Notes under the pieces: generated by a model
Seen by the model: only the letters and a program-made list of their open reading frames with translations
What the model was told of the DNA's origin: nothing
The model's database searches: none
Part shown: positions 1-64,000 of the stretch, in pieces
How the letters are laid out: every line of letters begins with the position of its first letter
How positions within the stretch are numbered: the stretch's first letter is position 1
Assembly (NCBI GenBank): GCA_965200965.1
Contig: OZ241744.1
Coordinates: 3,264,001 to 3,328,000 of the forward strand
DNA length: 64,000 nucleotides
Reading direction: 5' to 3'
DNA from: an uncultured Candidatus Binatia bacterium
GTDB lineage: Bacteria; Desulfobacterota; Binatia; Bin18
Position numbers and translations under genes: made by a program

Positions 1-568
1 GATACTCCGGCTCGCCCAGGTGGGTACTCACCCAGCGCGACAGCACAAACAGCAGGTCGCTCAGCCGGTTGAGGTATTTCAACGGCCAGGGACTGAGGGT
101 TTCTTCCCGTGACAGCCGGACAAGGTCGCGCTCCGCCCGCCGACAGACGGTCCGTGCCTGGTGCAGAAAGCCGCCGACTTTTCCGCCGCCGGGCAGGACA
201 AAAGAGTTCAGCGGTTCCAGGTCTTTCTGGAGCCGGTCAATCGTCCGCTCCAAAGCCCTGACTTCCCGTGAGCCGGCCCGAAACATGCCCTGGTAGGAAA
301 AATCCGGCGGGGTGGCCAGCTCGCTGCCCAGGTCAAAGAGTTGGTTTTGCAGCCGGCGGAAAATCTGCTCCAGGGCTTTGGACGCTCTGAGGCTGTCTTT
401 GAGTTCGTCGTTAAAGACCCGAGCCAGTCCAATGACGGCGTTCAGTTCATCAACTGTACCGTAGGCTTCAACCCGGGCGGCGTCTTTGGCGACTTTCTGA
501 CCGCCGACCAGCCTAGTGAAGCCGGTGTCGCCGCTGCGGGTGTAGACCTTGGTAATGCGAATCGCCAT
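1..568 (-). CDS. ATP:cob(I)alamin adenosyltransferase, PduO type (3' end runs off the window)
   Basis: Not in the ORF track. Manual translation from ATG 568 gives MAIRITKVYTRSGDTGFTRLVGGQKVAKD...AYGTVDELN and YLNRLSDLLF motifs. The start overlaps the pckG stop (TAATG). Confidence 0.92.
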   Translation of the reverse strand, partial: MAIRITKVYTRSGDTGFTRLVGGQKVAKDAARVEAYGTVDELNAVIGLARVFNDELKDSLRASKALEQIFRRLQNQLFDLGSELATPPDFSYQGMFRAGSREVRALERTIDRLQKDLEPLNSFVLPGGGKVGGFLHQARTVCRRAERDLVRLSREETLSPWPLKYLNRLSDLLFVLSRWVSTHLGEPEY

Positions 569-2313
569 TACATGCCAAGCCGATGTTTCAGCGATGTGTG
601 TTCTTGCCACATGGCCTGCGGCATACGATCCCCGAACTGGCTAAAGAATTCCTGCTGGCCCTCGGTGGCGTGCTGCCAGCCCTCGCGGTCAACCGCCAGG
701 AGTTCTTCTATGATCTCTGGGGTCACATTCAAACCGCTGGTGTCGATGTCTTTGGCGTAGGGCAGATAGCCAATCTCGGTTTCACGAGCGTCAGCCTCGC
801 CGTGGACGCGGCTCAGCACCCAGCGCAGGGCACGCAGGTTTTCGCCAAAGCCGGGCCACAGATAGTTGTGGTTTTCGGACATGCGAAACCAGTTGACGCG
901 AAAAATTTTGGGCGGGTTGGCGATCCGGGCACCCATGGCCATCCAGTGGCCAAAATAATCGCCCATGTTGTAGCCGCAGAAGGGCAGCATGGCCATTGGA
1001 TCACGCCGGATCACCCCGACTTTGCCGGTGGCCGCAGCGGTGGTCTCGGATGCCATGGTCGAGCCCAGAAAGACGCCGTGCTGCCAACTCAAGGACTGAA
1101 AAATCAGGGGGATCAGGTCGGCCCGCCGACCGCCAAATAAAATAGCCGAAATCGGTACGCCCTGGGGGTTCTCCCACTCTGGTGATATCACCGGACACTG
1201 ACGCGCTGGGGTGGTGAAACGGGAGTTGGGATGGGCGGCCTTGGTCTCGCTGGCCGGGGTCCACGGCCGGCCCTGCCAGTCCAGGGCTTCAATTGGGGCT
1301 GGGCCGTCCATACCTTCCCAGTAGGGACAGCCGTCCGGGGTCAGGGCCACATTGGTAAACAGGGAGTTGGAGCCGACCGTGGCGATCATATTAGGGTTGG
1401 TGTGGGAGTTGGTGCCCGGCGCGACGCCAAAAAAGCCGGCCTCTGGGTTAATCGCCCACAGCCGCCCGTCGGGACCGATATTCATCCACGAGATATCGTC
1501 CCCGACCGTCCAGACTTTATAGCCCCGCTGGCTGCCCGGTGGGACGAGCATGGCCAGATTGGTTTTCCCACAGGCGCTCGGAAAGGCGGCCGCCATATAG
1601 GTCGTGCGGCCGCTCGGCTCTTCAATGCCGATAATCAGCATATGCTCGGCCAGCCAGCCCTCTTCGCGTGCCATATAGCTGCCCAGTCGCAGGGCAAAAC
1701 ACTTTTTGCCCAGCAGCGCGTTGCCGCCGTAGCCAGAGCCGACCGACCAGATCGCCCGCTCTTCGGGGAAGTGCATGATATAGCGTCGGTCGGGGCTCAG
1801 GTCGCCTAGCGAGTGAAGTCCTTTGACATAGTTGTCGGACGAGCCGAGACGGGCCAGGGCGGCCTTGCCCATCCGGGTCATGATCCGCATACTGGCGGCC
1901 ACATACGGGCTATCGGTGATTTCCACCCCGAACTGGCTGTAGGGTGAGGCTTGGGGTCCCATGATGTAGGGCACCACATACATGGTGCGGCCTTTCATCG
2001 CCCCGCTGAACAGGGTACCGGCTGTCTCTTTGGCCTCAGCCGGCGGCATCCAGTTATTATTCGGACCGGCGTCTTGTTGCTCGGCGGTGTTGACAAAGGT
2101 GAGGTGTTCGGTCCGCGCGACATCGTTGGGGTCGCTGCGATGCAGGTAACAGTCGGGATACTTTTTGCGGTTGAGCTCAATCAGGGTGCCGGAATCAAGC
2201 ATCTCTTCGAGCAAGCTTTGGTTTTCTTGCTCAGAGCCGTCACACCAGTGGATACGCTTGGGTTTGGTCTGGGCGGCGGTTTCTTCAACCCACTGTTCTA
2301 AAGGTGTTGGCAT
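568..2313 (-). CDS. pckG: Phosphoenolpyruvate carboxykinase (GTP)
   Basis: FPSACGKTNLAM, VGDDI, GSGYGGNALLGKKCFALR and AHPNSRF motifs; 581 aa. Confidence 0.97.
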   Translation of the reverse strand: MPTPLEQWVEETAAQTKPKRIHWCDGSEQENQSLLEEMLDSGTLIELNRKKYPDCYLHRSDPNDVARTEHLTFVNTAEQQDAGPNNNWMPPAEAKETAGTLFSGAMKGRTMYVVPYIMGPQASPYSQFGVEITDSPYVAASMRIMTRMGKAALARLGSSDNYVKGLHSLGDLSPDRRYIMHFPEERAIWSVGSGYGGNALLGKKCFALRLGSYMAREEGWLAEHMLIIGIEEPSGRTTYMAAAFPSACGKTNLAMLVPPGSQRGYKVWTVGDDISWMNIGPDGRLWAINPEAGFFGVAPGTNSHTNPNMIATVGSNSLFTNVALTPDGCPYWEGMDGPAPIEALDWQGRPWTPASETKAAHPNSRFTTPARQCPVISPEWENPQGVPISAILFGGRRADLIPLIFQSLSWQHGVFLGSTMASETTAAATGKVGVIRRDPMAMLPFCGYNMGDYFGHWMAMGARIANPPKIFRVNWFRMSENHNYLWPGFGENLRALRWVLSRVHGEADARETEIGYLPYAKDIDTSGLNVTPEIIEELLAVDREGWQHATEGQQEFFSQFGDRMPQAMWQEHTSLKHRLGM

Positions 2314-2453
2314 GAATCTTGTCCTCTCTGCTTAGAGTTGGGATACACACGAAATTTGTGAGGGAGCCGTTTTATCCATCGCCCTGTAGGGCATCAAGAC
2401 AGGATACCACAGGCGGCAGCCAAAGCGAATGGTGAGAGGATGGGAAAGGACTG

Positions 2454-3938
2454 CTATTGCGTCGGGTGTGTGGGACGACAGCGTTGCAGGATGATTTCCT
2501 TGAGTTTCTCTGGATCGAGCGGTTTTTTGAACACTACTTCCTGCAAACCTTCGAGCTTGCTACGCTTGATAACATGGTCTCTGTCAAAGAAATAGGCCGT
2601 CATCAGGACAACCGGGATATCGGGAAAGCGCTCCCGGACCTCCATATATAGGTCATAGCCGTCAAGGTCGGGCATGACCACATCGCTGATGACGAGATTG
2701 ACCATTTTGTAGGTCAGGATGTTGAGCGCCGGCAGGCCGCCTGTGGCGACTTCGACCTGCGCGCCGTCTTCCTGCAAGACGTCGCGCAACGAGTAACACA
2801 CGCCCAGATCGTCATCGACGACCAGAATCGTCAGACCGGCCAAATCCTGGCTGGGCGCTTTCTGGTGACTGTGGTGGGGGGCGATAATCTGCTCGTCACG
2901 GCCGAGGTCGGCCATCCGCGAACCGTGGAGGTATTCGGTGGTATCGTAGCGTGCACCGTGGGCCATCTCGTCAATACGGCCAATAATCGTCCGAATCTTC
3001 AACATCTCGCGCTGGATAGACTCCACCCGCTCCTCCTGGACGACGTATTCTTCGTCGGGGAAGGTCTGGGCCATGTGTTTGTTGAGGACATCGAGGTTGT
3101 TGAAAACGATCTCCAGCGGATTGTTAATCCGGTGGGCCAGCCCAACCGCCAACTCGCCCAGGGTAGCCAGTTGGTCACGCCGGCGGATGTCGCGCAGATC
3201 CTTGATAAAGCCGACCGAGCCGACCTCATAGCCCCTGCTGTCATAGATGAGCGAGCCGGAGATGGAGGCCGGAATGTGCTCGCCGTTTTTGCACACCAGG
3301 GCTATCTCAAAGTTTTTGACCTTGCCCTTTTCGCCGCTCTCTTCACTCCGCATGGCTTCCATGACACGGCGCGCTTCCTCCAGGCTGGGATAAATCGTCG
3401 GCCACACCCGCTTGCCGTGGATTTCGGCCGAGGTATAGCCCAGGGTTTGATGCGCACCGTCATTGTAGAAGACGATCTGACCCCTGCGGTCCACCGCAAT
3501 GACGATATCGAGCGAGCTTTCGAGCAGACGCTCGAAGTATTCCGGGGGTAGGTGGATCCCTCGCATGTCGCGATGGAAACCGATTGAGCCGATCTCCTCT
3601 CCCCGCTCGTTATAGATGAGCGAGCCGGAGAACGAGACAGGAATCTGTTGCCCGTTCTTGGCCACCAGCATGGTCTCAAAGTTTTTGACCTTGCCCTTTT
3701 CGTCAAACTCCTCGCCACGCAGCGCCTCCAAGACTCGCCGGGCTTCGGTCAGGTCGGGATACAGCATTACCCGATGGCCACGGCGATGTGCCTCCCGCAA
3801 CTCCTCAAAGGTATAGCCCAGGGTCTTGCTTGCGCCGTCGTTGTAGAAGATGATTTGGCCTCTGCGATCAACGGCGATCACGATGTCGGGGAAGCTTTCG
3901 AGAAGATGTTCGAAGTACACCGGAGGAAGCTGGAACAT
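2454..3938 (-). CDS. PAS-PAS-HisKA-receiver signalling protein with no recognisable HATPase domain
   Basis: Two similar PAS repeats, H-box AHRINNPL, C-terminal REC (ILVVDDD, SDVVMP, KP). No N/G1/F/G2 boxes seen. Confidence 0.85.
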   Translation of the reverse strand: MFQLPPVYFEHLLESFPDIVIAVDRRGQIIFYNDGASKTLGYTFEELREAHRRGHRVMLYPDLTEARRVLEALRGEEFDEKGKVKNFETMLVAKNGQQIPVSFSGSLIYNERGEEIGSIGFHRDMRGIHLPPEYFERLLESSLDIVIAVDRRGQIVFYNDGAHQTLGYTSAEIHGKRVWPTIYPSLEEARRVMEAMRSEESGEKGKVKNFEIALVCKNGEHIPASISGSLIYDSRGYEVGSVGFIKDLRDIRRRDQLATLGELAVGLAHRINNPLEIVFNNLDVLNKHMAQTFPDEEYVVQEERVESIQREMLKIRTIIGRIDEMAHGARYDTTEYLHGSRMADLGRDEQIIAPHHSHQKAPSQDLAGLTILVVDDDLGVCYSLRDVLQEDGAQVEVATGGLPALNILTYKMVNLVISDVVMPDLDGYDLYMEVRERFPDIPVVLMTAYFFDRDHVIKRSKLEGLQEVVFKKPLDPEKLKEIILQRCRPTHPTQ

Positions 3939-4083
3939 GAACAGATGCCCACTCTTTGGCCCGGTTCTGGGGTTGTTCGATCGTCTCGGTTACACTCGGT
4001 CTGTTGACCTTTTCTCTATGTTAGGCTCGGCTTTCCGTGATCGTCAAGACCTCCGGCACAATTGTCGATGTGAGAACGCCGCG

Positions 4084-4485
4084 ATGGTGGCCTGTGCGTT
4101 CGTCGTGTGTCTCAGCCTCAGCGGCTGCTACTGGCTCAAATACCCCAAGCTGATGCGGACCCACGTCGAACTCTTGCTGGCCATGACCGATAAAATGGGC
4201 AGCTTTTTGGAGGATGGCAGGGTCATTACGCCGGGAATGATGAACGAGTTTGTGTACCCCTTGGAGCGCGCCCAAGATTTTGTCCCAATTGTCAAACGTT
4301 TCTACGCCGGCCGGACCTCGCTCCAGCAGTTTGAACACTTGCTCGCCGTGTACGCCGGCTTGGTTGAGGAGACTGAGCGTCTGCGGATCCTGAAGGGAGA
4401 TCTGACCGACTTTCACGAGCGGGCCGAGTTGTTGCGCGAATGGGCGGGGCGGGTAGAGACGGCCTTAGTCAAAGAGGCAGCCTGA
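4084..4485 (+). CDS. Hypothetical lipoprotein
   Basis: Hydrophobic N-terminus with lipobox-like LSGC after ATG 4084. Start uncertain. Confidence 0.6.
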   Translation: MVACAFVVCLSLSGCYWLKYPKLMRTHVELLLAMTDKMGSFLEDGRVITPGMMNEFVYPLERAQDFVPIVKRFYAGRTSLQQFEHLLAVYAGLVEETERLRILKGDLTDFHERAELLREWAGRVETALVKEAA

Positions 4486-5015
4486 CACGCCGAACGATGA
4501 GAGGGGTGTGAGTGGCTGTGGGCCGGAAGCTTGATTACCCGTTTCTCGTCGTCCAACTCAGCCAGCAACTCGGCAACCGTCCGCCGGAGGTGGGGATGAT
4601 AAAAGTCGGGGGCAATCTCACACAAGGGTTTGAGCACAAAACGCCGCTTGTGCAGTTCGGGGTGAGGGATGTGTAACTGAGGGGTGTTGATACGCTTGTC
4701 GTCAAAGAACAGGATATCGAGGTCCAGGGTACGCGAGGTCCAGTGCTCGGCCGAGCGCACACGGCCGAGCGCGCGTTCGATGGCTTGGAGGCGGTCGAGT
4801 AAAGCCCCGGCTACCAGTTCGGTGCGGATTTCGATCACCCCGTTCAGATACCAGTTCCGTGCCTCACCGAGCGGCTGGGTTTCATATCGGGAAGACTGAG
4901 CAACGATGGTGGTGGCGGGGAGGGCGGCAAGGTGCTTCACAGCGTGTCGGTAATGCGCCTGTCGATCGCCGAGATTGGAGCCTAGGGCGATAAAGACCTG
5001 GTGTGTCGTGCTCAT
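4413..5015 (-). CDS. folK: 2-amino-4-hydroxy-6-hydroxymethyldihydropteridine diphosphokinase
   Basis: IALGSNLGD, RTLDLDIL and IPHP..RRFVLKPL motifs. Start set at MSTTHQ. Confidence 0.93.
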   Translation of the reverse strand: MSTTHQVFIALGSNLGDRQAHYRHAVKHLAALPATTIVAQSSRYETQPLGEARNWYLNGVIEIRTELVAGALLDRLQAIERALGRVRSAEHWTSRTLDLDILFFDDKRINTPQLHIPHPELHKRRFVLKPLCEIAPDFYHPHLRRTVAELLAELDDEKRVIKLPAHSHSHPSHRSACQAASLTKAVSTRPAHSRNNSARS

Positions 5016-5076
5016 GACGCAAAGAGCGGTGTCCTGACTTCTTGGCGGCCGCTGTCTGCCCCGAAGGAGACCGCCC

Positions 5077-6286
5077 CTACAGTTCAAATGCCTGCACGGC
5101 TCGCTCGACAATCATCCGGCCGATCGCCAGCGAAGCGGTCGCACCGGGTGACGGAGCGTTCAGGACATGGAGCGCATTGCCAGTCTGGGAAATTACAAAG
5201 TCATCCACCAGCGCGCCGCTAGAGGCAATCGCCTGCGCCCGCACCCCGCTCCCGCCCGGCTGGAGGTCAGACTCAACTAGGTCTGGCAGCAGCCGTTGCA
5301 GGGCGCTGAGAAACGCCCGTTTGCTGAACGAGCGGTACATTTCCCCCAGGCCGGTCCGCCAATACTTGCGAGCCATGCCCCAAAAACCGGGGAAACTCAG
5401 GCTTTCTCGCGTATCGCGCCAGTTGAAGTCGGATTTGCGATAGCCCTCACGGGCCAGGGCCAAAACGGCGTTCGGGCCTGCCTCAACCATGCCGTCGATC
5501 GTCCGGGTGAAATGCACCCCAAGAAACGGCAGAGCCGGGTCGGGAACCGGATAAATAAGATTGTTCACCAGCCCGTTGACGCTGGGTCGCCAGGGTATAG
5601 TATTCGCCCCGAAAGGGGACGATTTGTAACTTGGGCTGCGCCCCGACCAAGCGCACCAAGCGGTCACAGAACAGCCCCCCGCAGTTGATCAGACAGGTGG
5701 TCTGAATGGCGTCGCCGGTGGTTTCCAGGACCAGCTTGCCCTGGGTGTGGCGCAGCGTCTGAACCTGATGGTTGAGCAGAATGTTGCCTCCGCGGTCGTG
5801 GACAAGTCGGGCATAGGTCTGCGCCACCCGGGAAAAATCGATAATGCCGGTGCTCGGCACCTGGAGCGCCCTCAGGCCGGTAGCGTGCGGTTCGAGCTCC
5901 TGTAAGCGTTCCGGCCCAATCATTGCCAAGCCCTGCACCCCGTTGGCCGTTCCGCGTCGGTGGAGTTCCTCAAGCCGGGGCAACTCGGCCGGCGAGGTGG
6001 CGACGACGACCTTGCCGCAGCGTTCGTAGGGAATGTCGTGTTGTTCACAAAAAGCGATCAAATCCTGGGCACCACGCACACAGGTCTGGGCTTTGAGGGA
6101 GCCGGGCCTGTAGTAGATGCCGGAGTGGATCACGCCGCTGTTGTGGCCGGTCTGGTGGCTGGCCAGCCGGTCTTCTTTCTCCACAATGGCGAGTTTCACC
6201 TGAGGCAGGCGTTGGGTGAGTGCCAGTCCGGTGGCCAGACCGATAATGCCTCCGCCAACAATGCTGACATCGAACTGCCGTGTCAT
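5077..6286 (-). pseudogene. lhgO: L-2-hydroxyglutarate oxidase, frameshifted near 5572-5576
   Basis: N-half (GGGIIGLA, HQTGHNSGVIHSGIYY, PFRGEYY) and C-half (IYPVPDP..PFLGVHFT, GVRAQA, NAPSPGATASLAIG) lie in different frames. Removing one base joins them. Confidence 0.85.
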
Positions 6287-6498
6287 ACGCTGTTCCCCAA
6301 GCAGTGTGTCGCCCCGACCATGCGGTCTCCGCTCAGCCTGACCGAGTCGGGCCGGAGTGTCAAGCGTGGCTGACCCCTACGGTGAACGAGGCTCTCTTCC
6401 TCAATGCCCGTGGTCCTCGGTGTTCACCGTGTTGCCATTCCAGCGGCGAGGCAGTACCCTGCGACTAGTGTGCCTGTCCGTTGCTTGCGGGCCTTGAC

Positions 6499-7137
6499 AT
6501 GAACGCCCACCACTTCATCAGAATTCACAACCAATCCCATCCCCTGGCTGCCGTGGCCTTTGACCTCGACAGCACGCTGACCAAACCGTATCTCGACTTT
6601 GCCAAACTGCGAGCTGAGCTGGGACTTGCCGACGGGGACATTCTTGACTGGCTGGGTCGGCTGCCGCCGGCTGAGCAAGAGCCGGCCAGGGCCATAATTG
6701 AAGCCTTTGAGCAGGATGGAGTGGAGCATGTGGAGTGGAATGACGGAGCGGAACACACCTTGCGCGCGGTGCAGGCGATGTCTTTGCCAGTGGCCATTAT
6801 TACCCGCAACAGTCGGACCTCGCTGCGGGCGGTGTGTCGTCAGCTCGGCATTCGGGTTGACCTCTTGGTCGCCCGGGAAGACGCGCCGCCAAAGCCCGAT
6901 CCGGCCGCCCTGCGTTTCGTCGCCCGACGGTTCGGAACTGGCCCGGAGTGTCTGGTAATGGTTGGCGACTTTCGGCATGACACCCAGGCTGGCCGAGCGG
7001 CCGGAGCCTGGACAGTCTTGCTCACTAATGGACGCGAGCCGTCCTGGCCGGTTGAGGCCGATATCCTCATTGAACGTCTGCCCGGGTTGCTCGGCTATCT
7101 TGGCTGGAAAGAGGAAACGGGACCTCCAACTCCCTGA
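6499..7137 (+). CDS. HAD-family hydrolase/phosphatase
   Basis: FDLDSTL motif I, ITRN, KPDP, MVGDFRHD. Confidence 0.88.
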   Translation: MNAHHFIRIHNQSHPLAAVAFDLDSTLTKPYLDFAKLRAELGLADGDILDWLGRLPPAEQEPARAIIEAFEQDGVEHVEWNDGAEHTLRAVQAMSLPVAIITRNSRTSLRAVCRQLGIRVDLLVAREDAPPKPDPAALRFVARRFGTGPECLVMVGDFRHDTQAGRAAGAWTVLLTNGREPSWPVEADILIERLPGLLGYLGWKEETGPPTP

Positions 7138-7186
7138 AAACGCTGACACGTTTACTCTTTGTGAATGTCTTAGGAGGAAGAATACG

Positions 7187-8251
7187 ATGGAGTTTGCGAT
7201 TGCCTATCCCGCCCGGCCAGACGCCTGGAAAGACTTGGTGATTGCCGAAGACCACGGCTTTTCTCACGCCTGGTTTTATGACTCACAGATGCTCTACAGC
7301 GATGTCTATGTGTGCATGGCCCTGGCCGCCGAGAAGACCACAACCCTGACCTTAGGTACCGGAGTGGCGATTCCCGCTAACCGGATTGCGCCCGTTACCG
7401 CCCATTCGATTGCGACGATTAACCAACTCGCCCCGGGCCGCGTGATTCTTGGCCTCGGCACCGGCTTTACCGGCCGCAATACTATGGGTTTGCCGCCCTT
7501 GCCGCTCGGCGCGCTGCGCGAACAGACCGAACAGTGTCGGGCTCTGCTGCGGGGCGAAGAGGTGTTGTATCGTGATGGCGAGTGGCAGCGCTGGATCAGA
7601 TTTCTGCATCCCGCCCGCGGCTACATCAATCTCGACGATCCTATTCCGATCTACATCGCCGCCAACGGCCCCAAAGCCCTGGCCCTGACCGGGGAGCTGG
7701 CCGACGGCTGGATTACGACCCTGAGCGACTCTGACAGCTTTCAGAAAAACCTGGCCCGGGTCCAACTCGGCGCGGATAAAGTTGGTCGTCAAGCCAGATC
7801 CCTGCCCAACACGATGTTGACAACGAGCTGTGTCTTGCAGCCCGGAGAGTCCGCGGCCGCGCCGCGCGTGGTGGAGCGGGTCGGCCCGTTTGCGGTTGTT
7901 GCCCTGCACGCCCTGTGGGAGCGCTCTGCGGTGGCGGCCGATCTGCCCCCGGGTCTGCAACAGCTCTATGAGCGCTACGACCAGGAATACGTCGCCGGTC
8001 TGAGCACGCCGGCCGACCGGCTGTATCTGAAGATCCACGAGGGTCATTTGATCTATACGAAGCCGGGCGAAGAAAAATATCTGGACGAGACACTCATCCG
8101 CGGCTTTTCGCTGACCGGAACCGGAGAAGAAATTATCGCCCGCCTCAGAGCCTTGGAGGCCGTCGGGCTGAAGCAGGTTGCGATTCAGGTCGTGAGCGAC
8201 GGCCGGCAGACGATTGAGGAGTTTAGTCGCCAAGTGATTGCCAAATACTAA
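7187..8251 (+). CDS. LLM-class flavin-dependent oxidoreductase
   Basis: AEDHGFSHAWFYDS, GRVILGLGTG, IYIAANGPK..GELADG. AGGAGG RBS at 7172-7177. Confidence 0.9.
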   Translation: MEFAIAYPARPDAWKDLVIAEDHGFSHAWFYDSQMLYSDVYVCMALAAEKTTTLTLGTGVAIPANRIAPVTAHSIATINQLAPGRVILGLGTGFTGRNTMGLPPLPLGALREQTEQCRALLRGEEVLYRDGEWQRWIRFLHPARGYINLDDPIPIYIAANGPKALALTGELADGWITTLSDSDSFQKNLARVQLGADKVGRQARSLPNTMLTTSCVLQPGESAAAPRVVERVGPFAVVALHALWERSAVAADLPPGLQQLYERYDQEYVAGLSTPADRLYLKIHEGHLIYTKPGEEKYLDETLIRGFSLTGTGEEIIARLRALEAVGLKQVAIQVVSDGRQTIEEFSRQVIAKY

Positions 8252-8398
8252 TGAGGAAGCCCCATGCCACTTATCACAAAGGACCGCAGCGGCCCATCGC
8301 CCTGCGGTCAAGGACGATGAGAGCGACGAGGCACGGGTGGCTGAAGCACAGCCCCTCTATCCCGGTCCGTTTTGGACGGAGTAGCGAAAGGAGCAGTT

Positions 8399-9229
8399 AT
8401 GGGACGTTTGGACGGAAAAGTGGCGCTGGTCACCGGCGGAGCGTCGGGTATTGGCCGGGCGATTTGTCTCAGTTTTGCCCGCGAAGGAGCGACCGTGGTG
8501 TGTAACGATCTGCGGGTTGAGAACGCCCGGCAGGTTGTTGAGGAGTGTGGCCAGCAGGGGCACGGCCTAGCGGTCAGGGCCGACGTGTCCAAAAGCCGCC
8601 AGGTGACCCAAATGTTTGCCAAACTGGCAGAGCGCTACTCGCGGCTCGACATCCTGGTCAATAATGCCGGGATTGGTCTGGATAACCCGACCGTTCGGGC
8701 ACGTTTTAACCGGGTGTTGGCCAAGCAACAGGCCGAGTTGGCAAAGACGGGCAAAATCAGGACCGCGCTTGAAGCCACCCAGAATATGACCGATGAAGAG
8801 TGGCGGCGGATGCTGAGCGTTCATCTTGACGGCACGTTTTACTGTAGCCGAGAGGCGCTCAAAATCATGCACAAACAGAAATCGGGCAAAATTATCAGCA
8901 TTGCTTCGATCTGCGGGATGACCGGCTGCGCCGGCGCGCCACACTACAGCGCGGCCAAAGCCGGCATCCTGGGCTTTACCCGGGCGCTGGCCCGTGAGGC
9001 GATTGTCAGCGGGGTGCAGGTCAACGCGATTGCGCCCGGCTATATTGATACGCCCATGACCGAAGGGCTGAACGATAACGTCCGGCGGGCGATCGCTATG
9101 GCGACACCTGCCGGTCAGTTTGGCTCACCCCAGGACATTGCCACTCCGGCCGTCTATCTGGCGTCTGAGGAGTCGAACTTTGTGGTCGGCCAGGCCATCA
9201 GCCCCAACGGCGGGTATGTCATTGCATAA
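8399..9229 (+). CDS. SDR family NAD(P)-dependent oxidoreductase (FabG-like)
   Basis: [23 protein letters not shown]. Confidence 0.92.
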
Positions 9230-9314
9230 TCAATCGAAACCGTTGGCTGGATCCCGGCAACCGGCGGCAAGAACCCGGACGGTTGACACGCGCCTGCCTT
9301 CGCGTGAGAGGGGT

Positions 9315-10733
9315 ATGGACAGCTACCTGTCTGATGAGGACTATACCCGCCTGATTGCGCGTCTGGATCGTCGTCTGTTCAAGAAATTTGAACAGGCCTT
9401 CGTTGCCGACCCGGCGTTGACAAGACCGCTGGTCAGCTTTCAAGCGAATAAACAGCGCCCGGTTTATCGCTGGTATAAGTTTAAGGAAGGCTTCTCCCAG
9501 AAATTGGTGAAATATCTGGTGGAGTCATGGAAGGCGGGAGACAGGGGAAAACTCCTGGACCCGTTTGCCGGATCGGGAACGACCCTATTTGCCGCAAGCG
9601 AGCTTGGCTTTTCGGTTGACGGTATAGAGTTGCTGCCTGTCGGCCAAGAGATTATCAACGCGCGACATTGTGCTGAACGCGAGTTGGACGAGAAGGATAT
9701 GGAGAGCCTTCGACGATGGCAGCGGGACAAGCCCTGGACGCAGGCGGAGCGCCGACAATTTCTCAATACCTTGCGAATTACCAACGGGGCGTACCCCGTC
9801 GAGACGCACTGGAGTATTGAGCGGTATCTGACACAGAGTGAGAAAGAGAATACCCGTGTCAAGATCATGTTGAAGTTAGCGCTTCTGTGTGTCCTTGAGT
9901 CGGTAAGTTATACGAGGAAAGATGGGCAGTATCTCCGCTGGGATCATCGTTCTGGACGGCGATCGGGCAAGAAACTTTTTGGCAAAGGATGTATCCCTAG
10001 TTTTGACGAAGCCATCTGTCAAAAAATTGACGAGATATTATCTGACCTTGATCAGAAGCACCTAGGCGGCGATCTCTTTGAAGAGCGAGATAGGATAGCC
10101 GGTCCTGTCACCTTATTCCGCGGTTCCTGCCTCGATATCCTTCCTACCCTGAGTGGAGAAAGATATGACGCAATTGTGACCTCTCCACCGTATTGTAACC
10201 GTTACGATTATACCCGCACCTATGCTCTCGAACTTGCGCTTTTAGGCACTGACGAACAGGATCTCGCTGCTCTTCGGCAGCGAATGCTCAGTTGTACAGT
10301 CGAGAACAGAGAAAAGGCTCTGATGCGTATCAATCCCAAATGGAAGAGCGCAGTAGAAGTGGCCGATAATCAAAGTCTGCTCCAGACAATCATCGAATAT
10401 CTTGAAGCCCAGAAAACCCACAAGAGGCTGAATAACAACGGCTTGCCACGAATGGTGAAAGGCTATTTCTACGAGATTGCCTGCGTTATTTATGAATGTA
10501 CCCGCGTATTGAAAAAAAACGGTCTGATGTTCGTCGTAAACGATAATGTCCGGTATGCCGGCGTAGGAATTTCAGTCGATATGATTTTGTCCGATATAGC
10601 GTCCGAATTGGGTTTACGGATGAAAAAAATCCTTCTGCTTCCCAAGGGAAAAGGAAACAGCAGTCAACAGATGGGCGTTCATGGGAGAGAAGCTTTACGC
10701 AAATGCGTCTATGTATGGGAGAAACAGTCTTGA
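9315..10733 (+). CDS. Amino-DNA methyltransferase, likely N4-cytosine (M.BsoBI/M.AvaI-like)
   Basis: DPFAGSGTT followed by TSPPY, translationally coupled to a BsoBI-like endonuclease. Visibly AT-richer than its flanks. Confidence 0.88.
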
Positions 10734-11701
10734 ATAATCGTCGTGCCTATGAACATCACTTGAAATCCTCCAGAGATCTGGTCACTCCGCACGAGGCTAC
10801 CCGATCTGGATTTGTCTCTCTCGCTCTGGAAAAGAACAGAAAAGCGACTCCACTCGTTACGGAGGCCAGAGCACTCAAATCCGTTGCGTCTCAAGCAATC
10901 CGCCCGCGTCAACTGTTAGAGTTGGAATTTTTCCCTGCCAGGAATTCCTTACTTGCCGCGGCTGGTGTCTCACACAAAGCGACAAACCATCTGTCTGATA
11001 AGGACAAACTGGAAGCAATAGAAGGACTCATCGAGAATTTTCTGGAACCATCTGGAGCCGATTTTGTTGAAGAGCTTGTGTATAGATTTCTGCTTACCAA
11101 GGGCGATGCGCTTGGTGGTTCGATAAGGAATCTTGCCGGGGCCATGGGTGAACGAAAGCTGACAAGAGGACTCATTTCGGCACTCAACATTTTTGGTTCA
11201 GATTATTGCTGGCTTCCCCTAAAAGGCAGAGAATGGATTTGGATCTCAAAAGATGATGAAAGTAATGTAAAAGGAATCAGTTGGATCGCGAATGATATAC
11301 CTAGGACCTTGATCTATAATCTCACCGTTCCGATAGTTGGGAAGAACGTGGATATATGTATTTTTAATTCACCTCCCGAAGATATGATTTTCAGAAACAA
11401 TACATACTCGGTACACCATAAGCCAGAAAAATACATCGCGCTTGGAGAGCTAAAAGGAGATATTGCTCCCGCCGGTGCTGACGAGCATTGGAAGACTGCA
11501 AATTCAGCATTGGGAAGAATCAGGAAAGCATTTTCATCGAGGAACCTCAGACCCCACACGTTTTTTGTAGGTGCCGCTATAGAAAACGATATGGCGAAGG
11601 AGATATTTGTGCAATTACAATCTGATATTATGGATAATGCCGCGAATTTGACGAATGACGATCAATTAGCGTCTCTTTGCAACTGGATAGCGAGATTGTG
11701 A
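10730..11701 (+). CDS. Type II restriction endonuclease, BsoBI/AvaI family
   Basis: [74 protein letters not shown] start overlaps the MTase stop (TTGA). Confidence 0.92.
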
Positions 11702-11922
11702 TTGCCTATCCTACGCGGTTGGGGGACATAATAAAAGCCTGGTTGCGCACAATGATGCGCCGCCGACAGTTCGGCACAGAACATCCTCCCTTCGAGTAGC
11801 CAGAAATCAGAGAATGGGTTACATTCATCCTATGGCATCAAAGCGGACTTTGCGGACAGTCGACACCCTGCCTGTCTCTCAACTTTGTCCTTTCCCCGTT
11901 GGCGTAACAGAGGGGTGGCGAG

Positions 11923-13236
11923 ATGACGAAGGCTGAGGAGAGCATTGCGGCGAGGGTCTGTCGGCTGTGGCCGCTGTGCGTCCTCGGTCTCAGCCTGCTG
12001 GGCGCGTCGAGCGTCCCCGCTGAGTTGCCGCCGGACCCACTGCCCCTGGCCTGGTGTCTTGATCGGGCTGAGGACGCCAACCCTGACCTGGAGGTCGCCC
12101 GGATGAACGTCGAGGCCGCCGAGCACCGCGTCTATCCGGCCGGCGCACTGCCCGACCCTCGCTTTCACTACGATCTCAGTAATGTGCCGACCAGCGATTT
12201 TGACCTGAGCTTGACCCCGCTTTCCGGCCAGCAGTTCGGCCTGAGCCAACGTCTGTTCTTTCCCGGCCTCCTCAGCAGCCGGCGCGCCGTGGCACGCTCC
12301 GCGGCCGCGGTCGCTCAAGAGACGCTCGGCGACGAGACCCGACGGATCGCGGCCACGGTCGAACGCGCCTGGGTTGAGCTCGGCTTTGCCCAGCGCGCGC
12401 GTGATGTCACCGCGGAGAACATTGACCTTCTGCGCCAGTTGGCCAAGATCGCCGAGGCCAAGTACCGGGTTGGAGAGGGCCTTCAGCAGGATGTCATCCG
12501 CGCTCAGGTCGCGCTGACCGAACTGCTTGACGAACGCCTGCGGCGCGAAGCGACTATCCGTTCTGCCGAAGCTCGGCTGGCCGGCCTGCTCGACTTGCCT
12601 CCCAGCCTGTCGTTTCCCCTGACGGCGTCGCTCCGCGACTCGGTACCGCTGCCGGTGCCGGACCTGGACCTGCTCCTCGCTCAGTTGGAGTCAAGCAGCC
12701 CGCGGCTGCGCGCCCTGGCCGGACGTGTTGAGGAGGCCGAGCATCGCCAGCGTGTCGCCAGGCTGGAGGGATACCCCGATTTCGACCTTGGCTTTGGCTA
12801 CCGCCTGCGCCGGCGGGTCAGCGGGGACCCGGTGAACGGTGACGACTTCCTCGGCGCGAGCCTCGTGATCCGGCTCCCGATTGACCGCCGCAAGTGGCGG
12901 GCGCAGATCGCCGAGCGAGACGCACTCATCCGCAGAAGCAAGGCGGAATATCGCAAGGTCCGCGCCGGCCTGCGTAACGCGGTGCGGGCGCGCTATGCGG
13001 ACCTGGAACGCGCCGACCAGACGATCTCCCTGCTCGAGGACGGCTTGGTGCCCCAGGCGCGTCAATCGCTGAATTCGAGCCGTTCGGACTATACTGTGGA
13101 CAAGGGGAGTTTCCTGAGCCTGATTGACAGCCAAGTGCGGCTGCTTAACGCTCAGCTCCGGCTCGAACGGACCATCGCTGACCGCCGCGCCGCCTTCGCA
13201 GCGATTGAGGCCAGCGCTGGGGTATCGTTGCGATGA
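11923..13236 (+). CDS. TolC/CusC-family outer-membrane efflux protein
   Basis: Signal peptide, helical OEP-type repeats, first gene of an RND operon. Confidence 0.85.
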   Translation: MTKAEESIAARVCRLWPLCVLGLSLLGASSVPAELPPDPLPLAWCLDRAEDANPDLEVARMNVEAAEHRVYPAGALPDPRFHYDLSNVPTSDFDLSLTPLSGQQFGLSQRLFFPGLLSSRRAVARSAAAVAQETLGDETRRIAATVERAWVELGFAQRARDVTAENIDLLRQLAKIAEAKYRVGEGLQQDVIRAQVALTELLDERLRREATIRSAEARLAGLLDLPPSLSFPLTASLRDSVPLPVPDLDLLLAQLESSSPRLRALAGRVEEAEHRQRVARLEGYPDFDLGFGYRLRRRVSGDPVNGDDFLGASLVIRLPIDRRKWRAQIAERDALIRRSKAEYRKVRAGLRNAVRARYADLERADQTISLLEDGLVPQARQSLNSSRSDYTVDKGSFLSLIDSQVRLLNAQLRLERTIADRRAAFAAIEASAGVSLR

Positions 13237-14645
13237 AGGCCAGGCACTGGATCACGATGCTTGCGACTGTTGTCGTGGCAGCGCTCGGCGGCTGGTGGGT
13301 TGGCGTGCGGCTCGGGCCGGACTACCCAGGGCCTTTGTCCGCGTCCAGCCCGGACGGCCCTTGCCCGAACGGTGCCGACCCCCTCTACTGGAAGGCACCA
13401 ATGGACCCGACCTATATCCGCGGCGAGCCGGGCCAGAGTCCGATGGGCATGGACTTGGTACCTGTCTGCCAGGGTGAGACAGCCGCAGTTGGCGCAGCCG
13501 GTGTCCGCATAGACCCGATGCTCGTCCAGAGCATGGGCGTCCGCACGGAGCCGGCCGCCCGACGCGACCTCTCTCGCAAAGTCCGCACCGTGGGCCGCGT
13601 GACCTATGACGAGCGCCGCGTGAGCCATGTTCACACCAAGGTGCAGGGCTGGATCGAGCGCCTGTTTGTCGGCTACGAGGGCGACTTGGTCACACGCGGC
13701 CAGCCCCTGCTGGAGATATACTCACCCGAACTGGTCTCTACCGCAGAAGAGCTGCTGTTGGCGAAGCGTTACCGCGACTCCACACGCCATAGCCGCTTTG
13801 AGGATGTGGCGCGCGCGGGAGAGGAACTCTTCCGGGCCGCGCGGCGGCGCCTCGAACTGTGGGACATCGCCGAGCGCGACATTGAACGCCTGCTGGAAAC
13901 CGGACAGGTGCAAAAGACCCTGACCCTCCACGCCCCCACAGAAGGCGTGGTCACCCACCTCATGGTGCGCCAGGGCATGGAAATTGGGCCGAACAACAAC
14001 CTGTACACGATTGCCGACCTCTCCCGGGTATGGCTCTACGCCGATGTGTACGAGTACGAACTGCCCTGGGTCCGAGAGGGCCAGAACGCGGTCATCGAGT
14101 TGAGCTATCTGCCCGGACATAGCTTTGAGGGGACCGTGACCTACATCTATCTGTTCCTTGACCCCAAGACGCGCACCGCCCGCGTTCGGATTGAACTCGA
14201 CAATCCCAGCCTCCTGCTCAAGCCTGACATGTTCGCCAACGTGATAATTGAGACCGGGGCCCGCGAGGATGCCCTCGCCATTCCAGAGGAAGCTGTCATC
14301 CGTTCTGGCCGACGCTCGATCGTTGTTGTCGCCAATGGCGATGGACGCTTCGCGCCTCGGGAAGTCCGGCTTGGCATTGACAGCGGTGACGGCTGGGTCG
14401 AGGTGCAGGGTGGCTTGGCCGAAGGCGACCGGGTCGTGACCTCCGGTCAGTTTCTCATTGACAGCGAAAGCAAGCTTCAGGAGGCCATCAAGAAAATGCT
14501 GGTGGCGACGCCGGCGATGGAGCACGAGGAGGCCGGGACGCAGGTGTCCGCTCCAGCCCACGCCGACCATACGCCGTCCAGGCATGGGATGGCCGACCAT
14601 GCCGGTCACACAATGGCCGGTGCCACGCCCGGGGCCGGGGAGTAG
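13233..14645 (+). CDS. cusB: CusB-type periplasmic adaptor subunit
   Basis: YWKAPMDP...PGQSPMGMDLVP metal motif, GWIERL, YSPEL, LKPDMF, His/Met-rich tail. Confidence 0.88.
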   Translation: MKARHWITMLATVVVAALGGWWVGVRLGPDYPGPLSASSPDGPCPNGADPLYWKAPMDPTYIRGEPGQSPMGMDLVPVCQGETAAVGAAGVRIDPMLVQSMGVRTEPAARRDLSRKVRTVGRVTYDERRVSHVHTKVQGWIERLFVGYEGDLVTRGQPLLEIYSPELVSTAEELLLAKRYRDSTRHSRFEDVARAGEELFRAARRRLELWDIAERDIERLLETGQVQKTLTLHAPTEGVVTHLMVRQGMEIGPNNNLYTIADLSRVWLYADVYEYELPWVREGQNAVIELSYLPGHSFEGTVTYIYLFLDPKTRTARVRIELDNPSLLLKPDMFANVIIETGAREDALAIPEEAVIRSGRRSIVVVANGDGRFAPREVRLGIDSGDGWVEVQGGLAEGDRVVTSGQFLIDSESKLQEAIKKMLVATPAMEHEEAGTQVSAPAHADHTPSRHGMADHAGHTMAGATPGAGE

Positions 14646-14648
14646 CCC

Positions 14649-17600
14649 ATGCTGCGCCAGCTCATCGCCGGCTCGGCGCGCAATCCCCTGCTCGTCGGCC
14701 TAGCCACACTCGTGCTCGTCCTGTGGGGCGGCTATGCCAGCTACAACATGCCGCTCGACGCCCTCCCCGACCTGTCCGATGTGCAGGTCATCGTCTTCAC
14801 CGAATACCCCGGCCAAGCCCCGCAGGTAGTTGAGGACCAAGTCACCTACCCGCTGACGACGGCCATGCTGGCCGCCCCCTTTGCCAAGAGGGTGCGCGGC
14901 TACTCCTTTTTCGGCTTCTCGTTCGTGTATGTGATCTTTGAGGACGGGACTGACCTGTATTGGGCGCGCTCGCGGGTGTTGGAGTACCTGAACTTTGTCT
15001 CCGGCCGGTTGCCGGCCGGCGTGACGCCCTCCCTGGGGCCGGACGCGACTGGGGTCGGCTGGGTGTACGCATACGCCCTGGTTGATCGCAGCGGTGCGCG
15101 TGACTTGGCCGAGCTGCGCTCAATCCAGGACTGGTACCTGCGCTACGAACTCCAGACAGTTCCGGGCGTGGCCGAGATCGCCTCGGTCGGGGGTTTTGTC
15201 CGCCAGTATCAGGTGGAGGTTGCCCCCAACGCGCTGGCCGCCTATGGCATTCCTCTCTCGCAGGTGCGCCATGCCATCCAGCGCAGCAACAGCGATGTCG
15301 GCGGGCGGCTGATTGAAATGGCCGAATCCGAGTTCATGGTCCGGGGCCGGGGCTACCTCAAGTCCATCGCCGACCTGGAGCAGATCGCTATTGGCACGGA
15401 CGGACGCGGCACGCCGGTGCTGCTGCGCGACGTGGCCCATATCCATACCGGCCCTGAGCTGCGCCGTGGCCTGACGGAGCTGAACGGCGAGGGCGAGGTT
15501 GTTGCCGGCATTGTGGTGATGCGCTTCGGCGGCAACGCCCTTGAAGTCATCCACAACGTCAAGGCCAAGCTCCAGACCCTCAAGGCCGGGCTGCCCGCCG
15601 GGGTTGAACTCGTTGAGGTGTACGACCGGTCGGGGCTGATCAACCGGGCCGTAGACACCCTCCGGGAGAAGCTGCTCGAAGAGATTGCCATTGTGGCCCT
15701 GGTGTGCGTGGCCTTCCTCTTCCACGCCCGCAGCGCCTTTGTGGCCATTCTCACCCTGCCGCTCGGCATCCTGGTGTCGTTCATCGTCATGTACCACCAG
15801 GGCCTCAACGCCAACATCATGTCGCTCGGCGGCCTTGCCATCGCCATTGGGGCGATGGTTGACGCCGCAGTCGTTATGGTCGAGAACGCCCACAAGCACC
15901 TGGAGCGCAGCGCCGGTACAAAGCCCAGGACCGCAATCCTGATTGACGCGGCCACCGAGGTCGGCCCTTCGCTGTTCTTCTCGCTGCTCATTATCACCGT
16001 CTCCTTCTTCCCCGTCTTCAGCCTCCAGGCCCAGGAGGGCCGGCTGTTCTCACCCCTGGCCTTTACCAAGACCTACGCAATGGCCGGGGCGGCCGTTCTG
16101 GCCATCACCATCGTGCCGCTGTTCATGGTCTGGTTCATCCGCGGCCGGATTGTGCCCGAACACCGCAACCCGCTGAACCGCTTTCTGCTGTGGGCCTACG
16201 CCCCGCTCATCCGCCTTGTCCTGTGCCGTAAGGTGGTCGTCATCATCGCCGCGGCCGGTGTGCTGGCGGCAACGCTCGTGCCGCTGCGCCAGCTCGGCTC
16301 CGAGTTCATGCCGCCGCTCAACGAGGGCGACCTTCTCTACATGCCAACCACCCTGCCCGGCCTGTCCATCACCAAGGCACGCCAGATTCTCCAGCAGACC
16401 GACCGCATGATCCGTCAGTTTCCCGAAGTCCAGCACGTCTTCGGCAAGGTGGGCCGAGCCGAAACGGCCACCGACCCAGCCCCGCTGTCGATGATTGAGA
16501 CCACCATCACCCTCAAGCCGCCCGAGCAGTGGCGGCCTGGCATGACGGTCCAGAAGCTCATTGCCGAACTCGACCGGGCCGTGCGCCTGCCCGGCGTGAC
16601 CAACGCCTGGACGATGCCAATCAAGACGCGCCTCGACATGCTCTCGACCGGCATCAAAACGCCGGTCGGCATCAAGGTGGCCGGGCCCGATCTGCCGACC
16701 CTCCAGGAACTCGGCGAGCGGATTGAATCGATCCTGCGCAAGGAGCCGGGGACGCTCGGCGTGTTCGCCGAGCGGGTGGTCGGCGGCAACTACCTCGACT
16801 TTGCAATTGATCGCCGCGAGATCGCTCGCTACGGCCTGACGGTCGGTGATGTCCAGGATGTCATCGAGTCGGCGATTGGCGGCCGCAACGTCACCTTTAC
16901 CGTCGAAGGGCTGGAACGCTACCCGGTCAACCTGCGCTACCCACGCGAGCTGCGCGACAACCTGACCATGTTGCGCCGCGTCCTGGTGCCGACCCCGACG
17001 GGTGCCCAGATTCCCCTTTCCCAGCTCGCCGCCCTTGAGATCAAAAAAGGCCCCCCGTCAATCAAGAGCGAGAACGCCCGCCTCAACGCCTGGGTCTATG
17101 TGGACCTTGACGGCGTTGATATCGGCACCTGGGTGAACCGGGCCAAGGCCACGCTGGAGCGTCAACTTCGGCTGCCGGCCGGCTACAGTCTGGCCTGGAG
17201 CGGGCAGTACGAGTATATGGAGCGGGCCGCGCAGCGCTTGCAGATTGTGGCCCCCCTCACCCTTGGCCTCATCTTCCTGCTGCTGTTCCTGAACTTCCGC
17301 CGGCTGTCGGACACCTTGATCGTCATGCTGACCCTGCCGTTCGGCCTGATCGGTGGCGTGTGGCTGCTGTGGGTGCTCGACTATAACCTGAGTGTCGCCG
17401 TTGGTGTGGGTTTCATCGCTCTGGCCGGCGTGTCTGCCGAGTTGGGTGTGCTGCTGCTTGTCTTCCTCAACGAGGCGGTGGCCCGTTTCCGGCGCGAGAA
17501 TCGCCTCCACACCCGGGGCGATGTGCTTGAGGCGGTACGCGAAGGGGCCGGGCTGCGCGTCCGGCCGATTATGATGACGGTCACGTCCACAATTGCCGGG

Positions 17601-17783
17601 CTGCTGCCCATCATGTGGGGGACCGGGACCGGGGCCGAGACCATGCGACGGATCGCCGCCCCAATGGTAGGCGGGCTGGTCTCGGCGACCGTGCTTACCC
17701 TGGTGGTGATCCCGGTCATTTTTGCCCTGGTGCGCGGCTGGGGCCTGCCCAAGCGCGCCACCGGCCCGGCCTCTTTTGCCTGA
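14649..17783 (+). CDS. cusA: CusA-family Cu(I)/Ag(I) RND efflux transporter
   Basis: DALPDLSDVQVI, AIAIGAMVDAAVVMVEN, EFMPPLNEGDLLYMP, PAPLSMIET; 1044 aa. Confidence 0.95.
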   Translation: MLRQLIAGSARNPLLVGLATLVLVLWGGYASYNMPLDALPDLSDVQVIVFTEYPGQAPQVVEDQVTYPLTTAMLAAPFAKRVRGYSFFGFSFVYVIFEDGTDLYWARSRVLEYLNFVSGRLPAGVTPSLGPDATGVGWVYAYALVDRSGARDLAELRSIQDWYLRYELQTVPGVAEIASVGGFVRQYQVEVAPNALAAYGIPLSQVRHAIQRSNSDVGGRLIEMAESEFMVRGRGYLKSIADLEQIAIGTDGRGTPVLLRDVAHIHTGPELRRGLTELNGEGEVVAGIVVMRFGGNALEVIHNVKAKLQTLKAGLPAGVELVEVYDRSGLINRAVDTLREKLLEEIAIVALVCVAFLFHARSAFVAILTLPLGILVSFIVMYHQGLNANIMSLGGLAIAIGAMVDAAVVMVENAHKHLERSAGTKPRTAILIDAATEVGPSLFFSLLIITVSFFPVFSLQAQEGRLFSPLAFTKTYAMAGAAVLAITIVPLFMVWFIRGRIVPEHRNPLNRFLLWAYAPLIRLVLCRKVVVIIAAAGVLAATLVPLRQLGSEFMPPLNEGDLLYMPTTLPGLSITKARQILQQTDRMIRQFPEVQHVFGKVGRAETATDPAPLSMIETTITLKPPEQWRPGMTVQKLIAELDRAVRLPGVTNAWTMPIKTRLDMLSTGIKTPVGIKVAGPDLPTLQELGERIESILRKEPGTLGVFAERVVGGNYLDFAIDRREIARYGLTVGDVQDVIESAIGGRNVTFTVEGLERYPVNLRYPRELRDNLTMLRRVLVPTPTGAQIPLSQLAALEIKKGPPSIKSENARLNAWVYVDLDGVDIGTWVNRAKATLERQLRLPAGYSLAWSGQYEYMERAAQRLQIVAPLTLGLIFLLLFLNFRRLSDTLIVMLTLPFGLIGGVWLLWVLDYNLSVAVGVGFIALAGVSAELGVLLLVFLNEAVARFRRENRLHTRGDVLEAVREGAGLRVRPIMMTVTSTIAGLLPIMWGTGTGAETMRRIAAPMVGGLVSATVLTLVVIPVIFALVRGWGLPKRATGPASFA

Positions 17784-17814
17784 CCCCAATAGCTGATAGC
17801 ACAAGCCGAGAGCC

Positions 17815-18507
17815 ATGAACGAAACCCTGATTATCGCCGCCGGCTGGCTGCTGTTCGCCGGTAGCCACCTGCTGCTGTCCTCGGACTGGGTCCGGCCCAA
17901 GCTGGTGGCTGGCTGGGGCGAGCGGCTCTTTCAGGGCGTCTACTCGCTGGTCGCGCTGGCCACCTTCGTGCCCCTGTGCGTGTATTATGGCCGGCATAAG
18001 CACGTCGGGCCGCAGTTGTGGATCACCCTGGAGCCGTATCTGCTGGCGCGTGACTTCAACATCGGCTGTATGCTGCTCGCCTTTGTCCTGCTGCTGGGGG
18101 GCGTGCTGGACCGCCCGCCCAGTTCCCTGCTGGCCCAGGGCACGCCCCGGGCCTACGGCCTGACCCGCATTACCCGTCACCCGGTTCTTGCCGCGGCCTT
18201 CCTGTTTGGTCTGGCCCATATGGCGGTGATTGGCGCGCTGGGCGATCTCGTCTTTTTTGGCGGCTTTGTAGTGTTTGCCTGGGCTGGGGCCAGACATCAG
18301 GATCGGCGCAAGAGCAGAGACATGCCCGGCTATGCCGCGTTTCAGGCCGCGACCTCGTTTGTCCCCTTTGCCGCGATTGTGGCGAAAAAACAGCCCTTCC
18401 CTGGTCGCGAACTGCGCTGGGGCATGATTGTGCTTGCCCTGATCGTCTTCTATGTCGTGCGCTTTTATCATCCCGCGGTATTTGGCGGAGTGTTGATGAC
18501 CCTATGA
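17815..18507 (+). CDS. NnrU-family membrane protein
   Basis: [28 protein letters not shown]; several TM segments. Confidence 0.75.
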
Positions 18508-20714
18508 GCGGGGAAGGCTCCCACACCACCGCATCGGCCGCTCCGCTCGCTGAGCCACTGGTACTTGACCCGGCCCTCCAGCACCACTTTGGCTTTGATT
18601 CGTTCCGTCCGGGCCAGCGTGAGGTGATTGAAAGCGTACTGGCCGGTCGTTCAACGGTCGCCATTATGCCGACCGGGGGCGGCAAGTCGCTGTGCTACCA
18701 ACTCCCGGCCCTGCTCAGCCAGGGCGTCACCGTGGTCGTCTCTCCGCTGATTGCGTTGATGAAGGATCAGGTTGATCAACTCCACGCCCGAGGCATTCTG
18801 CACTCTGCGGCCCTGAACTCCAGCCTGTCACGCGCCGAGGGTGAGCGGCGGATTCAGCGGCTGCTCAGCCAGCAGTTGAAGTTGCTCTATGTTGCTCCGG
18901 AGCGCTTTGGGGTGCCGGGTTTTCTTGAGCTGCTCCAGCGCGTGCCGATCGGGCTGTTTGTGGTTGACGAGGCCCACTGCGTGAGCCAGTGGGGACACGA
19001 CTTTCGGCCCGATTATCTCCAGTTGCGGGGGGCGATCCGCGCGCTCAAGCCCCGCGCCGTGCTGGCGCTGACGGCAACCGCTACGCCCGCGGTCCGGCGC
19101 GAGATTGCCTTCCAGCTCGGCTTGGCCGACCCGTTTCTGCTGGTCAATTCCTTTGATCGTCCGAATCTGTTCCTGGGCGTGGTGCCGTGTGTCACCAAGG
19201 CCAAGCCCGAAACCCTAGTTGCTCTCCTGCGGGGCGTTGACGGCAGTTGCATTGTGTATGTCTCACGCCAACGGGACGCCGAAGCGCTGGCCGCGACCCT
19301 CAACGAAGCGCAGATTGAGGCCGTTCCCTACCACGCCGGTCTGGAGCCGTCGCTACGCCGCCAGAACCAGCAGGTCTTTATTGACGGCACCACACGAGTC
19401 ATCGTGGCCACCGTCGCCTTTGGCATGGGCATTGACAAATCCGATGTCCGGGCGGTGATTCACTATCAGCATCCCGGCTCCCTGGAGGCGTATTATCAGG
19501 AGGCCGGCCGGGCCGGCCGGGATAAGCAGCCCGCCCAGTGCATCGTGCTGTACGACAAGCGCGACAGCGGCTTGCAGCGGTTTTTTATCAACCAGCGCTA
19601 CCCAGACTCCGGCGAAGTGCGTGCCATCTATCGTCTGCTCAGCGACGCGGTCGCGCCGCGTGACATCCCGCTGCGCGCCCCTGGGCTGAGTGAGGAAAAG
19701 GTCAATGTCGCCCTGACCCTGCTCCAGGCGCAGGGCTATATCGAATGGACGGGTGCAACGGTCCGCGTCCTCGGCCAGACCGGTGCCCGGGACCTGCGGC
19801 TCGATTTTTCTCTGGTCAGGCAGCGGCACCGGGCCGATTACCGCCGGCTTGACGAGCTGATCGAGTATCTGACGACCGAGGGCTGCCGGCGAACCGTGAT
19901 CCTGCGCTACTTTGGGGAAAAAGTGACGGTCGGTCAGCAGTGCGGGAACTGTGACAGGTGCCGTGCCGAGCGGCCCACCACAGTCGGCCTGCCAGAAGAG
20001 CCGTCCGCTCCGTCCCTGCCCGACAGCCGTCCGATTATTCTGGCCGCGGTCGCCGACCTTCAGAAACGCGGTCTCGGCCGGTCCGGCTTAGCCCAGGTCT
20101 TGTCCGGCAGCAGGTCACAGCGGATGCGCCAACTCCAGCTCGACTCTTCGCCACACTACGCGGCCTTGGCCCGCTTCACCCAGGAGCAGATCATTGAGCA
20201 GATTGACGCCTGTATTCAGGCCGGGGCGCTGCGTCTGATTCCCGGCCAGTACCCGCGCGTTGTCCTGCCACCGACCCAAGCCAAAAAGGCCGCTTCGACA
20301 CCGACCGAAACGCCGGCCTCCGAGCCCTCCCCGCCTCCCCAGGCTCGTCCGGCCCTCGGCACCTCCTCCAGCCTGTCTGACTCGGTGCCGGCTGAGGTCT
20401 GCCGGGCGGTGTTAGCCCTTATACGGACGCAGGACGGCCAGTTGTCGCGCTCTGAGGTGGCCCATATTCTGCGCGGCACCACAGCGCCGGGCGCACCTCC
20501 GGCGGACAAGACCGCCGCGGTGCCGGGCTATCGCTCTTTGGCCCGACATTCCCACCAGGACCTGCTGCGCGCGGTCGATGTACTGATTGAGCAGAAGCTG
20601 CTGGTGATAGAAGCCTCCGAATATCTCCATCTGTGGCTGACCCAGCGGGGAGCGGCCAGCCTCAAAACGATCAAGGCCCCAACAGAAATTGCGCTCCGGG
20701 CGGATGGGATATAG
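18504..20714 (+). CDS. recQ: RecQ-family ATP-dependent DNA helicase
   Basis: [43 protein letters not shown]...CGNCDRC. Confidence 0.93.
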
Positions 20715-20760
20715 TCATCGGCAGTCCTCCGCCAGCGTCTTGAGGCATGAGAGAGTACCT

Positions 20761-21807
20761 ATGGGCAGGCTTATCAGCTTGGAGGAAGCTGTAGATATAC
20801 GCCGGCAGGCCAAACAGGCAGGGCACCGGGTTGTGTTCACCAACGGCTGCTTTGACCTGCTGCACCGCGGCCATGTCGAATATCTCGGGCAGGCAAAAGC
20901 CTGCGGACAACTCCTCATGGTTGGCCTCAACAGTGACCGCTCGGTCCGTGTGCTCAAAGGTCCTGGCCGCCCTGTGTCGAACGAGCACGACCGGGCCGCG
21001 GTGCTCTCCGCTCTGGCCTGTGTCGATCATGTGCTGATTTTTGATGATCCAACCCCGGCCCGGGTTATTGCACGACTGGTGCCGGACGTGCTGGCCAAAG
21101 GGGGAGACTGGCCAGTTGAACAGATCGTGGGCCGTGAGGCGGTGGAAGCCAAGGGCGGACAGGTGGTGTCCATTGGCAGCAGTGTGCCTGGGCAGTCGTC
21201 AACCCGTCTGCTGGAGCGGATGGACGCCGAGTTGGTGATCCGACGGCTGCGGGAGAGCGCGCTGACCAAACAGGCGGTGGCCCAAGCCCTGGCCGACGAC
21301 ATTGTGACCGCTGCCCAAACCGTGGCGCGGGCCTTGCAGCGCGGCAACAAACTTCTGCTGTGCGGCAACGGCGGCAGCGCAGCCGATGCCCAGCATATCG
21401 CGGCCGAACTGGTGGGGCGGTTTGAGGTCGATCGGGAAGGCTTGGCGGCGATTGCGCTGACGACCGATTCCTCGGCCCTGACCTCCATCGCCAACGACTG
21501 CGGTTTTTCCGTGCTGTTTGCCCGCCAGCTCGCCGCCCTGGCCACGGCCGGCGATGTGTTGCTGGCGATCAGCACCAGCGGCAATTCTGCCAATATCGTG
21601 CGGGCGGTTGAGGAGGCCAAGCGCCGGGGTCTGACCACTGTCGGCCTGTTGGGCAAAGGCGGCGGGCGGCTGGCCGGGCTGGTGGACTTGGCACTGACCG
21701 TGCCGGCTTCAAACACGGCCCGCATCCAAGAGGCGCATATCACCATCGGCCATATTGTGTGTGAATGGGTCGAGCGCGCCTCCAGCGGGCAAAGTGAACG
21801 ATGGTGA
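20761..21807 (+). CDS. Fusion of heptose-1-phosphate adenylyltransferase (RfaE domain II) and phosphoheptose isomerase GmhA
   Basis: N-terminal FTNGCFDLLHRGH, GLNSDRSV..LKG..RP. C-terminal CGNGGSAADAQH, STSGNS, RIQEAH. Confidence 0.9.
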   Translation: MGRLISLEEAVDIRRQAKQAGHRVVFTNGCFDLLHRGHVEYLGQAKACGQLLMVGLNSDRSVRVLKGPGRPVSNEHDRAAVLSALACVDHVLIFDDPTPARVIARLVPDVLAKGGDWPVEQIVGREAVEAKGGQVVSIGSSVPGQSSTRLLERMDAELVIRRLRESALTKQAVAQALADDIVTAAQTVARALQRGNKLLLCGNGGSAADAQHIAAELVGRFEVDREGLAAIALTTDSSALTSIANDCGFSVLFARQLAALATAGDVLLAISTSGNSANIVRAVEEAKRRGLTTVGLLGKGGGRLAGLVDLALTVPASNTARIQEAHITIGHIVCEWVERASSGQSERW

Positions 21808-21850
21808 CCACCTCATCCAGAAGAACTCATCGCTCACTCTGGTTAAACCC

Positions 21851-22813
21851 ATGTATAAGTCTGTCAAGCCGATTGACCTGGGCCGGGTGACGACCTATCC
21901 GCTGGCCGAGCGTCGCAACAAGGTCAGCGTACAGGACTTTGCCACCGTGTATGAGCCACGGGGCGGGCTGCGATCCTTTCTTGACAGCCTGCCCAAGATT
22001 CTGCTCGGGCAGGATTTCCCCGCGGTTGTTCGGGCTATTGTTGCCGCCCGTCGGGCTGACAGGCCGGTCATCTGGGGTATGGGCGCACACCTGATCAAAT
22101 GCGGCTTGAGCCCGTGGATTATCGAGCTGATGCGTCGGGGGGCTATCAGTGCCATCGCCATGAACGGAGCGGGCCCGATTCATGATGTTGAGATTGCCCT
22201 CCTCGGCGAGACCTCCGAAGATGTGGCCTCGGGTCTGGGCGACGGCAGCTTTGGCATGGCAGCCGAAACCGGTCAGTTGATAAATGACGCCCTGGACCGC
22301 GCCGAGGTGCGAGCCGGCCAGATGGGGCTCGGCGAAGCCCTGGGCCAGAAACTCGCTGCGCTGAGTCCGCCCTATATGGCCCACAGTCTGCTGACGGCTG
22401 CCTTTCGGCTCGGCGTGCCGCTGACGGTCCATGTTGCGCTGGGGACCGATATCATTCATATGCGGGACAACGCCGCCGGCGGCCTGTTAGGGCAGGCCAG
22501 CTTTACCGATTTTCGGCTGTTGAGCAGCCTGCTTGCCGGGCTGTCGGACGGTGTGTATCTGAACATCGGCTCGGCGGTGATTCTGCCCGAGGTGTTCTTG
22601 AAGGCGTTTACCATCGCCCAGAATCTGGGCGCGAATCTCAGCCGGTTTGTGACCGTTAATCTCGATATGCAGCAACACTACCGCCCGCTCCAGAACGTTG
22701 TGGGCCGGCCGGCCGGGGTCGGGGGCCGGGGCTACGCGATCACCGGTCATCACGAGTTGATGGTGCCGCTGCTGGCCGCAGCCGTACTGGAGGCGTTGGC
22801 CGAGGAGGGCTAG
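21851..22813 (+). CDS. Conserved hypothetical protein, deoxyhypusine-synthase-like fold
   Basis: PVIWGMGAHLIKCGL..IIELM..G.I..IAMNGAG..HD and SLL.AA...VP patterns resemble the DHS-like NAD-binding fold. Confidence 0.55.
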   Translation: MYKSVKPIDLGRVTTYPLAERRNKVSVQDFATVYEPRGGLRSFLDSLPKILLGQDFPAVVRAIVAARRADRPVIWGMGAHLIKCGLSPWIIELMRRGAISAIAMNGAGPIHDVEIALLGETSEDVASGLGDGSFGMAAETGQLINDALDRAEVRAGQMGLGEALGQKLAALSPPYMAHSLLTAAFRLGVPLTVHVALGTDIIHMRDNAAGGLLGQASFTDFRLLSSLLAGLSDGVYLNIGSAVILPEVFLKAFTIAQNLGANLSRFVTVNLDMQQHYRPLQNVVGRPAGVGGRGYAITGHHELMVPLLAAAVLEALAEEG

Positions 22814-22962
22814 GGGCGACGGTGTGTGTCTGCCCGGTTTCCACCCAAGGAGGAGGACATCGATGGTGAAAAAAACTGGCCGCCATGAACCTGATGATCG
22901 TGGAGGGAGAAGACTGAGCGGCCACATTCTCTGCCCGCCGCGGGTAGTGTATAGTACCCGCC

Positions 22963-25041
22963 ATGAAGGCTGGAAGGTATCGGCTAGGGATAGATATTGG
23001 CGGCACATTTACCGACTTGGTCCTGCTGTCGGACGACGGCGCGGCGGCTGTCGGCAAGGTGCTGACAACTCCGCACGACCCGGCCGCGGCCGTACTCCAA
23101 GGGCTAGGCGAGCTGTTGGACCGGGCGGCTCTCAGCCCCCGGCACGTCTCGCACCTCGTCCACGGCACGACGCTCATCACCAACGCAATTATTGAGCGCA
23201 AAGGTGCCAGGACGGGTCTTATCACGACCGGGGGCTTTCGGGATGCGCTGGAGATTGGCCGCGAGCGACGCTACGATATTTACGATATTTCGCTGGAAAA
23301 CCCCCAGCCCTTAGTCCCGCGTTTTCTCCGACGCGAGGTAGCCGAACGCTTAGACCACAACGGCCAAGTGCTCATCCCGCTGGATGCAACACAAGTCCGG
23401 GCGGTGATCCAGGAGCTAGTTGATGCTGGTATTGAGGCCCTGGCCGTATGTTTCCTCCACTCGTTTCGCAATCCGGCCCATGAACAGATGGTGAAGCGGG
23501 TTGTGACCGAGCATTTTCCACACCTGAGCTGCTCGCTGTCGTCCGAGGTCATGCCGGAAATCCGGGAGTATGAACGGACCTCAACCACAGTCGCCAATGT
23601 GTATGTAAAACCCCTGGCCCGTCGCTATCTGGATAAACTGAACACCGCTCTGCGTGCCCTGGGTGTGCCGCGTGATATGTTCGTCATGCTGTCGAACGGT
23701 GGCATTACGAGCTGTGAGGTGGCCGGCGAATATCCGATCCGGCTGATCGAATCCGGTCCCGCGGCCGGCGCGCTGGCGGCCAGCTTTTACAGCGCCGAGC
23801 AGCAACTTGACCGGGTGATTTCGTTTGACATGGGCGGCACAACGGCCAAAATCTGCCTGATTGATAGGGGCCGGCCCATGCTGACAAGCGACTTTGAGGC
23901 GGCCCGGGTATACCGCTTCAAAAAGGGCAGTGGCCTGCCGCTCAAAGTGCCGGTGATTGAAATGATCGAGATCGGTGCTGGCGGGGGCAGCATTGCCCGG
24001 ATCGATAGGCTCGGGCTGCTCAAGGTCGGCCCGGACAGCGCCGGATCTCAGCCCGGGCCGGTGTGTTACGACCGGGGCGGAACCGAGCCGACCGTGACCG
24101 ACGCCGACCTGGTGCTGGGCTATCTCAGCCCGGACTATTTTCTGGGCGGCACGATGCGGCTCAACCGGGGAGCGGCCGAGCGGGCGATTGCCGACACGAT
24201 CGCAGGGCCGCTCAAGCTCGACACGCTGCGGGCGGCCTGGGGGATTCATCAGGTGGTGAACGAGAACATGGCCAACGCGGCGCGTATGCACCTAGTTGAA
24301 AAGGGCCGCGACCCCCGCGACTCGCACCTGATCGCCTTTGGCGGGGCCGGCCCGGTCCACGCCTGCCGGGTGGCCGAGCGGCTGAAGCTCACAACGGTGG
24401 TGTGCCCGCTGGCGGCCGGCGTGACCTCGGCCTTTGGGATGCTGACCGCGCCGCTGGCCTTTGATTTTGTGCAGAGCTATGTGACGACTCTGTCAGCGTT
24501 GGACCTTGCCAGCCTGGAGCGGTTGTACGCCGACCTGGAAGAGCGTGGCCGGGCACTGCTGACCGCGGCCGGGGTAGAGGGGGATATCAGCCTCAGCCGC
24601 TCCGCGGACATGCGCTATGTCCAGCAGGGGTTTGAGATTCGTGTGCCGCTGCCCCCGGTCCTGAACGCTGAGCAGTTGCCGGCCCTGCGCCGGGCCTTTG
24701 CCGAGGAGTATGAGCGGCTCTACAAGCGGCTCAACCCGGGCGTTGAGATTGAGGTGGTGAACTGGCGGCTGCTGGCCTCGGGGCCGCGGCCCCAGGTAAC
24801 GCTGCCGTCGGCGGACAGGTCGGGCCAGACCCTCGAAGCCGCCCAAAAGGGCGAGCGGCAGGTCTACTTCCCCGAGTATGAGGGCTATGCCCTATGTCCG
24901 GTCTACGACCGCTATGTGTTGCCGGCCGGCGTGCCCTTTCCCGGCCCAGCCATTGTCGAAGAGCGGGAATGCACGGTCGTCATCAGCCCCAAGGGCCAGG
25001 GGCAGGTAGACGCCCAGCAGAATCTGGTGATTCGCCTCTGA
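22963..25041 (+). CDS. Hydantoinase A / 5-oxoprolinase subunit
   Basis: DIGGTFTD, HGTT, ESGPAAG, DMGGTT, IGAGGGS, FGGAG. No B subunit adjacent. Confidence 0.92.
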   Translation: MKAGRYRLGIDIGGTFTDLVLLSDDGAAAVGKVLTTPHDPAAAVLQGLGELLDRAALSPRHVSHLVHGTTLITNAIIERKGARTGLITTGGFRDALEIGRERRYDIYDISLENPQPLVPRFLRREVAERLDHNGQVLIPLDATQVRAVIQELVDAGIEALAVCFLHSFRNPAHEQMVKRVVTEHFPHLSCSLSSEVMPEIREYERTSTTVANVYVKPLARRYLDKLNTALRALGVPRDMFVMLSNGGITSCEVAGEYPIRLIESGPAAGALAASFYSAEQQLDRVISFDMGGTTAKICLIDRGRPMLTSDFEAARVYRFKKGSGLPLKVPVIEMIEIGAGGGSIARIDRLGLLKVGPDSAGSQPGPVCYDRGGTEPTVTDADLVLGYLSPDYFLGGTMRLNRGAAERAIADTIAGPLKLDTLRAAWGIHQVVNENMANAARMHLVEKGRDPRDSHLIAFGGAGPVHACRVAERLKLTTVVCPLAAGVTSAFGMLTAPLAFDFVQSYVTTLSALDLASLERLYADLEERGRALLTAAGVEGDISLSRSADMRYVQQGFEIRVPLPPVLNAEQLPALRRAFAEEYERLYKRLNPGVEIEVVNWRLLASGPRPQVTLPSADRSGQTLEAAQKGERQVYFPEYEGYALCPVYDRYVLPAGVPFPGPAIVEERECTVVISPKGQGQVDAQQNLVIRL

Positions 25042-25092
25042 GGCCAGGATTGCTGAAGAGTTCCTCATTGAGCCTGGTAAAGTGGAATGTGC

Positions 25093-25238
25093 TCAGTGCG
25101 CTCTTGGGAGGATTTTGCCTGTTGCGACAGACTGAACGTGTTTGAGGATTTCGGCGCTGTAGTAGCGATTGGCGCACCTATCACAGGCTCCAATCAGAAC
25201 ATCCTCCAGGATGACAAAGCTGGTTCTGTGTTTGAAAG
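25093..25238 (-). pseudogene. 3' fragment of a YgiT/MqsA-type zinc-finger protein
   Basis: FKHRTSFVILEDVLIGACDRCANRYYSAEILK has only the second CxxC. The upstream half is replaced by unrelated sequence. Confidence 0.55.
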
Positions 25239-25540
25239 GGGAATTATAGCCCAAACGTGGCACGGGGCTTTTCGGCACACAATCCTGGAATCGGAATGAG
25301 GACAAAACCGTGTTCGTCGACGCTCATGGCTTGACCTCTTGCAATCGTATTCGTTCCTTAACGTTCCGGTCATGCTGCCAAAACAGCGCCTTGGCGAGCA
25401 CTTTCGGGTCCTCCGGCATAGGGTGGGGCAGAGTGCGTGCGCTTGGATTGTTTCGTGGTCTTCTCAGCCGCCATTTCCGTTCTCCTTCCCCTCTATTACA
25501 TGACTCGTGACGAGCATTTTTCCAGCGGGGCATAATTAAT
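25239..25540. mobile_element. Possible IS1595-family end remnant with a degraded small passenger ORF
   Basis: GGGAATTATAGCCC at 25239-25252 sits at the truncation point of the YgiT fragment. No transposase present. Confidence 0.3.
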
Positions 25541-25668
25541 CATGCTTTGGTTCCCTGCTGATGTGTCTCCCATCATTGAGCCAAAAGATACGCATGTCGA
25601 TTCTCCTTATCAGAATGGTATGGCCGGCGGGGTCTTGGGTCTGGTGGTCTTCTTCGCTCGTACCATGT

Positions 25669-26028
25669 TCATTGAGGAGTGAACGTGTCGCCTTCCTCTC
25701 GATCTGATGACACGTTCACTCCTTTACTCCTGTCCTGTGTTGTCGTCCCGGTAGAGCTGTCCGCGGCCGTTTCGTTGTCCATGTAGGCACGCGCCGAGGA
25801 GAAGGATGAGACGCTGTAGGGGACGAGGAAGGTCAGCCCGATTTTGGCCAGTAAACGCGGCGAGAAGTCGAGGCTCAGCAGCACGTCATACTGGTTGATG
25901 AGGGTCAGGATCGGCCCGACGATGCCGGCGACCTTGAGTGCCCGCAGGACGGTCTCGCGGCGAAACAGGTGGTGGACAAAGCGACGCAGGGAACTGGCGT
26001 ACTGCACACGAACGAGACAATCAGGCAC
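25669..26028 (-). CDS. NrtS-family small membrane protein (nitrate/nitrite transporter-like)
   Basis: ALKVAGIVG.ILTLINQ.D...KIGLTFLVPYSVSS pattern. Start uncertain. Confidence 0.7.
   Translation of the reverse strand: MPDCLVRVQYASSLRRFVHHLFRRETVLRALKVAGIVGPILTLINQYDVLLSLDFSPRLLAKIGLTFLVPYSVSSFSSARAYMDNETAADSSTGTTTQDRSKGVNVSSDREEGDTFTPQ
25675..25723. repeat. 15-bp perfect inverted repeat with 19-nt loop
   Basis: AGGAGTGAACGTGTC (25675-25689) / GACACGTTCACTCCT (25709-25723). Confidence 0.9.
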
Positions 26029-26260
26029 GCAGCCATTTGTCCAGACATCGGCCCCCCAAGCGTTTGCCCGCCCGGGTGACTTCTACAGGAGGGAGAGGCA
26101 GCAATTGAGGATCACCAGCCAGACGATTCATACCAGTGCCGGGGCGGTGTGTAGGCGGAGCCGGCCCGCTCGTTGCCAGCCGCCTCGCTGCTCTATACCG
26201 CCGCTTGCCGTGGAGGTGCGGGGACCCGTTCCTGATTCAGCAGCTTCAGGCACAGGGTGT

Positions 26261-27133
26261 TCACGCCCGCTGGGCGCGTTCCACAACAGGGGCCAGGCTC
26301 TTGACCGCTTCCACCCCGCTGCCGCTGGCCGCGGCCCAGGCCAGGACGACCAGCCGACTCAGGCCGGCTTCTGCATAGGCTTGCATCGTATCGACCGTCG
26401 GCCCGTCTCCCTGGACCATGAGCAGGGTTGAGAACTCCAGGCGGTCCGGGTCGCGGCCGGCTTGTGTAGCCAGGCGTTTGATTTCAGGAATCGACGCTGC
26501 GGCCTGCTCGGGACTCAGGTTGCCCGGACACCAGCCGTCGGCGTACTGGGCCACCCGCTTGACGGCGTATTGGGGGTCGTGCGCGCCGAGCAGAATGGGC
26601 GGGTAGGGCTTCTGGACCGGCTTGGGGAAGAGTCTGACCCGCGGGAAGTTGACGAACTCACCCGCATAGCTGGTCTCGTCGGTGCTCCACAACGCACGCA
26701 GGGCCTCGATCGATTCGCGCAAATGTTTCCAGCGACGATTGAAATTGACGCCCATAATTGCGGCCTCTTCCGGGAACCAGCCGGCCCCCGCACCAAGGAT
26801 CACCCGCCCCTTGGAATACAGGTCAAGCGTGGCCACCGCCTTGGCGGTCGTGATGGTATCACGCTCCGGCAGCAGGCAGACGCCGGTTCCGAGTTTGATC
26901 GTGCTCGTCGCCTGAGCCGCGGCGGCCAGGGCAACAAACGGGTCGGCCAGATGGGCGTAGAACTCCGGGACCTTGCCGTCGGGCGAGCGGGGATAATAGG
27001 TCGTATAGGAGGCGGGAATGACCAGATGCTCGGCCACCCACAAGGACTCAAAGCCGAGCTGCTCCGCGGTCTGGGCAATAGCCCCCGGCTCGCCCGACTG
27101 TTCTGTCAGAAATACCGAAACCCCGATTTTCAT
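26261..27133 (-). CDS. LLM-class (probable F420-dependent, Rv2161c-like) oxidoreductase
   Basis: AEQLGFESLWVAEH, DPFVALAAAA, AKAVATLD..S.GR, PKPVQ.PYPPI. Confidence 0.88.
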   Translation of the reverse strand: MKIGVSVFLTEQSGEPGAIAQTAEQLGFESLWVAEHLVIPASYTTYYPRSPDGKVPEFYAHLADPFVALAAAAQATSTIKLGTGVCLLPERDTITTAKAVATLDLYSKGRVILGAGAGWFPEEAAIMGVNFNRRWKHLRESIEALRALWSTDETSYAGEFVNFPRVRLFPKPVQKPYPPILLGAHDPQYAVKRVAQYADGWCPGNLSPEQAAASIPEIKRLATQAGRDPDRLEFSTLLMVQGDGPTVDTMQAYAEAGLSRLVVLAWAAASGSGVEAVKSLAPVVERAQRA

Positions 27134-27231
27134 AGCGCTGTCCTCCCTGGTCAGCTGAGTCTAGCACAGGAGGCCGACAGGAAGACAGGACGCGGTTTGT
27201 GTTGGCCGCCCACCTCGGTTATAGTCTGGCC

Positions 27232-28137
27232 ATGCTGCAAGCCGGTGGAGCAACGGTTCATTTCTTGAACGCAGGCTTCTGGTATGACGACGGCGGGGCC
27301 CAGTTCGGCATTGTGCCGCGCGAGCTGTGGGCCAGAGAAAAGCCGCCCAACGACCGCAACCGGATCAGGCTGAGCCTGAGTTGCCCGCTGATCGTCTGCG
27401 GTCAGGACGTGATCCTGGTCGATACCGGCATCGGCAACCGCCTGAGCGAGCGTGAAGTCCAGGTCTACACCCCCGACCCGGCCGACAGGCTGGTCAAGGG
27501 ATTGGCTACGCTCGGCTTTGCGCCCCAGGATGTGACCCATGTGGTGATCTCGCACCTGCACTTCGATCATGTCGGCGGGCTGATTGACAAGACGCCTGAC
27601 GGTGAAGCGCGGCTGATTTTCAGCCGGGCCCAGGTTCTTATCCAGAAAGCCGAATGGGAGTTGGCCACCCAGCCGCCAGACGAACGCCTGGCCGCGGCCT
27701 ATCGCCACGCCCCGGAGTGCCTGCCCCCGCTCAAGCGCGTCGAACTCCTTGACGGCGATACACGGCTGACGCCGACGGTCCGCACCGCAGTCTCGGGCGG
27801 GCATACCGCCCCGCACCAGTGCGTGATTGTCGAGGCCGGCGGAACCGGCCTGATCCACTTGGCCGACATTGTGCCGACCACCTCGCACCTTCGGCCGGCC
27901 TGGAACGCCGCCTATGATACCGACCCGCTGACAACTCTTGCGGCCAAGAAGCGCTTTCTGGACGAAGCCCGGACCAAGAACCTGTGGGTGTCGTTCTCGC
28001 ACGATGACACGGTTGCGGCCGGCCGCCTCGCCCCCTCAAGGAGCAAAAGGCCGGAGCTGGCAGAGACCATAGCGATTGCAGCGACGGAGAGGCAGGAGAC
28101 ACAGGCGGGAGAGGTTGAGCAATGGCCACACTGCTAA
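27232..28137 (+). CDS. MBL-fold metallo-hydrolase (YtnP-like)
   Basis: DGGA.FG.VP, VDTG.G, SHLHFDHVGG, GHT..H, FSHD. Confidence 0.88.
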   Translation: MLQAGGATVHFLNAGFWYDDGGAQFGIVPRELWAREKPPNDRNRIRLSLSCPLIVCGQDVILVDTGIGNRLSEREVQVYTPDPADRLVKGLATLGFAPQDVTHVVISHLHFDHVGGLIDKTPDGEARLIFSRAQVLIQKAEWELATQPPDERLAAAYRHAPECLPPLKRVELLDGDTRLTPTVRTAVSGGHTAPHQCVIVEAGGTGLIHLADIVPTTSHLRPAWNAAYDTDPLTTLAAKKRFLDEARTKNLWVSFSHDDTVAAGRLAPSRSKRPELAETIAIAATERQETQAGEVEQWPHC

Positions 28138-28184
28138 AACACGAGAGAGCGAGCCACGGCCGCGCCGCCTGCTGAGCGTCTGCT

Positions 28185-29600
28185 ATGGCCTACGCAACAA
28201 GCATTCGATCCGAGCGCTTTGTGTTTGCCGACCTGCGCGAGGTCCTGGCCAAGGCCAATGAGGACAAATCAGGCGATTGTCTAGCTGGGATCGCGGCCTG
28301 CTCCGAACAGGAACGGGTCGCCGCCAAATGGGTCCTGGCCGACATTCCCCTGTCTGATCTGCTTGCCTGCCCCTTGATTGATCCCGATCAGGACGCGGTC
28401 AGTCGCCTGATCCTCGACAGCCTGGACCACGAGGCGTTTCACACGCTGGCCCATTTGACCGTTGGGGAGTTTCGGGAATATCTCCTTGACGACGCAACGG
28501 GTCAGCCACAACTCCAGCGCCTGCACGGGGCTATCCCGCCCGAGGCCGCAGCTGCGGTAGCCAAACTGATGAGCAACAAGGACTTGGTGCTGGCCGCGGC
28601 CAAAGTCCGCACCGTCACCCGCTGTCGCAATACAATGGGTGGGGCCGGGGTGCTGGGTATCCGTCTTCAGCCCAACCACCCCAGCGATGACCTGGGGGGT
28701 ATTCTGTTATCAGCCGTAGACGGCCTGCTGTTTGGCTGTGGGGATGCGGTGATTGGCGTCAACCCGGCCACCGAATCGGTTGACACCGTGTCAGCCATCT
28801 TGCACGGCCTCGACCGGCTGATCGAGACCTGTCAGATTCCGACCCAGGCCTGCTGCCTGGCCCATATCAGCACCCAACTGGCCAGCCTGGAGCGGGGCGC
28901 GCCGGTTGACCTGCTGTTCCAGTCGATTGCCGGCACGGAGGCGGCCAACGCCAGCTTTGGCATCACGCTGGAGCTGCTGCGTGAAGGACAACAACGGGTG
29001 CTGGAGCAGCATCGTCGGCGCGATGTGGAATGGGTCGGGGACAACGTGATGTATTTTGAGACCGGCCAGGGCAGCGCCCTGTCGGCCGATGCCCACCACC
29101 GGGTTGATCAGCTGACCCTGGAAGCCCGGACGTATGGGCTGGCACGGGTCTTTCAGCCCTTTCTGGTCAACAGCGTGGTCGGCTTTATCGGACCCGAATA
29201 TCTGGCTGACGAACGCCAGATCGTCCGCGCCGGCCTGGAAGATCACTTCATGGGCAAGCTGCTCGGTCTGCCGATGGGCTGTGATGTGTGCTATACCAAC
29301 CACGCTGCCGCGGACCAGAACTCGGCAGACAATCTGCTACTCCTGCTGGCCGCGGCCGGCTGCAACTATTTCATGGGCGTGCCGGGCGCAGACGACATCA
29401 TGCTCAACTATCAATCGACCAGCTTCCACGACGCGCTCGGCGTGCGCCGGCTGTTTCAGCTCACACCCGCCCCGGAGTTCCTGGCTTGGCTTGAGCAGAC
29501 CGGCATTTTTCACAATCGGCAGCCGGCCGAGGCCGACAGCCCGCTCCGCCAGCAGCTCGTTCGCCGTGTGCAGACAATTGAAGGGAGCCTCGGCGTATGA
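28185..29600 (+). CDS. eutB: Ethanolamine ammonia-lyase large subunit
   Basis: RLQPNHP.DD, GDAVIGVNPA, YFETGQGSALS, GLEDHFMGKLLGLPMGCDVCYTNH. Confidence 0.96.
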   Translation: MAYATSIRSERFVFADLREVLAKANEDKSGDCLAGIAACSEQERVAAKWVLADIPLSDLLACPLIDPDQDAVSRLILDSLDHEAFHTLAHLTVGEFREYLLDDATGQPQLQRLHGAIPPEAAAAVAKLMSNKDLVLAAAKVRTVTRCRNTMGGAGVLGIRLQPNHPSDDLGGILLSAVDGLLFGCGDAVIGVNPATESVDTVSAILHGLDRLIETCQIPTQACCLAHISTQLASLERGAPVDLLFQSIAGTEAANASFGITLELLREGQQRVLEQHRRRDVEWVGDNVMYFETGQGSALSADAHHRVDQLTLEARTYGLARVFQPFLVNSVVGFIGPEYLADERQIVRAGLEDHFMGKLLGLPMGCDVCYTNHAAADQNSADNLLLLLAAAGCNYFMGVPGADDIMLNYQSTSFHDALGVRRLFQLTPAPEFLAWLEQTGIFHNRQPAEADSPLRQQLVRRVQTIEGSLGV

Positions 29601-30376
29601 AACCTCCTGCTCACCACCCCCGTCAGGCCGACCTCATCCGAGCCGTTCGACACCGGACGCCGGCCCGCATCCTGATCGGCAGGGCCGGGCCCGCCTATCG
29701 GACCCATACCCAGCTCGCTCTGCGCCGGGATCATGCCGCGGCTCTTGATGCAGTCCAGGCCGAGCTTGAGCTTGAGCGAGACTTCGCTCCCGAACTGGTC
29801 AAGGGCTGGGGCTTGTTTATGGTGACGACCCGGGCCGAGACCAAGGCCGACTACCTGCTGCGGCCAGACCTGGGACGGCGTTTGAGTCCCCACGCTCGGC
29901 AACGCATCCAGGAGCGATGTCCACGCCGGGCTGACCTCCAGCTCGCCATTGGCGACGGTTTATCGGTGGCCGCGGTCAAAGCCCAGGTGCCGACGCTGCT
30001 TGATGAGCTGGCCCGGGGCGCGCAGCAGCAGGGCTGGCGCTTTGGTCAGCCGTTTGTGATTCGCCACTGCCGGGTGGGGGTGCTGAACGATATCGGGGAG
30101 ATTCTTGAGCCGAGTGTGGTGGTGTTATTGATTGGTGAGCGGCCCGGGCTGGCCACCGCCCGGAGTCTGTCGGCGTATATGGCCTATCAGCCACGCGCCG
30201 GCCATACCGACGCGGAGCGGAATCTCGTCTCGAATATCCACCACCGGGGCGTGACGCCCATCGCCGCGGCCGGACGCATTCTTGGGCTGGCGGAACGTTT
30301 GCGCCGCGCCCGGCACAGCGGGGTCAGTGTCAAGGAGCAGATCGCTGAACACCCGCACACGGGCCTGACAGGCTGA
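29597..30376 (+). CDS. eutC: Ethanolamine ammonia-lyase small subunit
   Basis: TPARI..GRAG, YLLRPDLGRRL, DGLS, LIGERPGL, DAERN.VSNIH. Confidence 0.95.
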   Translation: MKPPAHHPRQADLIRAVRHRTPARILIGRAGPAYRTHTQLALRRDHAAALDAVQAELELERDFAPELVKGWGLFMVTTRAETKADYLLRPDLGRRLSPHARQRIQERCPRRADLQLAIGDGLSVAAVKAQVPTLLDELARGAQQQGWRFGQPFVIRHCRVGVLNDIGEILEPSVVVLLIGERPGLATARSLSAYMAYQPRAGHTDAERNLVSNIHHRGVTPIAAAGRILGLAERLRRARHSGVSVKEQIAEHPHTGLTG

Positions 30377-30412
30377 GGCCGAAGAGGGTGTCTGGACGAG
30401 AAAGGGGGAGCG

Positions 30413-30748
30413 GTGGAAGACACGCGCCAGGCTCAGCAGGAATCACAGCCGGCCCAGGAGTTGCCGTTGTGTCCCATCTGCAACCTGTACGCCGCCCAAC
30501 TGCGCCGCGGCAAGCTTCAATGCAGAAACTGCGGGTTTATTGAATCGTGACATGACTGTTCGTCCTCTGGCAGAGGACAGGCCGAGTGGATTCGGGCCTA
30601 TAGCGCCGAAGGCTTTGAGGCGCATGTGGAGCAACAGTTGGGGCTGCTTGACCGTCTCGCCGCGGCTGTACAGCGGCCGAGCGCGAACGGCTGGTCAAAC
30701 ATTTACGAATACCTGTTCCGGGAGCAGGCCTATCGCCAGGAGCAGTGA
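30413..30748 (+). CDS. Candidate selenoprotein: small zinc-ribbon protein with UxxC (TGA at 30548-30550)
   Basis: Purine-rich RBS (30401-30410) then GTG. CPIC-x13-CRNCGFIES-[TGA]-HDC, then 65 sense codons to the stop at 30746. SECIS-like hairpin follows the TGA. Confidence 0.72.
30562..30578 (+). promoter_or_regulatory. Putative bacterial SECIS hairpin
   Basis: GTCCTCT-GGC-AGAGGAC perfect 7-bp stem beginning 11 nt after the TGA; loop GG at +19. Confidence 0.7.
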
Positions 30749-30850
30749 CCGGTCTAGGAGCAGTGATGAACTTTGGGACAATTGCGGCCAGAGCGATGGC
30801 CGTGGCCGAGCGAGCAGCGACTCCGTGGTGCCGAGGTCCCGGCCACCTTG

Positions 30851-31354
30851 TTATGTGCGTTGACCGAGGTAGCGCCGCAGGACATACAGCCCGTCGGGCG
30901 TATACGGCTCGGTCTGGGCATGGCGCAGGGTGTCGTGTGGCGTCAGCAGGATGACGCTTTCGATCTCTTCTACCTGGAGGCGCAGCGCTCCGTCGTAGAC
31001 GCAGGTGAAGGCACCGCCCCAGACATGATTGTGCTCGTCCTCAAAGGAGAACTCAAACAGCTTGGTCAGCGGCACGTCCCGAATGCCCAACTCCTCTTCC
31101 AGTTCGCGGACCGCCCCCTGTTCGTAGCTTTCGCCAGCCAGCACCACGCCGCCCGTAGCCAGGTCGTACCAGCCCGGAAAGACATCTTTGGTCATCGTCC
31201 GCTTCTGGACATGGAGTTGCCCCTGAGAGTTGAACACCAGGATATAGGTGCTGCGGTGCGGCAGACGCTTGGCCCGCATTTCACTGCGCGGGGCCGTGCC
31301 AACCAGCCTGTTGCGCTCATCCACAATGCCAACGATTTCGTCTGCGACGGTCAT
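30851..31354 (-). CDS. NUDIX hydrolase (YfcD/IDI-like)
   Basis: HRSTYILVFN, QKR...KD.FPG.YD..TGG, GESY..GA.RELEEELGI Nudix box. Confidence 0.88.
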   Translation of the reverse strand: MTVADEIVGIVDERNRLVGTAPRSEMRAKRLPHRSTYILVFNSQGQLHVQKRTMTKDVFPGWYDLATGGVVLAGESYEQGAVRELEEELGIRDVPLTKLFEFSFEDEHNHVWGGAFTCVYDGALRLQVEEIESVILLTPHDTLRHAQTEPYTPDGLYVLRRYLGQRT

Positions 31355-31462
31355 GCCGGCGGCAACGGTACTGGGGCGCGCTAAGCCTGTCAAGCGAGCA
31401 TTACCCCGGGCCGGCGCGCTACAAACCAGGCAGAGCGCATTATTCACTCAGAGGACCGCGTC

Positions 31463-32143
31463 ATGTCAAACGCCCTTGCGATTTTTGCCAAAGCGCCGGT
31501 CGCCGGTCAGGTCAAAACCCGCCTGTGTCCGCCCCTGACACCCGAGCGTGCCGCCGAGCTGTCTCGGTGTTTTTTACTGGATACGCTTGAACGGATGTGT
31601 GGGCTGGAAGCGGTTGAGGTGTTCGTGGCCATCAGCCCGACCGACAGCGAGTCGCTCTTTCGCTCCTTGATTCCCTTTCCGGTCCGCTATCGGCCTCAGC
31701 GCGGTGCCTCGCTTGGCGAGCGCCAGCTCAATACGCTGGGCGATATGATGAGTGCCGGCTTCTCGCGTGCCCTCATCATTGGCAGCGATATTCCGACCCT
31801 GCCCGTGGCCTACGTTCAAGAAGCCTTCCGGCGGCTCGAAGACCCGGCCTGTGACGCGGTGTTCGGCCCCAGCCATGACGGCGGCTACTATCTGGTTGGC
31901 GCTCGCCAGCCACACCGCCGGCTGTTTGAAAACATTGTGTGGAGTACCCCACAGGTGTTACAGCAGACCCTGGCACAGGCGCGCAAGTACGGCTATGCGG
32001 TGGCCCTGGTCCCGCCCTGGTACGACGTTGACAGGCCGCAGGACCTGCCCCGACTGGTGCGCGATGCACAAGAGCGGGCCGGCGGACCGGACGACGCGCC
32101 CAGAACACGGCGAGCGCTGGCGCGGCTGGGGGTGACAAAATAA
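31463..32143 (+). CDS. DUF2064/TIGR04282-type transferase (CofC-like fold)
   Basis: FAKAP..GQVKTRL, Q.G.SLGER, IIGSD.P, GP..DGGYYL, WST..V, DVD...DL. Confidence 0.85.
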   Translation: MSNALAIFAKAPVAGQVKTRLCPPLTPERAAELSRCFLLDTLERMCGLEAVEVFVAISPTDSESLFRSLIPFPVRYRPQRGASLGERQLNTLGDMMSAGFSRALIIGSDIPTLPVAYVQEAFRRLEDPACDAVFGPSHDGGYYLVGARQPHRRLFENIVWSTPQVLQQTLAQARKYGYAVALVPPWYDVDRPQDLPRLVRDAQERAGGPDDAPRTRRALARLGVTK

Positions 32144-32155
32144 GGAGGGAAGACA

Positions 32156-33316
32156 ATGGCGGGCTGTTTAGACGGTATCAAGGTCCTGGATATGGGGCGC
32201 TACCAAGCCGGGCCGCGCTGCGCCATGATGCTGGGTGATCTGGGCGCGGAGGTGGTCAAGCTGGAGGCCCCAGGCGGGGATGAATCGCGCGGCATCGGCA
32301 AGGTCTACTGGTCGGTCTATAACCGGGGCAAAAAGAGCATCACGCTCAATGTGCGCAGCGAGCGGGGGATTGCCCTGATTAAGGAACTCGTTCCTACCTT
32401 TGACATGCTGCTCCAGAACTTCCGACCGGGGGTAATGGAGGCGATGGGTCTGGGCTATGAGACACTCAAACATCTGAATCCGGGCCTGATTCTGATCAAT
32501 GTGTCCGGTTTTGGCCAGGACGGGCCGTACAAACACCGACCCGCCTATGACCCGGTCGGCCAAGCCATGTCCGGGCTGATGAGCTTGACCGGCTTTCCCG
32601 ACGGGCCGCCGGTGATGACCAACTCGCCCATCATTGACCGCATGACCGCTCTGCACGCCACAATTGGGGCACTGGGGGCTTTGCACCGGCGTGATGTCAC
32701 CGGCCAGGGCCAGTCGCTCGACGTGTGTTTGCTGGATACGGGTTATACGCTGATGGAGATTCCGATTGTCAACTACCTGCTGACCGGCAAAGCGCCCCGG
32801 CGAAACGGCAACAGCCCCGGCGGCATCTCGCCCTGTAACGCCTATCAGGCCAAAGACGGCTGGGTCTATATTCTGGCCGTGCCCCAGGACATGTTCGTCC
32901 GCTTCTGCAAGGGCCTTGGACGAGAAGATTTGCTGGCCGACGGGCGGTTTGCGAGCATTGCCGGGCGGGGCAAACACGCCGAGGAGATTGACGCCGTGGT
33001 TGCCGAATGGGTCAAAGGCCGAAGCGTGGCAGAAGTCAGCGCTGTTCTGGAGCGGGCCGAGGTGCCCTTTGCGCCGGTCCATTCCATTGCCCAAGCGGCC
33101 ACCGACCCGCATCTGTGGCAGCGCCGGATGTTGGTCGAAATTGAGGATCAGGGCGACAAGACCTATGTCCCCGGGCTGACTGTCAAATACTCCGAGACGC
33201 CCGGGGCGATTGGGAGGATTCCCCAACCCGGCGAGCATAACGAAGAGGTCTATTGCGGCCGGCTGGGCTATACGCCTGAAGACTTGGCCGGCTGGCGAGA
33301 GGCCGGGGTGATTTAG
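32156..33316 (+). CDS. Class III CoA-transferase (CaiB/BaiF)
   Basis: AGP.C.M.LGDLGAEVVK.E, NRGKKSITLN, NFRPG, SGFGQDGPY..RPAYD. Confidence 0.93.
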   Translation: MAGCLDGIKVLDMGRYQAGPRCAMMLGDLGAEVVKLEAPGGDESRGIGKVYWSVYNRGKKSITLNVRSERGIALIKELVPTFDMLLQNFRPGVMEAMGLGYETLKHLNPGLILINVSGFGQDGPYKHRPAYDPVGQAMSGLMSLTGFPDGPPVMTNSPIIDRMTALHATIGALGALHRRDVTGQGQSLDVCLLDTGYTLMEIPIVNYLLTGKAPRRNGNSPGGISPCNAYQAKDGWVYILAVPQDMFVRFCKGLGREDLLADGRFASIAGRGKHAEEIDAVVAEWVKGRSVAEVSAVLERAEVPFAPVHSIAQAATDPHLWQRRMLVEIEDQGDKTYVPGLTVKYSETPGAIGRIPQPGEHNEEVYCGRLGYTPEDLAGWREAGVI

Positions 33317-33345
33317 CGGCGGAATGTGGCGCAGGGAGGGCAGCT

Positions 33346-34680
33346 TCACGCCGTGCTGTCTGTGGCCGGGCTGGGCCGCGGGGATGAACGCAGTGTGAGC
33401 AGCGCGATCTCGGGGGCAATCCCCAGGCGCATCGGATAGCCGTAAAAACCGACGCAGCGGGTGACAAACATGCGCATATCTCCCCGCTGAAAGATCCCCT
33501 GGTCCGGGATGCCGAGCATCCCGACTACCGACACAAGCGTGTCCTGACCGAGCTGGATGCCGACATGTCCGCCGTGGGTATGACCGGACAGGACCAAGTC
33601 CGCGCAGTTGTTCGGCAGGAGGGCAAACCCGCGCGGGTCATGGTTCAGCAGGAGGCGGGGTGCCTGGGGAGGCCAGGCGTGCAGAACTTTGGCATACCGC
33701 TCGGCAGGGCTACCGGGGAGGCGCAGGAAGTAATCCAGGCCCACGACTTCCAGGCGGTGGCCGTCGATGGACAGGCTGACCAGTTCGTTGCGCAAGGTAG
33801 TGACCCCGGCTTGGTGGAGCAAAGAGACGAGGCGGGCCGGGTTATCAAAATCGTGGTTGCCCAGGCAGGCCCATTGTCCATACGGGGCTCGAATCTGGGC
33901 CAGGGCTTCGTATAAGGGGATATCAAAGTCGCCGACCCGGTGGGTCAAAAAATCGCCGGTGTGGAGCACGACATCGGCTTTGGCGCTATTGGTCAGGCTG
34001 GCCATATGCAGCAAACGCCGGCGATTCATATACCCCCCGACATGGATGTCGGACAGATGGGCAACGCGCAGGCCGTCCAGGGCTGGCGGCCAGTGGGGCA
34101 GAACAAGTTCCCGCTCTTCGACCTGAAAGTCATACGAGGTCTTCATGCCTGAGGCGGAAAACGCAAAGGGCGTGGCCACGCCGAGGGCACCGGCCTGCTG
34201 AAGAAACCGCCGGCGGTCGGGCGAGAGCAGGTCGGCCGGAGCGGAGGGGTGAAAGAGCCGTTGCAGACCACGCCGGCCGAGCGTCCAGCCATCGAGGCCC
34301 AGATAGCCGAAGGACAGCAACAGATGGGCGCTGTACCAGATTGCGCCGAGCCAGGAGATGCCGGGTGCATGCAGGACCGGCAGCTCGTCGCTCCAGCGGG
34401 CGGTCAGAAACTGGGCGGCCAGAATGGCGTCGCAGCCAAGGCCGAACCAGAGAGCGAACTGGGGGAATTTGCGGGCCGACCCCCAGACCCGCTCAAGGCC
34501 GGCGTGGAGCCGCAGCCGGGCATACGAAAACGGCACAAAGCCGACCGGCACAAACAGGCTGAAATACAGCGCCCGGCGGTAGAACAAGAGGCCCGTCACC
34601 AGGACGCCCAGGATGAGAAACAGGTTCAGGGCATACTGCCAGCGGCGGAGCCGACGATAGCTGGCTGAGACTTCGGTCAT
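33346..34680 (-). CDS. Membrane-anchored metallophosphoesterase (YkuE-like)
   Basis: N-terminal TM helices; SDIH, TGD, GNHD, SGHTHGG. Confidence 0.88.
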   Translation of the reverse strand: MTEVSASYRRLRRWQYALNLFLILGVLVTGLLFYRRALYFSLFVPVGFVPFSYARLRLHAGLERVWGSARKFPQFALWFGLGCDAILAAQFLTARWSDELPVLHAPGISWLGAIWYSAHLLLSFGYLGLDGWTLGRRGLQRLFHPSAPADLLSPDRRRFLQQAGALGVATPFAFSASGMKTSYDFQVEERELVLPHWPPALDGLRVAHLSDIHVGGYMNRRRLLHMASLTNSAKADVVLHTGDFLTHRVGDFDIPLYEALAQIRAPYGQWACLGNHDFDNPARLVSLLHQAGVTTLRNELVSLSIDGHRLEVVGLDYFLRLPGSPAERYAKVLHAWPPQAPRLLLNHDPRGFALLPNNCADLVLSGHTHGGHVGIQLGQDTLVSVVGMLGIPDQGIFQRGDMRMFVTRCVGFYGYPMRLGIAPEIALLTLRSSPRPSPATDSTA

Positions 34681-34754
34681 GGCCGTTTCACCTGAGCGCG
34701 CCGCTTGAGAGCCTTGAAACAGGAGCGCCGTGCTCCCAGAGCAATCCTGACCCG

Positions 34755-35144
34755 CTAGGACCAGGCGTCTATATCAAACCCGTCCGGCAGGGGGACAAAG
34801 AAGACGCTGGCCGGCCCGCCAAGGGTCCGCGTGGTATGCCCTTTGCCGGTCAGGTCGTCGGCCAGAAAGGCTTGGCCGGCCTGCCACTGCCGGGTCTGCC
34901 CGTCGGTCGTGCCGACTTCGATCGTGCCCGACAGCACGATGACGATCTGCCGCTGGGGAGCGTTATGCCAGGTCTGGGACATGCCGGCCGGCAGTTCGAC
35001 AAAGCGGACCGCGGGAGAGGCGTAGGCCCTGGACAGCATCAGGGTATGGCCGTCCGCGTCCTCTTGCGGGCTGTCAATCGGAATGTTGAGGGCCATGAAC
35101 CGTGAGCCCCCTTCGTCGGTGGCGTAAAAACGGGTGATCTTCAC
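34755..35144 (-). CDS. Small cupin-fold protein
   Basis: WHNAP.RQ.V..LSG..E, DDLTGKGH. GTG start overlaps the upstream stop. Confidence 0.75.
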   Translation of the reverse strand: MKITRFYATDEGGSRFMALNIPIDSPQEDADGHTLMLSRAYASPAVRFVELPAGMSQTWHNAPQRQIVIVLSGTIEVGTTDGQTRQWQAGQAFLADDLTGKGHTTRTLGGPASVFFVPLPDGFDIDAWS

Positions 35145-36364
35145 CTTGGCCCTCCTTGCAGGTCTGTTGAGTCGGGCTGAATCGGATACAGCTTCAGGGC
35201 GTTGTCCCACATGATTTTCTTTTTGCTGGCGTCTGAGACGCCCTCAAGGTCCATGAGTTCTTTCACCGCCCAGGCGTACTGGCGGCCTTCGGGATGGCCA
35301 AAGTCGGTCGCGGTCACGATATTATCATCGCCCAGCAGATCAATCGTGTGTTTGATGCCCGGGTCGTCCGGGTCGGCCGAGATGTAACACTGGCGCTGGA
35401 AGTACTCAATCGGGTGCCTGGTCAGGCCGGGAATGTCGAGGCCGCGAAAGCCGCCCTGTACGCTGGCCCCCAGTCGGTCGAGCCAGAACGGCACCCAGCC
35501 GGCCCCGGATTCCAGATGGACCACTCGCATGGCCGGATGCCGTTCCAGCACGCCGCCCATGATGAGCGAGGTGCAGGCCAGCATATTGCCAATTGTGAAG
35601 GCGACGGTGGTCTGGGCCGAGCGCAGCCGCGGAATATAGTGATACAGCATGTCGTCGGCCGCGGTACCGGTGCCGGTATGGACGGCCAGCGGCACGTCAA
35701 GGTCTTCAAGAGCGTTCCACAGCGGCTCGTAGAACTCGTCGTACAGCCGATGCGGACCGACCGGGACCGGATTGATATGGATGGCTTTGAAGCCGAGGTC
35801 TGTGACGCATCGCCGGGCCTCGCGAGCCGCCTCCTCGGCATCACGCAGGTCTACCGAGCCGGCCCCGAACACCTTGCCGCCGGCCGCCGAACAGAAGTCG
35901 GACAGCCAGTTGTTATACGCCCGGCGGTAGGCGGCCGCGGTATCGGCGGCCATGTTGGGGACGGCGACTGACAGCAGCCCGGCTGAGGGGTAGACGACCA
36001 TGTAGTCGATCCCGGTCCGTTCCATAGCCAGGGGGTACATTTCGGGGGGGAAGTTGTGTTTAGCAAACTCGGCGTAGGCTTCGTCCTGGCCTGGCAGCGT
36101 GACCCTTACTCCAGGATCAAACGAGGCCGGCCCCATTGCGCTGGGGTCAATCGGGTCGCGGCCAAAGGGCATGGTGTAGGCACCGCCATCAGGGTTGGGA
36201 ACGGACAGCTCAAAGCGGAAGGCCAGCGGCTCGCCGTCGTAGACCGACCAGGCTTTGGGCATCTGGTCGTGAAACGCGGGGTCAAGATAGCGCTCGAACA
36301 TGTCGTTTGGTTCGAGAATATGGGCGTCGCTGTCAATAAAGCGGAATCTCTGTGGCACGCGCAT
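35141..36364 (-). CDS. Amidohydrolase_2 family protein
   Basis: IDSDAHILEP, RAYNNWL.DFC, LESGAGWVPFWL.R, TDFGHPE. Confidence 0.88.
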   Translation of the reverse strand: MRVPQRFRFIDSDAHILEPNDMFERYLDPAFHDQMPKAWSVYDGEPLAFRFELSVPNPDGGAYTMPFGRDPIDPSAMGPASFDPGVRVTLPGQDEAYAEFAKHNFPPEMYPLAMERTGIDYMVVYPSAGLLSVAVPNMAADTAAAYRRAYNNWLSDFCSAAGGKVFGAGSVDLRDAEEAAREARRCVTDLGFKAIHINPVPVGPHRLYDEFYEPLWNALEDLDVPLAVHTGTGTAADDMLYHYIPRLRSAQTTVAFTIGNMLACTSLIMGGVLERHPAMRVVHLESGAGWVPFWLDRLGASVQGGFRGLDIPGLTRHPIEYFQRQCYISADPDDPGIKHTIDLLGDDNIVTATDFGHPEGRQYAWAVKELMDLEGVSDASKKKIMWDNALKLYPIQPDSTDLQGGPR

Positions 36365-36480
36365 CCTCCTCGTGAAACCTGGACGGGGTCAACCGGACTG
36401 TACCATCGTGGGCGCGTGGGCTGCAAGAAAGGGCAAGCGCTGCCGGGCTGGGACGGGCCGGCTCACGATGAGGGGTCCGC

Positions 36481-38070
36481 TCAGTTCTCAGCATGGCCCT
36501 CAAACTCACAGCTCAGCCCCGTCCGTCCCAGCTTGCGCCGCACCTCATCGAGCCCCAGCCGAAAATAGACCGGGCGGTTATGGGCACAGGCATGGGGGTT
36601 GGCGGTCTGCGTCCAGGCCGTGAGCAGGTGTTCTTGCCTCTCGCGTGTCAGGGTGTGCCCGGCTTTGAGCGCAGCCAGGCAGGACAGGGCCTGTTTGATA
36701 TCTTCTTTTGCGCTGCGCAGGCGGCTCAGCAGCCGCGAAAAAATCAGCCCTGAGGATTGGGGCTCAAGAAAATCCGGTATGCCTCGCACGGCCAGGACCC
36801 GTGGCCCGAAGGCGTCGAGGGAAAAGCCGCAGGCTGTCAGGGCTTCGGCGTTGGCATTGACAAGAGCCTGTTCGTCAATTGACAGGTTCACCACCTGGGG
36901 GGCAATCAAGCGCTTGGTGTGGGCCCGCCCGTCTTGTAGCTGTTCGTAGAAAACCCGCTCCTCAGCCGCGTGCTGATCCAGCAGGTATAAATGCCCTTCA
37001 GACAGGGTGAGCAGAAAGGTGTTTTCAATCTGACCGACTAGCGAGAAGCCGTTGATTGACGCCCCGTCGTAGGCCGCGGAGGGTTCGGCAACGGCGTCTG
37101 TTTGCAGCCAGGCCGGACGCTGACGGTGGTCAAGGGCTGCCCGGACCAGGGTGTAGATGGCGTTCTCATCCCGGAACCGCACCTCGGTCTTGGCCGGATG
37201 GATGTTCACGTCAAGCTGGGAGGGGTGCAACTCAAGAAAGAGAAAGACCAGGCCACCCTCGCTCCCGCAGGCATCCCGGACGGCCCGGTAGAGCGTGCGG
37301 TTCCGAATCGGACGGCGGTTGACAAACAGATAATAGCGCCGTCGCCAGACTTCCTGGCTGGGGAGGACTGCTCCCCACACCCTGCCACTCAGCCCGGCGT
37401 TCTCCAGATCTTCCAGACCCGCGGTCGTCTCGCGGCCAAAGCATGCCGTCATCCGCTCTTGGAGCGAGCCGGGCTGGAAGGCATAGACCTCACGCCCGTC
37501 AAAGGACAGGGACAGGCTTTTGTCGGGAAAGGCCAGCGCAAAGCGGGTAAACGCGCCCAGAATATGGCCATACTCGGTACGCAGGCTGCGCATGAACCGG
37601 CGGCGGGCCGGCGTGTTGTAAAACACATCCCAGACCTCGACGCTGGTGCCGACCGGTGCTCCGGCTTCGCGGTGCGAGAGAAGCCGGCCGCCTTCGAGGC
37701 GGTGTTCGATTCCGAGCCGGGCCGTTCTTTGGCGGGTCAGCAGCCGCAGCCGAGAGACCGAGGCAATGCTGGGCAGGGCTTCCCCCCGAAAGCCGAAGGT
37801 CCGAAGCTGAGCGATGTCGGTGGCGGCGGCAATTTTACTCGTCGCAAAACGTTCACACGCCAGTCGGACATCCGTGGCGGCCATACCCGGCCCGTCGTCG
37901 GTGACTTTGATCAGCCGCCGTCCACCCTCTTGGACCTCAACCCGAATGGTGTCGGCCGCGGCATCCAGCGCGTTCTCGATGAGTTCTTTGACCACACTGG
38001 CCGGCCGCTCAATGACTTCGCCAGCGGCGATCTGTTGCTGAACGTCTGGGGGAAGGATGCGGATTATCAT
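36481..38070 (-). CDS. mutL: DNA mismatch repair endonuclease MutL (compact)
   Basis: IAAGEVIERPASVVKELIENALDA, GFRGEAL.SI, DVNIHP.K.EV, DQHAAEER. Confidence 0.92.
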   Translation of the reverse strand: MIIRILPPDVQQQIAAGEVIERPASVVKELIENALDAAADTIRVEVQEGGRRLIKVTDDGPGMAATDVRLACERFATSKIAAATDIAQLRTFGFRGEALPSIASVSRLRLLTRQRTARLGIEHRLEGGRLLSHREAGAPVGTSVEVWDVFYNTPARRRFMRSLRTEYGHILGAFTRFALAFPDKSLSLSFDGREVYAFQPGSLQERMTACFGRETTAGLEDLENAGLSGRVWGAVLPSQEVWRRRYYLFVNRRPIRNRTLYRAVRDACGSEGGLVFLFLELHPSQLDVNIHPAKTEVRFRDENAIYTLVRAALDHRQRPAWLQTDAVAEPSAAYDGASINGFSLVGQIENTFLLTLSEGHLYLLDQHAAEERVFYEQLQDGRAHTKRLIAPQVVNLSIDEQALVNANAEALTACGFSLDAFGPRVLAVRGIPDFLEPQSSGLIFSRLLSRLRSAKEDIKQALSCLAALKAGHTLTRERQEHLLTAWTQTANPHACAHNRPVYFRLGLDEVRRKLGRTGLSCEFEGHAEN

Positions 38071-38219
38071 GAATAGCGGGGACAGCCTAGCAGAAAGCGG
38101 GCGGGCTGTCTGTGTTGTTTCAGGCAAGCCGTTGAAAAACCCTTGTCGAAAGATGCCAAGTGCGCTAGAACATATTCCTGCGTTCAAAAAATTGATTTGC
38201 CAGTTGAGGAGGAAGATCT

Positions 38220-39383
38220 ATGTCGTCCATCACCAACAATAAAGCGTTTCCCTATCCGGGTGCGATTGACGCCGACGGGCATATCCTTGAGACGCCCGAT
38301 GCCTGGGAGAAGTATATTGACCCCAAATACCAGGAGCAGGCCATGCGGATTACGATTGGCCCGGACGGGCTGGAAGTCCTGGAACTCGCCGGCCGGCCGG
38401 CCAAATACATGAAACCTGGCCAGTTGGCCGCGTTTGGCGGGATGGGTAAAACGCCCGAAGAGGTTGAGCCGCACCCCGACCGGACCTATGTCAATATGGC
38501 CCCCTTTGGTTCAATGGACCCCGCCCAACGCCTGCAACGCATGGACGCCGAGGGGCTGGACAAAGCGATCGTCTATCCCAGCCTGGGCCTGATTTGGGAG
38601 ACCGAAGACCTCGAAGACCTCGGACTCCAGGCCGCTTATGCCAGGGCCTACAACCGCTGGGTCGCCGACTTCTGCCGCGATTCATCCGGGCGTCTGGTGC
38701 CCATCGCTCACATTTCCTTCGGCGATCCCCAGGAAGCCGCCCGCGAGCTGGAACGGGCGGTCAAAGACGGCTGTCGGGGCGCTTTTGTCGTACCGTTTAC
38801 GCCCACTAACAAATCCCACGCCAACCCGGACTATGATCCCTTCTGGGCCAAAGCCCAGGAGCTTGACGTGCCGGTCGGCATTCATCCCAGCGGCGAGCCA
38901 CCGGCCAAGCGGGTCCACCAGCGTTTTCACGACATGCAGAAGTGGGCCATGTGGCATTTTAACGTCCACGGCGGTCAGGGGCCGCTCCAGGCCTTTACCG
39001 CGCTGTTTCAGTACGGTCTGTTTGAGCGCTTCCCGCAGGTGAAGATCATCGTGCTGGAGTCCGGCGCGGGCTGGGCGGGCTATTTGCTCAACCGGATGGA
39101 CGCGGTGTACGACAGCCCGCTGGGTGAATCTGTGCCGCTCAAAGAAAAGCCCAGCTATTATTTTCAGCGCCAGTGTTGGATCTCGGGTGACCCCGACGAG
39201 AAGGCGTTTGGCAATGTGGTGGAGTTTGTCGGCAATGACAAATTTTTCTGGGCCTCGGATTTCCCCCACTTTGACCATCCCGACAACTACATGGACGAGC
39301 TGTTAGAGTTGGTCGAGCCGATGGGTGCCGAGACCCGACGCAAGGTCATTGGCGAGAATGTCGCCCAGGTGTACGGCTTATAG
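38220..39383 (+). CDS. Amidohydrolase_2 family protein
   Basis: IDADGHILE, RAYNRW..DFC, LESGAGW, WASDFPHFD. Confidence 0.88.
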   Translation: MSSITNNKAFPYPGAIDADGHILETPDAWEKYIDPKYQEQAMRITIGPDGLEVLELAGRPAKYMKPGQLAAFGGMGKTPEEVEPHPDRTYVNMAPFGSMDPAQRLQRMDAEGLDKAIVYPSLGLIWETEDLEDLGLQAAYARAYNRWVADFCRDSSGRLVPIAHISFGDPQEAARELERAVKDGCRGAFVVPFTPTNKSHANPDYDPFWAKAQELDVPVGIHPSGEPPAKRVHQRFHDMQKWAMWHFNVHGGQGPLQAFTALFQYGLFERFPQVKIIVLESGAGWAGYLLNRMDAVYDSPLGESVPLKEKPSYYFQRQCWISGDPDEKAFGNVVEFVGNDKFFWASDFPHFDHPDNYMDELLELVEPMGAETRRKVIGENVAQVYGL

Positions 39384-39399
39384 GCCGTAACTTCCTCAG

Positions 39400-39426
39400 C
39401 GTCCCTCTCCCGCGTGGAGAGGGACG
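39400..39426. terminator. 11-bp hairpin between convergent genes (terminator or REP-like)
   Basis: CGTCCCTCTCC-CGCGT-GGAGAGGGACG. A related hairpin, TTCCCTCTCC-CCT-GGAGAGAGAA, lies at 61588-61610. Confidence 0.55.
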
Positions 39427-39491
39427 AAGGAGAATCCGTTACCCCGCCGCCATCTGCCGCTTGATAGTCGGCTTATGGCAATCCCCTCTCC

Positions 39492-42119
39492 CTAAATTTC
39501 TCCCTCGGCCAGCTTCTTCAACTCGGCCAACACCCGCAAGGCATCGAGCGGGGTGGTGTGCAGCGGGTCAATCCTGGCCAGTCGGGCCAGGACCGGCTGC
39601 GCGTCCTGAGAAGGCATTCGACCATTCTTCGTGAGCCCCGCGGGACCGGCCTCTGCCACATATACGTCTGTGTTCCGGTCCGTTTGCCAGTTCCGCAGCA
39701 AATCCCTGGCCCGCTGCACAACAGGCGAGGGCAAACCGGCCATCTGAGCCACATATACCCCGTAACTCTTCTGGGCCGCGCCGGGCGCGACGGTATATAG
39801 AAACATCACCTCGTCCTGTTCTTCCCGGACGGCCAGGCGGGCATTGGCAATCCCCGGAATAGCGTCTGCCAGGCCGGCCAGCTCGTGATAGTGGGTGGTG
39901 AACAGCGTTTTGGCCCTGATCTCCTGAGCAAGGTTTTCGGCCACGGCTTGGGCAATGGCCTGTCCGTCCGAGGTGCCGGTGCCGCGCCCGACTTCGTCAA
40001 GGACGACCAAACTCCTGGCGGTTGCCTGACGCAGGATGTTGGCCGTTTCGGTCATCTCGACCATAAAGGTTGACAGCCCCTGGGCTAGAAAGTCGGTCGC
40101 TCCGACCCGGGTGAAAATCCGGTCAACCACACCGATTGTGGCCGCTTCGGCCGGCACAAAGCTGCCGATCTGAGCCAACACCACCAGCAGCGCTGTTTGG
40201 CGCACATAGGTGCTTTTGCCGGCCGCATTCGGGCCGGTCAGCAGCAACAGGTGGGTGCGTTCGTCCAAGCTCAGATCGTTGGGAACAAAGGTCTCGGTCT
40301 GGGTTTCAAGAACCGGATGCCGGCCTTGGGTGATGGATAGGGCGTAGTCTTGGCTGATCTGAGGCTGGACCCAGCCCTTTTTGCTGGCGACCTCGGCAAA
40401 CGCGCACAGCAGGTCAAGCAGACCGAGCGTGTGGGCAGTCTGGCGGAGCCGGTCGGCCTGAGCCGCGACATGGCGGCGTAGCGCGCTGAACAGCTCATAT
40501 TCGAGCTCTTTACCCCTGTCGGCGGCCGACAGCATCTTGTCCTCAAAGCGGTGGAGGGCGGGAGTGATAAACCGCTCGGCGTTGACCAGGGTTTGCCGCC
40601 GGGTGTAGGTTTTGGGGACCAGATTGAGGTGGGATTTTGTCACTTCAAGATAATAACCGAACACCCGGTTGAAGCCGACTTTCAGGTTGGGGATCGTCGT
40701 GCGCTTGCGTTCTTGCTGCTCATAGCGGGCCAGCCAGCCGCTTCCGTCGGTCTGGATGGTCCGCAGTTCGTCCAGGTCGGCGCTTACCCCGTCCCGAATC
40801 AGGCCGCCCTCTTTGGCCCCGGCTTTGGGCTCCTCAACCAAGACCCGCCGGATTTCGGCCTGGATATCCTCCAAGGGATCGAGCCCCCGGTGCAGCTCAG
40901 CCAGCAGCCCGGTGGGCAGTCTGGACAGTACGGCGCGGATATCGGCCAACGGAGCCAGCGAGCTCGCTAGGGCCGCCAGGTCGCGCGGCGTGGCAATGGC
41001 AGAGGTCGTGCGCGAGGTCAGGCGTTCGAGATCCAGAATTTTTGCCAGCCCGGTCTGTATGTCGGTGCGTGTCTGCTGCTGAGCAAGCAGCACGGCGACC
41101 GCCTCCTGACGCTGGCGTATGGCGTCCACCGAGCGGAGCGGGTGTAGCAGGCAGTGGCGAAGACGGCGGTGGCCCATACGGGTTTTGGAGGCGTCAAGGA
41201 CCGACAACAGCGACCCGTGCGGGCCGCCTTCCAGCAGGTTTTCGACCAGCTCAAGGTTGCGCTGGGTCTGGGGGTCGAGAAAGACAAAAGCCTCGCTGTG
41301 GTAGACTTGGGGGGTTTTGAGGTGGGGAAGAAAAGCCTGCTGGGTGTCGGTTACATAGGCTAGCACAGCGCCGGCCGCGGTCAGAGCATTCGGGTGCGAG
41401 GCAGCCAGCGGCGCGATGTGGGTCTGGCCAAAGCTGCGGGCCAGGGTTTTGCGGGCTGCGGACAGACGAAAATCCGTTTCCGGCCGCTGGGTGACATACG
41501 CCTGAGTCTGCCAGTTGGCGTTGTCGAGTTCGGCCGTTCGCAGAAGTATTTCCTGGGCTGGAAATTTTGCCAGCAGGCCGGGCAGCTTGGCCCAGTTTGT
41601 CTCGGCCAGCACAAACTCCCCGGTGGCCAGGGCCAGGAAGGCTAGGCCGACCCGGTCCGCGGAGTCGGAAAACAGAGCTGCCAGGCTGCGCTCCGCGCCG
41701 CTGGTCTCAAACAGTGTGCCCGGGGTGACAACCCGGACGACCTCGCGCCGGATCAGCCCCCGTCCCCTGTGCGGTCCTTCGATCTGTTCACAGATAGCAA
41801 CCTTAAAGCCTTTTTCAACCAGGCGGCTGAGATAGGTGTCAAGCCGGTAATGGGGCACGCCACACATGGGGACCCGTTCGGCATTTTTGCTCTGGGGCCG
41901 CCAGGTCAGGGTAATGTCGAGGGCGCGGGCGGCAACAGTCGCATCGTCGTAAAACATCTCATAGAAATCGCCAAACCGAAAAAAAACCAGCGCCTCTTGG
42001 TGCTGGGCTTTGACTCGGCGGTATTGGGCCATCATGTCCGTCTTGGGACTGGGGGCGGTGGCGTGGGGCTGTTGCTGTGTCACTCTGCCGGCCTGCTGGC
42101 TTGAAACATTGTTTCCCAT
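39492..42119 (-). CDS. mutS: DNA mismatch repair protein MutS
   Basis: GDFYEMF, PMCGVP, GRHPV, TGPNAAGKST, STFMVEM, LDEVGRGT, THYHEL. Confidence 0.95.
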   Translation of the reverse strand: MGNNVSSQQAGRVTQQQPHATAPSPKTDMMAQYRRVKAQHQEALVFFRFGDFYEMFYDDATVAARALDITLTWRPQSKNAERVPMCGVPHYRLDTYLSRLVEKGFKVAICEQIEGPHRGRGLIRREVVRVVTPGTLFETSGAERSLAALFSDSADRVGLAFLALATGEFVLAETNWAKLPGLLAKFPAQEILLRTAELDNANWQTQAYVTQRPETDFRLSAARKTLARSFGQTHIAPLAASHPNALTAAGAVLAYVTDTQQAFLPHLKTPQVYHSEAFVFLDPQTQRNLELVENLLEGGPHGSLLSVLDASKTRMGHRRLRHCLLHPLRSVDAIRQRQEAVAVLLAQQQTRTDIQTGLAKILDLERLTSRTTSAIATPRDLAALASSLAPLADIRAVLSRLPTGLLAELHRGLDPLEDIQAEIRRVLVEEPKAGAKEGGLIRDGVSADLDELRTIQTDGSGWLARYEQQERKRTTIPNLKVGFNRVFGYYLEVTKSHLNLVPKTYTRRQTLVNAERFITPALHRFEDKMLSAADRGKELEYELFSALRRHVAAQADRLRQTAHTLGLLDLLCAFAEVASKKGWVQPQISQDYALSITQGRHPVLETQTETFVPNDLSLDERTHLLLLTGPNAAGKSTYVRQTALLVVLAQIGSFVPAEAATIGVVDRIFTRVGATDFLAQGLSTFMVEMTETANILRQATARSLVVLDEVGRGTGTSDGQAIAQAVAENLAQEIRAKTLFTTHYHELAGLADAIPGIANARLAVREEQDEVMFLYTVAPGAAQKSYGVYVAQMAGLPSPVVQRARDLLRNWQTDRNTDVYVAEAGPAGLTKNGRMPSQDAQPVLARLARIDPLHTTPLDALRVLAELKKLAEGEI

Positions 42120-42210
42120 CCAACAATGGAGACAAAGCGCATGGCGTGCAAGAGGCGTTGCCGGACGCCGACAGCTAGGCTAGAAGAACCTGGAAACAGG
42201 AGGATAGGCT

Positions 42211-42912
42211 ATGACACGGCCCGTTTGCGTTATTTCCGGCGTTGGTCCGGGGACTGGGGCGGCCCTGAGCCGCCGTTTTGCCGCGAGCGACTATCAGGTC
42301 GCCATGCTGGCCCGCAACGGACACAGACTTTCGCAGTTAGAGCAAGAGATTCCGCACGCGACCGGCTTTGTGTGTGACGTGTCGGACCCGGCCGCGGTGC
42401 AGACAACGCTGGCCGCGGTCAAAGAGCGCCTGGGCACGCCCGAGGTGTTGATCCACAACGCGGTGGGCGGTGCCTTTGGGACATTTCTGGAGATTGATCC
42501 GACGGTCCTGGAGCGCAATTTTCAGGTCAATACAATGGGGCTGCTGTATCTGGCCCGGGCCGTGGCCCCGGACATGATCGCCGCCGGCAAGGGCACTATC
42601 GTTGCTACCGGCAATACCTCGGCCTTGCGCGGCAAGCCGCGCTTTGCCGGCTTTGCGCCGACTAAAGCCGCCCAGCGCATCCTGGCCGAGTCTATGGCCC
42701 GCACGCTCGGACCGCAGGGCGTCCATGTTGCCTATGTGGTGATTGACGCGGTGATCGACCTGGAATGGACCCGCCGGATGTTCACGGACAAGCCGGATGA
42801 TTTCTTCATCAAGCCGTCGGCGATTGCCGATACTACCTGGCAGCTCGTCCACCAGGATCGCTCCGGCTGGTCGTTTCATGTTGAGCTCCGGCCGTTTGGC
42901 GAAACATGGTGA
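42211..42912 (+). CDS. SDR family oxidoreductase
   Basis: GVGPGTG, HNA, TGNTSALRG, KAAQRILAESMAR, VHVAYVVIDAVID. Confidence 0.85.
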   Translation: MTRPVCVISGVGPGTGAALSRRFAASDYQVAMLARNGHRLSQLEQEIPHATGFVCDVSDPAAVQTTLAAVKERLGTPEVLIHNAVGGAFGTFLEIDPTVLERNFQVNTMGLLYLARAVAPDMIAAGKGTIVATGNTSALRGKPRFAGFAPTKAAQRILAESMARTLGPQGVHVAYVVIDAVIDLEWTRRMFTDKPDDFFIKPSAIADTTWQLVHQDRSGWSFHVELRPFGETW

Positions 42913-42927
42913 TAAGGAGGCTCTGAC

Positions 42928-44373
42928 ATGATTGCACTCACCGACTACACAGCATACGACGGACTCGGCTTGGCCGACTTGGTGGTCCGCAAAGAGGTGA
43001 CACCCGAAGAATTAGTCACCACCGCTCTCGCGGCGATTGACAAGGTCAACCCGCGGCTCAACGCCGTGCTGCAAACCCTGGCCGAGCAGGCGACCGCAGA
43101 AGCCCGCGGCGACCTGCCCCAAGGACCGTTTCGCGGCGTGCCGTTCCTCATCAAAGAGTTAGTGCTGCCTGCCGGAGGCGTGCGCTGCGATATGGGCTCC
43201 AGGCTGGCCCAAGGTTATGTGCCGGAGAACGACTCCGAACTGATGGCCCGCTTTCGGCAGGCCGGCCTCGTGCTCAGCGGGACCACCCAGACCCCCGAGC
43301 TGGGCTATAACCCGACCACCGAGACGACCCTGTTTGGTCCGGTACACAATCCCTGGCGGACCGGACATAGCGCGGGCGGTTCAAGCGGCGGCTCGGGCGC
43401 GGCGGTTGCCGCCGGCATTGTTCCGCTCGCCCATGCCAACGACGGCGGCGGCTCAATTCGGATTCCTGCCTCGTGCAACGGCCTGTTCGGGCTGAAACCG
43501 TCGCGTGACCGCGTGCCGACCGGGCCCGACTTTTCAGGCCCGCTGTGCGGGCTGGCGTGCGAGTTTGTGGTCTCTCGGAGCGTACGCGACTCGGCCGCCC
43601 TGCTCGATGTGGTTGCCGGCGCTGACGTAGGCGCGCCAGGTCTGCCCGTTCCTCCGGTCCGGCCCTATGCAGAAGAGGTGGGGGTACCTGCCGGCCGGCT
43701 GCGGATCGCCTGGACCACAACGCCGGCGTCGGGCGACAGCATTGACGCCGAGTGCGAAACAGGGGTGCATGAGACGGTCCGCACGCTGGAGGAGTTGGGG
43801 TATGGTCTGGTCGAGGACCGTCCGCTGTACGACTGGGAGGAGTTTCTGTCCAAGGTCCACATTATCTGGACGGCCTATACGGCCTCGGCGGTGGATGATC
43901 TGGCGGTGCTGATGGGCCGCGCGCCCGGGCCTGACACCCTGGAAGCCGTCACCCTGGCCTGTTATGAGGACGGCAAACGCCGCACCGCGGTTGAACTGCT
44001 GGGCGCGATGGCCCACAACAACACCTTATCGCGTCAGCTTGGAGCCTTCTTCCAGAAATACGACGCTTTTGTCTCCCCGACCCTAGCCCGCCGGCCCGCT
44101 CCCCACGGCGAGATCAACCAGAACCGGGCCGGTATGACGGCGATGGAGTGGACCCAGCAGGTCTTTTCCTACGTTCCGTTCACACCGATCTTCAACACCA
44201 CCGGTCAGCCCGCGGTGTCGCTGCCCATGCACTGGACGCCGGAGGGGCTGCCGGTTGGCGTCCAGATCGCCGGCCGCCTGGGCGACGAAGCCGGGCTGTT
44301 CCGGCTGGCCGGCCAGCTTGAACAGGCCCGCCCGTGGGCCGGCAAACGCCCGGCGGTGCATGTAGCTGACTGA
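42928..44373 (+). CDS. Amidase-signature family enzyme
   Basis: GVPFLIKE, GGSSGGSGAAVA, DGGGSIRIPAS. Confidence 0.93.
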   Translation: MIALTDYTAYDGLGLADLVVRKEVTPEELVTTALAAIDKVNPRLNAVLQTLAEQATAEARGDLPQGPFRGVPFLIKELVLPAGGVRCDMGSRLAQGYVPENDSELMARFRQAGLVLSGTTQTPELGYNPTTETTLFGPVHNPWRTGHSAGGSSGGSGAAVAAGIVPLAHANDGGGSIRIPASCNGLFGLKPSRDRVPTGPDFSGPLCGLACEFVVSRSVRDSAALLDVVAGADVGAPGLPVPPVRPYAEEVGVPAGRLRIAWTTTPASGDSIDAECETGVHETVRTLEELGYGLVEDRPLYDWEEFLSKVHIIWTAYTASAVDDLAVLMGRAPGPDTLEAVTLACYEDGKRRTAVELLGAMAHNNTLSRQLGAFFQKYDAFVSPTLARRPAPHGEINQNRAGMTAMEWTQQVFSYVPFTPIFNTTGQPAVSLPMHWTPEGLPVGVQIAGRLGDEAGLFRLAGQLEQARPWAGKRPAVHVAD

Positions 44374-44394
44374 GCCGGGCCGGCGAGACCCCGA

Positions 44395-44757
44395 CTATCT
44401 GAGCGACGGACGGTCTGCCGCCGGGGCCGTGGCAGGCTCGCCCGTGTCCCTGACCGGCTCTGGGGGAGCGTGGGGAGAACTCAGGCCGTGGGAGGGAAGC
44501 GGACCGGCCGAGTGCCGCTCAAAAGCGAGCACGTCTTGCCTATGACCGAACACCGGCGCGAGGGCCGGCCGGGAGACAAGGCGGTGGAGCGGCCGGGTAA
44601 TGAACCGCTCCAGGCCATAGCCCACGGCGTGGAGCGGGTAGGCCATGATCCGCAGGGGGTGGGCGTCATCATAATCATCGTATTCGCCGCTGTGCGCGGA
44701 TAGGGGCAGGCCACAGGCCAGGGTAACAATGCCGGCAATGATTGCCTTTTTCCACAT
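44395..44757 (-). CDS. Hypothetical exported protein
   Basis: Signal-peptide-like MWKKAIIAGIVTLACGLPLSAHS; GAGGAG RBS. Confidence 0.6.
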   Translation of the reverse strand: MWKKAIIAGIVTLACGLPLSAHSGEYDDYDDAHPLRIMAYPLHAVGYGLERFITRPLHRLVSRPALAPVFGHRQDVLAFERHSAGPLPSHGLSSPHAPPEPVRDTGEPATAPAADRPSLR

Positions 44758-44759
44758 GC

Positions 44760-44942
44760 TCACTCCTCCTGGTCTTCTTCAACTAGCCGCTCCAACTCTT
44801 TTTGCCAGGCCCGCCGGGCAGAGGTTCGGCGGTACTTTGTGTCGTCGTCCTCAGCCCGGCCCGGTGGCGGCAATGCCTTGCGGACCCGGCGCAGCGCGTC
44901 AAGCTGGGAGAGGGCGCGGCGTTTCTTTTTTTTGCGTGGCAT
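44760..44942 (-). CDS. Small basic hypothetical protein
   Basis: MPRKKKKRRALSQLDALRRVRKALPPPG...; fills the gap between hemB and the next co-oriented gene. Confidence 0.5.
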   Translation of the reverse strand: MPRKKKKRRALSQLDALRRVRKALPPPGRAEDDDTKYRRTSARRAWQKELERLVEEDQEE

Positions 44943-45017
44943 ACCCACTCTGAAACAAAAAGGAATCGTCTTAACCGGTCGAGAGGAAGACAAGACGATT
45001 CCTCTTTTCGGACCTGC

Positions 45018-45995
45018 TCACGCCCGTGTGAGCAAGCGGGCCGCGGCTTTGGCAAAATAGCTCAGGATCAGGTCGGCCCCGGCGCGTTTAATCCCGGTCA
45101 GGGCTTCCATCATCACCCGTTCTCCATCCAGCCAGCCGTTGAGGGCCGCGGCTTTGAGCATGGCGTATTCGCCGCTGACCTGGTAGGCCGCAACCGGGAC
45201 AGTAAATCGCTCCCTGACCCGGCGGATGATGTCGAGGTAGGGCAGGGCCGGTTTGACCATGACCATGTCCGCGCCTTCCTCAATATCGAGGGCCACTTCC
45301 CGCAGGGCTTCGGTGCCGTTGGCCGGGTCCATCTGGTATGATCGGCGATCGCCAAACTGCGGGGTTGATTCGGCCGCCTCCCGAAACGGGCCGTAAAAAC
45401 CGGAGGCGAACTTGGCGGCGTAGGCCAGAATCGGAATATGGGGGAAGCCCTCGGCGTCGAGCGCCTGGCGGATGGCCCCCACCCGGCCGTCCATCATATC
45501 CGACGGGGCAATGATATCGGCCCCGGCCCGGGCGTGCGAGACGGCTTCTTTGACCAGGATTTTCAGGGTGGCGTCGTTATCAACGTCCCGACCCTTGATA
45601 ATCCCGCAGTGGCCGTGGTCGGTGTATTCGCAAAAGCACACATCGGTCAGCAGCAGCAGGCCCGGCACTGCTTCTTTGAGCGCGGCTAAGGCCCGCTGAA
45701 TAATGCCGTCAGCGGCATACGCCTCCGAGCCGACCGCGTCCTTGCAGGCGGGAATGCCGAACAGGATGACGCCGGGAATGCCCAGGTCACGGATCTCTTT
45801 ACACTCCTCGACCGCCCGGTCGATCGACCGCTGGGCGATGCCCGGCATTGAACCGATCGGATTGGTCACCCTGGAGCCGGGGACGATGAACAGCGGCATG
45901 ATGAGATCATTGACGCTGAGCTGTGTTTCTCGCACCATGCGCCTCAGCTGTGCATTGCGACGCAGGCGACGTGGACGCTGGGTCGGGAAGGACAT
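45018..45995 (-). CDS. hemB: Porphobilinogen synthase
   Basis: [45 protein letters not shown]. Confidence 0.97.
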
Positions 45996-46148
45996 AGCTG
46001 TTCTCCTGTATGCGGTCGATAAAAGTCTCTCTTGTTCCGCTCAGGGATGCAAGCCCTCTTTCTTGACGAAAGAGCCGTAACATGAGCAGATCCGCGTGAC
46101 GCCGGCTGACCGGGGAGCGGAAGACGGCAACGGCTGGAGGACAAAACC

Positions 46149-46892
46149 ATGCAGGAGCGGATTGAACGTGCCGCCCGGGCCATTCGGACTTCACGCAAGA
46201 CAATCGCCCTGACCGGGGCGGGCATTTCGGCTGAGAGCGGTGTTCCGACATTTCGCGATCCGGGCGGACTGTGGGATCGCTATGACCCGGAGGAGTATGC
46301 GACGATTGACGCCTTTCGGCGCGACCCGGGTAAAGTCTGGCAGATGATGCGCGACTTCACCGAGCTGAAAACAGCCCAGCCCAACCCCAGCCATTACGCT
46401 CTGGCGCAGTTGGAACAGATGGGTTTTCTGGGCTGCATCATTACCCAGAATGTCGATAATCTGCACCAGGCCAGCGGCAGCCAGGACGTGATTGAGTTTC
46501 ACGGCAATATGCGCCAAGTGGTGTGTCAGCGGTGCGACAAGCCGCTGCCGCTGACCGAGGTGTCGCTCGAGACCTTGCCCCCGTACTGCTCGTGTGGTGG
46601 CGTGTTCAAGCCGGCCGGGGTGTTTTTTGGCGAGCCGATTCCGTCCCACGCCCTGTCTCGCTCGTACCAGGAGGCGCAGAACTGCGGGCTGATGCTGGTG
46701 GTCGGCACCTCAGCCGTGGTCTATCCAGCCGCGGCCATGCCTGGAGTGGCCAAGGAAGCCGGGGCGCAGGTGATCGAGATCAATCCCGAACCGACCGACT
46801 TGACGGGCGCAATTTCCGATTTCATCATCCAGGCCAGGGCCGGGCTTGTCATGCCTCAGATTGTGGCCGCGATCAAAGCTCTGGCGTCATAG
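46149..46892 (+). CDS. cobB: Sir2/CobB NAD-dependent deacylase
   Basis: TGAGISAESGVPTFR, TQNVD.LH, HG, VGTS.VVYPAA. Confidence 0.9.
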   Translation: MQERIERAARAIRTSRKTIALTGAGISAESGVPTFRDPGGLWDRYDPEEYATIDAFRRDPGKVWQMMRDFTELKTAQPNPSHYALAQLEQMGFLGCIITQNVDNLHQASGSQDVIEFHGNMRQVVCQRCDKPLPLTEVSLETLPPYCSCGGVFKPAGVFFGEPIPSHALSRSYQEAQNCGLMLVVGTSAVVYPAAAMPGVAKEAGAQVIEINPEPTDLTGAISDFIIQARAGLVMPQIVAAIKALAS

Positions 46893-46902
46893 GAGGAGAA
46901 GC

Positions 46903-48069
46903 ATGAGCCTGAAAGGAAAAGCGGCAATTATTGGATTTGCCGAAATGACCCCCCAAAAGGGAGGCGGAGGGAAAACTCCACTGGGCATTATTGGCGAGGT
47001 GGCGCGGGAGGCGATTGCTGACGCGGGTTTGAAAAAGCAGGACATTGACGGCCTGCTGACGGGCATGGCCATCGGCGACTACAGTGTGCTGTGGCCGTCG
47101 GTCATTTCAGAATATCTCCAGTTCCAGCCCCGCTATTTTGATCTGGTGGAGTTAGGTGGGGCGTCGGCCACCGGCATGTTCTGGCGGGCGGCCGCGGCCA
47201 TTGAGGCCGGCATGTGTGAGAACGTGTTGTGCGTCTTGGGCGATTCGTGGACGAGCAAAACGATGCGCGTTGGCAAACCCCCGCCCTTTCCGCGGCTGGA
47301 CGCCGAGTTTGACGCGCCCTACGGATTGATTGCGGCCAATCCGGGCTATGCCCTTATCGCGCAGCGCCATATGCACGAGTTTGGCACGACGCCCGAACAG
47401 TTGGCCAAGGTCGCCGTTGATCAGCGTAAAAACGCGTGCAGAAATCCCGCCGCCCTGTTCGGTAACAAGGAAATCGGCATTGAGGATGTGCTCAGCTCGC
47501 GTATGATTGTTGCTCCCCTGCACCTGCTGGAGATTGTCAGCCCGTGTACGGGTGGCGGTGCGTTCATCGTGACCAGCGCCGAGCGGGCCAAGGACAGTCC
47601 TCACACCCCGGTCTATCTGCTGGGGGCCGGTGAGGCCGGCGGCCACTGTAGCATTACGCGCGCCGAGAGCCTCACCACCTCCCTGGTCAAACCTGCCGCG
47701 CAGGCGGCCTTCCGCATGGCCGAGCTCAGGCCCCAGGACATGGACTTTGTGCAGCCCTACGACTGCTATACAATTACGGTCCTCGTGACGCTGGAAGACG
47801 CCGGCTTCTGTCCCAAGGGCGAGGGCGGTCGCTTTGTGGAGGACCACGACCTGTCCTGCCAGGGGGATTTTCCGTGCAATACCCACGGCGGCCAACTGTC
47901 GTTTGGCCAGCCCGGCTTGGCCGGCGGCATGAGCCATTTGCTCGAAGGCGCGCGTCAACTGATGGGCCGGGGCGGGGCGCGCCAAGTCAAGGATGCCACG
48001 ATTGGCTATGTCAACGGCAACGGCGGCATCATGAGTGAGCAGTGCAGTGTAGTGATCGGCGTCAACTAG
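46903..48069 (+). CDS. SCP-x-type thiolase family protein
   Basis: DIDGL, YDCYT...L..LED.GFCPKGEGG, NTHGGQLS. Paired with a DUF35 gene. Confidence 0.88.
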   Translation: MSLKGKAAIIGFAEMTPQKGGGGKTPLGIIGEVAREAIADAGLKKQDIDGLLTGMAIGDYSVLWPSVISEYLQFQPRYFDLVELGGASATGMFWRAAAAIEAGMCENVLCVLGDSWTSKTMRVGKPPPFPRLDAEFDAPYGLIAANPGYALIAQRHMHEFGTTPEQLAKVAVDQRKNACRNPAALFGNKEIGIEDVLSSRMIVAPLHLLEIVSPCTGGGAFIVTSAERAKDSPHTPVYLLGAGEAGGHCSITRAESLTTSLVKPAAQAAFRMAELRPQDMDFVQPYDCYTITVLVTLEDAGFCPKGEGGRFVEDHDLSCQGDFPCNTHGGQLSFGQPGLAGGMSHLLEGARQLMGRGGARQVKDATIGYVNGNGGIMSEQCSVVIGVN

Positions 48070-48078
48070 GAGAAGCGC

Positions 48079-48531
48079 ATGGCAGACTATACAAAGCCTC
48101 TTCCCCGTCCGACCGCCTCATCGCAGCCGTTCTGGGACGCTGCCAGACGCCACGAACTCCAGCTCCAGCGCTGTGGAAGCTGTGGCGCGGTCGTGTTTTA
48201 CCCGCGCGAGCTCTGTTCAGAGTGTCTGTCGTCAGAGCTGAGCTGGATAGAGGCGTCCGGCCGGGGCACGGTATATTCGTATACCATCGCCGAGGCCCCG
48301 ACCCATCCCGCTTTTGCCGAAGATGTGCCGTATATTGTGGCCATTGTCGAGTTGGCGGAAGGCCCGCGGTTGACGACCAACATCATTGGCTGCGAGCCAG
48401 CGGCGATGCACATCGGTATGCCGGTGGTCGCCACCTATGACGACGTGACGCCGGACATGACGCTGGTCAAGTTCCGGCCCGCCAAGTCGGTTGAGTCGGG
48501 CGGCCAGCGTCCATCGGACGGTTCACCGTAG
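48079..48531 (+). CDS. DUF35 zinc-ribbon/OB-fold protein
   Basis: FW.AA..HEL..QRC..CG...YPR..C..C, G.G.VYSYT, PY..A.VEL.EGPR. Confidence 0.9.
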   Translation: MADYTKPLPRPTASSQPFWDAARRHELQLQRCGSCGAVVFYPRELCSECLSSELSWIEASGRGTVYSYTIAEAPTHPAFAEDVPYIVAIVELAEGPRLTTNIIGCEPAAMHIGMPVVATYDDVTPDMTLVKFRPAKSVESGGQRPSDGSP

Positions 48532-48600
48532 TTGCTCATGGTGTATGATGTTTCAGCGCACCTCAGACAGTGCTGCGCTTTGACCACTGGCCTCCTCCTG

Positions 48601-48633
48601 GCTTGCCCCTGTCGGTTGATCCCAGGGGCAAGC
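48601..48633. repeat. 11-bp perfect inverted repeat (terminator or REP-like)
   Basis: GCTTGCCCCTG-TCGGTTGATCC-CAGGGGCAAGC, intergenic. Confidence 0.6.
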
Positions 48634-48686
48634 CCGGCGCAAGTCCAGCCAGTTCCGGGGGGAGCAGGGTTGAGAAAGGACGATGT

Positions 48687-49199
48687 ATGCACATACGACG
48701 ATTTCATCTGCTGATTGGCACACTCGTCTGGCTAGCGCTGAGCAGCCAGGCCTGGGCCAAGGCCGAGGTCGGCAGCCCGGCTCCAGATTTCTGTTTGCCG
48801 TCAAGCAAGGATGCCCAGGTCTGCCTCAGAGACTTTCGGGGCGCGCACAATGTCGTCCTGCTGTTTTATGTCCTTGACTTCACCTCGGGTTGAACCCTGC
48901 AACTGTCCTCCGGTCAGGGGGTCCAGAAAAAGCTGAACGCAAAAGTCCTCGGCATCAGCACCAATCATGGTGCCTCACAACAGGTCTTTACCCAACAGTT
49001 GAAACTCGATTACCCGCTGTTGAGCGCCTTTGAAGCGCCCGAGGTGATTCGGGACTATACCGGCTGGCTGGACGAGGAAAAACGGCTCGGCAATCGCGCC
49101 TATGTCATTATCGACAAACAGGGTATTGTCCGCTTTAAGCAGGTCGGCACAATGGTGCCGGTAGAAGACCTTGAGCAGGTCCTGGCCGGACTTGAATAA
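48687..49199 (+). CDS. Selenocysteine-containing peroxiredoxin (AhpC/TSA family) with signal peptide
   Basis: The two track ORFs 48570-48893 and 48999-49199 share a frame. VG.PAPDF.L...LFY..DFTSG-[TGA 48891]-T...VLGIS...LDYPLLS...RAY.IIDKQG. The TGA is at the peroxidatic TxxC position. Confidence 0.88.
48903..48926 (+). promoter_or_regulatory. Putative bacterial SECIS hairpin
   Basis: CTG-T-CCTCC-GGTCA-GGGGG-TC-CAG; loop GG at +19 from the TGA. Confidence 0.6.
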
Positions 49200-49279
49200 G
49201 GCTGGCTTGCCTGTTCTCCCGACCGTGGAAGAAGAGCCCCCCTCGGTCGACCGCCCGCACCTGTCAAGGAGGGAGAGCG

Positions 49280-49966
49280 ATGAAAATCCATGCCTCTGGG
49301 CTTGTGGCCGCGCTTTTCCTCTGGCCGCTCGCTGTCTGCGCTCAAGGCGGCGATTCAGCCCAAGGCGGAGCTGAACACGCACCTGGCGGCCCGCAGGTTC
49401 TTGACACCTCCGTGCCCCAGACATCCGAGGCGTCTGTCGCCCCGTATCAGGTGCCCGGTCACGTCCCGGCTCAAGACCCCTCTCAGACCGGGTTCGCCTC
49501 TGGCGATATTCTTCCAGACTTTCCGGACTCTTCCGTTACCGACCAGCGGCCCTATCTTGGGGCTTTGTATGTGACGCCCGAGCAGGGCCTGCAAGGGGTC
49601 CATGTCCTGAGCGTCATCCCCGGCAGCCCGGCAGCCCGGGCCGGATTTATCGGCGCGAATACACCCCAGCCCAAAGGCCCCAACTGGTTCAGGGTCGCCG
49701 TCTTTGCCCTGTCCATGTCTCCCGCCGGAGCCTTTGCCATTCCGCTGACCATTGCCCACCATGTGTATACAAACCGCACCGTGGCCGCGCCGGTGGATTT
49801 ACCGGGGGATCTGATCGTTGCGGTTGATGACAAACCTGTCCGGGACGCCCAGGCTTTCAGCCAAGTCCTGAGTTCCTACGAACCTGGCACCAGGGTCTCC
49901 TTCTCCATTATCCGGGCCGGAAAACCCCTCCAGCTCTCTGCCACCCTCGAGCGCGAACCGTTCTGA
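49280..49966 (+). CDS. Exported PDZ-domain protein
   Basis: Signal peptide; PYLG, V.PGSPA.RAG, GDLI.AVD..PV, with a hydrophobic insert. Confidence 0.75.
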   Translation: MKIHASGLVAALFLWPLAVCAQGGDSAQGGAEHAPGGPQVLDTSVPQTSEASVAPYQVPGHVPAQDPSQTGFASGDILPDFPDSSVTDQRPYLGALYVTPEQGLQGVHVLSVIPGSPAARAGFIGANTPQPKGPNWFRVAVFALSMSPAGAFAIPLTIAHHVYTNRTVAAPVDLPGDLIVAVDDKPVRDAQAFSQVLSSYEPGTRVSFSIIRAGKPLQLSATLEREPF

Positions 49967-50074
49967 GAGGGCGGCCCCGCCGGGACTCACGGTGAAGCAT
50001 GCCCGGTGCGAAGCGCTCCCCCGGCCTGGACGACAGCCGCCTTTTCTGCCAAGCTCAGCCCCAAGGAGGAGGCT

Positions 50075-50245
50075 ATGAAAACCTTCTTTGAACGATTTCT
50101 TGACGAGATTGAGCGCAAGCGGGAAGCGGGGGAGATTGACGAAGAAAAAGCCCAGCACTGGATTGTGGAGATTCAGACCCAACTCCAGCAGTACGCCAAA
50201 AAGCACCCTTCCGCCCCGATCGCTAAAATGCCAGTCCTGCATTGA
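50075..50245 (+). CDS. Small hypothetical protein
   Basis: Strong AGGAGGAGG RBS; 56-aa helical charged protein. Confidence 0.6.
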
Positions 50246-50273
50246 TCGTGTGGCCTCACGCCAGGGAAAAACT

Positions 50274-51401
50274 ATGGAAAAGACTCCCACCCGAGCGGTC
50301 CGGATTGGCAAGGTCGAGCTTGGTGCCGGTAGCCCTGTTATCGTCCAGAGCATGTGCGCGACCAAGACGACCGATATTGACGCCACGGTTGCCCAGGTCC
50401 ACCAGCTCCAGGAGGCCGGGGCCGGCGTGGTTCGTATTGCGGTTGATAACCCCAAAGAGGCGGCTGCGCTCAAAGAGATTCGTGCCCAGACGACCGCCAC
50501 CCTGTCGGTTGACCTGCAAGAAAACTACAAGGTGGCCGCCACGGTCGCCGCGTATGTGGATAAGGTCCGCTACAACCCCGGCCATCTGCACCATATTGAA
50601 AAGGCCAAGAGCATTCCCCAGAAGGTTGCCTGGCTTGTCGGTATCGCCCGCGATACCGATGTGGCCTTGCGGATCGGGGTAAACTGTGGTTCGGTCGCCC
50701 CGGCCTTTCTGGCCCAATACCCGGGCGATCAGATGGAAGCCCTGCTCCAGTCCACCCTGTACCATTGCCGGCTGATGGACGAGTTCGGCTTTGAGCGGTT
50801 TGTGGTATCGCTCAAGGACTCAGACCCGGCCAAGGTGGTTGAGGCCAACACGCGCTTTGCCGCCGCCCGGCCCGATGTGCCGCTGCACCTCGGCGTGACC
50901 GAAGCCGGGTTGCCCCCCGACGGGATTATCAAGAGTCGGGTCGCGTTTGAAAAACTGCTGGCCAAGGGCATCGGCGATACGCTGCGCGTCTCCCTCACCC
51001 TGCCCAACGAGCGCAAGCACGAGGAAGTCACGGCCGGTTTTCAGATTATTGAAGATGTCAAAAACGGCCGCTTCCGGTCGGTGCCCGACCTCGACTCAGG
51101 GCTGAACATCATTTCCTGCCCGAGTTGCTCGCGGGTCGAGAACGAAAAGTTTGTCGAACTTGCCCAGCAGGTCAAAGCCATGACCACCTACGCCAAGCAG
51201 CACGATATCACTATCGCCGTCATGGGCTGCCGGGTGAACGGGCCGGGCGAGACCGACGACGCTGACCTCGGCCTGTGGTGCGGGCCGACAACCGTCAACC
51301 TCAAAAAGAAAAGCGCCAAGCTCGGCCACTTCGGTTATGACGTGGTGCTTGACCGCCTGCGCCACGAACTCGACGCCCTGATCGACGAACGGAATCAATA
51401 A
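50274..51401 (+). CDS. ispG: (E)-4-hydroxy-3-methylbut-2-enyl diphosphate synthase
   Basis: [47 protein letters not shown]. Confidence 0.93.
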
Positions 51402-51431
51402 GGCTTGCCGTTCGCCCGGAAAACTCGAAAG

Positions 51432-52442
51432 CTACCACCCATAGCGCTCTTGCTAGTAGGCCGCCCACTCCGAGACCGCCCCGCCACAGTCCCGCCTCAC
51501 GGCCTCAGCAAGCACGGACGGACAGACCCCTGAGAAGGCGTCGTCGGGTCGCCTCAAGGTGGCGCGGACCATGGCCTCAAGCGTTTTCAGCCCGGGAAAT
51601 CGCCTGGTCAGAGGCGGAGAGGTGACTTTCTCCCGATACGCCCAGTTGCCCTCAGGCACGACGCTGACGAGTTTCGCCTCTGAAACGCCGAACTCTTTTT
51701 GCTCAACCATCCGGTCGGCCAGCAGCCGCAGGCGCATGATCTGGTAGAAGGGTTCGTAGAGCAGTTCTTCCATCGGAGCCACGCCGTTGAAGGAGGAAGA
51801 GCCGGCGGAGTAGCGAGCGGCATAGCGCTGTCGCCGCGTCCTGCCCTGATTTCCCTGGCCTTTATCTTCTCTCTGGTATTTCTCCGTGTACTTCCACTCC
51901 AGGAGATAGGCGCGCCGTCTGCCGCCATTGGTCGTGGCGACCGCAAAGGCATCAATGCTGGTCACATTCGCTCCCCGGGTCAGGGCCGCGTCCTCCTCAA
52001 GCGGACGATCGAGGCCGACCCATTCAAACTCGATAGGCGACACGGTGCCCTGGTGGGAGATTGGAGCGATATCGCTGACATCGCTGTCAATGCTCCGAAT
52101 ACCCGCCGCCAGTGCGCCGGGTATGTCAGCCAAAGGAAGCAGAAAGTTCACACATGCAATCTGGGAACTCGCCATGTTGCGGGTCGGCCTCTCCCCCTTG
52201 GAACGGTCGCCGTTCCGGCCGGATTGCCACCAGGGGATGTTGCGGTCTTTGAAAAATCTGACCGCCCCGTCCTCGCCCCGGAGTGGCGGGTAGAGGTTTT
52301 CTTCCTCACACCCCACACTCAGGAGGTAGCCGTATTTCTGCCCGTGAGCATCCGAGGGCGAGCGTCCCTGCTGGCTGACTGTTGCAGAGGTCTGCCGAAA
52401 ATGCGCCTGGCGCTTTTTGGCGATATCTTCGAAGTTTGGCAT
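51432..52442 (-). CDS. Putative PD-(D/E)xK nuclease (PGN_0703-like) with a TAG close to its 3' end
   Basis: SSQ.ACVNFL, EFEW, RG...TS.DA, LLEWKYTE.Y, YQ.MR..LLA. GGAGG RBS. Ends WAAY*QERYGW*. Confidence 0.6.
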
Positions 52443-52498
52443 CTCGATTCCTCCAATGACCCCGCCTGTGTTTTCACGTTTCCTCCCGCGCAACCACC

Positions 52499-53152
52499 TT
52501 GACCCCGCGCCTTGACGCAGATAAGGCCAGACGAGATGGGTGCGCAAAGGGGACAGGTGTTGTGAAGGTCAATGTGGCTGCCGGCTACCACGCCCGGCTG
52601 CGCCGGCAGGCGTTCTACACGCCCATCCTGGTTGGCTTGGCCGGTCGGCGCAAGACCGGCTTGGCCATGCGGGTGCCTGAGCTGTTCTCCTTTCGCCGCG
52701 AAGGGCTGCCGATCACTGTGCGCCTCATCGGCTATCAGGGCCGGGAAGGGGTATGGCTGGTGGCTGTGGCGTTTCGGATTGCGGCTGACGCCCGGTTTCT
52801 GCTTGAAGGCATTGCCTATCTGAATCCCCATCAGGCCGACGACTATCATCTGCTCCACAATCTGGCCCAGCAGGAAGGGTTTCCGCTGATCTTCCTGAAC
52901 GACAGTCTGAAGGTCGGGGTCGGCCAGGAAGTCGTCTGGTCGGTCTATAATCGGCAACAGGTCAGGGTCTTGCTGCACCAGCTCGATCATGTCCTGCCCG
53001 AGCTGCGCGAAGACGGATCGGTCGATCCCGCCTTCAGCGCCATTCGCCGCGAGTTCCATACCTGCCACTCCGTCCAGACCCTCCTGGCCACCCAGCCCCA
53101 TGTGACCGGGGTGAGTTTTGGCCCGTCGTTTCGGGGCGTTGTCTTGGAATAG
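52499..53152 (+). CDS. Hypothetical protein
   Basis: 217-aa ORF ending 11 nt before the helicase gene. Start uncertain. Confidence 0.55.
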   Translation: MTPRLDADKARRDGCAKGTGVVKVNVAAGYHARLRRQAFYTPILVGLAGRRKTGLAMRVPELFSFRREGLPITVRLIGYQGREGVWLVAVAFRIAADARFLLEGIAYLNPHQADDYHLLHNLAQQEGFPLIFLNDSLKVGVGQEVVWSVYNRQQVRVLLHQLDHVLPELREDGSVDPAFSAIRREFHTCHSVQTLLATQPHVTGVSFGPSFRGVVLE

Positions 53153-53163
53153 GCCAGTGGTTC

Positions 53164-56100
53164 ATGCGGAAAGACACCGATCGCTATTGCTACAGCCCGT
53201 CTGACCTGCTGGAGTTTCTGCATTCGCCGTTTGCGAGCTGGATGACGCGCAGGGGGCTTGACGACCCCCAGGCCGCTCAGCCGGACGCCGAGTCGCCCCA
53301 GCAGTTGATCCTGGCAGAGCACGGCCGCCGCCACGAGCAGGCTTTCCTCAAGCAGCTCCACGACCAGGGCCGCCAAGTGTACAGGGTTCCGCCCGGCGGC
53401 GACCGTGCGCAGCACACCCTGCGCGCCATGCAGGCTGGACACGAGGTGATTTTTCGAGGCGTGCTGGCCCAGGCTGATTATGTCGGGGAAGCCGATTTCC
53501 TGGTCCGGGTTGAAACGCCGTCGCGGCTGGGCGGCTATGCCTACGAGGTGTGGGAGACTAGGCTGGCGCGGGCGGTGCGGCCCGAGTTTCTCATCCAGTT
53601 GTGCGGCTATGCCGAACTGCTTGAGGCGGTCCAGGGCCGCTGTCCTGAGCGGCTCTCCTGCGTGCTGGGCAACGGCCAGGTGTGCGCCTTTCGGACGGCC
53701 GATTATGTGTATTACTACCGGGCGCTGAAAAGCGCCTTTGTCGCCTTCCTGGACGACTTTGCGCCCGGCCGTCCGCCGCCGCCCAACCCGTGGGGCGAGA
53801 ACGGCCGCTGGCAGTCGCACGCCGAGGCGTTGCTTGAAGCCAGCGATCACCTGTGCCGGGTGGCCAACATCAACCAGGCCCAGGTCGAAAAGATCCAGGC
53901 CGCGGGGATATACACCATGCGCGGCCTGGCCGGCACCGACCGGCAGCGTGTGGCGCAAAGGCGAACGATGACTCAGAAGAGCTCATCGTTCGCCTTCCTG
54001 GACGACGCGGTTTTTGCTCGCCTGCGGGAGCAGGCCCGCCTCCAGTTGGCATCTGTCGGTGCCGATACACCGGCCTGCCAGCTTGTGACGCCTGCGGCGG
54101 ACGACCCGCGCCGCGGGTTGGCCCTGCTGCCGCCCGAATCGGCTCTTGATATCTATTGTGACCTGGAGGGCTATCCGCTGATTGAGGGCGGGCTGGAGTA
54201 CCTGTTTGGGGCGAGTGCTCTCGAGCCCGCCACGCCCAGGTTTTTTGACTGGTGGGCCCACAACGCCGAGCAGGAAAAGCGCGCCTTTGAAGCCTTTGTT
54301 GACTGGGCGTTTGCCCGCTGGCAGGCCGACCTAGGCGCGCATATCTACCACTACGGGCACTACGAAGTAACGGCCCTGCGGCGTCTGATGGGCCGCTACG
54401 CGACGCGCGAGGCCGAGGTGGACGCCCTGCTGCGCAACGGTGTTTTTATCGATCTGTACACGATTGTCCGCCAGGGGCTGCGGGTTGGCGAGCCGCGCTA
54501 CTCGCTCAAGAACCTGGAGCGGCTGTTTCGTCCGAAGCGGACCGGAGCAGTCGGCACTGCGCTTGACTCGGTAGTGGCCTATGAACGCTGGCTGGCCAGC
54601 GATGAGCCGCCGGACTGGCGGGCCTCAGCCATGCTGCAAGAGATCAGGGCCTATAATCGGGAAGACTGTGAGTCGGCCCGGCAACTCGCCGGCTGGCTGC
54701 GGGAGCGGCAGCGCGAAGCCGGCATGGTCTGGCTGCCGGCCAGCCCGGGCCGGTCTGAGGAGGGCACACCCGAAGTGCCGGCCCAGCCCAACCCGCGCCA
54801 CGAGTTGGCCGCGCAATTGTTGACCGCCATTCCTGAGCGACGGGAAGAGCGGGCGGGGGACGAGCCGCGCTGGCAGGCCCAGGAGATGCTGGGCCAGGTG
54901 CTGGAGTTTCATCGCCGCGAGGAAAAGCCGATGTGGTGGGCAACCTTTGAACGCCAGGCCATGACCGAGCAGGAACTGATTGAAGACGGTGACTGCCTCG
55001 GCGGGCTGCGCCGCGAGTCTGAGCTGCCCGTTTCCATCAAAAAATCGCTGGGTTTCTGGTACACCTTTGACCCGGACCAGGACACCAAACTGACCGAAGG
55101 CGCGGCCTGCTTTTTTGCTCACGATCTCGATATCACCACCGAAATCCACGCCCTCAACCGGGACGCGGGGCGGGTGTGTCTCAGGTTTGGCCTCCGCAAA
55201 CTCCGGCAGTTCGGCGACGCTCGCCCCCCGGCCCGGCTGTCCCTGATTCCGAATGAGCGCGTCCCAGCCCAGGTGATTGCCGAGGCCATCGAACATACCG
55301 CCCGAAGCTGGCAGGAAGGCCGCCCCCTCTCTCCTGCCCTGGCCGACTTCCTGGCCCGTCGGCCACCCCGTCTGCGCCCGGCCTCCGACCCCGCCGGCGT
55401 GCCCCAGCCCCTCGTCGCTCCCGGCGAAGACCTGTGCGCCGCGGCCGTGCGTCTGGTGTCCGGGCTTGACCATTCCTGTTTGTGCATCCAGGGCCCGCCC
55501 GGGGCCGGTAAAACAACCGTTGCCTCCGCGGCCATTGTATCGCTCCTGGAGCAGGGCAAGCGTGTTGGGATCAGTTCAAACAGTCACGCCGCGATTCTGA
55601 ATCTGCTGGAGAAATGCGGCGAGCTCCACAACGGTCGGCTCGACTGCATCAAGGTCGGCGGTCCGTCGGACGCCCCGTTTTTTGCCCGCTGCCGCGGGGC
55701 GCGCTACGCCCAATCGGTCCGCTACGCCCTGCCCGAGTTGGACAAGGTCGGGCTGATCGGCGGTACGGCCTGGGCCTTCAGCGCCGCGGACATGCGGGAG
55801 CGGCTGGACTACCTGTTTGTTGACGAGGCCGGCCAAGTCTCGGTGGCCAACCTGATCGGCATGGCCCCCTCCAGCAAAAACCTCGTTCTGCTCGGCGACC
55901 AGATGCAGCTCAGTCAGCCGATCCAGGGCTCGCATCCCGGCCACAGCGGTCAGTCGGCTCTCGAATACCTGCTCCAGGGCCGGGCGACCATCCCCGACAG
56001 GCTGGGGCTGTTCCTGGATACCAGTTGGCGGCTCCATCCCGAACTGTGCGGCTTTATTTCCGACACTATGTATGACGGCCGGCTGCGGGCCGCGGCCCAC

Positions 56101-56655
56101 ACCGGCAAGCGGCTTGTCCGCCGGCCGCCAGGCGCAGGCGGGCATATCCGGCGGGAGGCCGGCCTCGTCTTTGTGCCGGTCGTCCATAGCGGCAATACCC
56201 AGGCCAGCGACGAAGAAGTCGCCGTGATCCGGGAGATTGTGCATGAACTGCTAGGCCGGGCGCTGACCGATGAAACAGGCCAGCCCGCCGGAGCGGTCGG
56301 CTGGGACGATATCCTGATTGTTGCCCCGTATAATATGCAGGTGCGTAAGCTCCAGTCGGCCCTGGGGCCGTCGGCCAGGGTGGGTTCGGTCGATAAGTTT
56401 CAGGGCCAGGAAGCCGCGGTGGTGATGGTGTCCATGTGCGCCAGCCACGGCGAGACTTCGCCCCGGGGCATCGAGTTTCTGTTCAGCCGCAACCGTTTGA
56501 ATGTCGCCCTGTCCCGGGCCCGCAGCCTAGCCGTTGTGGTGGCCCATCCAGGCCTGTCGCGGACACCCTGCGCCACCCTGGCCCAGATGGCGGCGGTGAA
56601 TGTCTTCTGTCGGGTGGTGGAGGAGGGCGGAGCAGCGGGAACTGCCGGGGTATGA
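53164..56655 (+). CDS. TM0106-family RecB-like nuclease / RNase H-like / SF1 (DNA2-NAM7-like) helicase fusion
   Basis: SPSDL, G.ADFL..V, QLC.YA; DLEG.P, HIYHY..YE, YSLK.LE, YN.EDC; QGPPGAGKT, VDEAGQ, LGD..QL, VDKFQGQE, NRLNVALSRA. Confidence 0.9.
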   Translation: MRKDTDRYCYSPSDLLEFLHSPFASWMTRRGLDDPQAAQPDAESPQQLILAEHGRRHEQAFLKQLHDQGRQVYRVPPGGDRAQHTLRAMQAGHEVIFRGVLAQADYVGEADFLVRVETPSRLGGYAYEVWETRLARAVRPEFLIQLCGYAELLEAVQGRCPERLSCVLGNGQVCAFRTADYVYYYRALKSAFVAFLDDFAPGRPPPPNPWGENGRWQSHAEALLEASDHLCRVANINQAQVEKIQAAGIYTMRGLAGTDRQRVAQRRTMTQKSSSFAFLDDAVFARLREQARLQLASVGADTPACQLVTPAADDPRRGLALLPPESALDIYCDLEGYPLIEGGLEYLFGASALEPATPRFFDWWAHNAEQEKRAFEAFVDWAFARWQADLGAHIYHYGHYEVTALRRLMGRYATREAEVDALLRNGVFIDLYTIVRQGLRVGEPRYSLKNLERLFRPKRTGAVGTALDSVVAYERWLASDEPPDWRASAMLQEIRAYNREDCESARQLAGWLRERQREAGMVWLPASPGRSEEGTPEVPAQPNPRHELAAQLLTAIPERREERAGDEPRWQAQEMLGQVLEFHRREEKPMWWATFERQAMTEQELIEDGDCLGGLRRESELPVSIKKSLGFWYTFDPDQDTKLTEGAACFFAHDLDITTEIHALNRDAGRVCLRFGLRKLRQFGDARPPARLSLIPNERVPAQVIAEAIEHTARSWQEGRPLSPALADFLARRPPRLRPASDPAGVPQPLVAPGEDLCAAAVRLVSGLDHSCLCIQGPPGAGKTTVASAAIVSLLEQGKRVGISSNSHAAILNLLEKCGELHNGRLDCIKVGGPSDAPFFARCRGARYAQSVRYALPELDKVGLIGGTAWAFSAADMRERLDYLFVDEAGQVSVANLIGMAPSSKNLVLLGDQMQLSQPIQGSHPGHSGQSALEYLLQGRATIPDRLGLFLDTSWRLHPELCGFISDTMYDGRLRAAAHTGKRLVRRPPGAGGHIRREAGLVFVPVVHSGNTQASDEEVAVIREIVHELLGRALTDETGQPAGAVGWDDILIVAPYNMQVRKLQSALGPSARVGSVDKFQGQEAAVVMVSMCASHGETSPRGIEFLFSRNRLNVALSRARSLAVVVAHPGLSRTPCATLAQMAAVNVFCRVVEEGGAAGTAGV
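53958..53996. repeat. 39-bp palindromic element within the helicase CDS
   Basis: AAGGCGAACGATGA / TCATCGTTCGCCTT perfect 14-bp arms. A related copy lies at 21790-21841. Confidence 0.85.
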
Positions 56656-57107
56656 GCACGTTTCGGAAATACCTGCTGCTCCAGGTCCCTGGCTGGGTCC
56701 TGTGGGGGCTGATTTTGGTCGGGGCTCACGCGTGGCTCGCTCTGCCGCGGTGGGCCGGCCTGCTGTTGCTGAGCCTGGCCATCGGCAAGGACTTTGCCCT
56801 CTACCCGTATGTACGCTCGGCCTACGAGTCTGAGGTAAAAACCGGGGCTGCGCGGCTGCTCGGCGCGCGAGCTCGGGTGTGCCAGGTGCTGAACCCCCAG
56901 GGCTATGTGCGGGTCAACGGTGAGCTGTGGCGGGCCGAACTTGAACACGCCAAAGAGAGGCGGCCGGCCCTTTTCCTGCCGGTCGGTCGGCGGGTGGTTG
57001 TGCAGGGCTTTCGGGGGCTCACCCTTGTTGTCGGTCCAGAGGAGAGCGTGCCAGAAAAAAGCCCTGCCGCGGCTGAGACCGGGCGGGGCTGTGAGAGGGC
57101 CTGCTGA
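56652..57107 (+). CDS. NfeD-like membrane protein (C-terminal OB fold)
   Basis: Two TM helices then LLG..A.V...LNP.GYV.V.GELWRA...G..V.V....GLTL.V. Confidence 0.78.
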   Translation: MSTFRKYLLLQVPGWVLWGLILVGAHAWLALPRWAGLLLLSLAIGKDFALYPYVRSAYESEVKTGAARLLGARARVCQVLNPQGYVRVNGELWRAELEHAKERRPALFLPVGRRVVVQGFRGLTLVVGPEESVPEKSPAAAETGRGCERAC

Positions 57108-57117
57108 CGCGCTCCGA

Positions 57118-58242
57118 TTATTTGGCGTGCAGGGCTGAGCCGACCGCCACATCAACCGGAGCCTGAACGGTCTTGGGCGTCCAGCTGTGGAGTTCTTGGC
57201 CGACGGTCCGGGCGAACAGCCTCATGCAGCGTTCGACCTCGTCGTAGGGCAGGCTCTGGTAGCTGAAGCAGCCGTTGATCTCAAAGTCGCCGATGACCTC
57301 ACGGCGTTTGCGGACTTTCTCAACCAGCATGTCGGGCGTGCCCCACAGGTTGGCGTTCAGGAAGTCTTCCACCACCGCGTCCATGCCGGCGGCCTTCATT
57401 TGCTGGGCGGCGTGGGCGTAGTGGGCGTAGGATTTGCCGGTTTCGGCAAAATGATCGCCGGTCATTTCGTAGTGCTCCATCACACTCCAGTAGTAGCCGA
57501 CGATATTGACCCGGGCGATCTCTTCGGCCCGCTTGACATCCTCGGTGCAGGCCACAAAGTCGGCGCAGTTGATCGGCGGGGCTTCTTCGCCGTTGTTGTG
57601 TTTGCGGAAGTTTTCCCGGTACTGATGGATGTTGTCGGCCACCTTTTCCCAGCTCATCTGGGAGAACATCATTGCCCCGAGGCCCAGCCGGGCGGCCACG
57701 TCAAACGACTCGGGCGACATGCACACCATGTAGCGACGGCCCTTGAAGCTGCCGACCGGCCGCGGCCGGACCTCAATCCGCGCCTGTTTGTAGTGCTGGG
57801 TGTCGGCTTCGACAAAGCCGTTTTCCAGGCCGTTGACGATGATCTCGGCCGCTTCGTTAAAGCGGTCCCGGGCCTCGGACATATCCACGCCAAAACCGCG
57901 GTACTCGCGCCGCGACAGCCCCCGGCCAAGCCCGAGGACGGCCCGCCCGTCGGACAGGTGGTCAAGGAGGACCATTTTTTCGACGACGCGCATCGGGTTG
58001 TTCCAGGGCAGGATGATCGCGCCGGTGGCCAGTTGCAGGCGCTCGGTCCGGGCGGCGATATAGCTCAGGTACTGCATGTTGTCGGGGCAGATTGAGTAAT
58101 CAAAGAAATGGTGCTCAACCGGCCAGATTATATCAAAGCCCATGCCCTCCGATTCGATGGCGAGGCGGGTTTCATTCTTGTACATTTCCCGGTCGTCGTG
58201 GGCCTTATGGTTCTGCAGGACCATCTGTATGCCGATTCTCAT
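57118..58242 (-). CDS. LLM-class flavin-dependent oxidoreductase
   Basis: GFD..W.VEHHF, ILPWNNP.RV.E...LDHLS.GR..LG.GRG, RPRP. Confidence 0.9.
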   Translation of the reverse strand: MRIGIQMVLQNHKAHDDREMYKNETRLAIESEGMGFDIIWPVEHHFFDYSICPDNMQYLSYIAARTERLQLATGAIILPWNNPMRVVEKMVLLDHLSDGRAVLGLGRGLSRREYRGFGVDMSEARDRFNEAAEIIVNGLENGFVEADTQHYKQARIEVRPRPVGSFKGRRYMVCMSPESFDVAARLGLGAMMFSQMSWEKVADNIHQYRENFRKHNNGEEAPPINCADFVACTEDVKRAEEIARVNIVGYYWSVMEHYEMTGDHFAETGKSYAHYAHAAQQMKAAGMDAVVEDFLNANLWGTPDMLVEKVRKRREVIGDFEINGCFSYQSLPYDEVERCMRLFARTVGQELHSWTPKTVQAPVDVAVGSALHAK

Positions 58243-58389
58243 GGTCACTCCTTCCTTTCCCCCCTGGTGTTCCAAAGGGTCTGTTCACATATCGGGCCAG
58301 CCTAGCCCAATCGGACCGATCGGACAAGGGACGCCGGCCGGGACACGCGGGCGTTGACTTCATTGCCGGTGTCGCGTTTCATAAGACCC

Positions 58390-58911
58390 ATGCCGGGGTG
58401 TCTGAAAACTGCTGTCCTGCTCCTGGCACTGCTGTGTCCCGTCGGCCTCGGAGCGGTTGAGACCGCCCCGCGCATCTCAGACCGGGAGATCGTTGAGCGG
58501 CTGACCAGGCTGGAAGCGGGGCAAGGCCACTTGGCGAGCAAAATTGAGGCGAACACCGCGGCCACTGACCAGTTGCGGACGGGTATGCAGATGCAGATTC
58601 AGCAGTTGCGGACGGATATGCAGACGCAGATTCAGCAGTTGCGGACGGATATGAATGCTCAGTTTGATCGGCTTTCGCAACTCATGCTGGGGATTGTTGG
58701 CGCGTTTGCCGCGCTTGTGGCGGCGACGCTTGGGTTTGCGCTGTGGGACCGGCGGACGCTCGTGCGGCCCCTTGAGGGCAAGGTGCAAGCGGTCGAAGAG
58801 GAGTTGGCCCACAACCGCGCACATCTGCACTCCCTGCTGGAAGCCTTCCGCTCGCTGGGGCGTCAGGATGAGAAGGTAGCCGCGGTGCTGCGGCAATTCC
58901 GGCTGTTGTAG
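58390..58911 (+). CDS. Coiled-coil membrane protein with 11-residue repeats
   Basis: Signal peptide, EIVERLTRLE, QLRTDMQTQIQ repeats, TM helix ending WDRRT. Confidence 0.75.
   Translation: MPGCLKTAVLLLALLCPVGLGAVETAPRISDREIVERLTRLEAGQGHLASKIEANTAATDQLRTGMQMQIQQLRTDMQTQIQQLRTDMNAQFDRLSQLMLGIVGAFAALVAATLGFALWDRRTLVRPLEGKVQAVEEELAHNRAHLHSLLEAFRSLGRQDEKVAAVLRQFRLL
58570..58653 (+). repeat. 33-bp tandem repeat, about 2.5 copies
   Basis: CAGTTGCGGACGG[G/A]TATGCAGA[T/C]GCAGATTCAG at 58570 and 58603, partial copy at 58636. Confidence 0.92.
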
Positions 58912-58933
58912 GCCGGTTGTTCAACTCATCGGC

Positions 58934-59878
58934 TCAGCTTGTGTCACTTGTACCTTGGACTGAAAAAGGCTCACCATCGCGGTCATAGGCAAAGTCCGGT
59001 CCGGCGTAGTCATTCCAGCGGCGGTTATAGGGACCGGCTTCGAAGCGTGAAACGTCGTCGGTCGTGCCTGGGTCTCCCTCGTCAAGCCCGTGGCCGAATT
59101 CCACGCCACCAAGGTTGGTCAGGATGTAGCGATTGTGCATCTTGTCGCCATCCTCACGGTTTTTCCAACGATGTACGGTGAGTGTCGCTCCTGCGGGAAG
59201 AATAGGAGGGAGCTTAGCCCTGCATTCTTTCTGAAACTTCTCCCAAATCGGCGCACCATCGCGATCGGCCGTATGGAGTTCGATTGTGAGATCTGAGGCT
59301 CGGGTCCCGATGATCCTGACAAATGCGGCCAGAGGTTTCCTGAATCTCTCTTCGGTAGCGCGGAAGTGCGGGTCTACAAACAGTACTTTTGTTGCGCAAC
59401 GCAGCATCGGCGCAACGCATTCTGCCATTGCTTCCGCGGTCCGTTTGACGGTTCTTGTACCCGGGGTGTTCCAGAGTTCAGGCGTTCCATCTACGATGGC
59501 GTCTTCAAGTATGATGTTTGTGTTTCTGCGTGGGTTGTCGCGGGCCAGGATTGCGTGAAAGGGTTTGCGGGTGTGTTCATTCTCCGCGTTGGTGAGCCAG
59601 CCGAGGGAGTCGTCCCAGATATATCCCGGACGCTTAACCACGGGCATAGTCAACTGTTTTACCAATTCTTCTATCCGTCCCCGTGCCGTTTCTTTTTTGC
59701 TGGGGGGGCCGCTGAAGGTGTCATCAAAAGCTTCCCAAACCAGTCTTTTCCATTTCTTGGGGTAACGTGAGACAACTTTTCCCTTGTCAGAACCAAACTG
59801 GCTAATAAAAAATCTTCCCTTTAGGCGATCATGCCAGGACGCGACAAGTTCAGGCTCTAGCGCATATTCGTGAATCAT
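58934..59878 (-). CDS. Hypothetical protein with C-terminal PLD-like (MIT_C-type) domain, putative nuclease effector
   Basis: VLFVDPHF...MHNRYILT..GG..FGHGLD pattern. Starts 2 nt after the ATPase stop. Confidence 0.65.
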   Translation of the reverse strand: MIHEYALEPELVASWHDRLKGRFFISQFGSDKGKVVSRYPKKWKRLVWEAFDDTFSGPPSKKETARGRIEELVKQLTMPVVKRPGYIWDDSLGWLTNAENEHTRKPFHAILARDNPRRNTNIILEDAIVDGTPELWNTPGTRTVKRTAEAMAECVAPMLRCATKVLFVDPHFRATEERFRKPLAAFVRIIGTRASDLTIELHTADRDGAPIWEKFQKECRAKLPPILPAGATLTVHRWKNREDGDKMHNRYILTNLGGVEFGHGLDEGDPGTTDDVSRFEAGPYNRRWNDYAGPDFAYDRDGEPFSVQGTSDTS

Positions 59879-59880
59879 TG

Positions 59881-61482
59881 TCAGAATAATTCCTTCGCTC
59901 GTTCCGGAAAGAAGCCTTGTGGCCAGGGACGGTCGAATTCACCGTCTTCGGTTACGGGAATCTCAATGACCCGTGCCCCCTTCTCGCCAGGCTCGACGTA
60001 CAGGACGGCGACATCCTCCGGGCGGATGCCCGGGAAGCCGTCGGGCAACTCGTCTTCCGTTGTTTCGCGTATCCGTCGCAGGATGCGGAGCAGCAGGTGC
60101 TCGCTATGCGTCTCCAGCAGGAAGGTGTTGCCCCGCTTCAGGAAGAGGTCGCCCCGCTTCTTGGCGGACCGGATGAACAGGTCGCCGAGTTCGGCCTGAT
60201 GGGCGGGGTGAAGGTGGATTTCGGGCTGTTCAATCAAGAGTGTCTTCGCTTCACAGAGCTCAGCCTGTGCCACGATGGGCAGCACTTGGCTGATACCGAA
60301 GCCGACATCCCGCAGGCTGACATCTACGTCGATATTCTTGTCGGTAAGGCGTAGAGAAAAGACGTTGCTGGGGCTTGCGTCTTCTTCGTGTTGCAGTTTG
60401 GAAACTTTCAGGGTGTATTGCACGCCGAGACCTTTCAGGTCGGCGTTGATTTTCTCCACTAGATCGGGGTTCTCAAAGAGAATGGAAGGCAGAAGCTCGC
60501 CTGACTGTCCGACATACTCAGTCGTGTCGCCGCTGTATTCGTAGACACGTTTTGGCGGATTCCGCAGAGGCCCTAGATATATCAAACTTTCCAGGTTTGC
60601 GCGGAACCTTGAAAGAATTCGGTTGCGCGGGAGACTCATCCATGTGCCCATTAGATTGGACAGATCGGAGCTTGAGAAATCTATTCTCTCAGAAGAGTGT
60701 TCGGGTAGAAAATTCTGATAGGTAGGGATGTCTAGCTGGTGTATTTCCTCTGCACCCCTTTGAAGAGCGTCTTCAAGCTCGCTGCAAAGGGCCTCTTTAA
60801 TTTTAGAACGTTCGATAGTCCGCAACCTCTCCTTTATTTGATTGCTTTCGAGGCCAGGAATGATATGCCCGCCATCAGAGTTTTTTGACAGCAGAAAAGC
60901 GAGATCTCTGTATTCGGGATCATTACCAGTATAGCAAGAATGAAGGGCGTTCCACCAGCGCCCCCAGAATTCCAATTTGGATTTGGAAGAGAACCGAACC
61001 GTCTCCATGACATGTTGCGTATCATATCCGAGCCCCCAGCCAGGAGCCGCAATTTCCAGGATCTTTTGCGCATCATCTCCGACATTCAGAGCTAGAGCGA
61101 CAGCCCAGGGATCCGCTAGCGCCAGAGCTTCTTTTGAATAGGTGAATAGGACTCCTAGAGCGGCTTCCCGTATCGTCTCGTCAGGAGACAGGAAGAGAGG
61201 TATCTCCAGATCAAACCGTGCCCAAAACTCAAAATCCCGCTCTGTCTCATGCCGATGCACGAAATCCTTATATGACCCCAAATCAACCAGCGAGCCTTTG
61301 GGAAGCAGGGCGGTGTGGGGGTTTTTCGCCTCCTCAAGCGTCTGCTTCAGGAGCAGGAGCGATTGGAAGATGGAGCTTTTGCCGGACGAGTTGGCCCCAA
61401 AGATGAGGGTAAGCGGACGGATCGGAATCGCGACTGTCTCGCCAAACGCCTTGAAATTGGTAAGCTGGTATTCGCGTAGCAT
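59881..61482 (-). CDS. ABC-type (AAA_15/AAA_21) ATPase with DUF3696 C-terminus
   Basis: NFKAF, GANSSGKSS, YLGPLR, DVGFGISQVLP, IEQPEIHLHP, ETHSEH, GEFDRPWP.GFF. GGGGAGG RBS. Confidence 0.88.
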   Translation of the reverse strand: MLREYQLTNFKAFGETVAIPIRPLTLIFGANSSGKSSIFQSLLLLKQTLEEAKNPHTALLPKGSLVDLGSYKDFVHRHETERDFEFWARFDLEIPLFLSPDETIREAALGVLFTYSKEALALADPWAVALALNVGDDAQKILEIAAPGWGLGYDTQHVMETVRFSSKSKLEFWGRWWNALHSCYTGNDPEYRDLAFLLSKNSDGGHIIPGLESNQIKERLRTIERSKIKEALCSELEDALQRGAEEIHQLDIPTYQNFLPEHSSERIDFSSSDLSNLMGTWMSLPRNRILSRFRANLESLIYLGPLRNPPKRVYEYSGDTTEYVGQSGELLPSILFENPDLVEKINADLKGLGVQYTLKVSKLQHEEDASPSNVFSLRLTDKNIDVDVSLRDVGFGISQVLPIVAQAELCEAKTLLIEQPEIHLHPAHQAELGDLFIRSAKKRGDLFLKRGNTFLLETHSEHLLLRILRRIRETTEDELPDGFPGIRPEDVAVLYVEPGEKGARVIEIPVTEDGEFDRPWPQGFFPERAKELF

Positions 61483-61514
61483 GTTCGTCCTCCCCTTGCT
61501 GCCCTTGGGAATAA

Positions 61515-61530
61515 TGCAAGGTGCGTGCCA
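61515..61530 (-). promoter_or_regulatory. Sigma54 (-24/-12) promoter of the ATPase operon
   Basis: Minus strand reads TGGCACG-CACC-TTGCA, matching TGGCACG-N4-TTGCW, 32 nt upstream of the ATG. Confidence 0.85.
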
Positions 61531-61606
61531 CTTGTGCCAAACAGGGCTACTATACACAAATCAGCGCCGTTTCGCTACCAAACCCCCTTCCCTCTCCCCT
61601 GGAGAG

Positions 61607-61639
61607 AGAAGAAATGTTGCAATTCACAAGAAATCTTGT
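61607..61639. promoter_or_regulatory. Putative upstream activator / autoregulatory sites
   Basis: Palindrome ACAAGA-AA-TCTTGT (61626-61639) plus degenerate copy AGAAGAAATGTTGC (61607-61620). Confidence 0.5.
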
Positions 61640-61650
61640 ATGAACAAGGC

Positions 61651-63174
61651 ATGAGCGGATGTGTCCTTGTCGCCTGGCTGGGCAATACCGACCTGCGCGT
61701 CTCCGGCGGTGAGTTGGGGGACGCATTGGGGCCGATTGGACAGGCGGCGCGTACCTTGGACTTGGAGGCGGTCCATCTGCTCAGCGACCATAAGCCCCGA
61801 CAGTCGCAGCGCTATCGGGCGTGGCTGAGTGAACGCCTGGGGATAGAAGCCAGCCTGCACCCGGCCCGGCTGAGCAGCCCCACCCGCTTTGATGAAATAT
61901 ACGAGGCCGCGGTTGCGGTGCTTGACACGCTCGGCGCTGGAAACGGCGCTCCGCGCCTGGTCTACCATCTCAGCCCGGGCACGCCGGCAATGGCCGCGGT
62001 GTGGATTGTGCTGGCCAAGACCAGCCACCCGGCTGAACTGATAGAATCATCCGTAGAAGACGGCGTGCGCACGGTGTCGTTTCCGTTCGAGATTGCCGCG
62101 GAATATCTGCCGGGCAGCACGGGCCCGAGCGATGACCGGATTGTACGCCTCACCCAAGGGCTGCCCCAACACGCCCCCGAGTTCGGGGCGATCATCCATC
62201 GCTGTGAGGCCATGAAAACCGAGATTGCCCGGGCCAGACGGCTGGCCGTCCATAATGTTCCGGTGCTGATTCAGGGCGAGTCAGGAACCGGCAAAGAGCT
62301 GTTTGCCCGCGCCATTCATGCGTCCAGCCCCAGGGCCGGCGGACCGTTCCTTGAGGTCAACTGCGGGGCCATTCCGGGCGAGCTGCTTGAAGCCGAGTTC
62401 TTTGGCAGCACCAGAGGGGCGTTTACCGGGGCCGAGGCCAAGGCCGGCTATCTTGAAGCGGCCCACACCGGCAGCCTGTTTCTGGATGAGATCGGCGAGC
62501 TGCCGCTGACCGCCCAGGTCAAACTCCTGCGCTGCCTCCAGGAAGGCACGGTCCAGCGCCTCGGCTCGACTCAGCCCAGAAACATTGACATTCGGGTGAT
62601 CGCCGCCACCAACCGCGACCTGCACGAAGAAGTCGCCGGCCAGAAATTCCGGGAGGACCTGTTCCACCGACTGGCGGTTGGCGTGCTGCGCCTGCCGTCG
62701 CTGCGCGAGCGGACCGGCGACCTTGGTCTGCTGATCGATCATGTCCTGGAACGCATCAATGCCGAGTGTGGGCGACAGCCCGGCTGGGTGGAGAAGACGC
62801 TTGCCGTTGAGGCGCGCAATCTGCTGCTCCAACACCCCTGGCCGGGCAATGTGCGGGAACTGTCCAACACCCTGTCGCGGGCTGCTATCTGGACGGTCGA
62901 GCCCAGCATTGACGCCCACGACATTCGGGCGGCCCTGTTCCCGGCCAGAAAAGACGCCCGGGCTGCTGACCCGGTGCTGAACCGCAGTCTGGGAGACGGC
63001 TTTGCGCTGCCTGGCCTGCTGGCCGATGTGGCCCGGCACTACCTGAGCCGGGCGCTGGCCGAGACCGGGGGCAACAAGTCGGCAGCGTGCAGGCTCGTCG
63101 GCCTCCCCAACTCCCAGACCTTCACCAACTGGCTGAAAAAATATGGGGTCGGGAGAGCGCCGCGCTTGGGATAA
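61651..63174 (+). CDS. Sigma54-dependent activator with N-terminal CARF/RtcR-like domain
   Basis: N-terminal VAWLGNTDL...SPT.F..IY...HLSPGTPAM. AAA+ GESGTGKE, GAFTGA, FLDEIGE, FREDL..RL, WPGNVREL. Fis-type HTH. Confidence 0.88.
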   Translation: MSGCVLVAWLGNTDLRVSGGELGDALGPIGQAARTLDLEAVHLLSDHKPRQSQRYRAWLSERLGIEASLHPARLSSPTRFDEIYEAAVAVLDTLGAGNGAPRLVYHLSPGTPAMAAVWIVLAKTSHPAELIESSVEDGVRTVSFPFEIAAEYLPGSTGPSDDRIVRLTQGLPQHAPEFGAIIHRCEAMKTEIARARRLAVHNVPVLIQGESGTGKELFARAIHASSPRAGGPFLEVNCGAIPGELLEAEFFGSTRGAFTGAEAKAGYLEAAHTGSLFLDEIGELPLTAQVKLLRCLQEGTVQRLGSTQPRNIDIRVIAATNRDLHEEVAGQKFREDLFHRLAVGVLRLPSLRERTGDLGLLIDHVLERINAECGRQPGWVEKTLAVEARNLLLQHPWPGNVRELSNTLSRAAIWTVEPSIDAHDIRAALFPARKDARAADPVLNRSLGDGFALPGLLADVARHYLSRALAETGGNKSAACRLVGLPNSQTFTNWLKKYGVGRAPRLG

Positions 63175-63249
63175 TCCTGACCCAATACCTGAAGGGCGGC
63201 ACCTCTCCCTTCATCCTGTCCCCCTTTGCAGGCCGTGGCCGGCGACGCG

Positions 63250-64000
63250 CTACAATACCGGCCGTGCTGTCACATCCCCGGACACGCGCCGCTTGAGCCA
63301 GCGGCCGTCGCTCGAGCTGCCCACCAGTTTGCCATCCTCAACAATCACCTTGCCCCGCAGCAGGGTCATAACCGGCCAGGCCCGGGCGGCAAAGCCCTCC
63401 CAGATGCTGTAGTCGGAATTGGCGTGCAGGTCGTCCAGGCCGATGGTCTTGTGCAGCGTGGGGTCAAGCACGACCAGGTCGGCATCGTTGCCCGGCTGAA
63501 TCGTCCCCTTCTGCGGATACAGCCCGAGCAGCTTGGCCGCGTTGGTTGAGGTAATGTCCGCAAAGCGCTGGAGGGACATCTTCCGCTCGGCCACAAACTT
63601 GGTGTAGGCAACCGGGATGCGGGTCTCAATCCCGTTATGGCCGCCACACACCGTCTCAATGGTGTCGCCCCACAGTTTGGGGCCCTTGTGGGTGGTATAT
63701 TCGTCGGTGGCGGTGGTGGCCAGCCGTCCGTCCATCAGGCCGGCAATCAGCGCGTCCCGGTCATCGGCGAACTTGATGGCCGGGTAGGTATGAATGGCGG
63801 TTCCGCCGGGCTTTTTGTAATCGTCGCAGGTGAACTCCAGGTAGTTGTGCAGCGCCTCGCCGTACACCGGCTGGCCGGCGTTGCGCGCCTCGGCAATCGC
63901 CGCCACGCCTTCCTTGGCCGTGGTATGCACAAAATACACCCCCACGCCGCTATGCCGGGCCAGCCGAATAATATGCCGGAAGGCCAAGTCTTCAGACAGA
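63250..64000 (-). CDS. Dihydropyrimidinase/hydantoinase-family amidohydrolase (5' part outside the window)
   Basis: YFVH, ATD, GG..GIETR, STNAAK..GLYPQKG.I.PG.DADLV, DYS.WEG....WP..T..RG. Confidence 0.88.
   Translation of the reverse strand, partial: LSEDLAFRHIIRLARHSGVGVYFVHTTAKEGVAAIAEARNAGQPVYGEALHNYLEFTCDDYKKPGGTAIHTYPAIKFADDRDALIAGLMDGRLATTATDEYTTHKGPKLWGDTIETVCGGHNGIETRIPVAYTKFVAERKMSLQRFADITSTNAAKLLGLYPQKGTIQPGNDADLVVLDPTLHKTIGLDDLHANSDYSIWEGFAARAWPVMTLLRGKVIVEDGKLVGSSSDGRWLKRRVSGDVTARPVL

Follow-up and report, generated by a model that had tools for sequence, protein, structure and literature searches.

The stretch of DNA analysed here (the window, 64,000 nucleotides) carries a metallo-beta-lactamase-fold gene, eutB and eutC in one run at positions 27199-30376. 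No microcompartment or reactivase genes were found among the nearby ORFs scanned. A GTG start at 30413, 36 nt past the eutC stop (30376), opens a reading frame that extends to 30748. The frame contains an in-frame TGA at codon 46 (30548-30550), which is followed by 65 open codons without an ATG and by a final TGA at 30746-30748. A promoter scan at the locus found none. A preliminary description had read this frame as a 111-aa selenoprotein with a UxxC motif, and its statements on the sequence itself (ribosome-binding site, GTG start, distance to eutC, TGA at codon 46, 65 open codons, no ATG) all hold. The features of the locus are as follows.

30404..30410, + strand: Shine-Dalgarno-like GGGGGAG, seen in the sequence; four sister genomes also have a purine run ahead of this GTG
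30413..30562, + strand: probable real span of the micro-selenoprotein gene: 49 codons, the last four U-H-D-C, and then the position of the former stop (32/33 family loci stop 3-4 codons past the TGA; core pN/pS)
30470..30481, + strand: first CxxC knuckle (C20, C23), predicted zinc ligands (invariant in the family alignment; zinc-ribbon model)
30509..30511, + strand: Gly33, Cys in Cys-type homologues and most phage Sec forms (a profile comparison aligns the Gly with C34 of the Cys family)
30521..30532, + strand: second CxxC knuckle (C37, C40), predicted zinc ligands (family alignment; zinc-ribbon model)
30548..30550, + strand: in-frame TGA, predicted selenocysteine 46 (TGA in 33/33 loci; Cys in 46/46 further homologues)
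30551..30559, + strand: His-Asp-Cys codons completing UxxC, with C49 as likely Sec partner (variation nearly all third-position)
30560..30562, + strand: former stop codon, now TCG (a related strain has TTG, relatives TAG, TGA or TAA)
30562..30578, + strand: bSECIS-like hairpin, 7-bp stem, GGC loop (covariation; in relatives it overlaps the stop codon and continues past it)
30580..30581, + strand: point where 494 nt are deleted, taking with them the start of tenA and some two thirds of the gene (seen on alignment to four sister loci)
30581..30757, + strand: tenA (thiaminase II) 3' remnant, with 1-nt and 17-nt deletions, one Trp changed to Arg and one to TGA (30746-30748); original TAG at 30755-30757

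An assembly error is excluded by contigs from runs X1, X2 and X7 (three studies), which cross the locus with 0-3 differences, X1 and X2 being possibly the source of the DNA studied. A contig of run X11, from another study and with 23 differences, has the same deletion, TGA and hairpin. One run is labelled as a sponge metagenome.

Origin of the long reading frame

Residues 57-111 of the predicted product match the C-terminus of TenA, and the tail is at least 70% identical to the sister TenA C-terminus. Four congeneric genomes have an intact tenA 3' of the small gene (PF03070, E 3e-50 in one sister locus). Pairwise alignment with these four sister loci revealed in three cases a single 494-nt gap at 30580/30581, leaving only the last quarter of TenA (TIGR04306, PF03070) in the window. 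Compared to sister tenA, the remnant has lost both conserved Trp codons, and the Trp to TGA change created the present stop. Pfam and NCBIfam scans of the window protein gave weak generic zinc-ribbon and TenA matches only. A second strain retains the Trp. It has an extra -1/+1 frameshift pair (30624, 30717), and some 30 of its residues come from another frame, so the amino acids of the tail are not conserved. No TenA fusion was present among 16 longer homologues, by sequence or by Pfam label, and the tail is absent from every other of the 33 family loci described below. That the frame stayed net open in both strains is odd and is the sole point for a tolerated fusion. The long tail is almost certainly tenA debris. 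The proposed length of 111 aa was therefore not upheld, since the family protein has about 50 aa and ends 3-4 residues past the Sec, and the 65 open codons, being mostly tenA debris, lose their value as evidence of coding. Even where Sec has been called correctly, a frame that stays open past a TGA can be an artefact of a deletion. A second tenA, intact and distantly related, is located at C1:97307-98017 of the same genome (G000) and may have rendered the copy beside eutBC dispensable.

The TGA codon and its hairpin in the Binatia family

A read-through search of the order found the gene in 17 of 56 genomes (15 with one TGA, two decayed) and in 0/28 genomes of one genus. A metagenome scan gave 33 loci, comprising 25 of the Binatia type, 7 Cys forms and 1 other. 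Altogether 33 distinct Binatia-type loci were collected, and all 33 have TGA at the Sec site; 15 of them come from read-through genome searches able to show TAA and TAG too, 18 from a pattern permitting TGA, TGC or TGT only, and related sequences are not independent. Neither TAA nor TAG occurred at the site in the 15 loci of the read-through searches. The next stop was TAG in 27 loci, TGA in 3 and TAA in 2, and one locus, the window, had none. The stop thus follows 3-4 codons past the TGA in 32/33 loci, with a whole-codon indel ahead of it (17 loci stop after 3 codons, 15 after 4). The UxxC motif noted earlier is conserved in 32/33 loci. In the three codons past the TGA, minor alleles were counted at 2/99 first, 1/99 second and 34/99 third positions. 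Coding conservation past the TGA therefore covers the 3-4 codons that precede the true stop but not the tail of the 111-aa form. Against four sisters the core has pN of 0.04-0.06 and pS of 0.43-0.53 (pN/pS about 0.1); the tenA remnant scores similarly, hence this test cannot date a loss of selection. Database proteins end at the Ser just ahead of the TGA in 52 of 53 cases.

The gene is dispensable: besides its presence in only 17/56 genomes of the order, 4/33 loci have lost a Cys and one has lost the hairpin. Decayed copies were observed at L067 (G004:C1:3160728), L065 (G018), L064 (G025) and L066 (G009); the changes across them comprise TGA to TGG with the first knuckle lost, an insertion ahead of the TGA, and Cys-to-Trp or Cys-to-Arg substitutions. 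In one further family copy (L026 in G028, L074, L099) U-H-D-C-R-stop is intact and the hairpin is replaced by unrelated DNA right after the stop, upstream of a TIR-domain gene; such a copy would be unable to recode.

The hairpin described earlier as perfect, 17 nt long and beginning 11 nt after the TGA was confirmed. It reads GTCCTCT-GGC-AGAGGAC at 30562-30578, and its loop is 18 nt away from the TGA. Such an arrangement exceeds chance expectation: a strict rule (at least 6 bp of stem, GG loop 16-22 nt away) selected 443 of 113,132 TGAs of the genome (0.39%), and a looser rule 1,213 of 20,000 sampled TGAs. When one hairpin rule was applied throughout, it was satisfied by 32/33 TGA loci, compared to 2/18 cellular or metagenome Cys forms and 6% of random TGAs. 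Across the family 94.4% of cells are paired with 16 both-side changes, a value reached in 0/500 shuffles, although this test may be inflated by the relatedness of the sequences; slid-register controls gave 45-79% pairing. The element behaves as a bSECIS. Published constraints (loop of 3-9 nt, G in its two leading positions, 16-37 nt from the UGA, stem of 4-16 bp, MFE of -7.5 or lower; section 5 of PMC13188914) agree with the window hairpin (7 bp, GGC, 18 nt, -8.6 kcal/mol) and with 31/33 loci, as scored with our own implementation of them. An Rfam search over 30400-30800 gave 0 matches at E 10, SECIS models included. Because many bSECIS fall outside Rfam (a figure of 9 of 100 appears in the accessible part of 10.64898/2026.09.15.751765), an Rfam SECIS match is not a defining need.

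In relatives the stop codon's final base is paired at the stem foot (G-C for TAG, A-U for TGA or TAA), and the SECIS is therefore for the most part not translated there. The hairpin has no U tail, and a terminator scan called none there. A 4-bp hairpin over the HDC codons was considered as the cause of their conservation and was rejected, since a C/T change in the Cys codon breaks it in about half of the loci.

The genome encodes the Sec machinery, which had been named as a point to check: profile scores were 582 bits for selA, 367 for selB and 396 for selD (one internal TGA), all over the cut-off, and a tRNA-Sec is present. In the order the machinery is near-universal (selA in 54/56 and selB in 52/56 genomes), so that co-occurrence of gene and machinery does not discriminate. 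Recognisable genes elsewhere in the genome have three more in-frame TGAs with a hairpin of this kind. The selD hairpin has 6 bp and a GGC loop 17 nt from the in-frame TGA, and that of a rhodanese-like gene 7 bp and a GGC loop at 17 nt, compared to 7 bp, GGC and 18 nt for the candidate. The latter gene (G000:C1:1854855, - strand; rhodanese/sulfurtransferase-like, ITY-U-QGG) belongs to a known selenoprotein type (UxxG). A PrdB-like gene at G000:C1:3480320 (+ strand) reads U-P-V-C and has an 8-bp hairpin with a GTG loop. The main formate dehydrogenase of the genome has no internal stop.

Taken together, the TGA in 33/33 loci, the third-position variation, the covarying hairpin, the Cys in homologues and the machinery make it very likely that the TGA is decoded as selenocysteine in this family.

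Cysteine homologues and viral members

The preliminary description had named small zinc ribbons ending CxxCG[YF]xxSCxD as possible Cys homologues, and such proteins do exist. When six Cys sequences were added to the alignment, 46 new proteins were found, all with Cys at the Sec column. All 46 carry CG[FY]xxS-C-x[DE] and an extra Cys four residues ahead of the second knuckle. PF28087 (HVO_2523) is precomputed on 36 of the 46, and on none of the truncated Sec forms; it was absent from our local Pfam search results. A comparison of Sec and Cys profiles gave a probability of 97.9 (E 4e-13). Of 401 genomes of the class, 64 have a match; none of the 47 that belong to other Binatia families has an internal stop, and 12 of 15 loci retrieved show the motif with Cys. 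An Atlas search with a Cys homologue returned unnamed clusters and the HVO_2523 cluster at 0.90. The scaffold CxxC...CxxCG-x4-C-x-D of a stand-alone ribbon is shared with the HVO_2523 family (PF28087, NF041914), whereas in the Binatia Sec form the H-C-K motif has no Cys (G or N in 33/33 loci) and UxxC has been gained. NF041914 matched Cys forms and two viral Sec forms at E 1e-7 to 1e-3 (Cys homologues 19-32 bits, against a cut-off of 60) and gave no match for the window or sister proteins. In three proteins (P0116, P0118, P0125) a Cys-form ribbon is fused to the C-terminus of a domain of about 160 aa that reads, by its sequence, as receiver-like; this might hint at a signalling role.

Phylum-wide, 401 genomes searched with the Binatia alignment, and 301 genomes searched with NF041914, gave weak matches only, and those inspected were not family members. 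A search of 1.84 billion representative proteins returned 14 proteins, mostly truncated Binatia-type forms, and genome contigs scanned with one narrow word revealed no new lineage. On one metagenome contig (L111:598-702, - strand) an HCK-type ribbon reads ET-TGA-S-D-L-stop without a clear hairpin; other overlapping frames exist in the region, and the ribbon may be due to chance or be a decayed Sec form.

Scanned with a motif that has TGA at the Sec site, IMG/VR yielded 7 loci, 5 of them distinct; every one has the first CxxC, a feature absent from the pattern. The same pattern with TAG or TAA gave 0 and 0. A second pattern gave 34 TGA loci, 27 distinct after removal of 7 duplicates, of which 25 have the first CxxC and 2 do not; one of the 25, L243, is doubtful. 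With TAG or TAA at the Sec site, this pattern yielded 1 and 4 loci respectively, and no hairpin accompanied any of them. A SECIS-like hairpin was present in 20/25 viral TGA loci (17 with at least 6 bp) compared to 0/12 viral Cys forms, on a background of 842 of 15,189 TGAs in the same viral loci. Most of these hairpins place a loop of GTT or GTA precisely 17 nt past the TGA and show compensatory stem changes. A loose pattern gave 44 viral loci, 6 of which are family members; the remaining 38, without the first CxxC or with stops, were dropped as chance.

The genes recognised in the flanks are terminase, portal or head-tail genes in L176 and L195, helicase and exonuclease in L187, antirepressor and methylase in L184. 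The flank of L165 had no PHROG match, and two queries found no match in the GenBank phage collection. A global reassignment of TGA in these viruses was rejected for five long-flank loci, where the longest code-11 ORFs hold many TGG and are not sensibly longer under code 4. In 401 genomes the best match to an alignment of 17 viral Sec forms was the window gene (E 4e-7), the 17 forms having originally been found with patterns derived from this family. A tree (56 rows, 33 columns) grouped 11 Binatia Sec rows with the viral L154 on a long branch; 27 of its 53 branches are open, and at this resolution it can neither count Sec origins nor give the direction of transfer. One large low-GC clade among the IMG/VR loci (L216-L249, L151-L157) reads CHYQCxxCGYAEN-U-[QH]DISGR, followed by a lysine-rich tail. 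Some viral members end U-S-D-stop or U-x-D-P-stop.

The viral loci probably represent phage-encoded selenoproteins of the same family. As such they would form a sizeable set; the accessible part of a GOS survey reports few or no viral sequences among selenoprotein families (PMC9402790). We lean, somewhat tentatively, towards a broader reading in which HVO_2523-like ribbons constitute a hidden, widespread selenoprotein family. Tailed phages would encode it with a SECIS and use SelB and Sec-tRNA of the host for a redox switch of their own, and Sec would have been kept or regained in several lineages, each with exactly one partner Cys (cross-strand or C-terminal). If true, the family would be a natural experiment on the role of Sec in a zinc finger.

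No selenoprotein model of NCBIfam 20.0 matched any family member (scans of 4, 13, 6 and 13 proteins). The term star in the names UXX-star and KCU-star presumably denotes a stop, in which case the SECIS would lie largely behind it. By their names these proteins (NF041114, NF041211, NF033934) have Sec near the C-terminus, as here, but their motifs differ and the models do not match. The same applies to three other small Cys-rich selenoproteins, dual CXXC protein OS_HP3/DW (NF041197, RxU or GxU), the FmdB family (TIGR02605, UxxU) and hypothetical protein DG (NF049953, GUxG), all as given in the available part of PMC13188914. Table 1 of that source (119 entries) has no HVO_2523-like entry, and its accessible sections do not mention phages. 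Likewise, no description of the family was found in the accessible literature, including PMC13326102, PMC12013277, PMC9402790, 10.64898/2026.09.15.751765 and 10.64898/2026.04.03.716425, and no Sec form of HVO_2523 is reported there; BSepDB or Haft and Tolstoy 2025 could list the family. Small zinc-ribbon selenoproteins are known as a kind, and this family is absent from the catalogues checked, as the preliminary description had suspected. It adds a family missing from the 119-entry catalogue of 2026 (PMC13188914, Table 1). Such a class is overlooked by searches because Sec lies 2-6 residues from the end, so that truncated database entries look complete. In Haloferax, deletion of HVO_2523 led to loss of swarming and of growth on glycerol and to a gain of biofilm (available parts of PMC6562870 and PMC12949519). 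For these knockout phenotypes the same parts give no mechanism, and the Sec/partner-Cys swap offers a testable chemical hypothesis for micro-proteins of the HVO_2523 type.

Zinc ribbon, partner cysteine and alternative readings

AlphaFold predicted a three-strand zinc ribbon with a pLDDT of 78.6 for the Sec form, modelled with Cys, and of 68.9 for a Cys form. Foldseek gave no match in the PDB at E 0.001; the best fold matches were generic zinc ribbons, none significant. The Sec forms examined have at most one Cys beyond the four knuckle Cys. In 25 viral TGA forms this extra Cys is at position 33, and 0/25 have a Cys within 8 residues downstream. Where Cys33 is missing, a C-terminal Cys is found as UxxC or Ux4C, in 32/33 Binatia loci and in all three distinct viral loci of this kind (L154, L156, L157). 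Among the Cys forms, L213 has both Cys and L139 has neither arrangement exactly.

From these patterns a mechanism can be proposed. SelB would very likely bind the GGC-loop hairpin 18 nt downstream and insert Sec, after which the ribosome would add His-Asp-Cys and, in relatives, stop at the hairpin foot. C20, C23, C37 and C40 are likely to bind one zinc. Sec46 may fairly plausibly cycle between a selenolate and an Se-S bond with one partner Cys, as residue patterns and analogy suggest. The partner would be C49 (UxxC) in the Binatia lineage and the Cys at position 33 in Cys-type and most phage forms. A simple hairpin register, taken from the strand pattern, would put residue 33 cross-strand from residue 46. 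We thus favour, with some reserve, a zinc-ribbon protein of about 50 residues that likely has Sec four residues from its end and likely acts as a stand-alone redox switch or electron carrier; in the window its true stop was lost and a tenA remnant attached. From the copy here a product of 111 aa would result, its UxxC intact and its tail junk.

A possible analogue is the six-Cys tail of the class II ribonucleotide reductase NrdJ, in which, according to the accessible part of PMC5704485, four Cys are modelled on zinc and two form the reduction site, and all six are required for TCEP-driven activity (section 9). The NrdJ tail (CRD) has the layout CxxC-x9-C-..-CxxC-x5-C, with its last Cys (C945) at the Sec position, but it is the terminal part of a 150-220 aa domain and its third Cys is offset by one. 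A profile comparison gave a weak match (probability 10.7, E 0.003), and the NrdJ tail is best regarded as a functional analogue, homology not being established. The idea that the small protein stands in for a missing NrdJ tail was rejected, since the NrdJ of this genome keeps its own CRD.

Three alternatives concern the family as a whole. That the TGA is a plain stop, leaving a 45-aa four-Cys zinc ribbon with the hairpin as a terminator or RNase block, would agree with the gene callers, which end the protein there in 52/53 cases, with TGA being the commonest stop in this GC-rich genome and with the lack of an Rfam SECIS match. We consider it very improbable, because TAA and TAG never occur at the site in the 15 unbiased loci, the viral TAG and TAA controls gave 0 and 0, and 1 and 4 (no hairpins), versus 7 and 34 loci for TGA, variation past the TGA is of the coding type, homologues have Cys in the same column, and the hairpin has neither a U tail nor a terminator call. 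Scarcely more probable is a gene whose peptide matters little and which serves as a selenium gauge or sink, a SelB-dependent pause at the UGA tuning the next gene or soaking up host selenium, which would be attractive for phages. In most loci the gene does lie directly upstream of a same-strand gene (tenA, NIPSNAP, CoA transferase; terminase in L176 and L195), and in the sisters the tenA ribosome-binding site is within about 15 nt past the hairpin. These downstream genes are mutually unrelated, though, the zinc-ribbon residues are under strong purifying selection, and Cys forms without any hairpin are widespread. A third reading accepts Sec but as a metal ligand, U46, H47, D48 and C49 providing a site for a further metal (Cu, Hg, Fe or another Zn) in a metal sensor or chaperone instead of a redox carrier. 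Selenolate is a strong soft-metal ligand, the acidic residue two past the Sec or Cys is nearly invariant in cellular and viral forms, and a His beside Cys33 is conserved in the Cys forms. Yet viral forms have Q, S, T, D or E instead of His47, the constancy of Asp in pattern-found loci is partly built in, Asp being part of the search patterns, and a two-residue redox pair is the simpler account of one partner Cys that swaps; this reading appears unlikely, and the redox pair is preferred.

Two further alternatives concern the window copy, whose functionality we judge to be evenly balanced. Compatible with a redox zinc ribbon is the reading that the family is a real selenoprotein and this copy already a pseudogene decaying with tenA, to which we give slightly less than an even chance. 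Two strains have lost the stop, their codons differing in the middle base (TCG, TTG), the second strain has Gly33 changed to Ser at a position otherwise G or N in the family, the genome is the smallest among the genus members keeping the gene, and G004, G009, G018 and G025 hold decayed or interrupted copies. All five Cys, the TGA, HDC and the perfect hairpin are retained nonetheless, and the core pN/pS against the sisters is about 0.1, though that of the tenA remnant is similar. The reading in line with the preliminary description, a functional 111-aa selenoprotein with a C-terminal domain and partner of ethanolamine ammonia-lyase, is largely refuted and exceedingly improbable. It could draw on the frame, which 1-nt and 17-nt deletions that compensate each other keep open as far as the tenA end, with another net-zero pair in the second strain, and on eutC lying 36 nt upstream, an adjacency of eutBC that is kept in four sisters. 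Against it stand the TenA-like tail without its conserved Trp, the different frame of about 30 residues in the second strain, 0 other loci of 33 sharing the tail, no TenA fusion in any of the 16 longer homologues, and three other neighbourhoods without eutBC.

These neighbourhoods were surveyed in 52 scanned ORFs of 106 listed. Four arrangements were found within the same family: eutBC-gene-tenA; enoyl-CoA hydratase-gene-NIPSNAP-luciferase-like; a divergent Glu/Leu dehydrogenase with gene-CoA transferase; and ccmBC-gene. Adjacency to eutBC is confined to this genus, and Cys forms had no common neighbour (90 of 138 ORFs scanned). With its hairpin the gene travels on its own, a point against a partnership with EutBC, and EutBC is probably not the redox partner protein. 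Thus selenocysteine, the bSECIS, UxxC, the Cys homologues and the absence from catalogues survive from the earlier interpretation, whereas the 111-aa length and the 65 codons as evidence were wrong and the EutBC partnership is unsupported. The luciferase-like gene found 3' of tenA in the sisters is absent from the window. At the end of the tenA remnant (30740-30770) the window has a short direct duplication (AGGAGCAGTGA twice).

Follow-up and report, generated by a model that had tools for sequence, protein, structure and literature searches.

Predicted SECIS hairpins of a small zinc-ribbon gene and a peroxiredoxin gene in a Candidatus Binatia genome likely share a general geometry and not a lineage-specific sequence code

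The model of the bacterial SECIS element (bSECIS) set out in the accessible part of PMC13188914 has four constraints: an apical loop of 3-9 nt on an upper stem of 4-16 bp, a G in loop positions 1-2, a UGA-to-loop distance of 16-37 nt and a minimum free energy of at most -7.5 kcal/mol. In the consensus drawn there (Fig. 2A) the hairpin lies just past the UGA, with the loop G first and 18 nt between UGA and loop, and the same text calls a position inside the coding region typical. The SECIS of Escherichia coli fdhF has a stem starting at +12 and GG at +19/+20. Elements lying beyond the stop codon are described, in the part of bioRxiv 10.1101/2022.07.06.499078 at hand, for SaoC and KCU-star (DUF466), whose selenocysteine (Sec) is found at or near the C-terminus; that of SaoC has a 7-bp stem and a GGU loop. 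Among Sec-containing families, the TxxU peroxiredoxins (PF00578) are listed in Table 1 of PMC13188914, which, in the portion available, also links the UxxC motif to redox function. A further family, the dual CXXC motif small (seleno)protein NF041197 (OS_HP3, hypothetical protein DW), has members about 50 residues long that contain one Sec and two CxxC motifs; it carries the name CxxC_Se_CxxC and has the motifs RxU/GxU.

We analyzed a window of 64,000 nt (G000:C1:3264001-3328000) from the genome of an uncultured Candidatus Binatia bacterium (3.62 Mb, 61.5% GC). Several of the sequencing runs containing window DNA are labelled sponge metagenome, and there is no RNA run among those listed. An earlier note on this DNA had drawn attention to two in-frame TGA codons, at 30548 and 48891, each followed after 11 nt by the letters GTCCTCYGG, and had proposed that these letters represent a lineage-specific SECIS consensus supporting both recoding calls. 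The coordinates, the two 11-nt spacers and the start of the motif at +12 were all verified, and GG is present at +19/+20 after both TGAs. The hairpin following TGA 30548 (30562..30578, + strand; +12 to +28) has a 7-bp stem and a GGC loop, whereas the upper stem following TGA 48891 (48907..48921, + strand; +14 to +28) has 5 bp and a GGTCA loop and lies within the coding region. The pairing registers thus differ, +12..18 pairing with +22..28 in the former and +14..18 with +24..28 in the latter, and 19 orthologues of the second gene are 92.6% paired in their own register versus 45.1% in the other. Over a 24-nt stretch the first hairpin folds with -10.1 kcal/mol (z -2.24) and the second with -8.2 kcal/mol (z -0.74), the latter being on its own no better than shuffles. 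Both sites satisfy all four bSECIS constraints as worded in the accessible part of PMC13188914, with loop 3 and stem 7 at 30548 and loop 5 and stem 5 at 48891; GG opens the loop at both, and the UGA-to-loop distance is 18 nt at both, as in the published consensus. The stem of E. coli fdhF is unrelated in sequence to either hairpin, but its stem start matches that of the 30548 hairpin and its GG falls at the same place. The position of the loop G that the two window sites have in common is the general bacterial one.

The genome encodes tRNA-Sec, selA, selB and selD, the last with one in-frame TGA, and selB was found in 38 of 41 genomes searched. It is to be noted that selA adjoins the tRNA-Sec gene on the opposite strand and that selB and selD neighbor each other some 37 kb ahead of the window; the coordinates given for selA/tRNA-Sec and selB/selD are G000:C1:1720603-1722075 and 3224694-3227602, respectively. 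Family searches, a coding-potential scan (142 candidate TGAs) and NCBIfam models yielded 14 selenogenes, picked by family and not by hairpin; 29 TGAs were inspected and only family-supported ones were counted. The set comprises selD, four genes of the AhpC/TSA fold, three UGSC genes (G000:C1 +2190127, -666533 and -2802149), two PrdB-like genes (+3480320 and -981188), a sulfurtransferase (-1854855), a SelW-like (+900029) and a CYCXC gene (-1227393) and the gene at 30548. Such a selenoproteome is rich for a genome of 3.6 Mb in which the formate dehydrogenase-like subunit carries Cys; that subunit reads RLCHA, and none of the five molybdopterin matches in the genome contains an in-frame stop. A BCP-type peroxiredoxin gene (G000:C1:1301688-1302050, + strand; L114) with an active-site TGA at +1301808 and a hairpin was left out because a TAG follows 10 codons later, and is likely a decaying selenogene. 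A further candidate at -1957956, a stop between SoxY-like and SoxZ-like parts, was rejected and remained uncounted.

If GTCCTCYGG were a consensus recognized by a specialized SelB of this lineage, or, in a weaker form, if TCYTCYGG were preferred wherever codons allow, the motif should recur among these genes. Within the genome it follows 2 of the 14 selenoprotein TGAs and is missing from selD as well as from 11 other selenogenes of known families; the best matches of these 12 reach 4-7 of 9 letters at shifts of -3 to +5, and five selenogenes have GCAGT at the SECIS loop. The element of selD has a different stem and its loop GG at +18, and the presence of TCCGG one base earlier counts in favor of a shared code. 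So does the 8/9 identity between two unrelated genes, for which we calculated P ~6e-4 per pair under a null of independent columns and ~0.05 over the 91 pairs that 14 selenogenes form; this is a mild coincidence. The exact nine letters are kept in 7 of 19 peroxiredoxin orthologues and in 1 of 20 loci of the gene family at 30548, and the weaker core TCYTCYGG in 13 of 19 and in 18 of 20, respectively, the latter being free of coding constraint; pure chance explains less well this persistence in both families. On the other side, the two hairpins pair differently (a 3-nt loop on 7 bp versus a 5-nt loop on 5 bp) and compensating stem changes, described below, indicate that pairing and not sequence is what has been kept. 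A lineage-wide code of either form is therefore improbable in our view.

In the whole genome TGA-N11-GTCCTCYGG occurs three times against 0.97 expected in 3.62 Mb, and at other spacers (3-24 nt) there are 0-4 matches per spacer. The third occurrence is antisense, inside a 343-codon ORF of the + strand, and was discarded as a false positive, so that the motif, suggested earlier as a probe, detected no further selenoprotein. It does avoid true stops, being found after 0 of 1442 TGA, 0 of 868 TAG and 0 of 466 TAA codons predicted as such. What the two sites have in common is a hairpin from about +12 with a loop G[G/T] at +18 to +20. Of the 14 selenogene TGAs, 12 precede a hairpin whose loop G[G/T] falls at +17 to +23, a count that is in-sample since the thresholds were tuned after the sequences had been seen, and the same hairpin follows 79 of 1442 TGA, 70 of 868 TAG and 25 of 466 TAA codons predicted to be true stops. 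A tighter C-N-G-[G/T] probe, derived from the same selenogenes, passes 47 of 6889 candidate TGAs, including 10 of the 14 selenogenes and a CoA-transferase gene discussed below; it also passes 28 of 3387 TAG and 11 of 2093 TAA codons, and given these similar rates its hits need support from homology. Six of the hits lie at ~1693300-1698700 (- strand, G000:C1) and have an identical 9-bp hairpin and repeated flanks suggestive of a CRISPR array.

We thus consider it highly probable, judging from sequence comparisons, that both TGAs are Sec codons served by ordinary, independently evolved SECIS elements and that the one at 30548 belongs to a small zinc-ribbon selenoprotein; the shared nine letters likely reflect a common geometry plus some chance, with no lineage code. 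In other words, the recoding calls of the earlier note stand, in that each TGA very likely encodes Sec and is served by a SECIS hairpin; the sequence consensus offered in their support does not. The match is a textbook one that introduces no new recoding rule and leaves the understanding of Sec insertion unchanged.

The gene at 48687..49199 (+ strand, 170 codons) encodes an AhpC/TSA peroxiredoxin. Its Pfam AhpC-TSA match (E 3.5e-22; 79.1 bits against a cut-off of 26, residues 29-151) spans the in-frame TGA at 48891..48893 (+), which encodes the predicted Sec of the peroxidatic site (F-T-S-G-U, TxxU) and falls in the alignment column of the F-T-G-I-C Cys of peroxiredoxins with solved structures. 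Each of 19 matches among 41 genomes has one in-frame TGA. The product is a TxxU peroxiredoxin, a known family: like the listed Sec peroxiredoxin of PF00578 it gives an above-cut-off Pfam match and has U at the peroxidatic Cys column. It differs in that Val replaces the Pro of the full PxxxTxxU motif (Y-V-L-D-F-T-S-G-U), which weakens the subfamily assignment and leaves the fold and the Sec call unaffected, and in a hydrophobic N-terminus that looks signal-peptide-like by eye. Additionally, it falls below every NCBIfam equivalog cut-off. By analogy with its family, the Sec would act as the peroxidatic residue.

The gene at TGA 30548 (30413..30559, + strand; ancestral extent 49 codons) encodes CPIC-x13-CRNC-GFIES-U-H-D-C, with the TGA at 30548..30550 (+) as predicted Sec46, the U of a C-terminal UxxC. 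A purine-rich, Shine-Dalgarno-like run is recognizable from sequence at 30402..30410 (+), and relatives have a similar G/A-rich run before a GTG or ATG located 40-58 codons upstream of the TGA. The family follows the pattern CPxC-x13-CxNC-GF[IV]ES-TGA-H-D-C-(R)-stop; its true stop position (30560..30562, +) reads TCG here, the stop having been lost. Comparisons were made over 20 distinct loci, after removal of duplicates and of the copies in G004, G662 and G018, which are decayed or divergent. All 20 have TGA at the Sec position, and in the other 19 the next stop lies 3-4 codons further on and is TAG in 14, TGA in three and TAA in two; TGA ends only 1623 of the 3107 predicted genes of the genome. 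Within the class, the gene was found in 13 of 48 genomes of one family (f1), and 19 further families yielded none, so that it appears confined to a single family of Ca. Binatia, where its genes sit in varied neighborhoods.

The hairpin starts with the third base of the true stop, at +12, or at +15 where the tail has an extra codon, in which case the UGA-to-loop distance is 21 nt; because it shifts by 3 nt with this codon, it tracks the stop as well as the TGA. The stop codon precedes it in 19 of the 20 loci, i.e. the SECIS is untranslated there, in contrast to the coding-region position called typical in the accessible part of PMC13188914, and 6-7 of its 7 pairs are kept in 19 of 20. In an alignment of 11 sequences, 97.4% of hairpin cells are paired, three of the seven pairs are compensatory and 13 cells have changed on both sides. 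None of 500 shuffles reached this paired share or the covariation score and slid controls were lower, whereas 307 of 500 reached the count of three compensatory pairs; it is to be noted that related sequences can beat this shuffle control without any structure. The decayed copy of G004 has TGG in place of the TGA and has lost the hairpin. Rfam gave no match at 30200-30900.

These observations also allow us to weigh whether TGA 30548 is a real stop that ends a 45-residue four-Cys ribbon, with the hairpin acting as a 3' stabilizer or terminator. Gene callers do end 52 of 52 database homologues, all unnamed or loosely named, at G[FY][IV][ED]S, immediately ahead of the TGA; the ribbon has all four of its Cys even without the tail, and one locus (L052, identical to L127) has kept TGA-H-D-C-R-TAA with the hairpin absent. 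A true stop would, however, change into TAA or TAG over time, as has happened at the next stop, and the H-D-C codons are kept with synonymous changes, differing mostly at third positions (CAT/CAC, GAC/GAT, TGT/TGC). Furthermore, no T-run accompanies the hairpin, which terminator prediction does not pick up, and Cys replaces the TGA in two distant, weak counterparts (P0011 and L041), albeit both singletons of which neither ends in CxxC. Taken together, we find a real stop very improbable and retain a Sec codon as the preferred reading. The counterpart at L041:52-1593 (G076) is a 513-aa ORF, CCA-adding-enzyme-like by eye, that ends in CxxC...CGNCGFKES-C-C-Y; it is a fusion, or else a small gene became attached to it through the loss of a stop. 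Searches for Cys homologues returned seven weak matches in 400 genomes of the same phylum, one of them a Cys counterpart, and a single, spurious match in 201 genomes of another phylum; with the L041 piece as query there were no candidate homologues, and no family of Cys counterparts was found. Among the metagenome matches L070-L084, the five that were examined look PriA-like, plus one unrelated stretch.

A third explanation of the shared letters is descent, in which recombination with a peroxiredoxin selenogene would have given the zinc-ribbon gene both its TGA and its SECIS. The TCYTCYGG core found in both families agrees with such an exchange, but the two 11-nt spacers do not resemble each other, the 3' strands are different, the registers are off by two bases and the basal peroxiredoxin orthologues L099 and L101-L103 are without the core, all of which makes a common origin extremely improbable and independent evolution the reading that we keep.

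In the ancestral gene, following the established mechanism, Sec-tRNA would be delivered by SelB docked on the GG loop, some 19 nt downstream of the UGA; the ribosome would read the UGA as Sec, add 3-4 residues and terminate at the next stop codon, whose final base also opens the hairpin, an arrangement that would place the SECIS in the 3' UTR. The product of about 49 residues would comprise a zinc ribbon, its four Cys predicted to hold one metal ion, followed by a free C-terminal U-H-D-C. The predicted structure is a two-strand beta-hairpin ribbon (mean pLDDT 75). The four-Cys ribbons of eL43/L37Ae, TFS and UPF0148 resemble it weakly in profile (eL43, E 0.004) and in fold, the likeness in every case leaving out the ES-U-H-D-C tail. 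Fold searches were non-significant (Foldseek E at least 1.5; best Z 3.3, rmsd 3.9, 40 residues aligned) and say nothing on function. Among possible functions we put first, at about even odds, a redox switch in which U46 and C49 would alternate between selenol/thiol and selenenyl-sulfide on a small metal-stabilized scaffold; a second metal-binding or metal-exchange site comes next, as possible but rather doubtful.

The copy in this genome has undergone remodeling. A 3' remnant of tenA (thiaminase II; 30581..30757, + strand), recognized by blastn against four congeners and by weak TenA matches, stands behind the SECIS as the result of a 494-nt deletion that starts two bases past the hairpin; in the four congeners tenA follows the small gene, and congeners retain it at full length in a run that begins with eutB-eutC. 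With the stop reading TCG, the frame enters the remnant and ends at TGA 30746-30748. The deletion junction lies inside four of four contigs from three studies, and the true-stop site reads TCG in three of these contigs and TTG in one; an assembly error as the cause of the lost stop and the deletion was rejected, all four contigs carrying both, although X2 may be the source sample. The 112-residue read-through protein was rejected as a real product: it has no homologue of 61-196 residues, and its halves match two separate genes in relatives. The predicted product of this genome would thus carry a 62-residue junk tail, and the copy may be under relaxed selection. This bears on the protein-level parallel noted earlier, S-S-G-[R/Q]-G at U+5 to U+9. 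The residues are indeed encoded in both frames, but at 30548 in this lineage only; since S-S-G-R-G is translated there only via a recent accident, the parallel is meaningless.

Compatible with a real zinc-ribbon family, the copy of this genome may already be a pseudogene, which we regard as quite possible. The lost stop and the fused tenA remnant point that way, as do a tail with two frameshifts in the related strain X11 (which has TTG at the stop site), the decayed copies of G004 and G662, and the failure to find the gene in the congeners G002 and G007 or in any of 26 genomes of genus g8. Conversely, the invariant residues, the start site and the 7-of-7 hairpin are all intact, and the first-Cys codon change in X11 is synonymous. 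The locus in any case presents a selenogene that is losing its stop codon with the SECIS retained.

The 30548 gene likely encodes an uncatalogued zinc-ribbon selenoprotein of about 49 residues, as far as sequence comparisons can tell. NCBIfam returned no family for the 49-aa protein and, for 17 members, seven weak families of non-selenoproteins (best E 0.0013), NF041197 not among them. Searched reciprocally, the NF041197 model picked up seven weak matches across the genome (E <= 10), and the 30548 gene was not one of them. The two resemble each other in length, in two CxxC motifs and in a single Sec; they differ in the position of U, which at 30548 follows both CxxC and belongs to a terminal UxxC. 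SaoC and KCU-star, as presented in the accessible text, share with the zinc-ribbon family a terminal or near-terminal Sec and a SECIS beyond the stop, but end in Cys-Sec and not in UxxC after a zinc ribbon, and have no NCBIfam sequence match with the 30548 protein. No row of the 119-family table in the available part of PMC13188914 fits this protein by domain and motif, and the word "zinc" is absent from the accessible passages of deep-Sep (PMC12013277) and BSepDB, although the supplements of both could bear on novelty. Among the papers searched, none combines selenoproteins with Binatia and none contains the CPxCG motif.

The family would have stayed hidden since its proteins end 3-4 residues after the UGA and the SECIS is in the 3' UTR. 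Indeed, deep-Sep, in the part of section 9 of PMC12013277 at hand, states as a limit that it relies on similarity beyond the TGA and on plentiful Cys homologues; a Sec three residues from the end escapes such searches, and tiny selenogenes are thus probably under-counted. Being free of coding constraint, the SECIS of the family, conserved as R-TCYTC-Y-GGN-R-GARGA-Y, would reveal the optimum for the SelB of this lineage where no codons interfere, and, if so, the peroxiredoxin SECIS approaches that optimum within its codons. A non-coding bacterial SECIS with natural compensatory changes also offers a clean substrate for studying SelB recognition apart from codons. We lean slightly toward the broader proposal that ribbons of 45-60 residues with a C-terminal U-x-x-C found an uncatalogued family, that their SECIS represents the SelB optimum and that the CoA-transferase passed by the tighter probe stands for a second family.

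This CoA-transferase alpha subunit (G000:C1:3381965, - strand; L113, L134-L148) is encoded about 54 kb beyond the window. It is glutaconate CoA-transferase-like (PDB E 4e-32) and is absent from the accessible part of the PMC13188914 table; no paper on such a family was found by title. One in-frame TGA is present in 17 of 17 matches, within the motif D-[ST]-T-U-G, and a hairpin with a GG loop at +24 follows in 15 of 15 loci examined. The conserved TGA makes it a candidate for a second new selenoprotein family, of which the copy in this genome is broken by an upstream TGA and frame changes.

Follow-up and report, generated by a model that had tools for sequence, protein, structure and literature searches.

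A divergent CARF/sigma-54 activator locus with a Menshen-like ATPase and a predicted PLD-fold nuclease in an uncultured Binatia bacterium

RtcR, the activator of the rtcBA operon of RNA repair, joins a CARF domain to AAA+ and HTH domains, works on a sigma-54 promoter, and is induced when DNA is damaged or tRNA is broken (PMC7790460). Other CARF/sigma-54 activators were proposed in 2014 (PMC4012209) and in 2024 (PMC11090510) to control defence genes instead of rtcBA, and restriction and defence operons have been predicted since 2014 as sigma-54 targets of the RtcR_PspF2 family (PMC4012209). The supplement of PMC4012209 includes the order activator-hsdR-hsdM-hsdS-DUF3696 ATPase in Desulfobacterium autotrophicum. 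In the available portions of PMC4012209 and PMC11090510, we found no mention of an ATPase-PLD cargo, a promoter sequence or a binding site.

Among described defence systems, Menshen begins with NsnA (ParB-DUF262), directly upstream of the ATPase NsnB and the effector NsnC. In its inPIN + PB-PLD1 variant, described in 2025, a DUF3696-tailed ABC ATPase with a GxG signature and an R at the Q-loop is directly followed by a protein of about 310 aa with two domains, the C-terminal one being MIT_C/PLD-like and carrying a D and HxR; type I restriction-modification (R-M) genes are frequently linked (PMC12065111). The NsnC slot holds mostly nucleases, MITD1-type domains are described as having no proven activity, and the joining of NsnB and NsnC through DUF3696 is a model prediction (PMC12065111). 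That study gathered Menshen loci via NsnA, and pairs that lack NsnA therefore fell outside its search as described. HEC-03 has two genes and no NsnA, a related ATPase acting with a small VapC-like PIN effector, and both genes are needed for defence (10.1101/2024.01.29.577857). In PARIS (PMC11464382), Septu, Gabija and PrrC (PMC12065111, 10.1101/2024.01.29.577857), an ABC ATPase sensor governs a TOPRIM, HNH or HEPN nuclease, often as a back-up to restriction, and the ATPase AriA of PARIS has been shown to hold its effector AriB (PMC11464382).

The locus described here lies in the 3.62-Mb genome (99.3% complete) of an uncultured Candidatus Binatia bacterium, within a 64-kb window, which is the whole stretch of DNA that was analysed. 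It spans 4.2 kb, holds no restriction genes, and consists of three open, intact frames: a sigma-54 activator (61651-63174, plus strand, 507 aa) and, divergent from it across a 168-bp gap, an NsnB-like ABC ATPase (59881-61482, minus strand, 533 aa) and an NsnC-like effector (58934-59878, minus strand, 314 aa), whose ATG is 2 nt from the ATPase stop. The layout of RtcR and rtcBA is likewise divergent. Gene calls and a motif check confirmed the three-gene divergon of the original prediction, with all of its motifs and its promoter. The ATPase-effector operon, said there to be AT-richer, has a GC content of 53.6%, which puts it in the 2nd percentile of 2.55-kb windows of the genome (61.5% overall); that of the activator gene is 65.3%. 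No integrase or tRNA gene was found beside the trio.

By its sequence, the activator is a member of the catalogued RtcR_PspF2 CARF-AAA-HTH family. PADLOC assigns residues 5-500 to RtcR_PspF2 (E 2e-181) and also finds CARF4 (E 2e-10), Pfam adds Sigma54_activat and HTH_8, and family and Pfam matches together place a CARF domain at residues ~1-155, an NtrC-like AAA+ domain at 181-437 and a C-terminal Fis-type HTH at ~457-499. The predicted motifs were all located (WLGNTD at residue 9, HLSPGTPAM at 106, an intact GAFTGA at 256), as was a Walker A, GESGTGKE, at 209. The suspected CARF-like character of the N-domain was borne out by the CARF4 match and by relatives: in an alignment of the domain, 15 of 23 members match RtcR PF06956 and 8 of 23 match the Csm6 CARF, while a sequence search of the domain against solved structures returned no match. 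The protein falls outside RtcR proper, its score of 314 bits lying below the 650 bits required for the NCBIfam equivalog. RNA-repair genes had been thought missing, and RtcB indeed has 0 matches in the genome; the sigma-54 promoter precedes candidate defence genes, with a predicted effector as cargo, rather than rtcBA.

This promoter, a -24/-12 element reading TGGCACG-CACC-TTGCA (61515-61530, minus strand), agrees with the consensus at 12 of 12 positions with 0 mismatches, as had been claimed, and lies on the correct strand within the gap, 33 nt upstream of the ATPase ATG. It is the only strict TGGCACG-N4-TTGCW match in the genome; since about one is expected per genome by chance, as estimated from base composition, its weight comes from its position in the gap and its strand. 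The site is kept in 6 of 6 other divergent loci aligned, matches of at least 10/12 are seen at 38 of the 48 activator loci but in 1.5% of control windows, and rpoN is present in the genome. A sigma-70-like site (9/12) overlaps the element, so basal expression is possible. The palindrome ACAAGA-NN-TCTTGT (61626-61639), whose sole perfect copy in the genome is this one among 52 palindrome-like sites within 2 mismatches, is a candidate binding site of the activator. Of 56 activator loci, 20 have it with at most 2 mismatches 14-34 nt upstream of the activator start; once the clade that defined it is set aside, the count is 12 of 48. A second, weaker copy is possible around 61607-61620. In the divergent layout the palindrome, some 100 bp away from the -24 box, is a candidate operator and enhancer at once.

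The gene downstream of the promoter encodes the expected DUF3696 ABC-type ATPase (DUF3696, E 6e-6; further Pfam matches AAA_15 and AAA_21), with Walker A at residue 29, a GFG signature at 394, Walker B LLIEQPE at 415 and an H-loop at 456. PADLOC matches it to NsnB (E 6e-55), PDC-M55A (2e-50) and the HEC-03 ATPase model (2e-50); similarity to AriA (4e-25) and GajA (1e-9) is far weaker. It has the GxG signature and the Q-loop R of NsnB, although its Walker B reads EQ rather than EN; G394, G396 and R307 are invariant across 39 ATPases. At 533 aa, it exceeds the 401 aa of the true NsnB encoded elsewhere in the genome owing to a long hypervariable insert at about residues 96-300, delimited by conservation profile and strain differences. 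Four close relatives are 17-21% identical to it in insert 1 and 73-87% identical in the ATPase core. The strain signal comes from a single further study, whose strain departs from the present sequence at 5.2% of bases within 60181-61660 and at 0.7% in the flanks; its indels add up to whole codons. Codon positions 1-2 account for 24 of the 27 listed differences in insert 1, compared with 8 of 20 core differences (p 0.0006), a count that leaves out about 10 differences and in which codon position is a proxy for selection. Hypervariability, even between strains, is as expected of a sensor, and this natural variation points to the insert as a specificity region.

In the effector, AlphaFold2 (pLDDT 96) and Foldseek delimit an alpha/beta N-domain (residues ~1-138) and a C-domain of PLD/MIT_C fold (~139-314). 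The original prediction had proposed such a C-terminus, and both the fold and the anticipated motifs (DPHF at 169, HNRYILT at 248, GHGLD at 262) were found: MITD1 is the best Foldseek match (E 1.4e-5), followed by PLDs and Nuc, with FAM83/PLD lipases also among the matches. The N-domain is possibly an inactive PIN; profile comparisons gave this assignment no support. The motif is HxR(x)4N, not HxK(x)4D, with D or E in place of the N in 120 of 148 relatives. Among the same relatives the PLD region matches BrxL weakly in 12 and NsnC weakly in 3, and PADLOC has no match to the effector. The MITD1-like fold with D169, H248 and R250 corresponds to the PB-PLD1-type C-terminus of NsnC, which is MIT_C-like and carries an acidic residue after strand 2 and an HDR-type motif, a call made by fold, residues and weak NsnC matches rather than by the profile of PMC12065111. 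The effector is a predicted nuclease. It seems improbable that the C-domain instead has lipids or other phosphodiesters as substrates, or has a binding role alone, as could be true of MITD1: the lipases among its fold matches and the non-canonical HxR would suit such a role, but H248 (147/148), R250 (148/148) and D169 (144/148) are nearly invariant, BrxL with the same HxR variant has been called a likely active endoDNase (PMC12839542), and the NsnC slot is mostly occupied by nucleases (PMC12065111).

Menshen is the closest named system, as had been suspected from the ATPase. The differences are the CARF sigma-54 activator at the head, the Walker B, the insert and the missing NsnA. The DUF262 gene noted as absent is indeed lacking throughout the window, although six occur elsewhere in the genome. 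An NsnA query gave 0 matches in 79 related loci, and a scan of upstream genes found no DUF262; GmrSD-type DUF262 matches, leaving aside the locus of one query, are limited to 5 loci and never sit immediately upstream. From HEC-03 the locus differs in its effector, a 314-aa PLD-fold protein with no match to the HEC-03 model, and from PARIS, Septu and Gabija in having this PLD-fold partner in place of a TOPRIM, HNH or helicase one. Another gene in the same genome matches HEC-03A (E 4e-39). Compared with the PspF-like activators of PMC4012209 and PMC11090510, as described there, the activator belongs to the same family and shares the predicted sigma-54 control of defence genes, but is divergent and has the ATPase-PLD pair as its only cargo.

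The genes were expected to co-occur elsewhere, and they do. In 76 of 79 loci the effector gene immediately follows the ATPase gene, every one of the 38 full pairs that were measured has a gap of -4 to +3 nt, and the pair is a fixed unit. A PspF2 activator (cut-off 500 bits) is carried by 54 of 77 effector genomes, and 44 of 55 activator genes have an effector copy no more than 15 kb downstream; the pair is also found in the other 23 genomes, many of the genomes being incomplete, and activator-driven induction is therefore not obligatory. In 400 unselected Pseudomonadota genomes, 11 had the activator, 9 the effector and 6 both, against 0.25 expected (p 7e-9), while the pair adjoins the activator on one contig in only 3 of the 11. 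The activator is thus not dedicated to the pair. The order activator-hsdR-hsdM-hsdS-ATPase is found in 23 of 48 activator loci, and the present locus is a divergent, restriction-free minimal form of this widespread activator-hsdRMS-ATPase-effector operon.

The same association raises the question of self-sufficiency. HsdS is directly upstream of the pair in 25 of 79 loci, the host genome encodes several type I hsd loci and, at another site, a full three-gene Menshen, and the module often decays in close kin: in G484 a deletion has left scars, and G501, G479 and G480 carry stops or split genes. The pair could accordingly be a type I R-M guard or accessory, like PrrC, or borrow NsnA in trans, the trio being a reduced and possibly decaying remnant. 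We think this unlikely, as restriction-free trios, with at most 2.5 kb between activator and effector and thus no space for restriction genes, occur in 16 of 80 loci across at least 5 phyla as judged from record titles, layouts are interspersed in a quick effector tree (8 changes for 14 R-M rows), the present locus has all frames and motifs intact and the indels of the second strain add up to whole codons, and the related loci yielded no NsnA match.

Single-motif PLD nucleases such as Nuc act as dimers. The locus is probably an inducible two-step anti-phage module, in which the CARF activator would switch on the sigma-54 operon of a Menshen-like ATPase and a predicted PLD-fold nuclease. The activator would occupy the candidate palindrome and, once it has bound a ligand, which by analogy with RtcR may be an RNA end carrying a 2',3'-cyclic phosphate, oligomerise and open the promoter. 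The ATPase would hold the effector through DUF3696 tails, as predicted for NsnB-NsnC, and its insert, instead of NsnA, would recognise a phage product; because the pair usually sits behind hsdRMS, an anti-restriction protein is a plausible trigger. The released effector may then dimerise, as single-motif PLD nucleases do, and cut nucleic acid, leading to abortive infection. Induction of RtcR by DNA damage and tRNA breakage (PMC7790460), ATPase matches to AAA_21/AbiEii-type models and the lack of a flanking integrase or tRNA would also suit a stress or anti-plasmid switch of toxin-antitoxin type, arresting growth upon RNA or DNA damage sensed by CARF with no phage-specific trigger. Such a switch is quite unlikely, given that type I R-M, GmrSD, OLD/TOPRIM, Schlafen and AbiTii recur as defence neighbours in related loci, and that the hypervariable insert and the tandem arrays of diverged ATPase-effector pairs fit an arms race.

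The combination had been put forward as undescribed. We found no paper describing or testing this arrangement, and no experiment on any member; its parts, as far as the cited sources go, had already been predicted or described (PMC4012209, PMC11090510, PMC12065111). It is an arrangement of known parts that adds a branch without NsnA to the Menshen-like systems and defines no new kind of mechanism. Our literature search found no test of CARF activators inducing defence operons via sigma-54, as predicted in 2014 and 2024, nor of MIT_C-type PLD domains (Menshen, BrxL, human MITD1) as enzymes, as predicted in 2025. The locus is the smallest form in which both predictions come together: its promoter is perfect, it has a candidate binding site, and no restriction genes would confound assays. 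We tentatively go further and picture a self-contained three-gene, two-key circuit, in which an RNA-damage signal, relayed by a CARF/sigma-54 switch, would arm an NsnA-independent ATPase whose fast-evolving insert would itself be the phage receptor, and the ATPase would unleash an MIT_C-type nuclease. If true, this would be a minimal system in which to find the ligand of the PspF2 CARF domain and to show enzymatic activity of the MITD1/BrxL-type PLD domains.

The original prediction described a divergent three-gene locus, and its claims about the genes, their motifs and the promoter were all correct on re-checking. The activator (CARF-AAA+-HTH) is called on the plus strand (61651-63174), and the minus strand encodes a DUF3696 ATPase (61482-59881) and a PLD-fold effector (59878-58934), with 2 nt between the stop codon of the first and the start of the second. 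The two-gene operon is indeed AT-richer, with 53.6% GC against 61.5% for the genome. The consensus sigma-54 promoter proposed ahead of the ATPase (61530-61515, minus strand) matches at 12 of 12 positions and is the only strict match genome-wide. The genome encodes RpoN, and no RtcB was found in it. Within 2-7 kb of the trio are a REase-ARP/PD-(D/E)XK nuclease (51453-52439, minus strand) and a 1,163-aa SF1 helicase-like protein (53164-56655, plus strand) matched by the MkoA model in its C-terminal part only (E 3e-42), possibly a loose defence neighbourhood.

The activator matches the PADLOC RtcR_PspF2 model along its entire length (E 2e-181). It was ruled out as an RtcR equivalog, as it scores 314 bits, far under the cut-off of 650. 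Its N-terminal domain, originally suspected to be CARF-like, is a CARF domain: among 23 aligned relatives, 15 match RtcR PF06956 and eight match a Csm6 CARF. Makarova et al. 2014 (PMC4012209) describe RtcR-like proteins without Rtc linkage, frequently beside systems for restriction-modification (R-M), and propose sigma-54 activation upon sensing of cyclic-phosphate RNA ends or phage nucleotides; the same idea is restated for defence superoperons in the CoCoNuT paper (PMC11090510). A Desulfobacterium autotrophicum row in Supplementary File 4 of PMC4012209, a table entry only, lists an activator, hsdR, hsdM, hsdS and a DUF3696 ATPase.

The closest family of the ATPase is Menshen NsnB (E 6e-55), followed among the best PADLOC matches by the ATPase model of HEC-03 (E 2e-50), a two-gene ATPase and PIN system. 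No named family was found for the effector, but it occurs widely, with 365 close relatives and, down to a cut-off of E 1e-10, 2,032 clusters. Its predicted structure (pLDDT 96) matches MITD1, PLDs and Nuc, in line with the suggested PLD/MIT_C C-terminus; D169, H248 and R250 are almost invariant across 148 sequences. The motif of this effector is HxR, with N where aspartate is usual. According to Li et al. 2025 (PMC12065111), an NsnC variant carries this PB-PLD1 effector type behind an inactive PIN, and the DUF3696 tails of NsnB are predicted to clamp NsnC. Unlike the PLD half, an inactive-PIN half was not confirmed here by comparisons of the N-domain.

Membership of Menshen was rejected because the NsnA query found no match in the 79 related loci compared, which span many phyla. 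A complete three-gene Menshen with a DUF262 NsnA (NsnB E 1e-104, NsnC E 2e-113) does lie elsewhere in the same genome (L109, G000:C1 ~248,400-251,700), as do two more ATPase and PIN-like pairs, one (L110:2086-3947) with a PIN matching HEC-03A (E 4e-39) and adjoining DUF4276 and DUF1156 genes, the other (L111:2679-4425) following a DNA methylase. The true Menshen and the type I R-M loci of this genome could act in trans.

Of 48 loci picked for having an activator, 38 show a sigma-54 site of at least 10/12 after it, against 1.5% of control windows, and two of the misses have a site slightly further on. Two loci (L005, L006) keep an 11/12 site ~60 bp ahead of the ATPase; no PspF2 activator was found in their single-chromosome assemblies. 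In the clade with the divergent layout (those of its members that have a name are Candidatus Binatia), the promoter is conserved, as is a palindrome, ACAAGA-NN-TCTTGT, with a varying spacer between them. Present ahead of the activator start in 20 of 56 loci, the palindrome is a putative autoregulatory operator that here would double as enhancer. In the window (61616-61653), TTGCAA and TATGAA stand on either side of it, with the activator ATG 6 nt further on and no clear ribosome-binding site; the activator transcript may be leaderless, autorepressed and sigma-70 dependent.

ATPase residues 96-300 share 17-21% identity with four close relatives, a figure from a multiple alignment that may understate identity, against 73-87% for the cores. 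In contigs from a second study, 77 substitutions fall within 1,480 bp of ATPase and promoter, compared with 35 over the 5,023 bp that make up the effector, the activator and the flanks, and there are indels that keep the frame; codon positions 1-2 account for 24 of 27 listed changes in insert 1 versus 8 of 20 in the core. Run X1 equals the window without any difference and may be the source sample. Elsewhere, two or three diverged pairs stand in tandem behind one activator, in keeping with the variable insert as a candidate sensor. Such arrays occur in five Latescibacterota loci (L031, L032, L008, L011, L014), four with one activator ahead, and two effectors of one array are just 27% identical. 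Payne et al. (10.1101/2024.01.29.577857) propose that inserts determine which trigger a defence ATPase responds to, and in PARIS the ATPase senses and a nuclease is released (PMC11464382).

The expected synteny held widely for the pair: ATPase adjoins effector in 76 of the 79 loci; of the other three, one is interrupted by an insertion sequence, one is cut by a contig edge and one has a gene standing alone. Directly upstream is hsdS in 25 of the 79; in L015, L017 and L021 hsdS is separated from the pair by a NACHT/STAND-like NTPase of 1,500 aa that carries HEAT repeats. A PspF2 activator (over 500 bits) is present in 54 of 77 genomes; of the 55 genes of this kind, 44 are found upstream of an effector copy at a distance of at most 15 kb. 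Among 80 primary effector loci, 42 have an activator within 15 kb (34 co-directional, eight divergent). The predicted three-gene combination does recur, as a restriction-free trio with activator and effector at most 2.5 kb apart in 16 of the 80. In 400 unselected Pseudomonadota genomes (3-5 candidates scored per genome; kin not independent), 11 have the activator, nine the effector and six both (0.25 expected), adjacent on one contig in three; in two further genomes the operon breaks at contig ends. The other activators in this survey head other cargo (for example MoxR-vWA, OLD-TOPRIM with UvrD, or GmrSD). Among 40 relatives of the trio's genome, a set overlapping the 77, all six activators are near an effector and five genomes are effector-only.

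The module is frequently lost or broken in kin, which counts, like the HxR motif with its N and the loci that could act in trans, against reading it as a switched ATPase-nuclease pair. In one close-kin genome (G484) the trio is reduced to ATPase scars and an intact sigma-54 site, with about five tandem copies of a 185-aa protein that has an internal repeat; the window has one copy at the same site (58354-58911, plus strand), and no Pfam family was found for it.

Our literature search, outside which fell two key supplements or papers, turned up no publication with a name for the pair or for the trio. From adjacency and co-occurrence, the pair is a fixed unit and the activator a predicted portable switch with the pair as one favoured cargo. 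The module likely works like an NsnA-less Menshen or a PARIS-type ATPase-nuclease pair under a known predicted CARF/sigma-54 switch.
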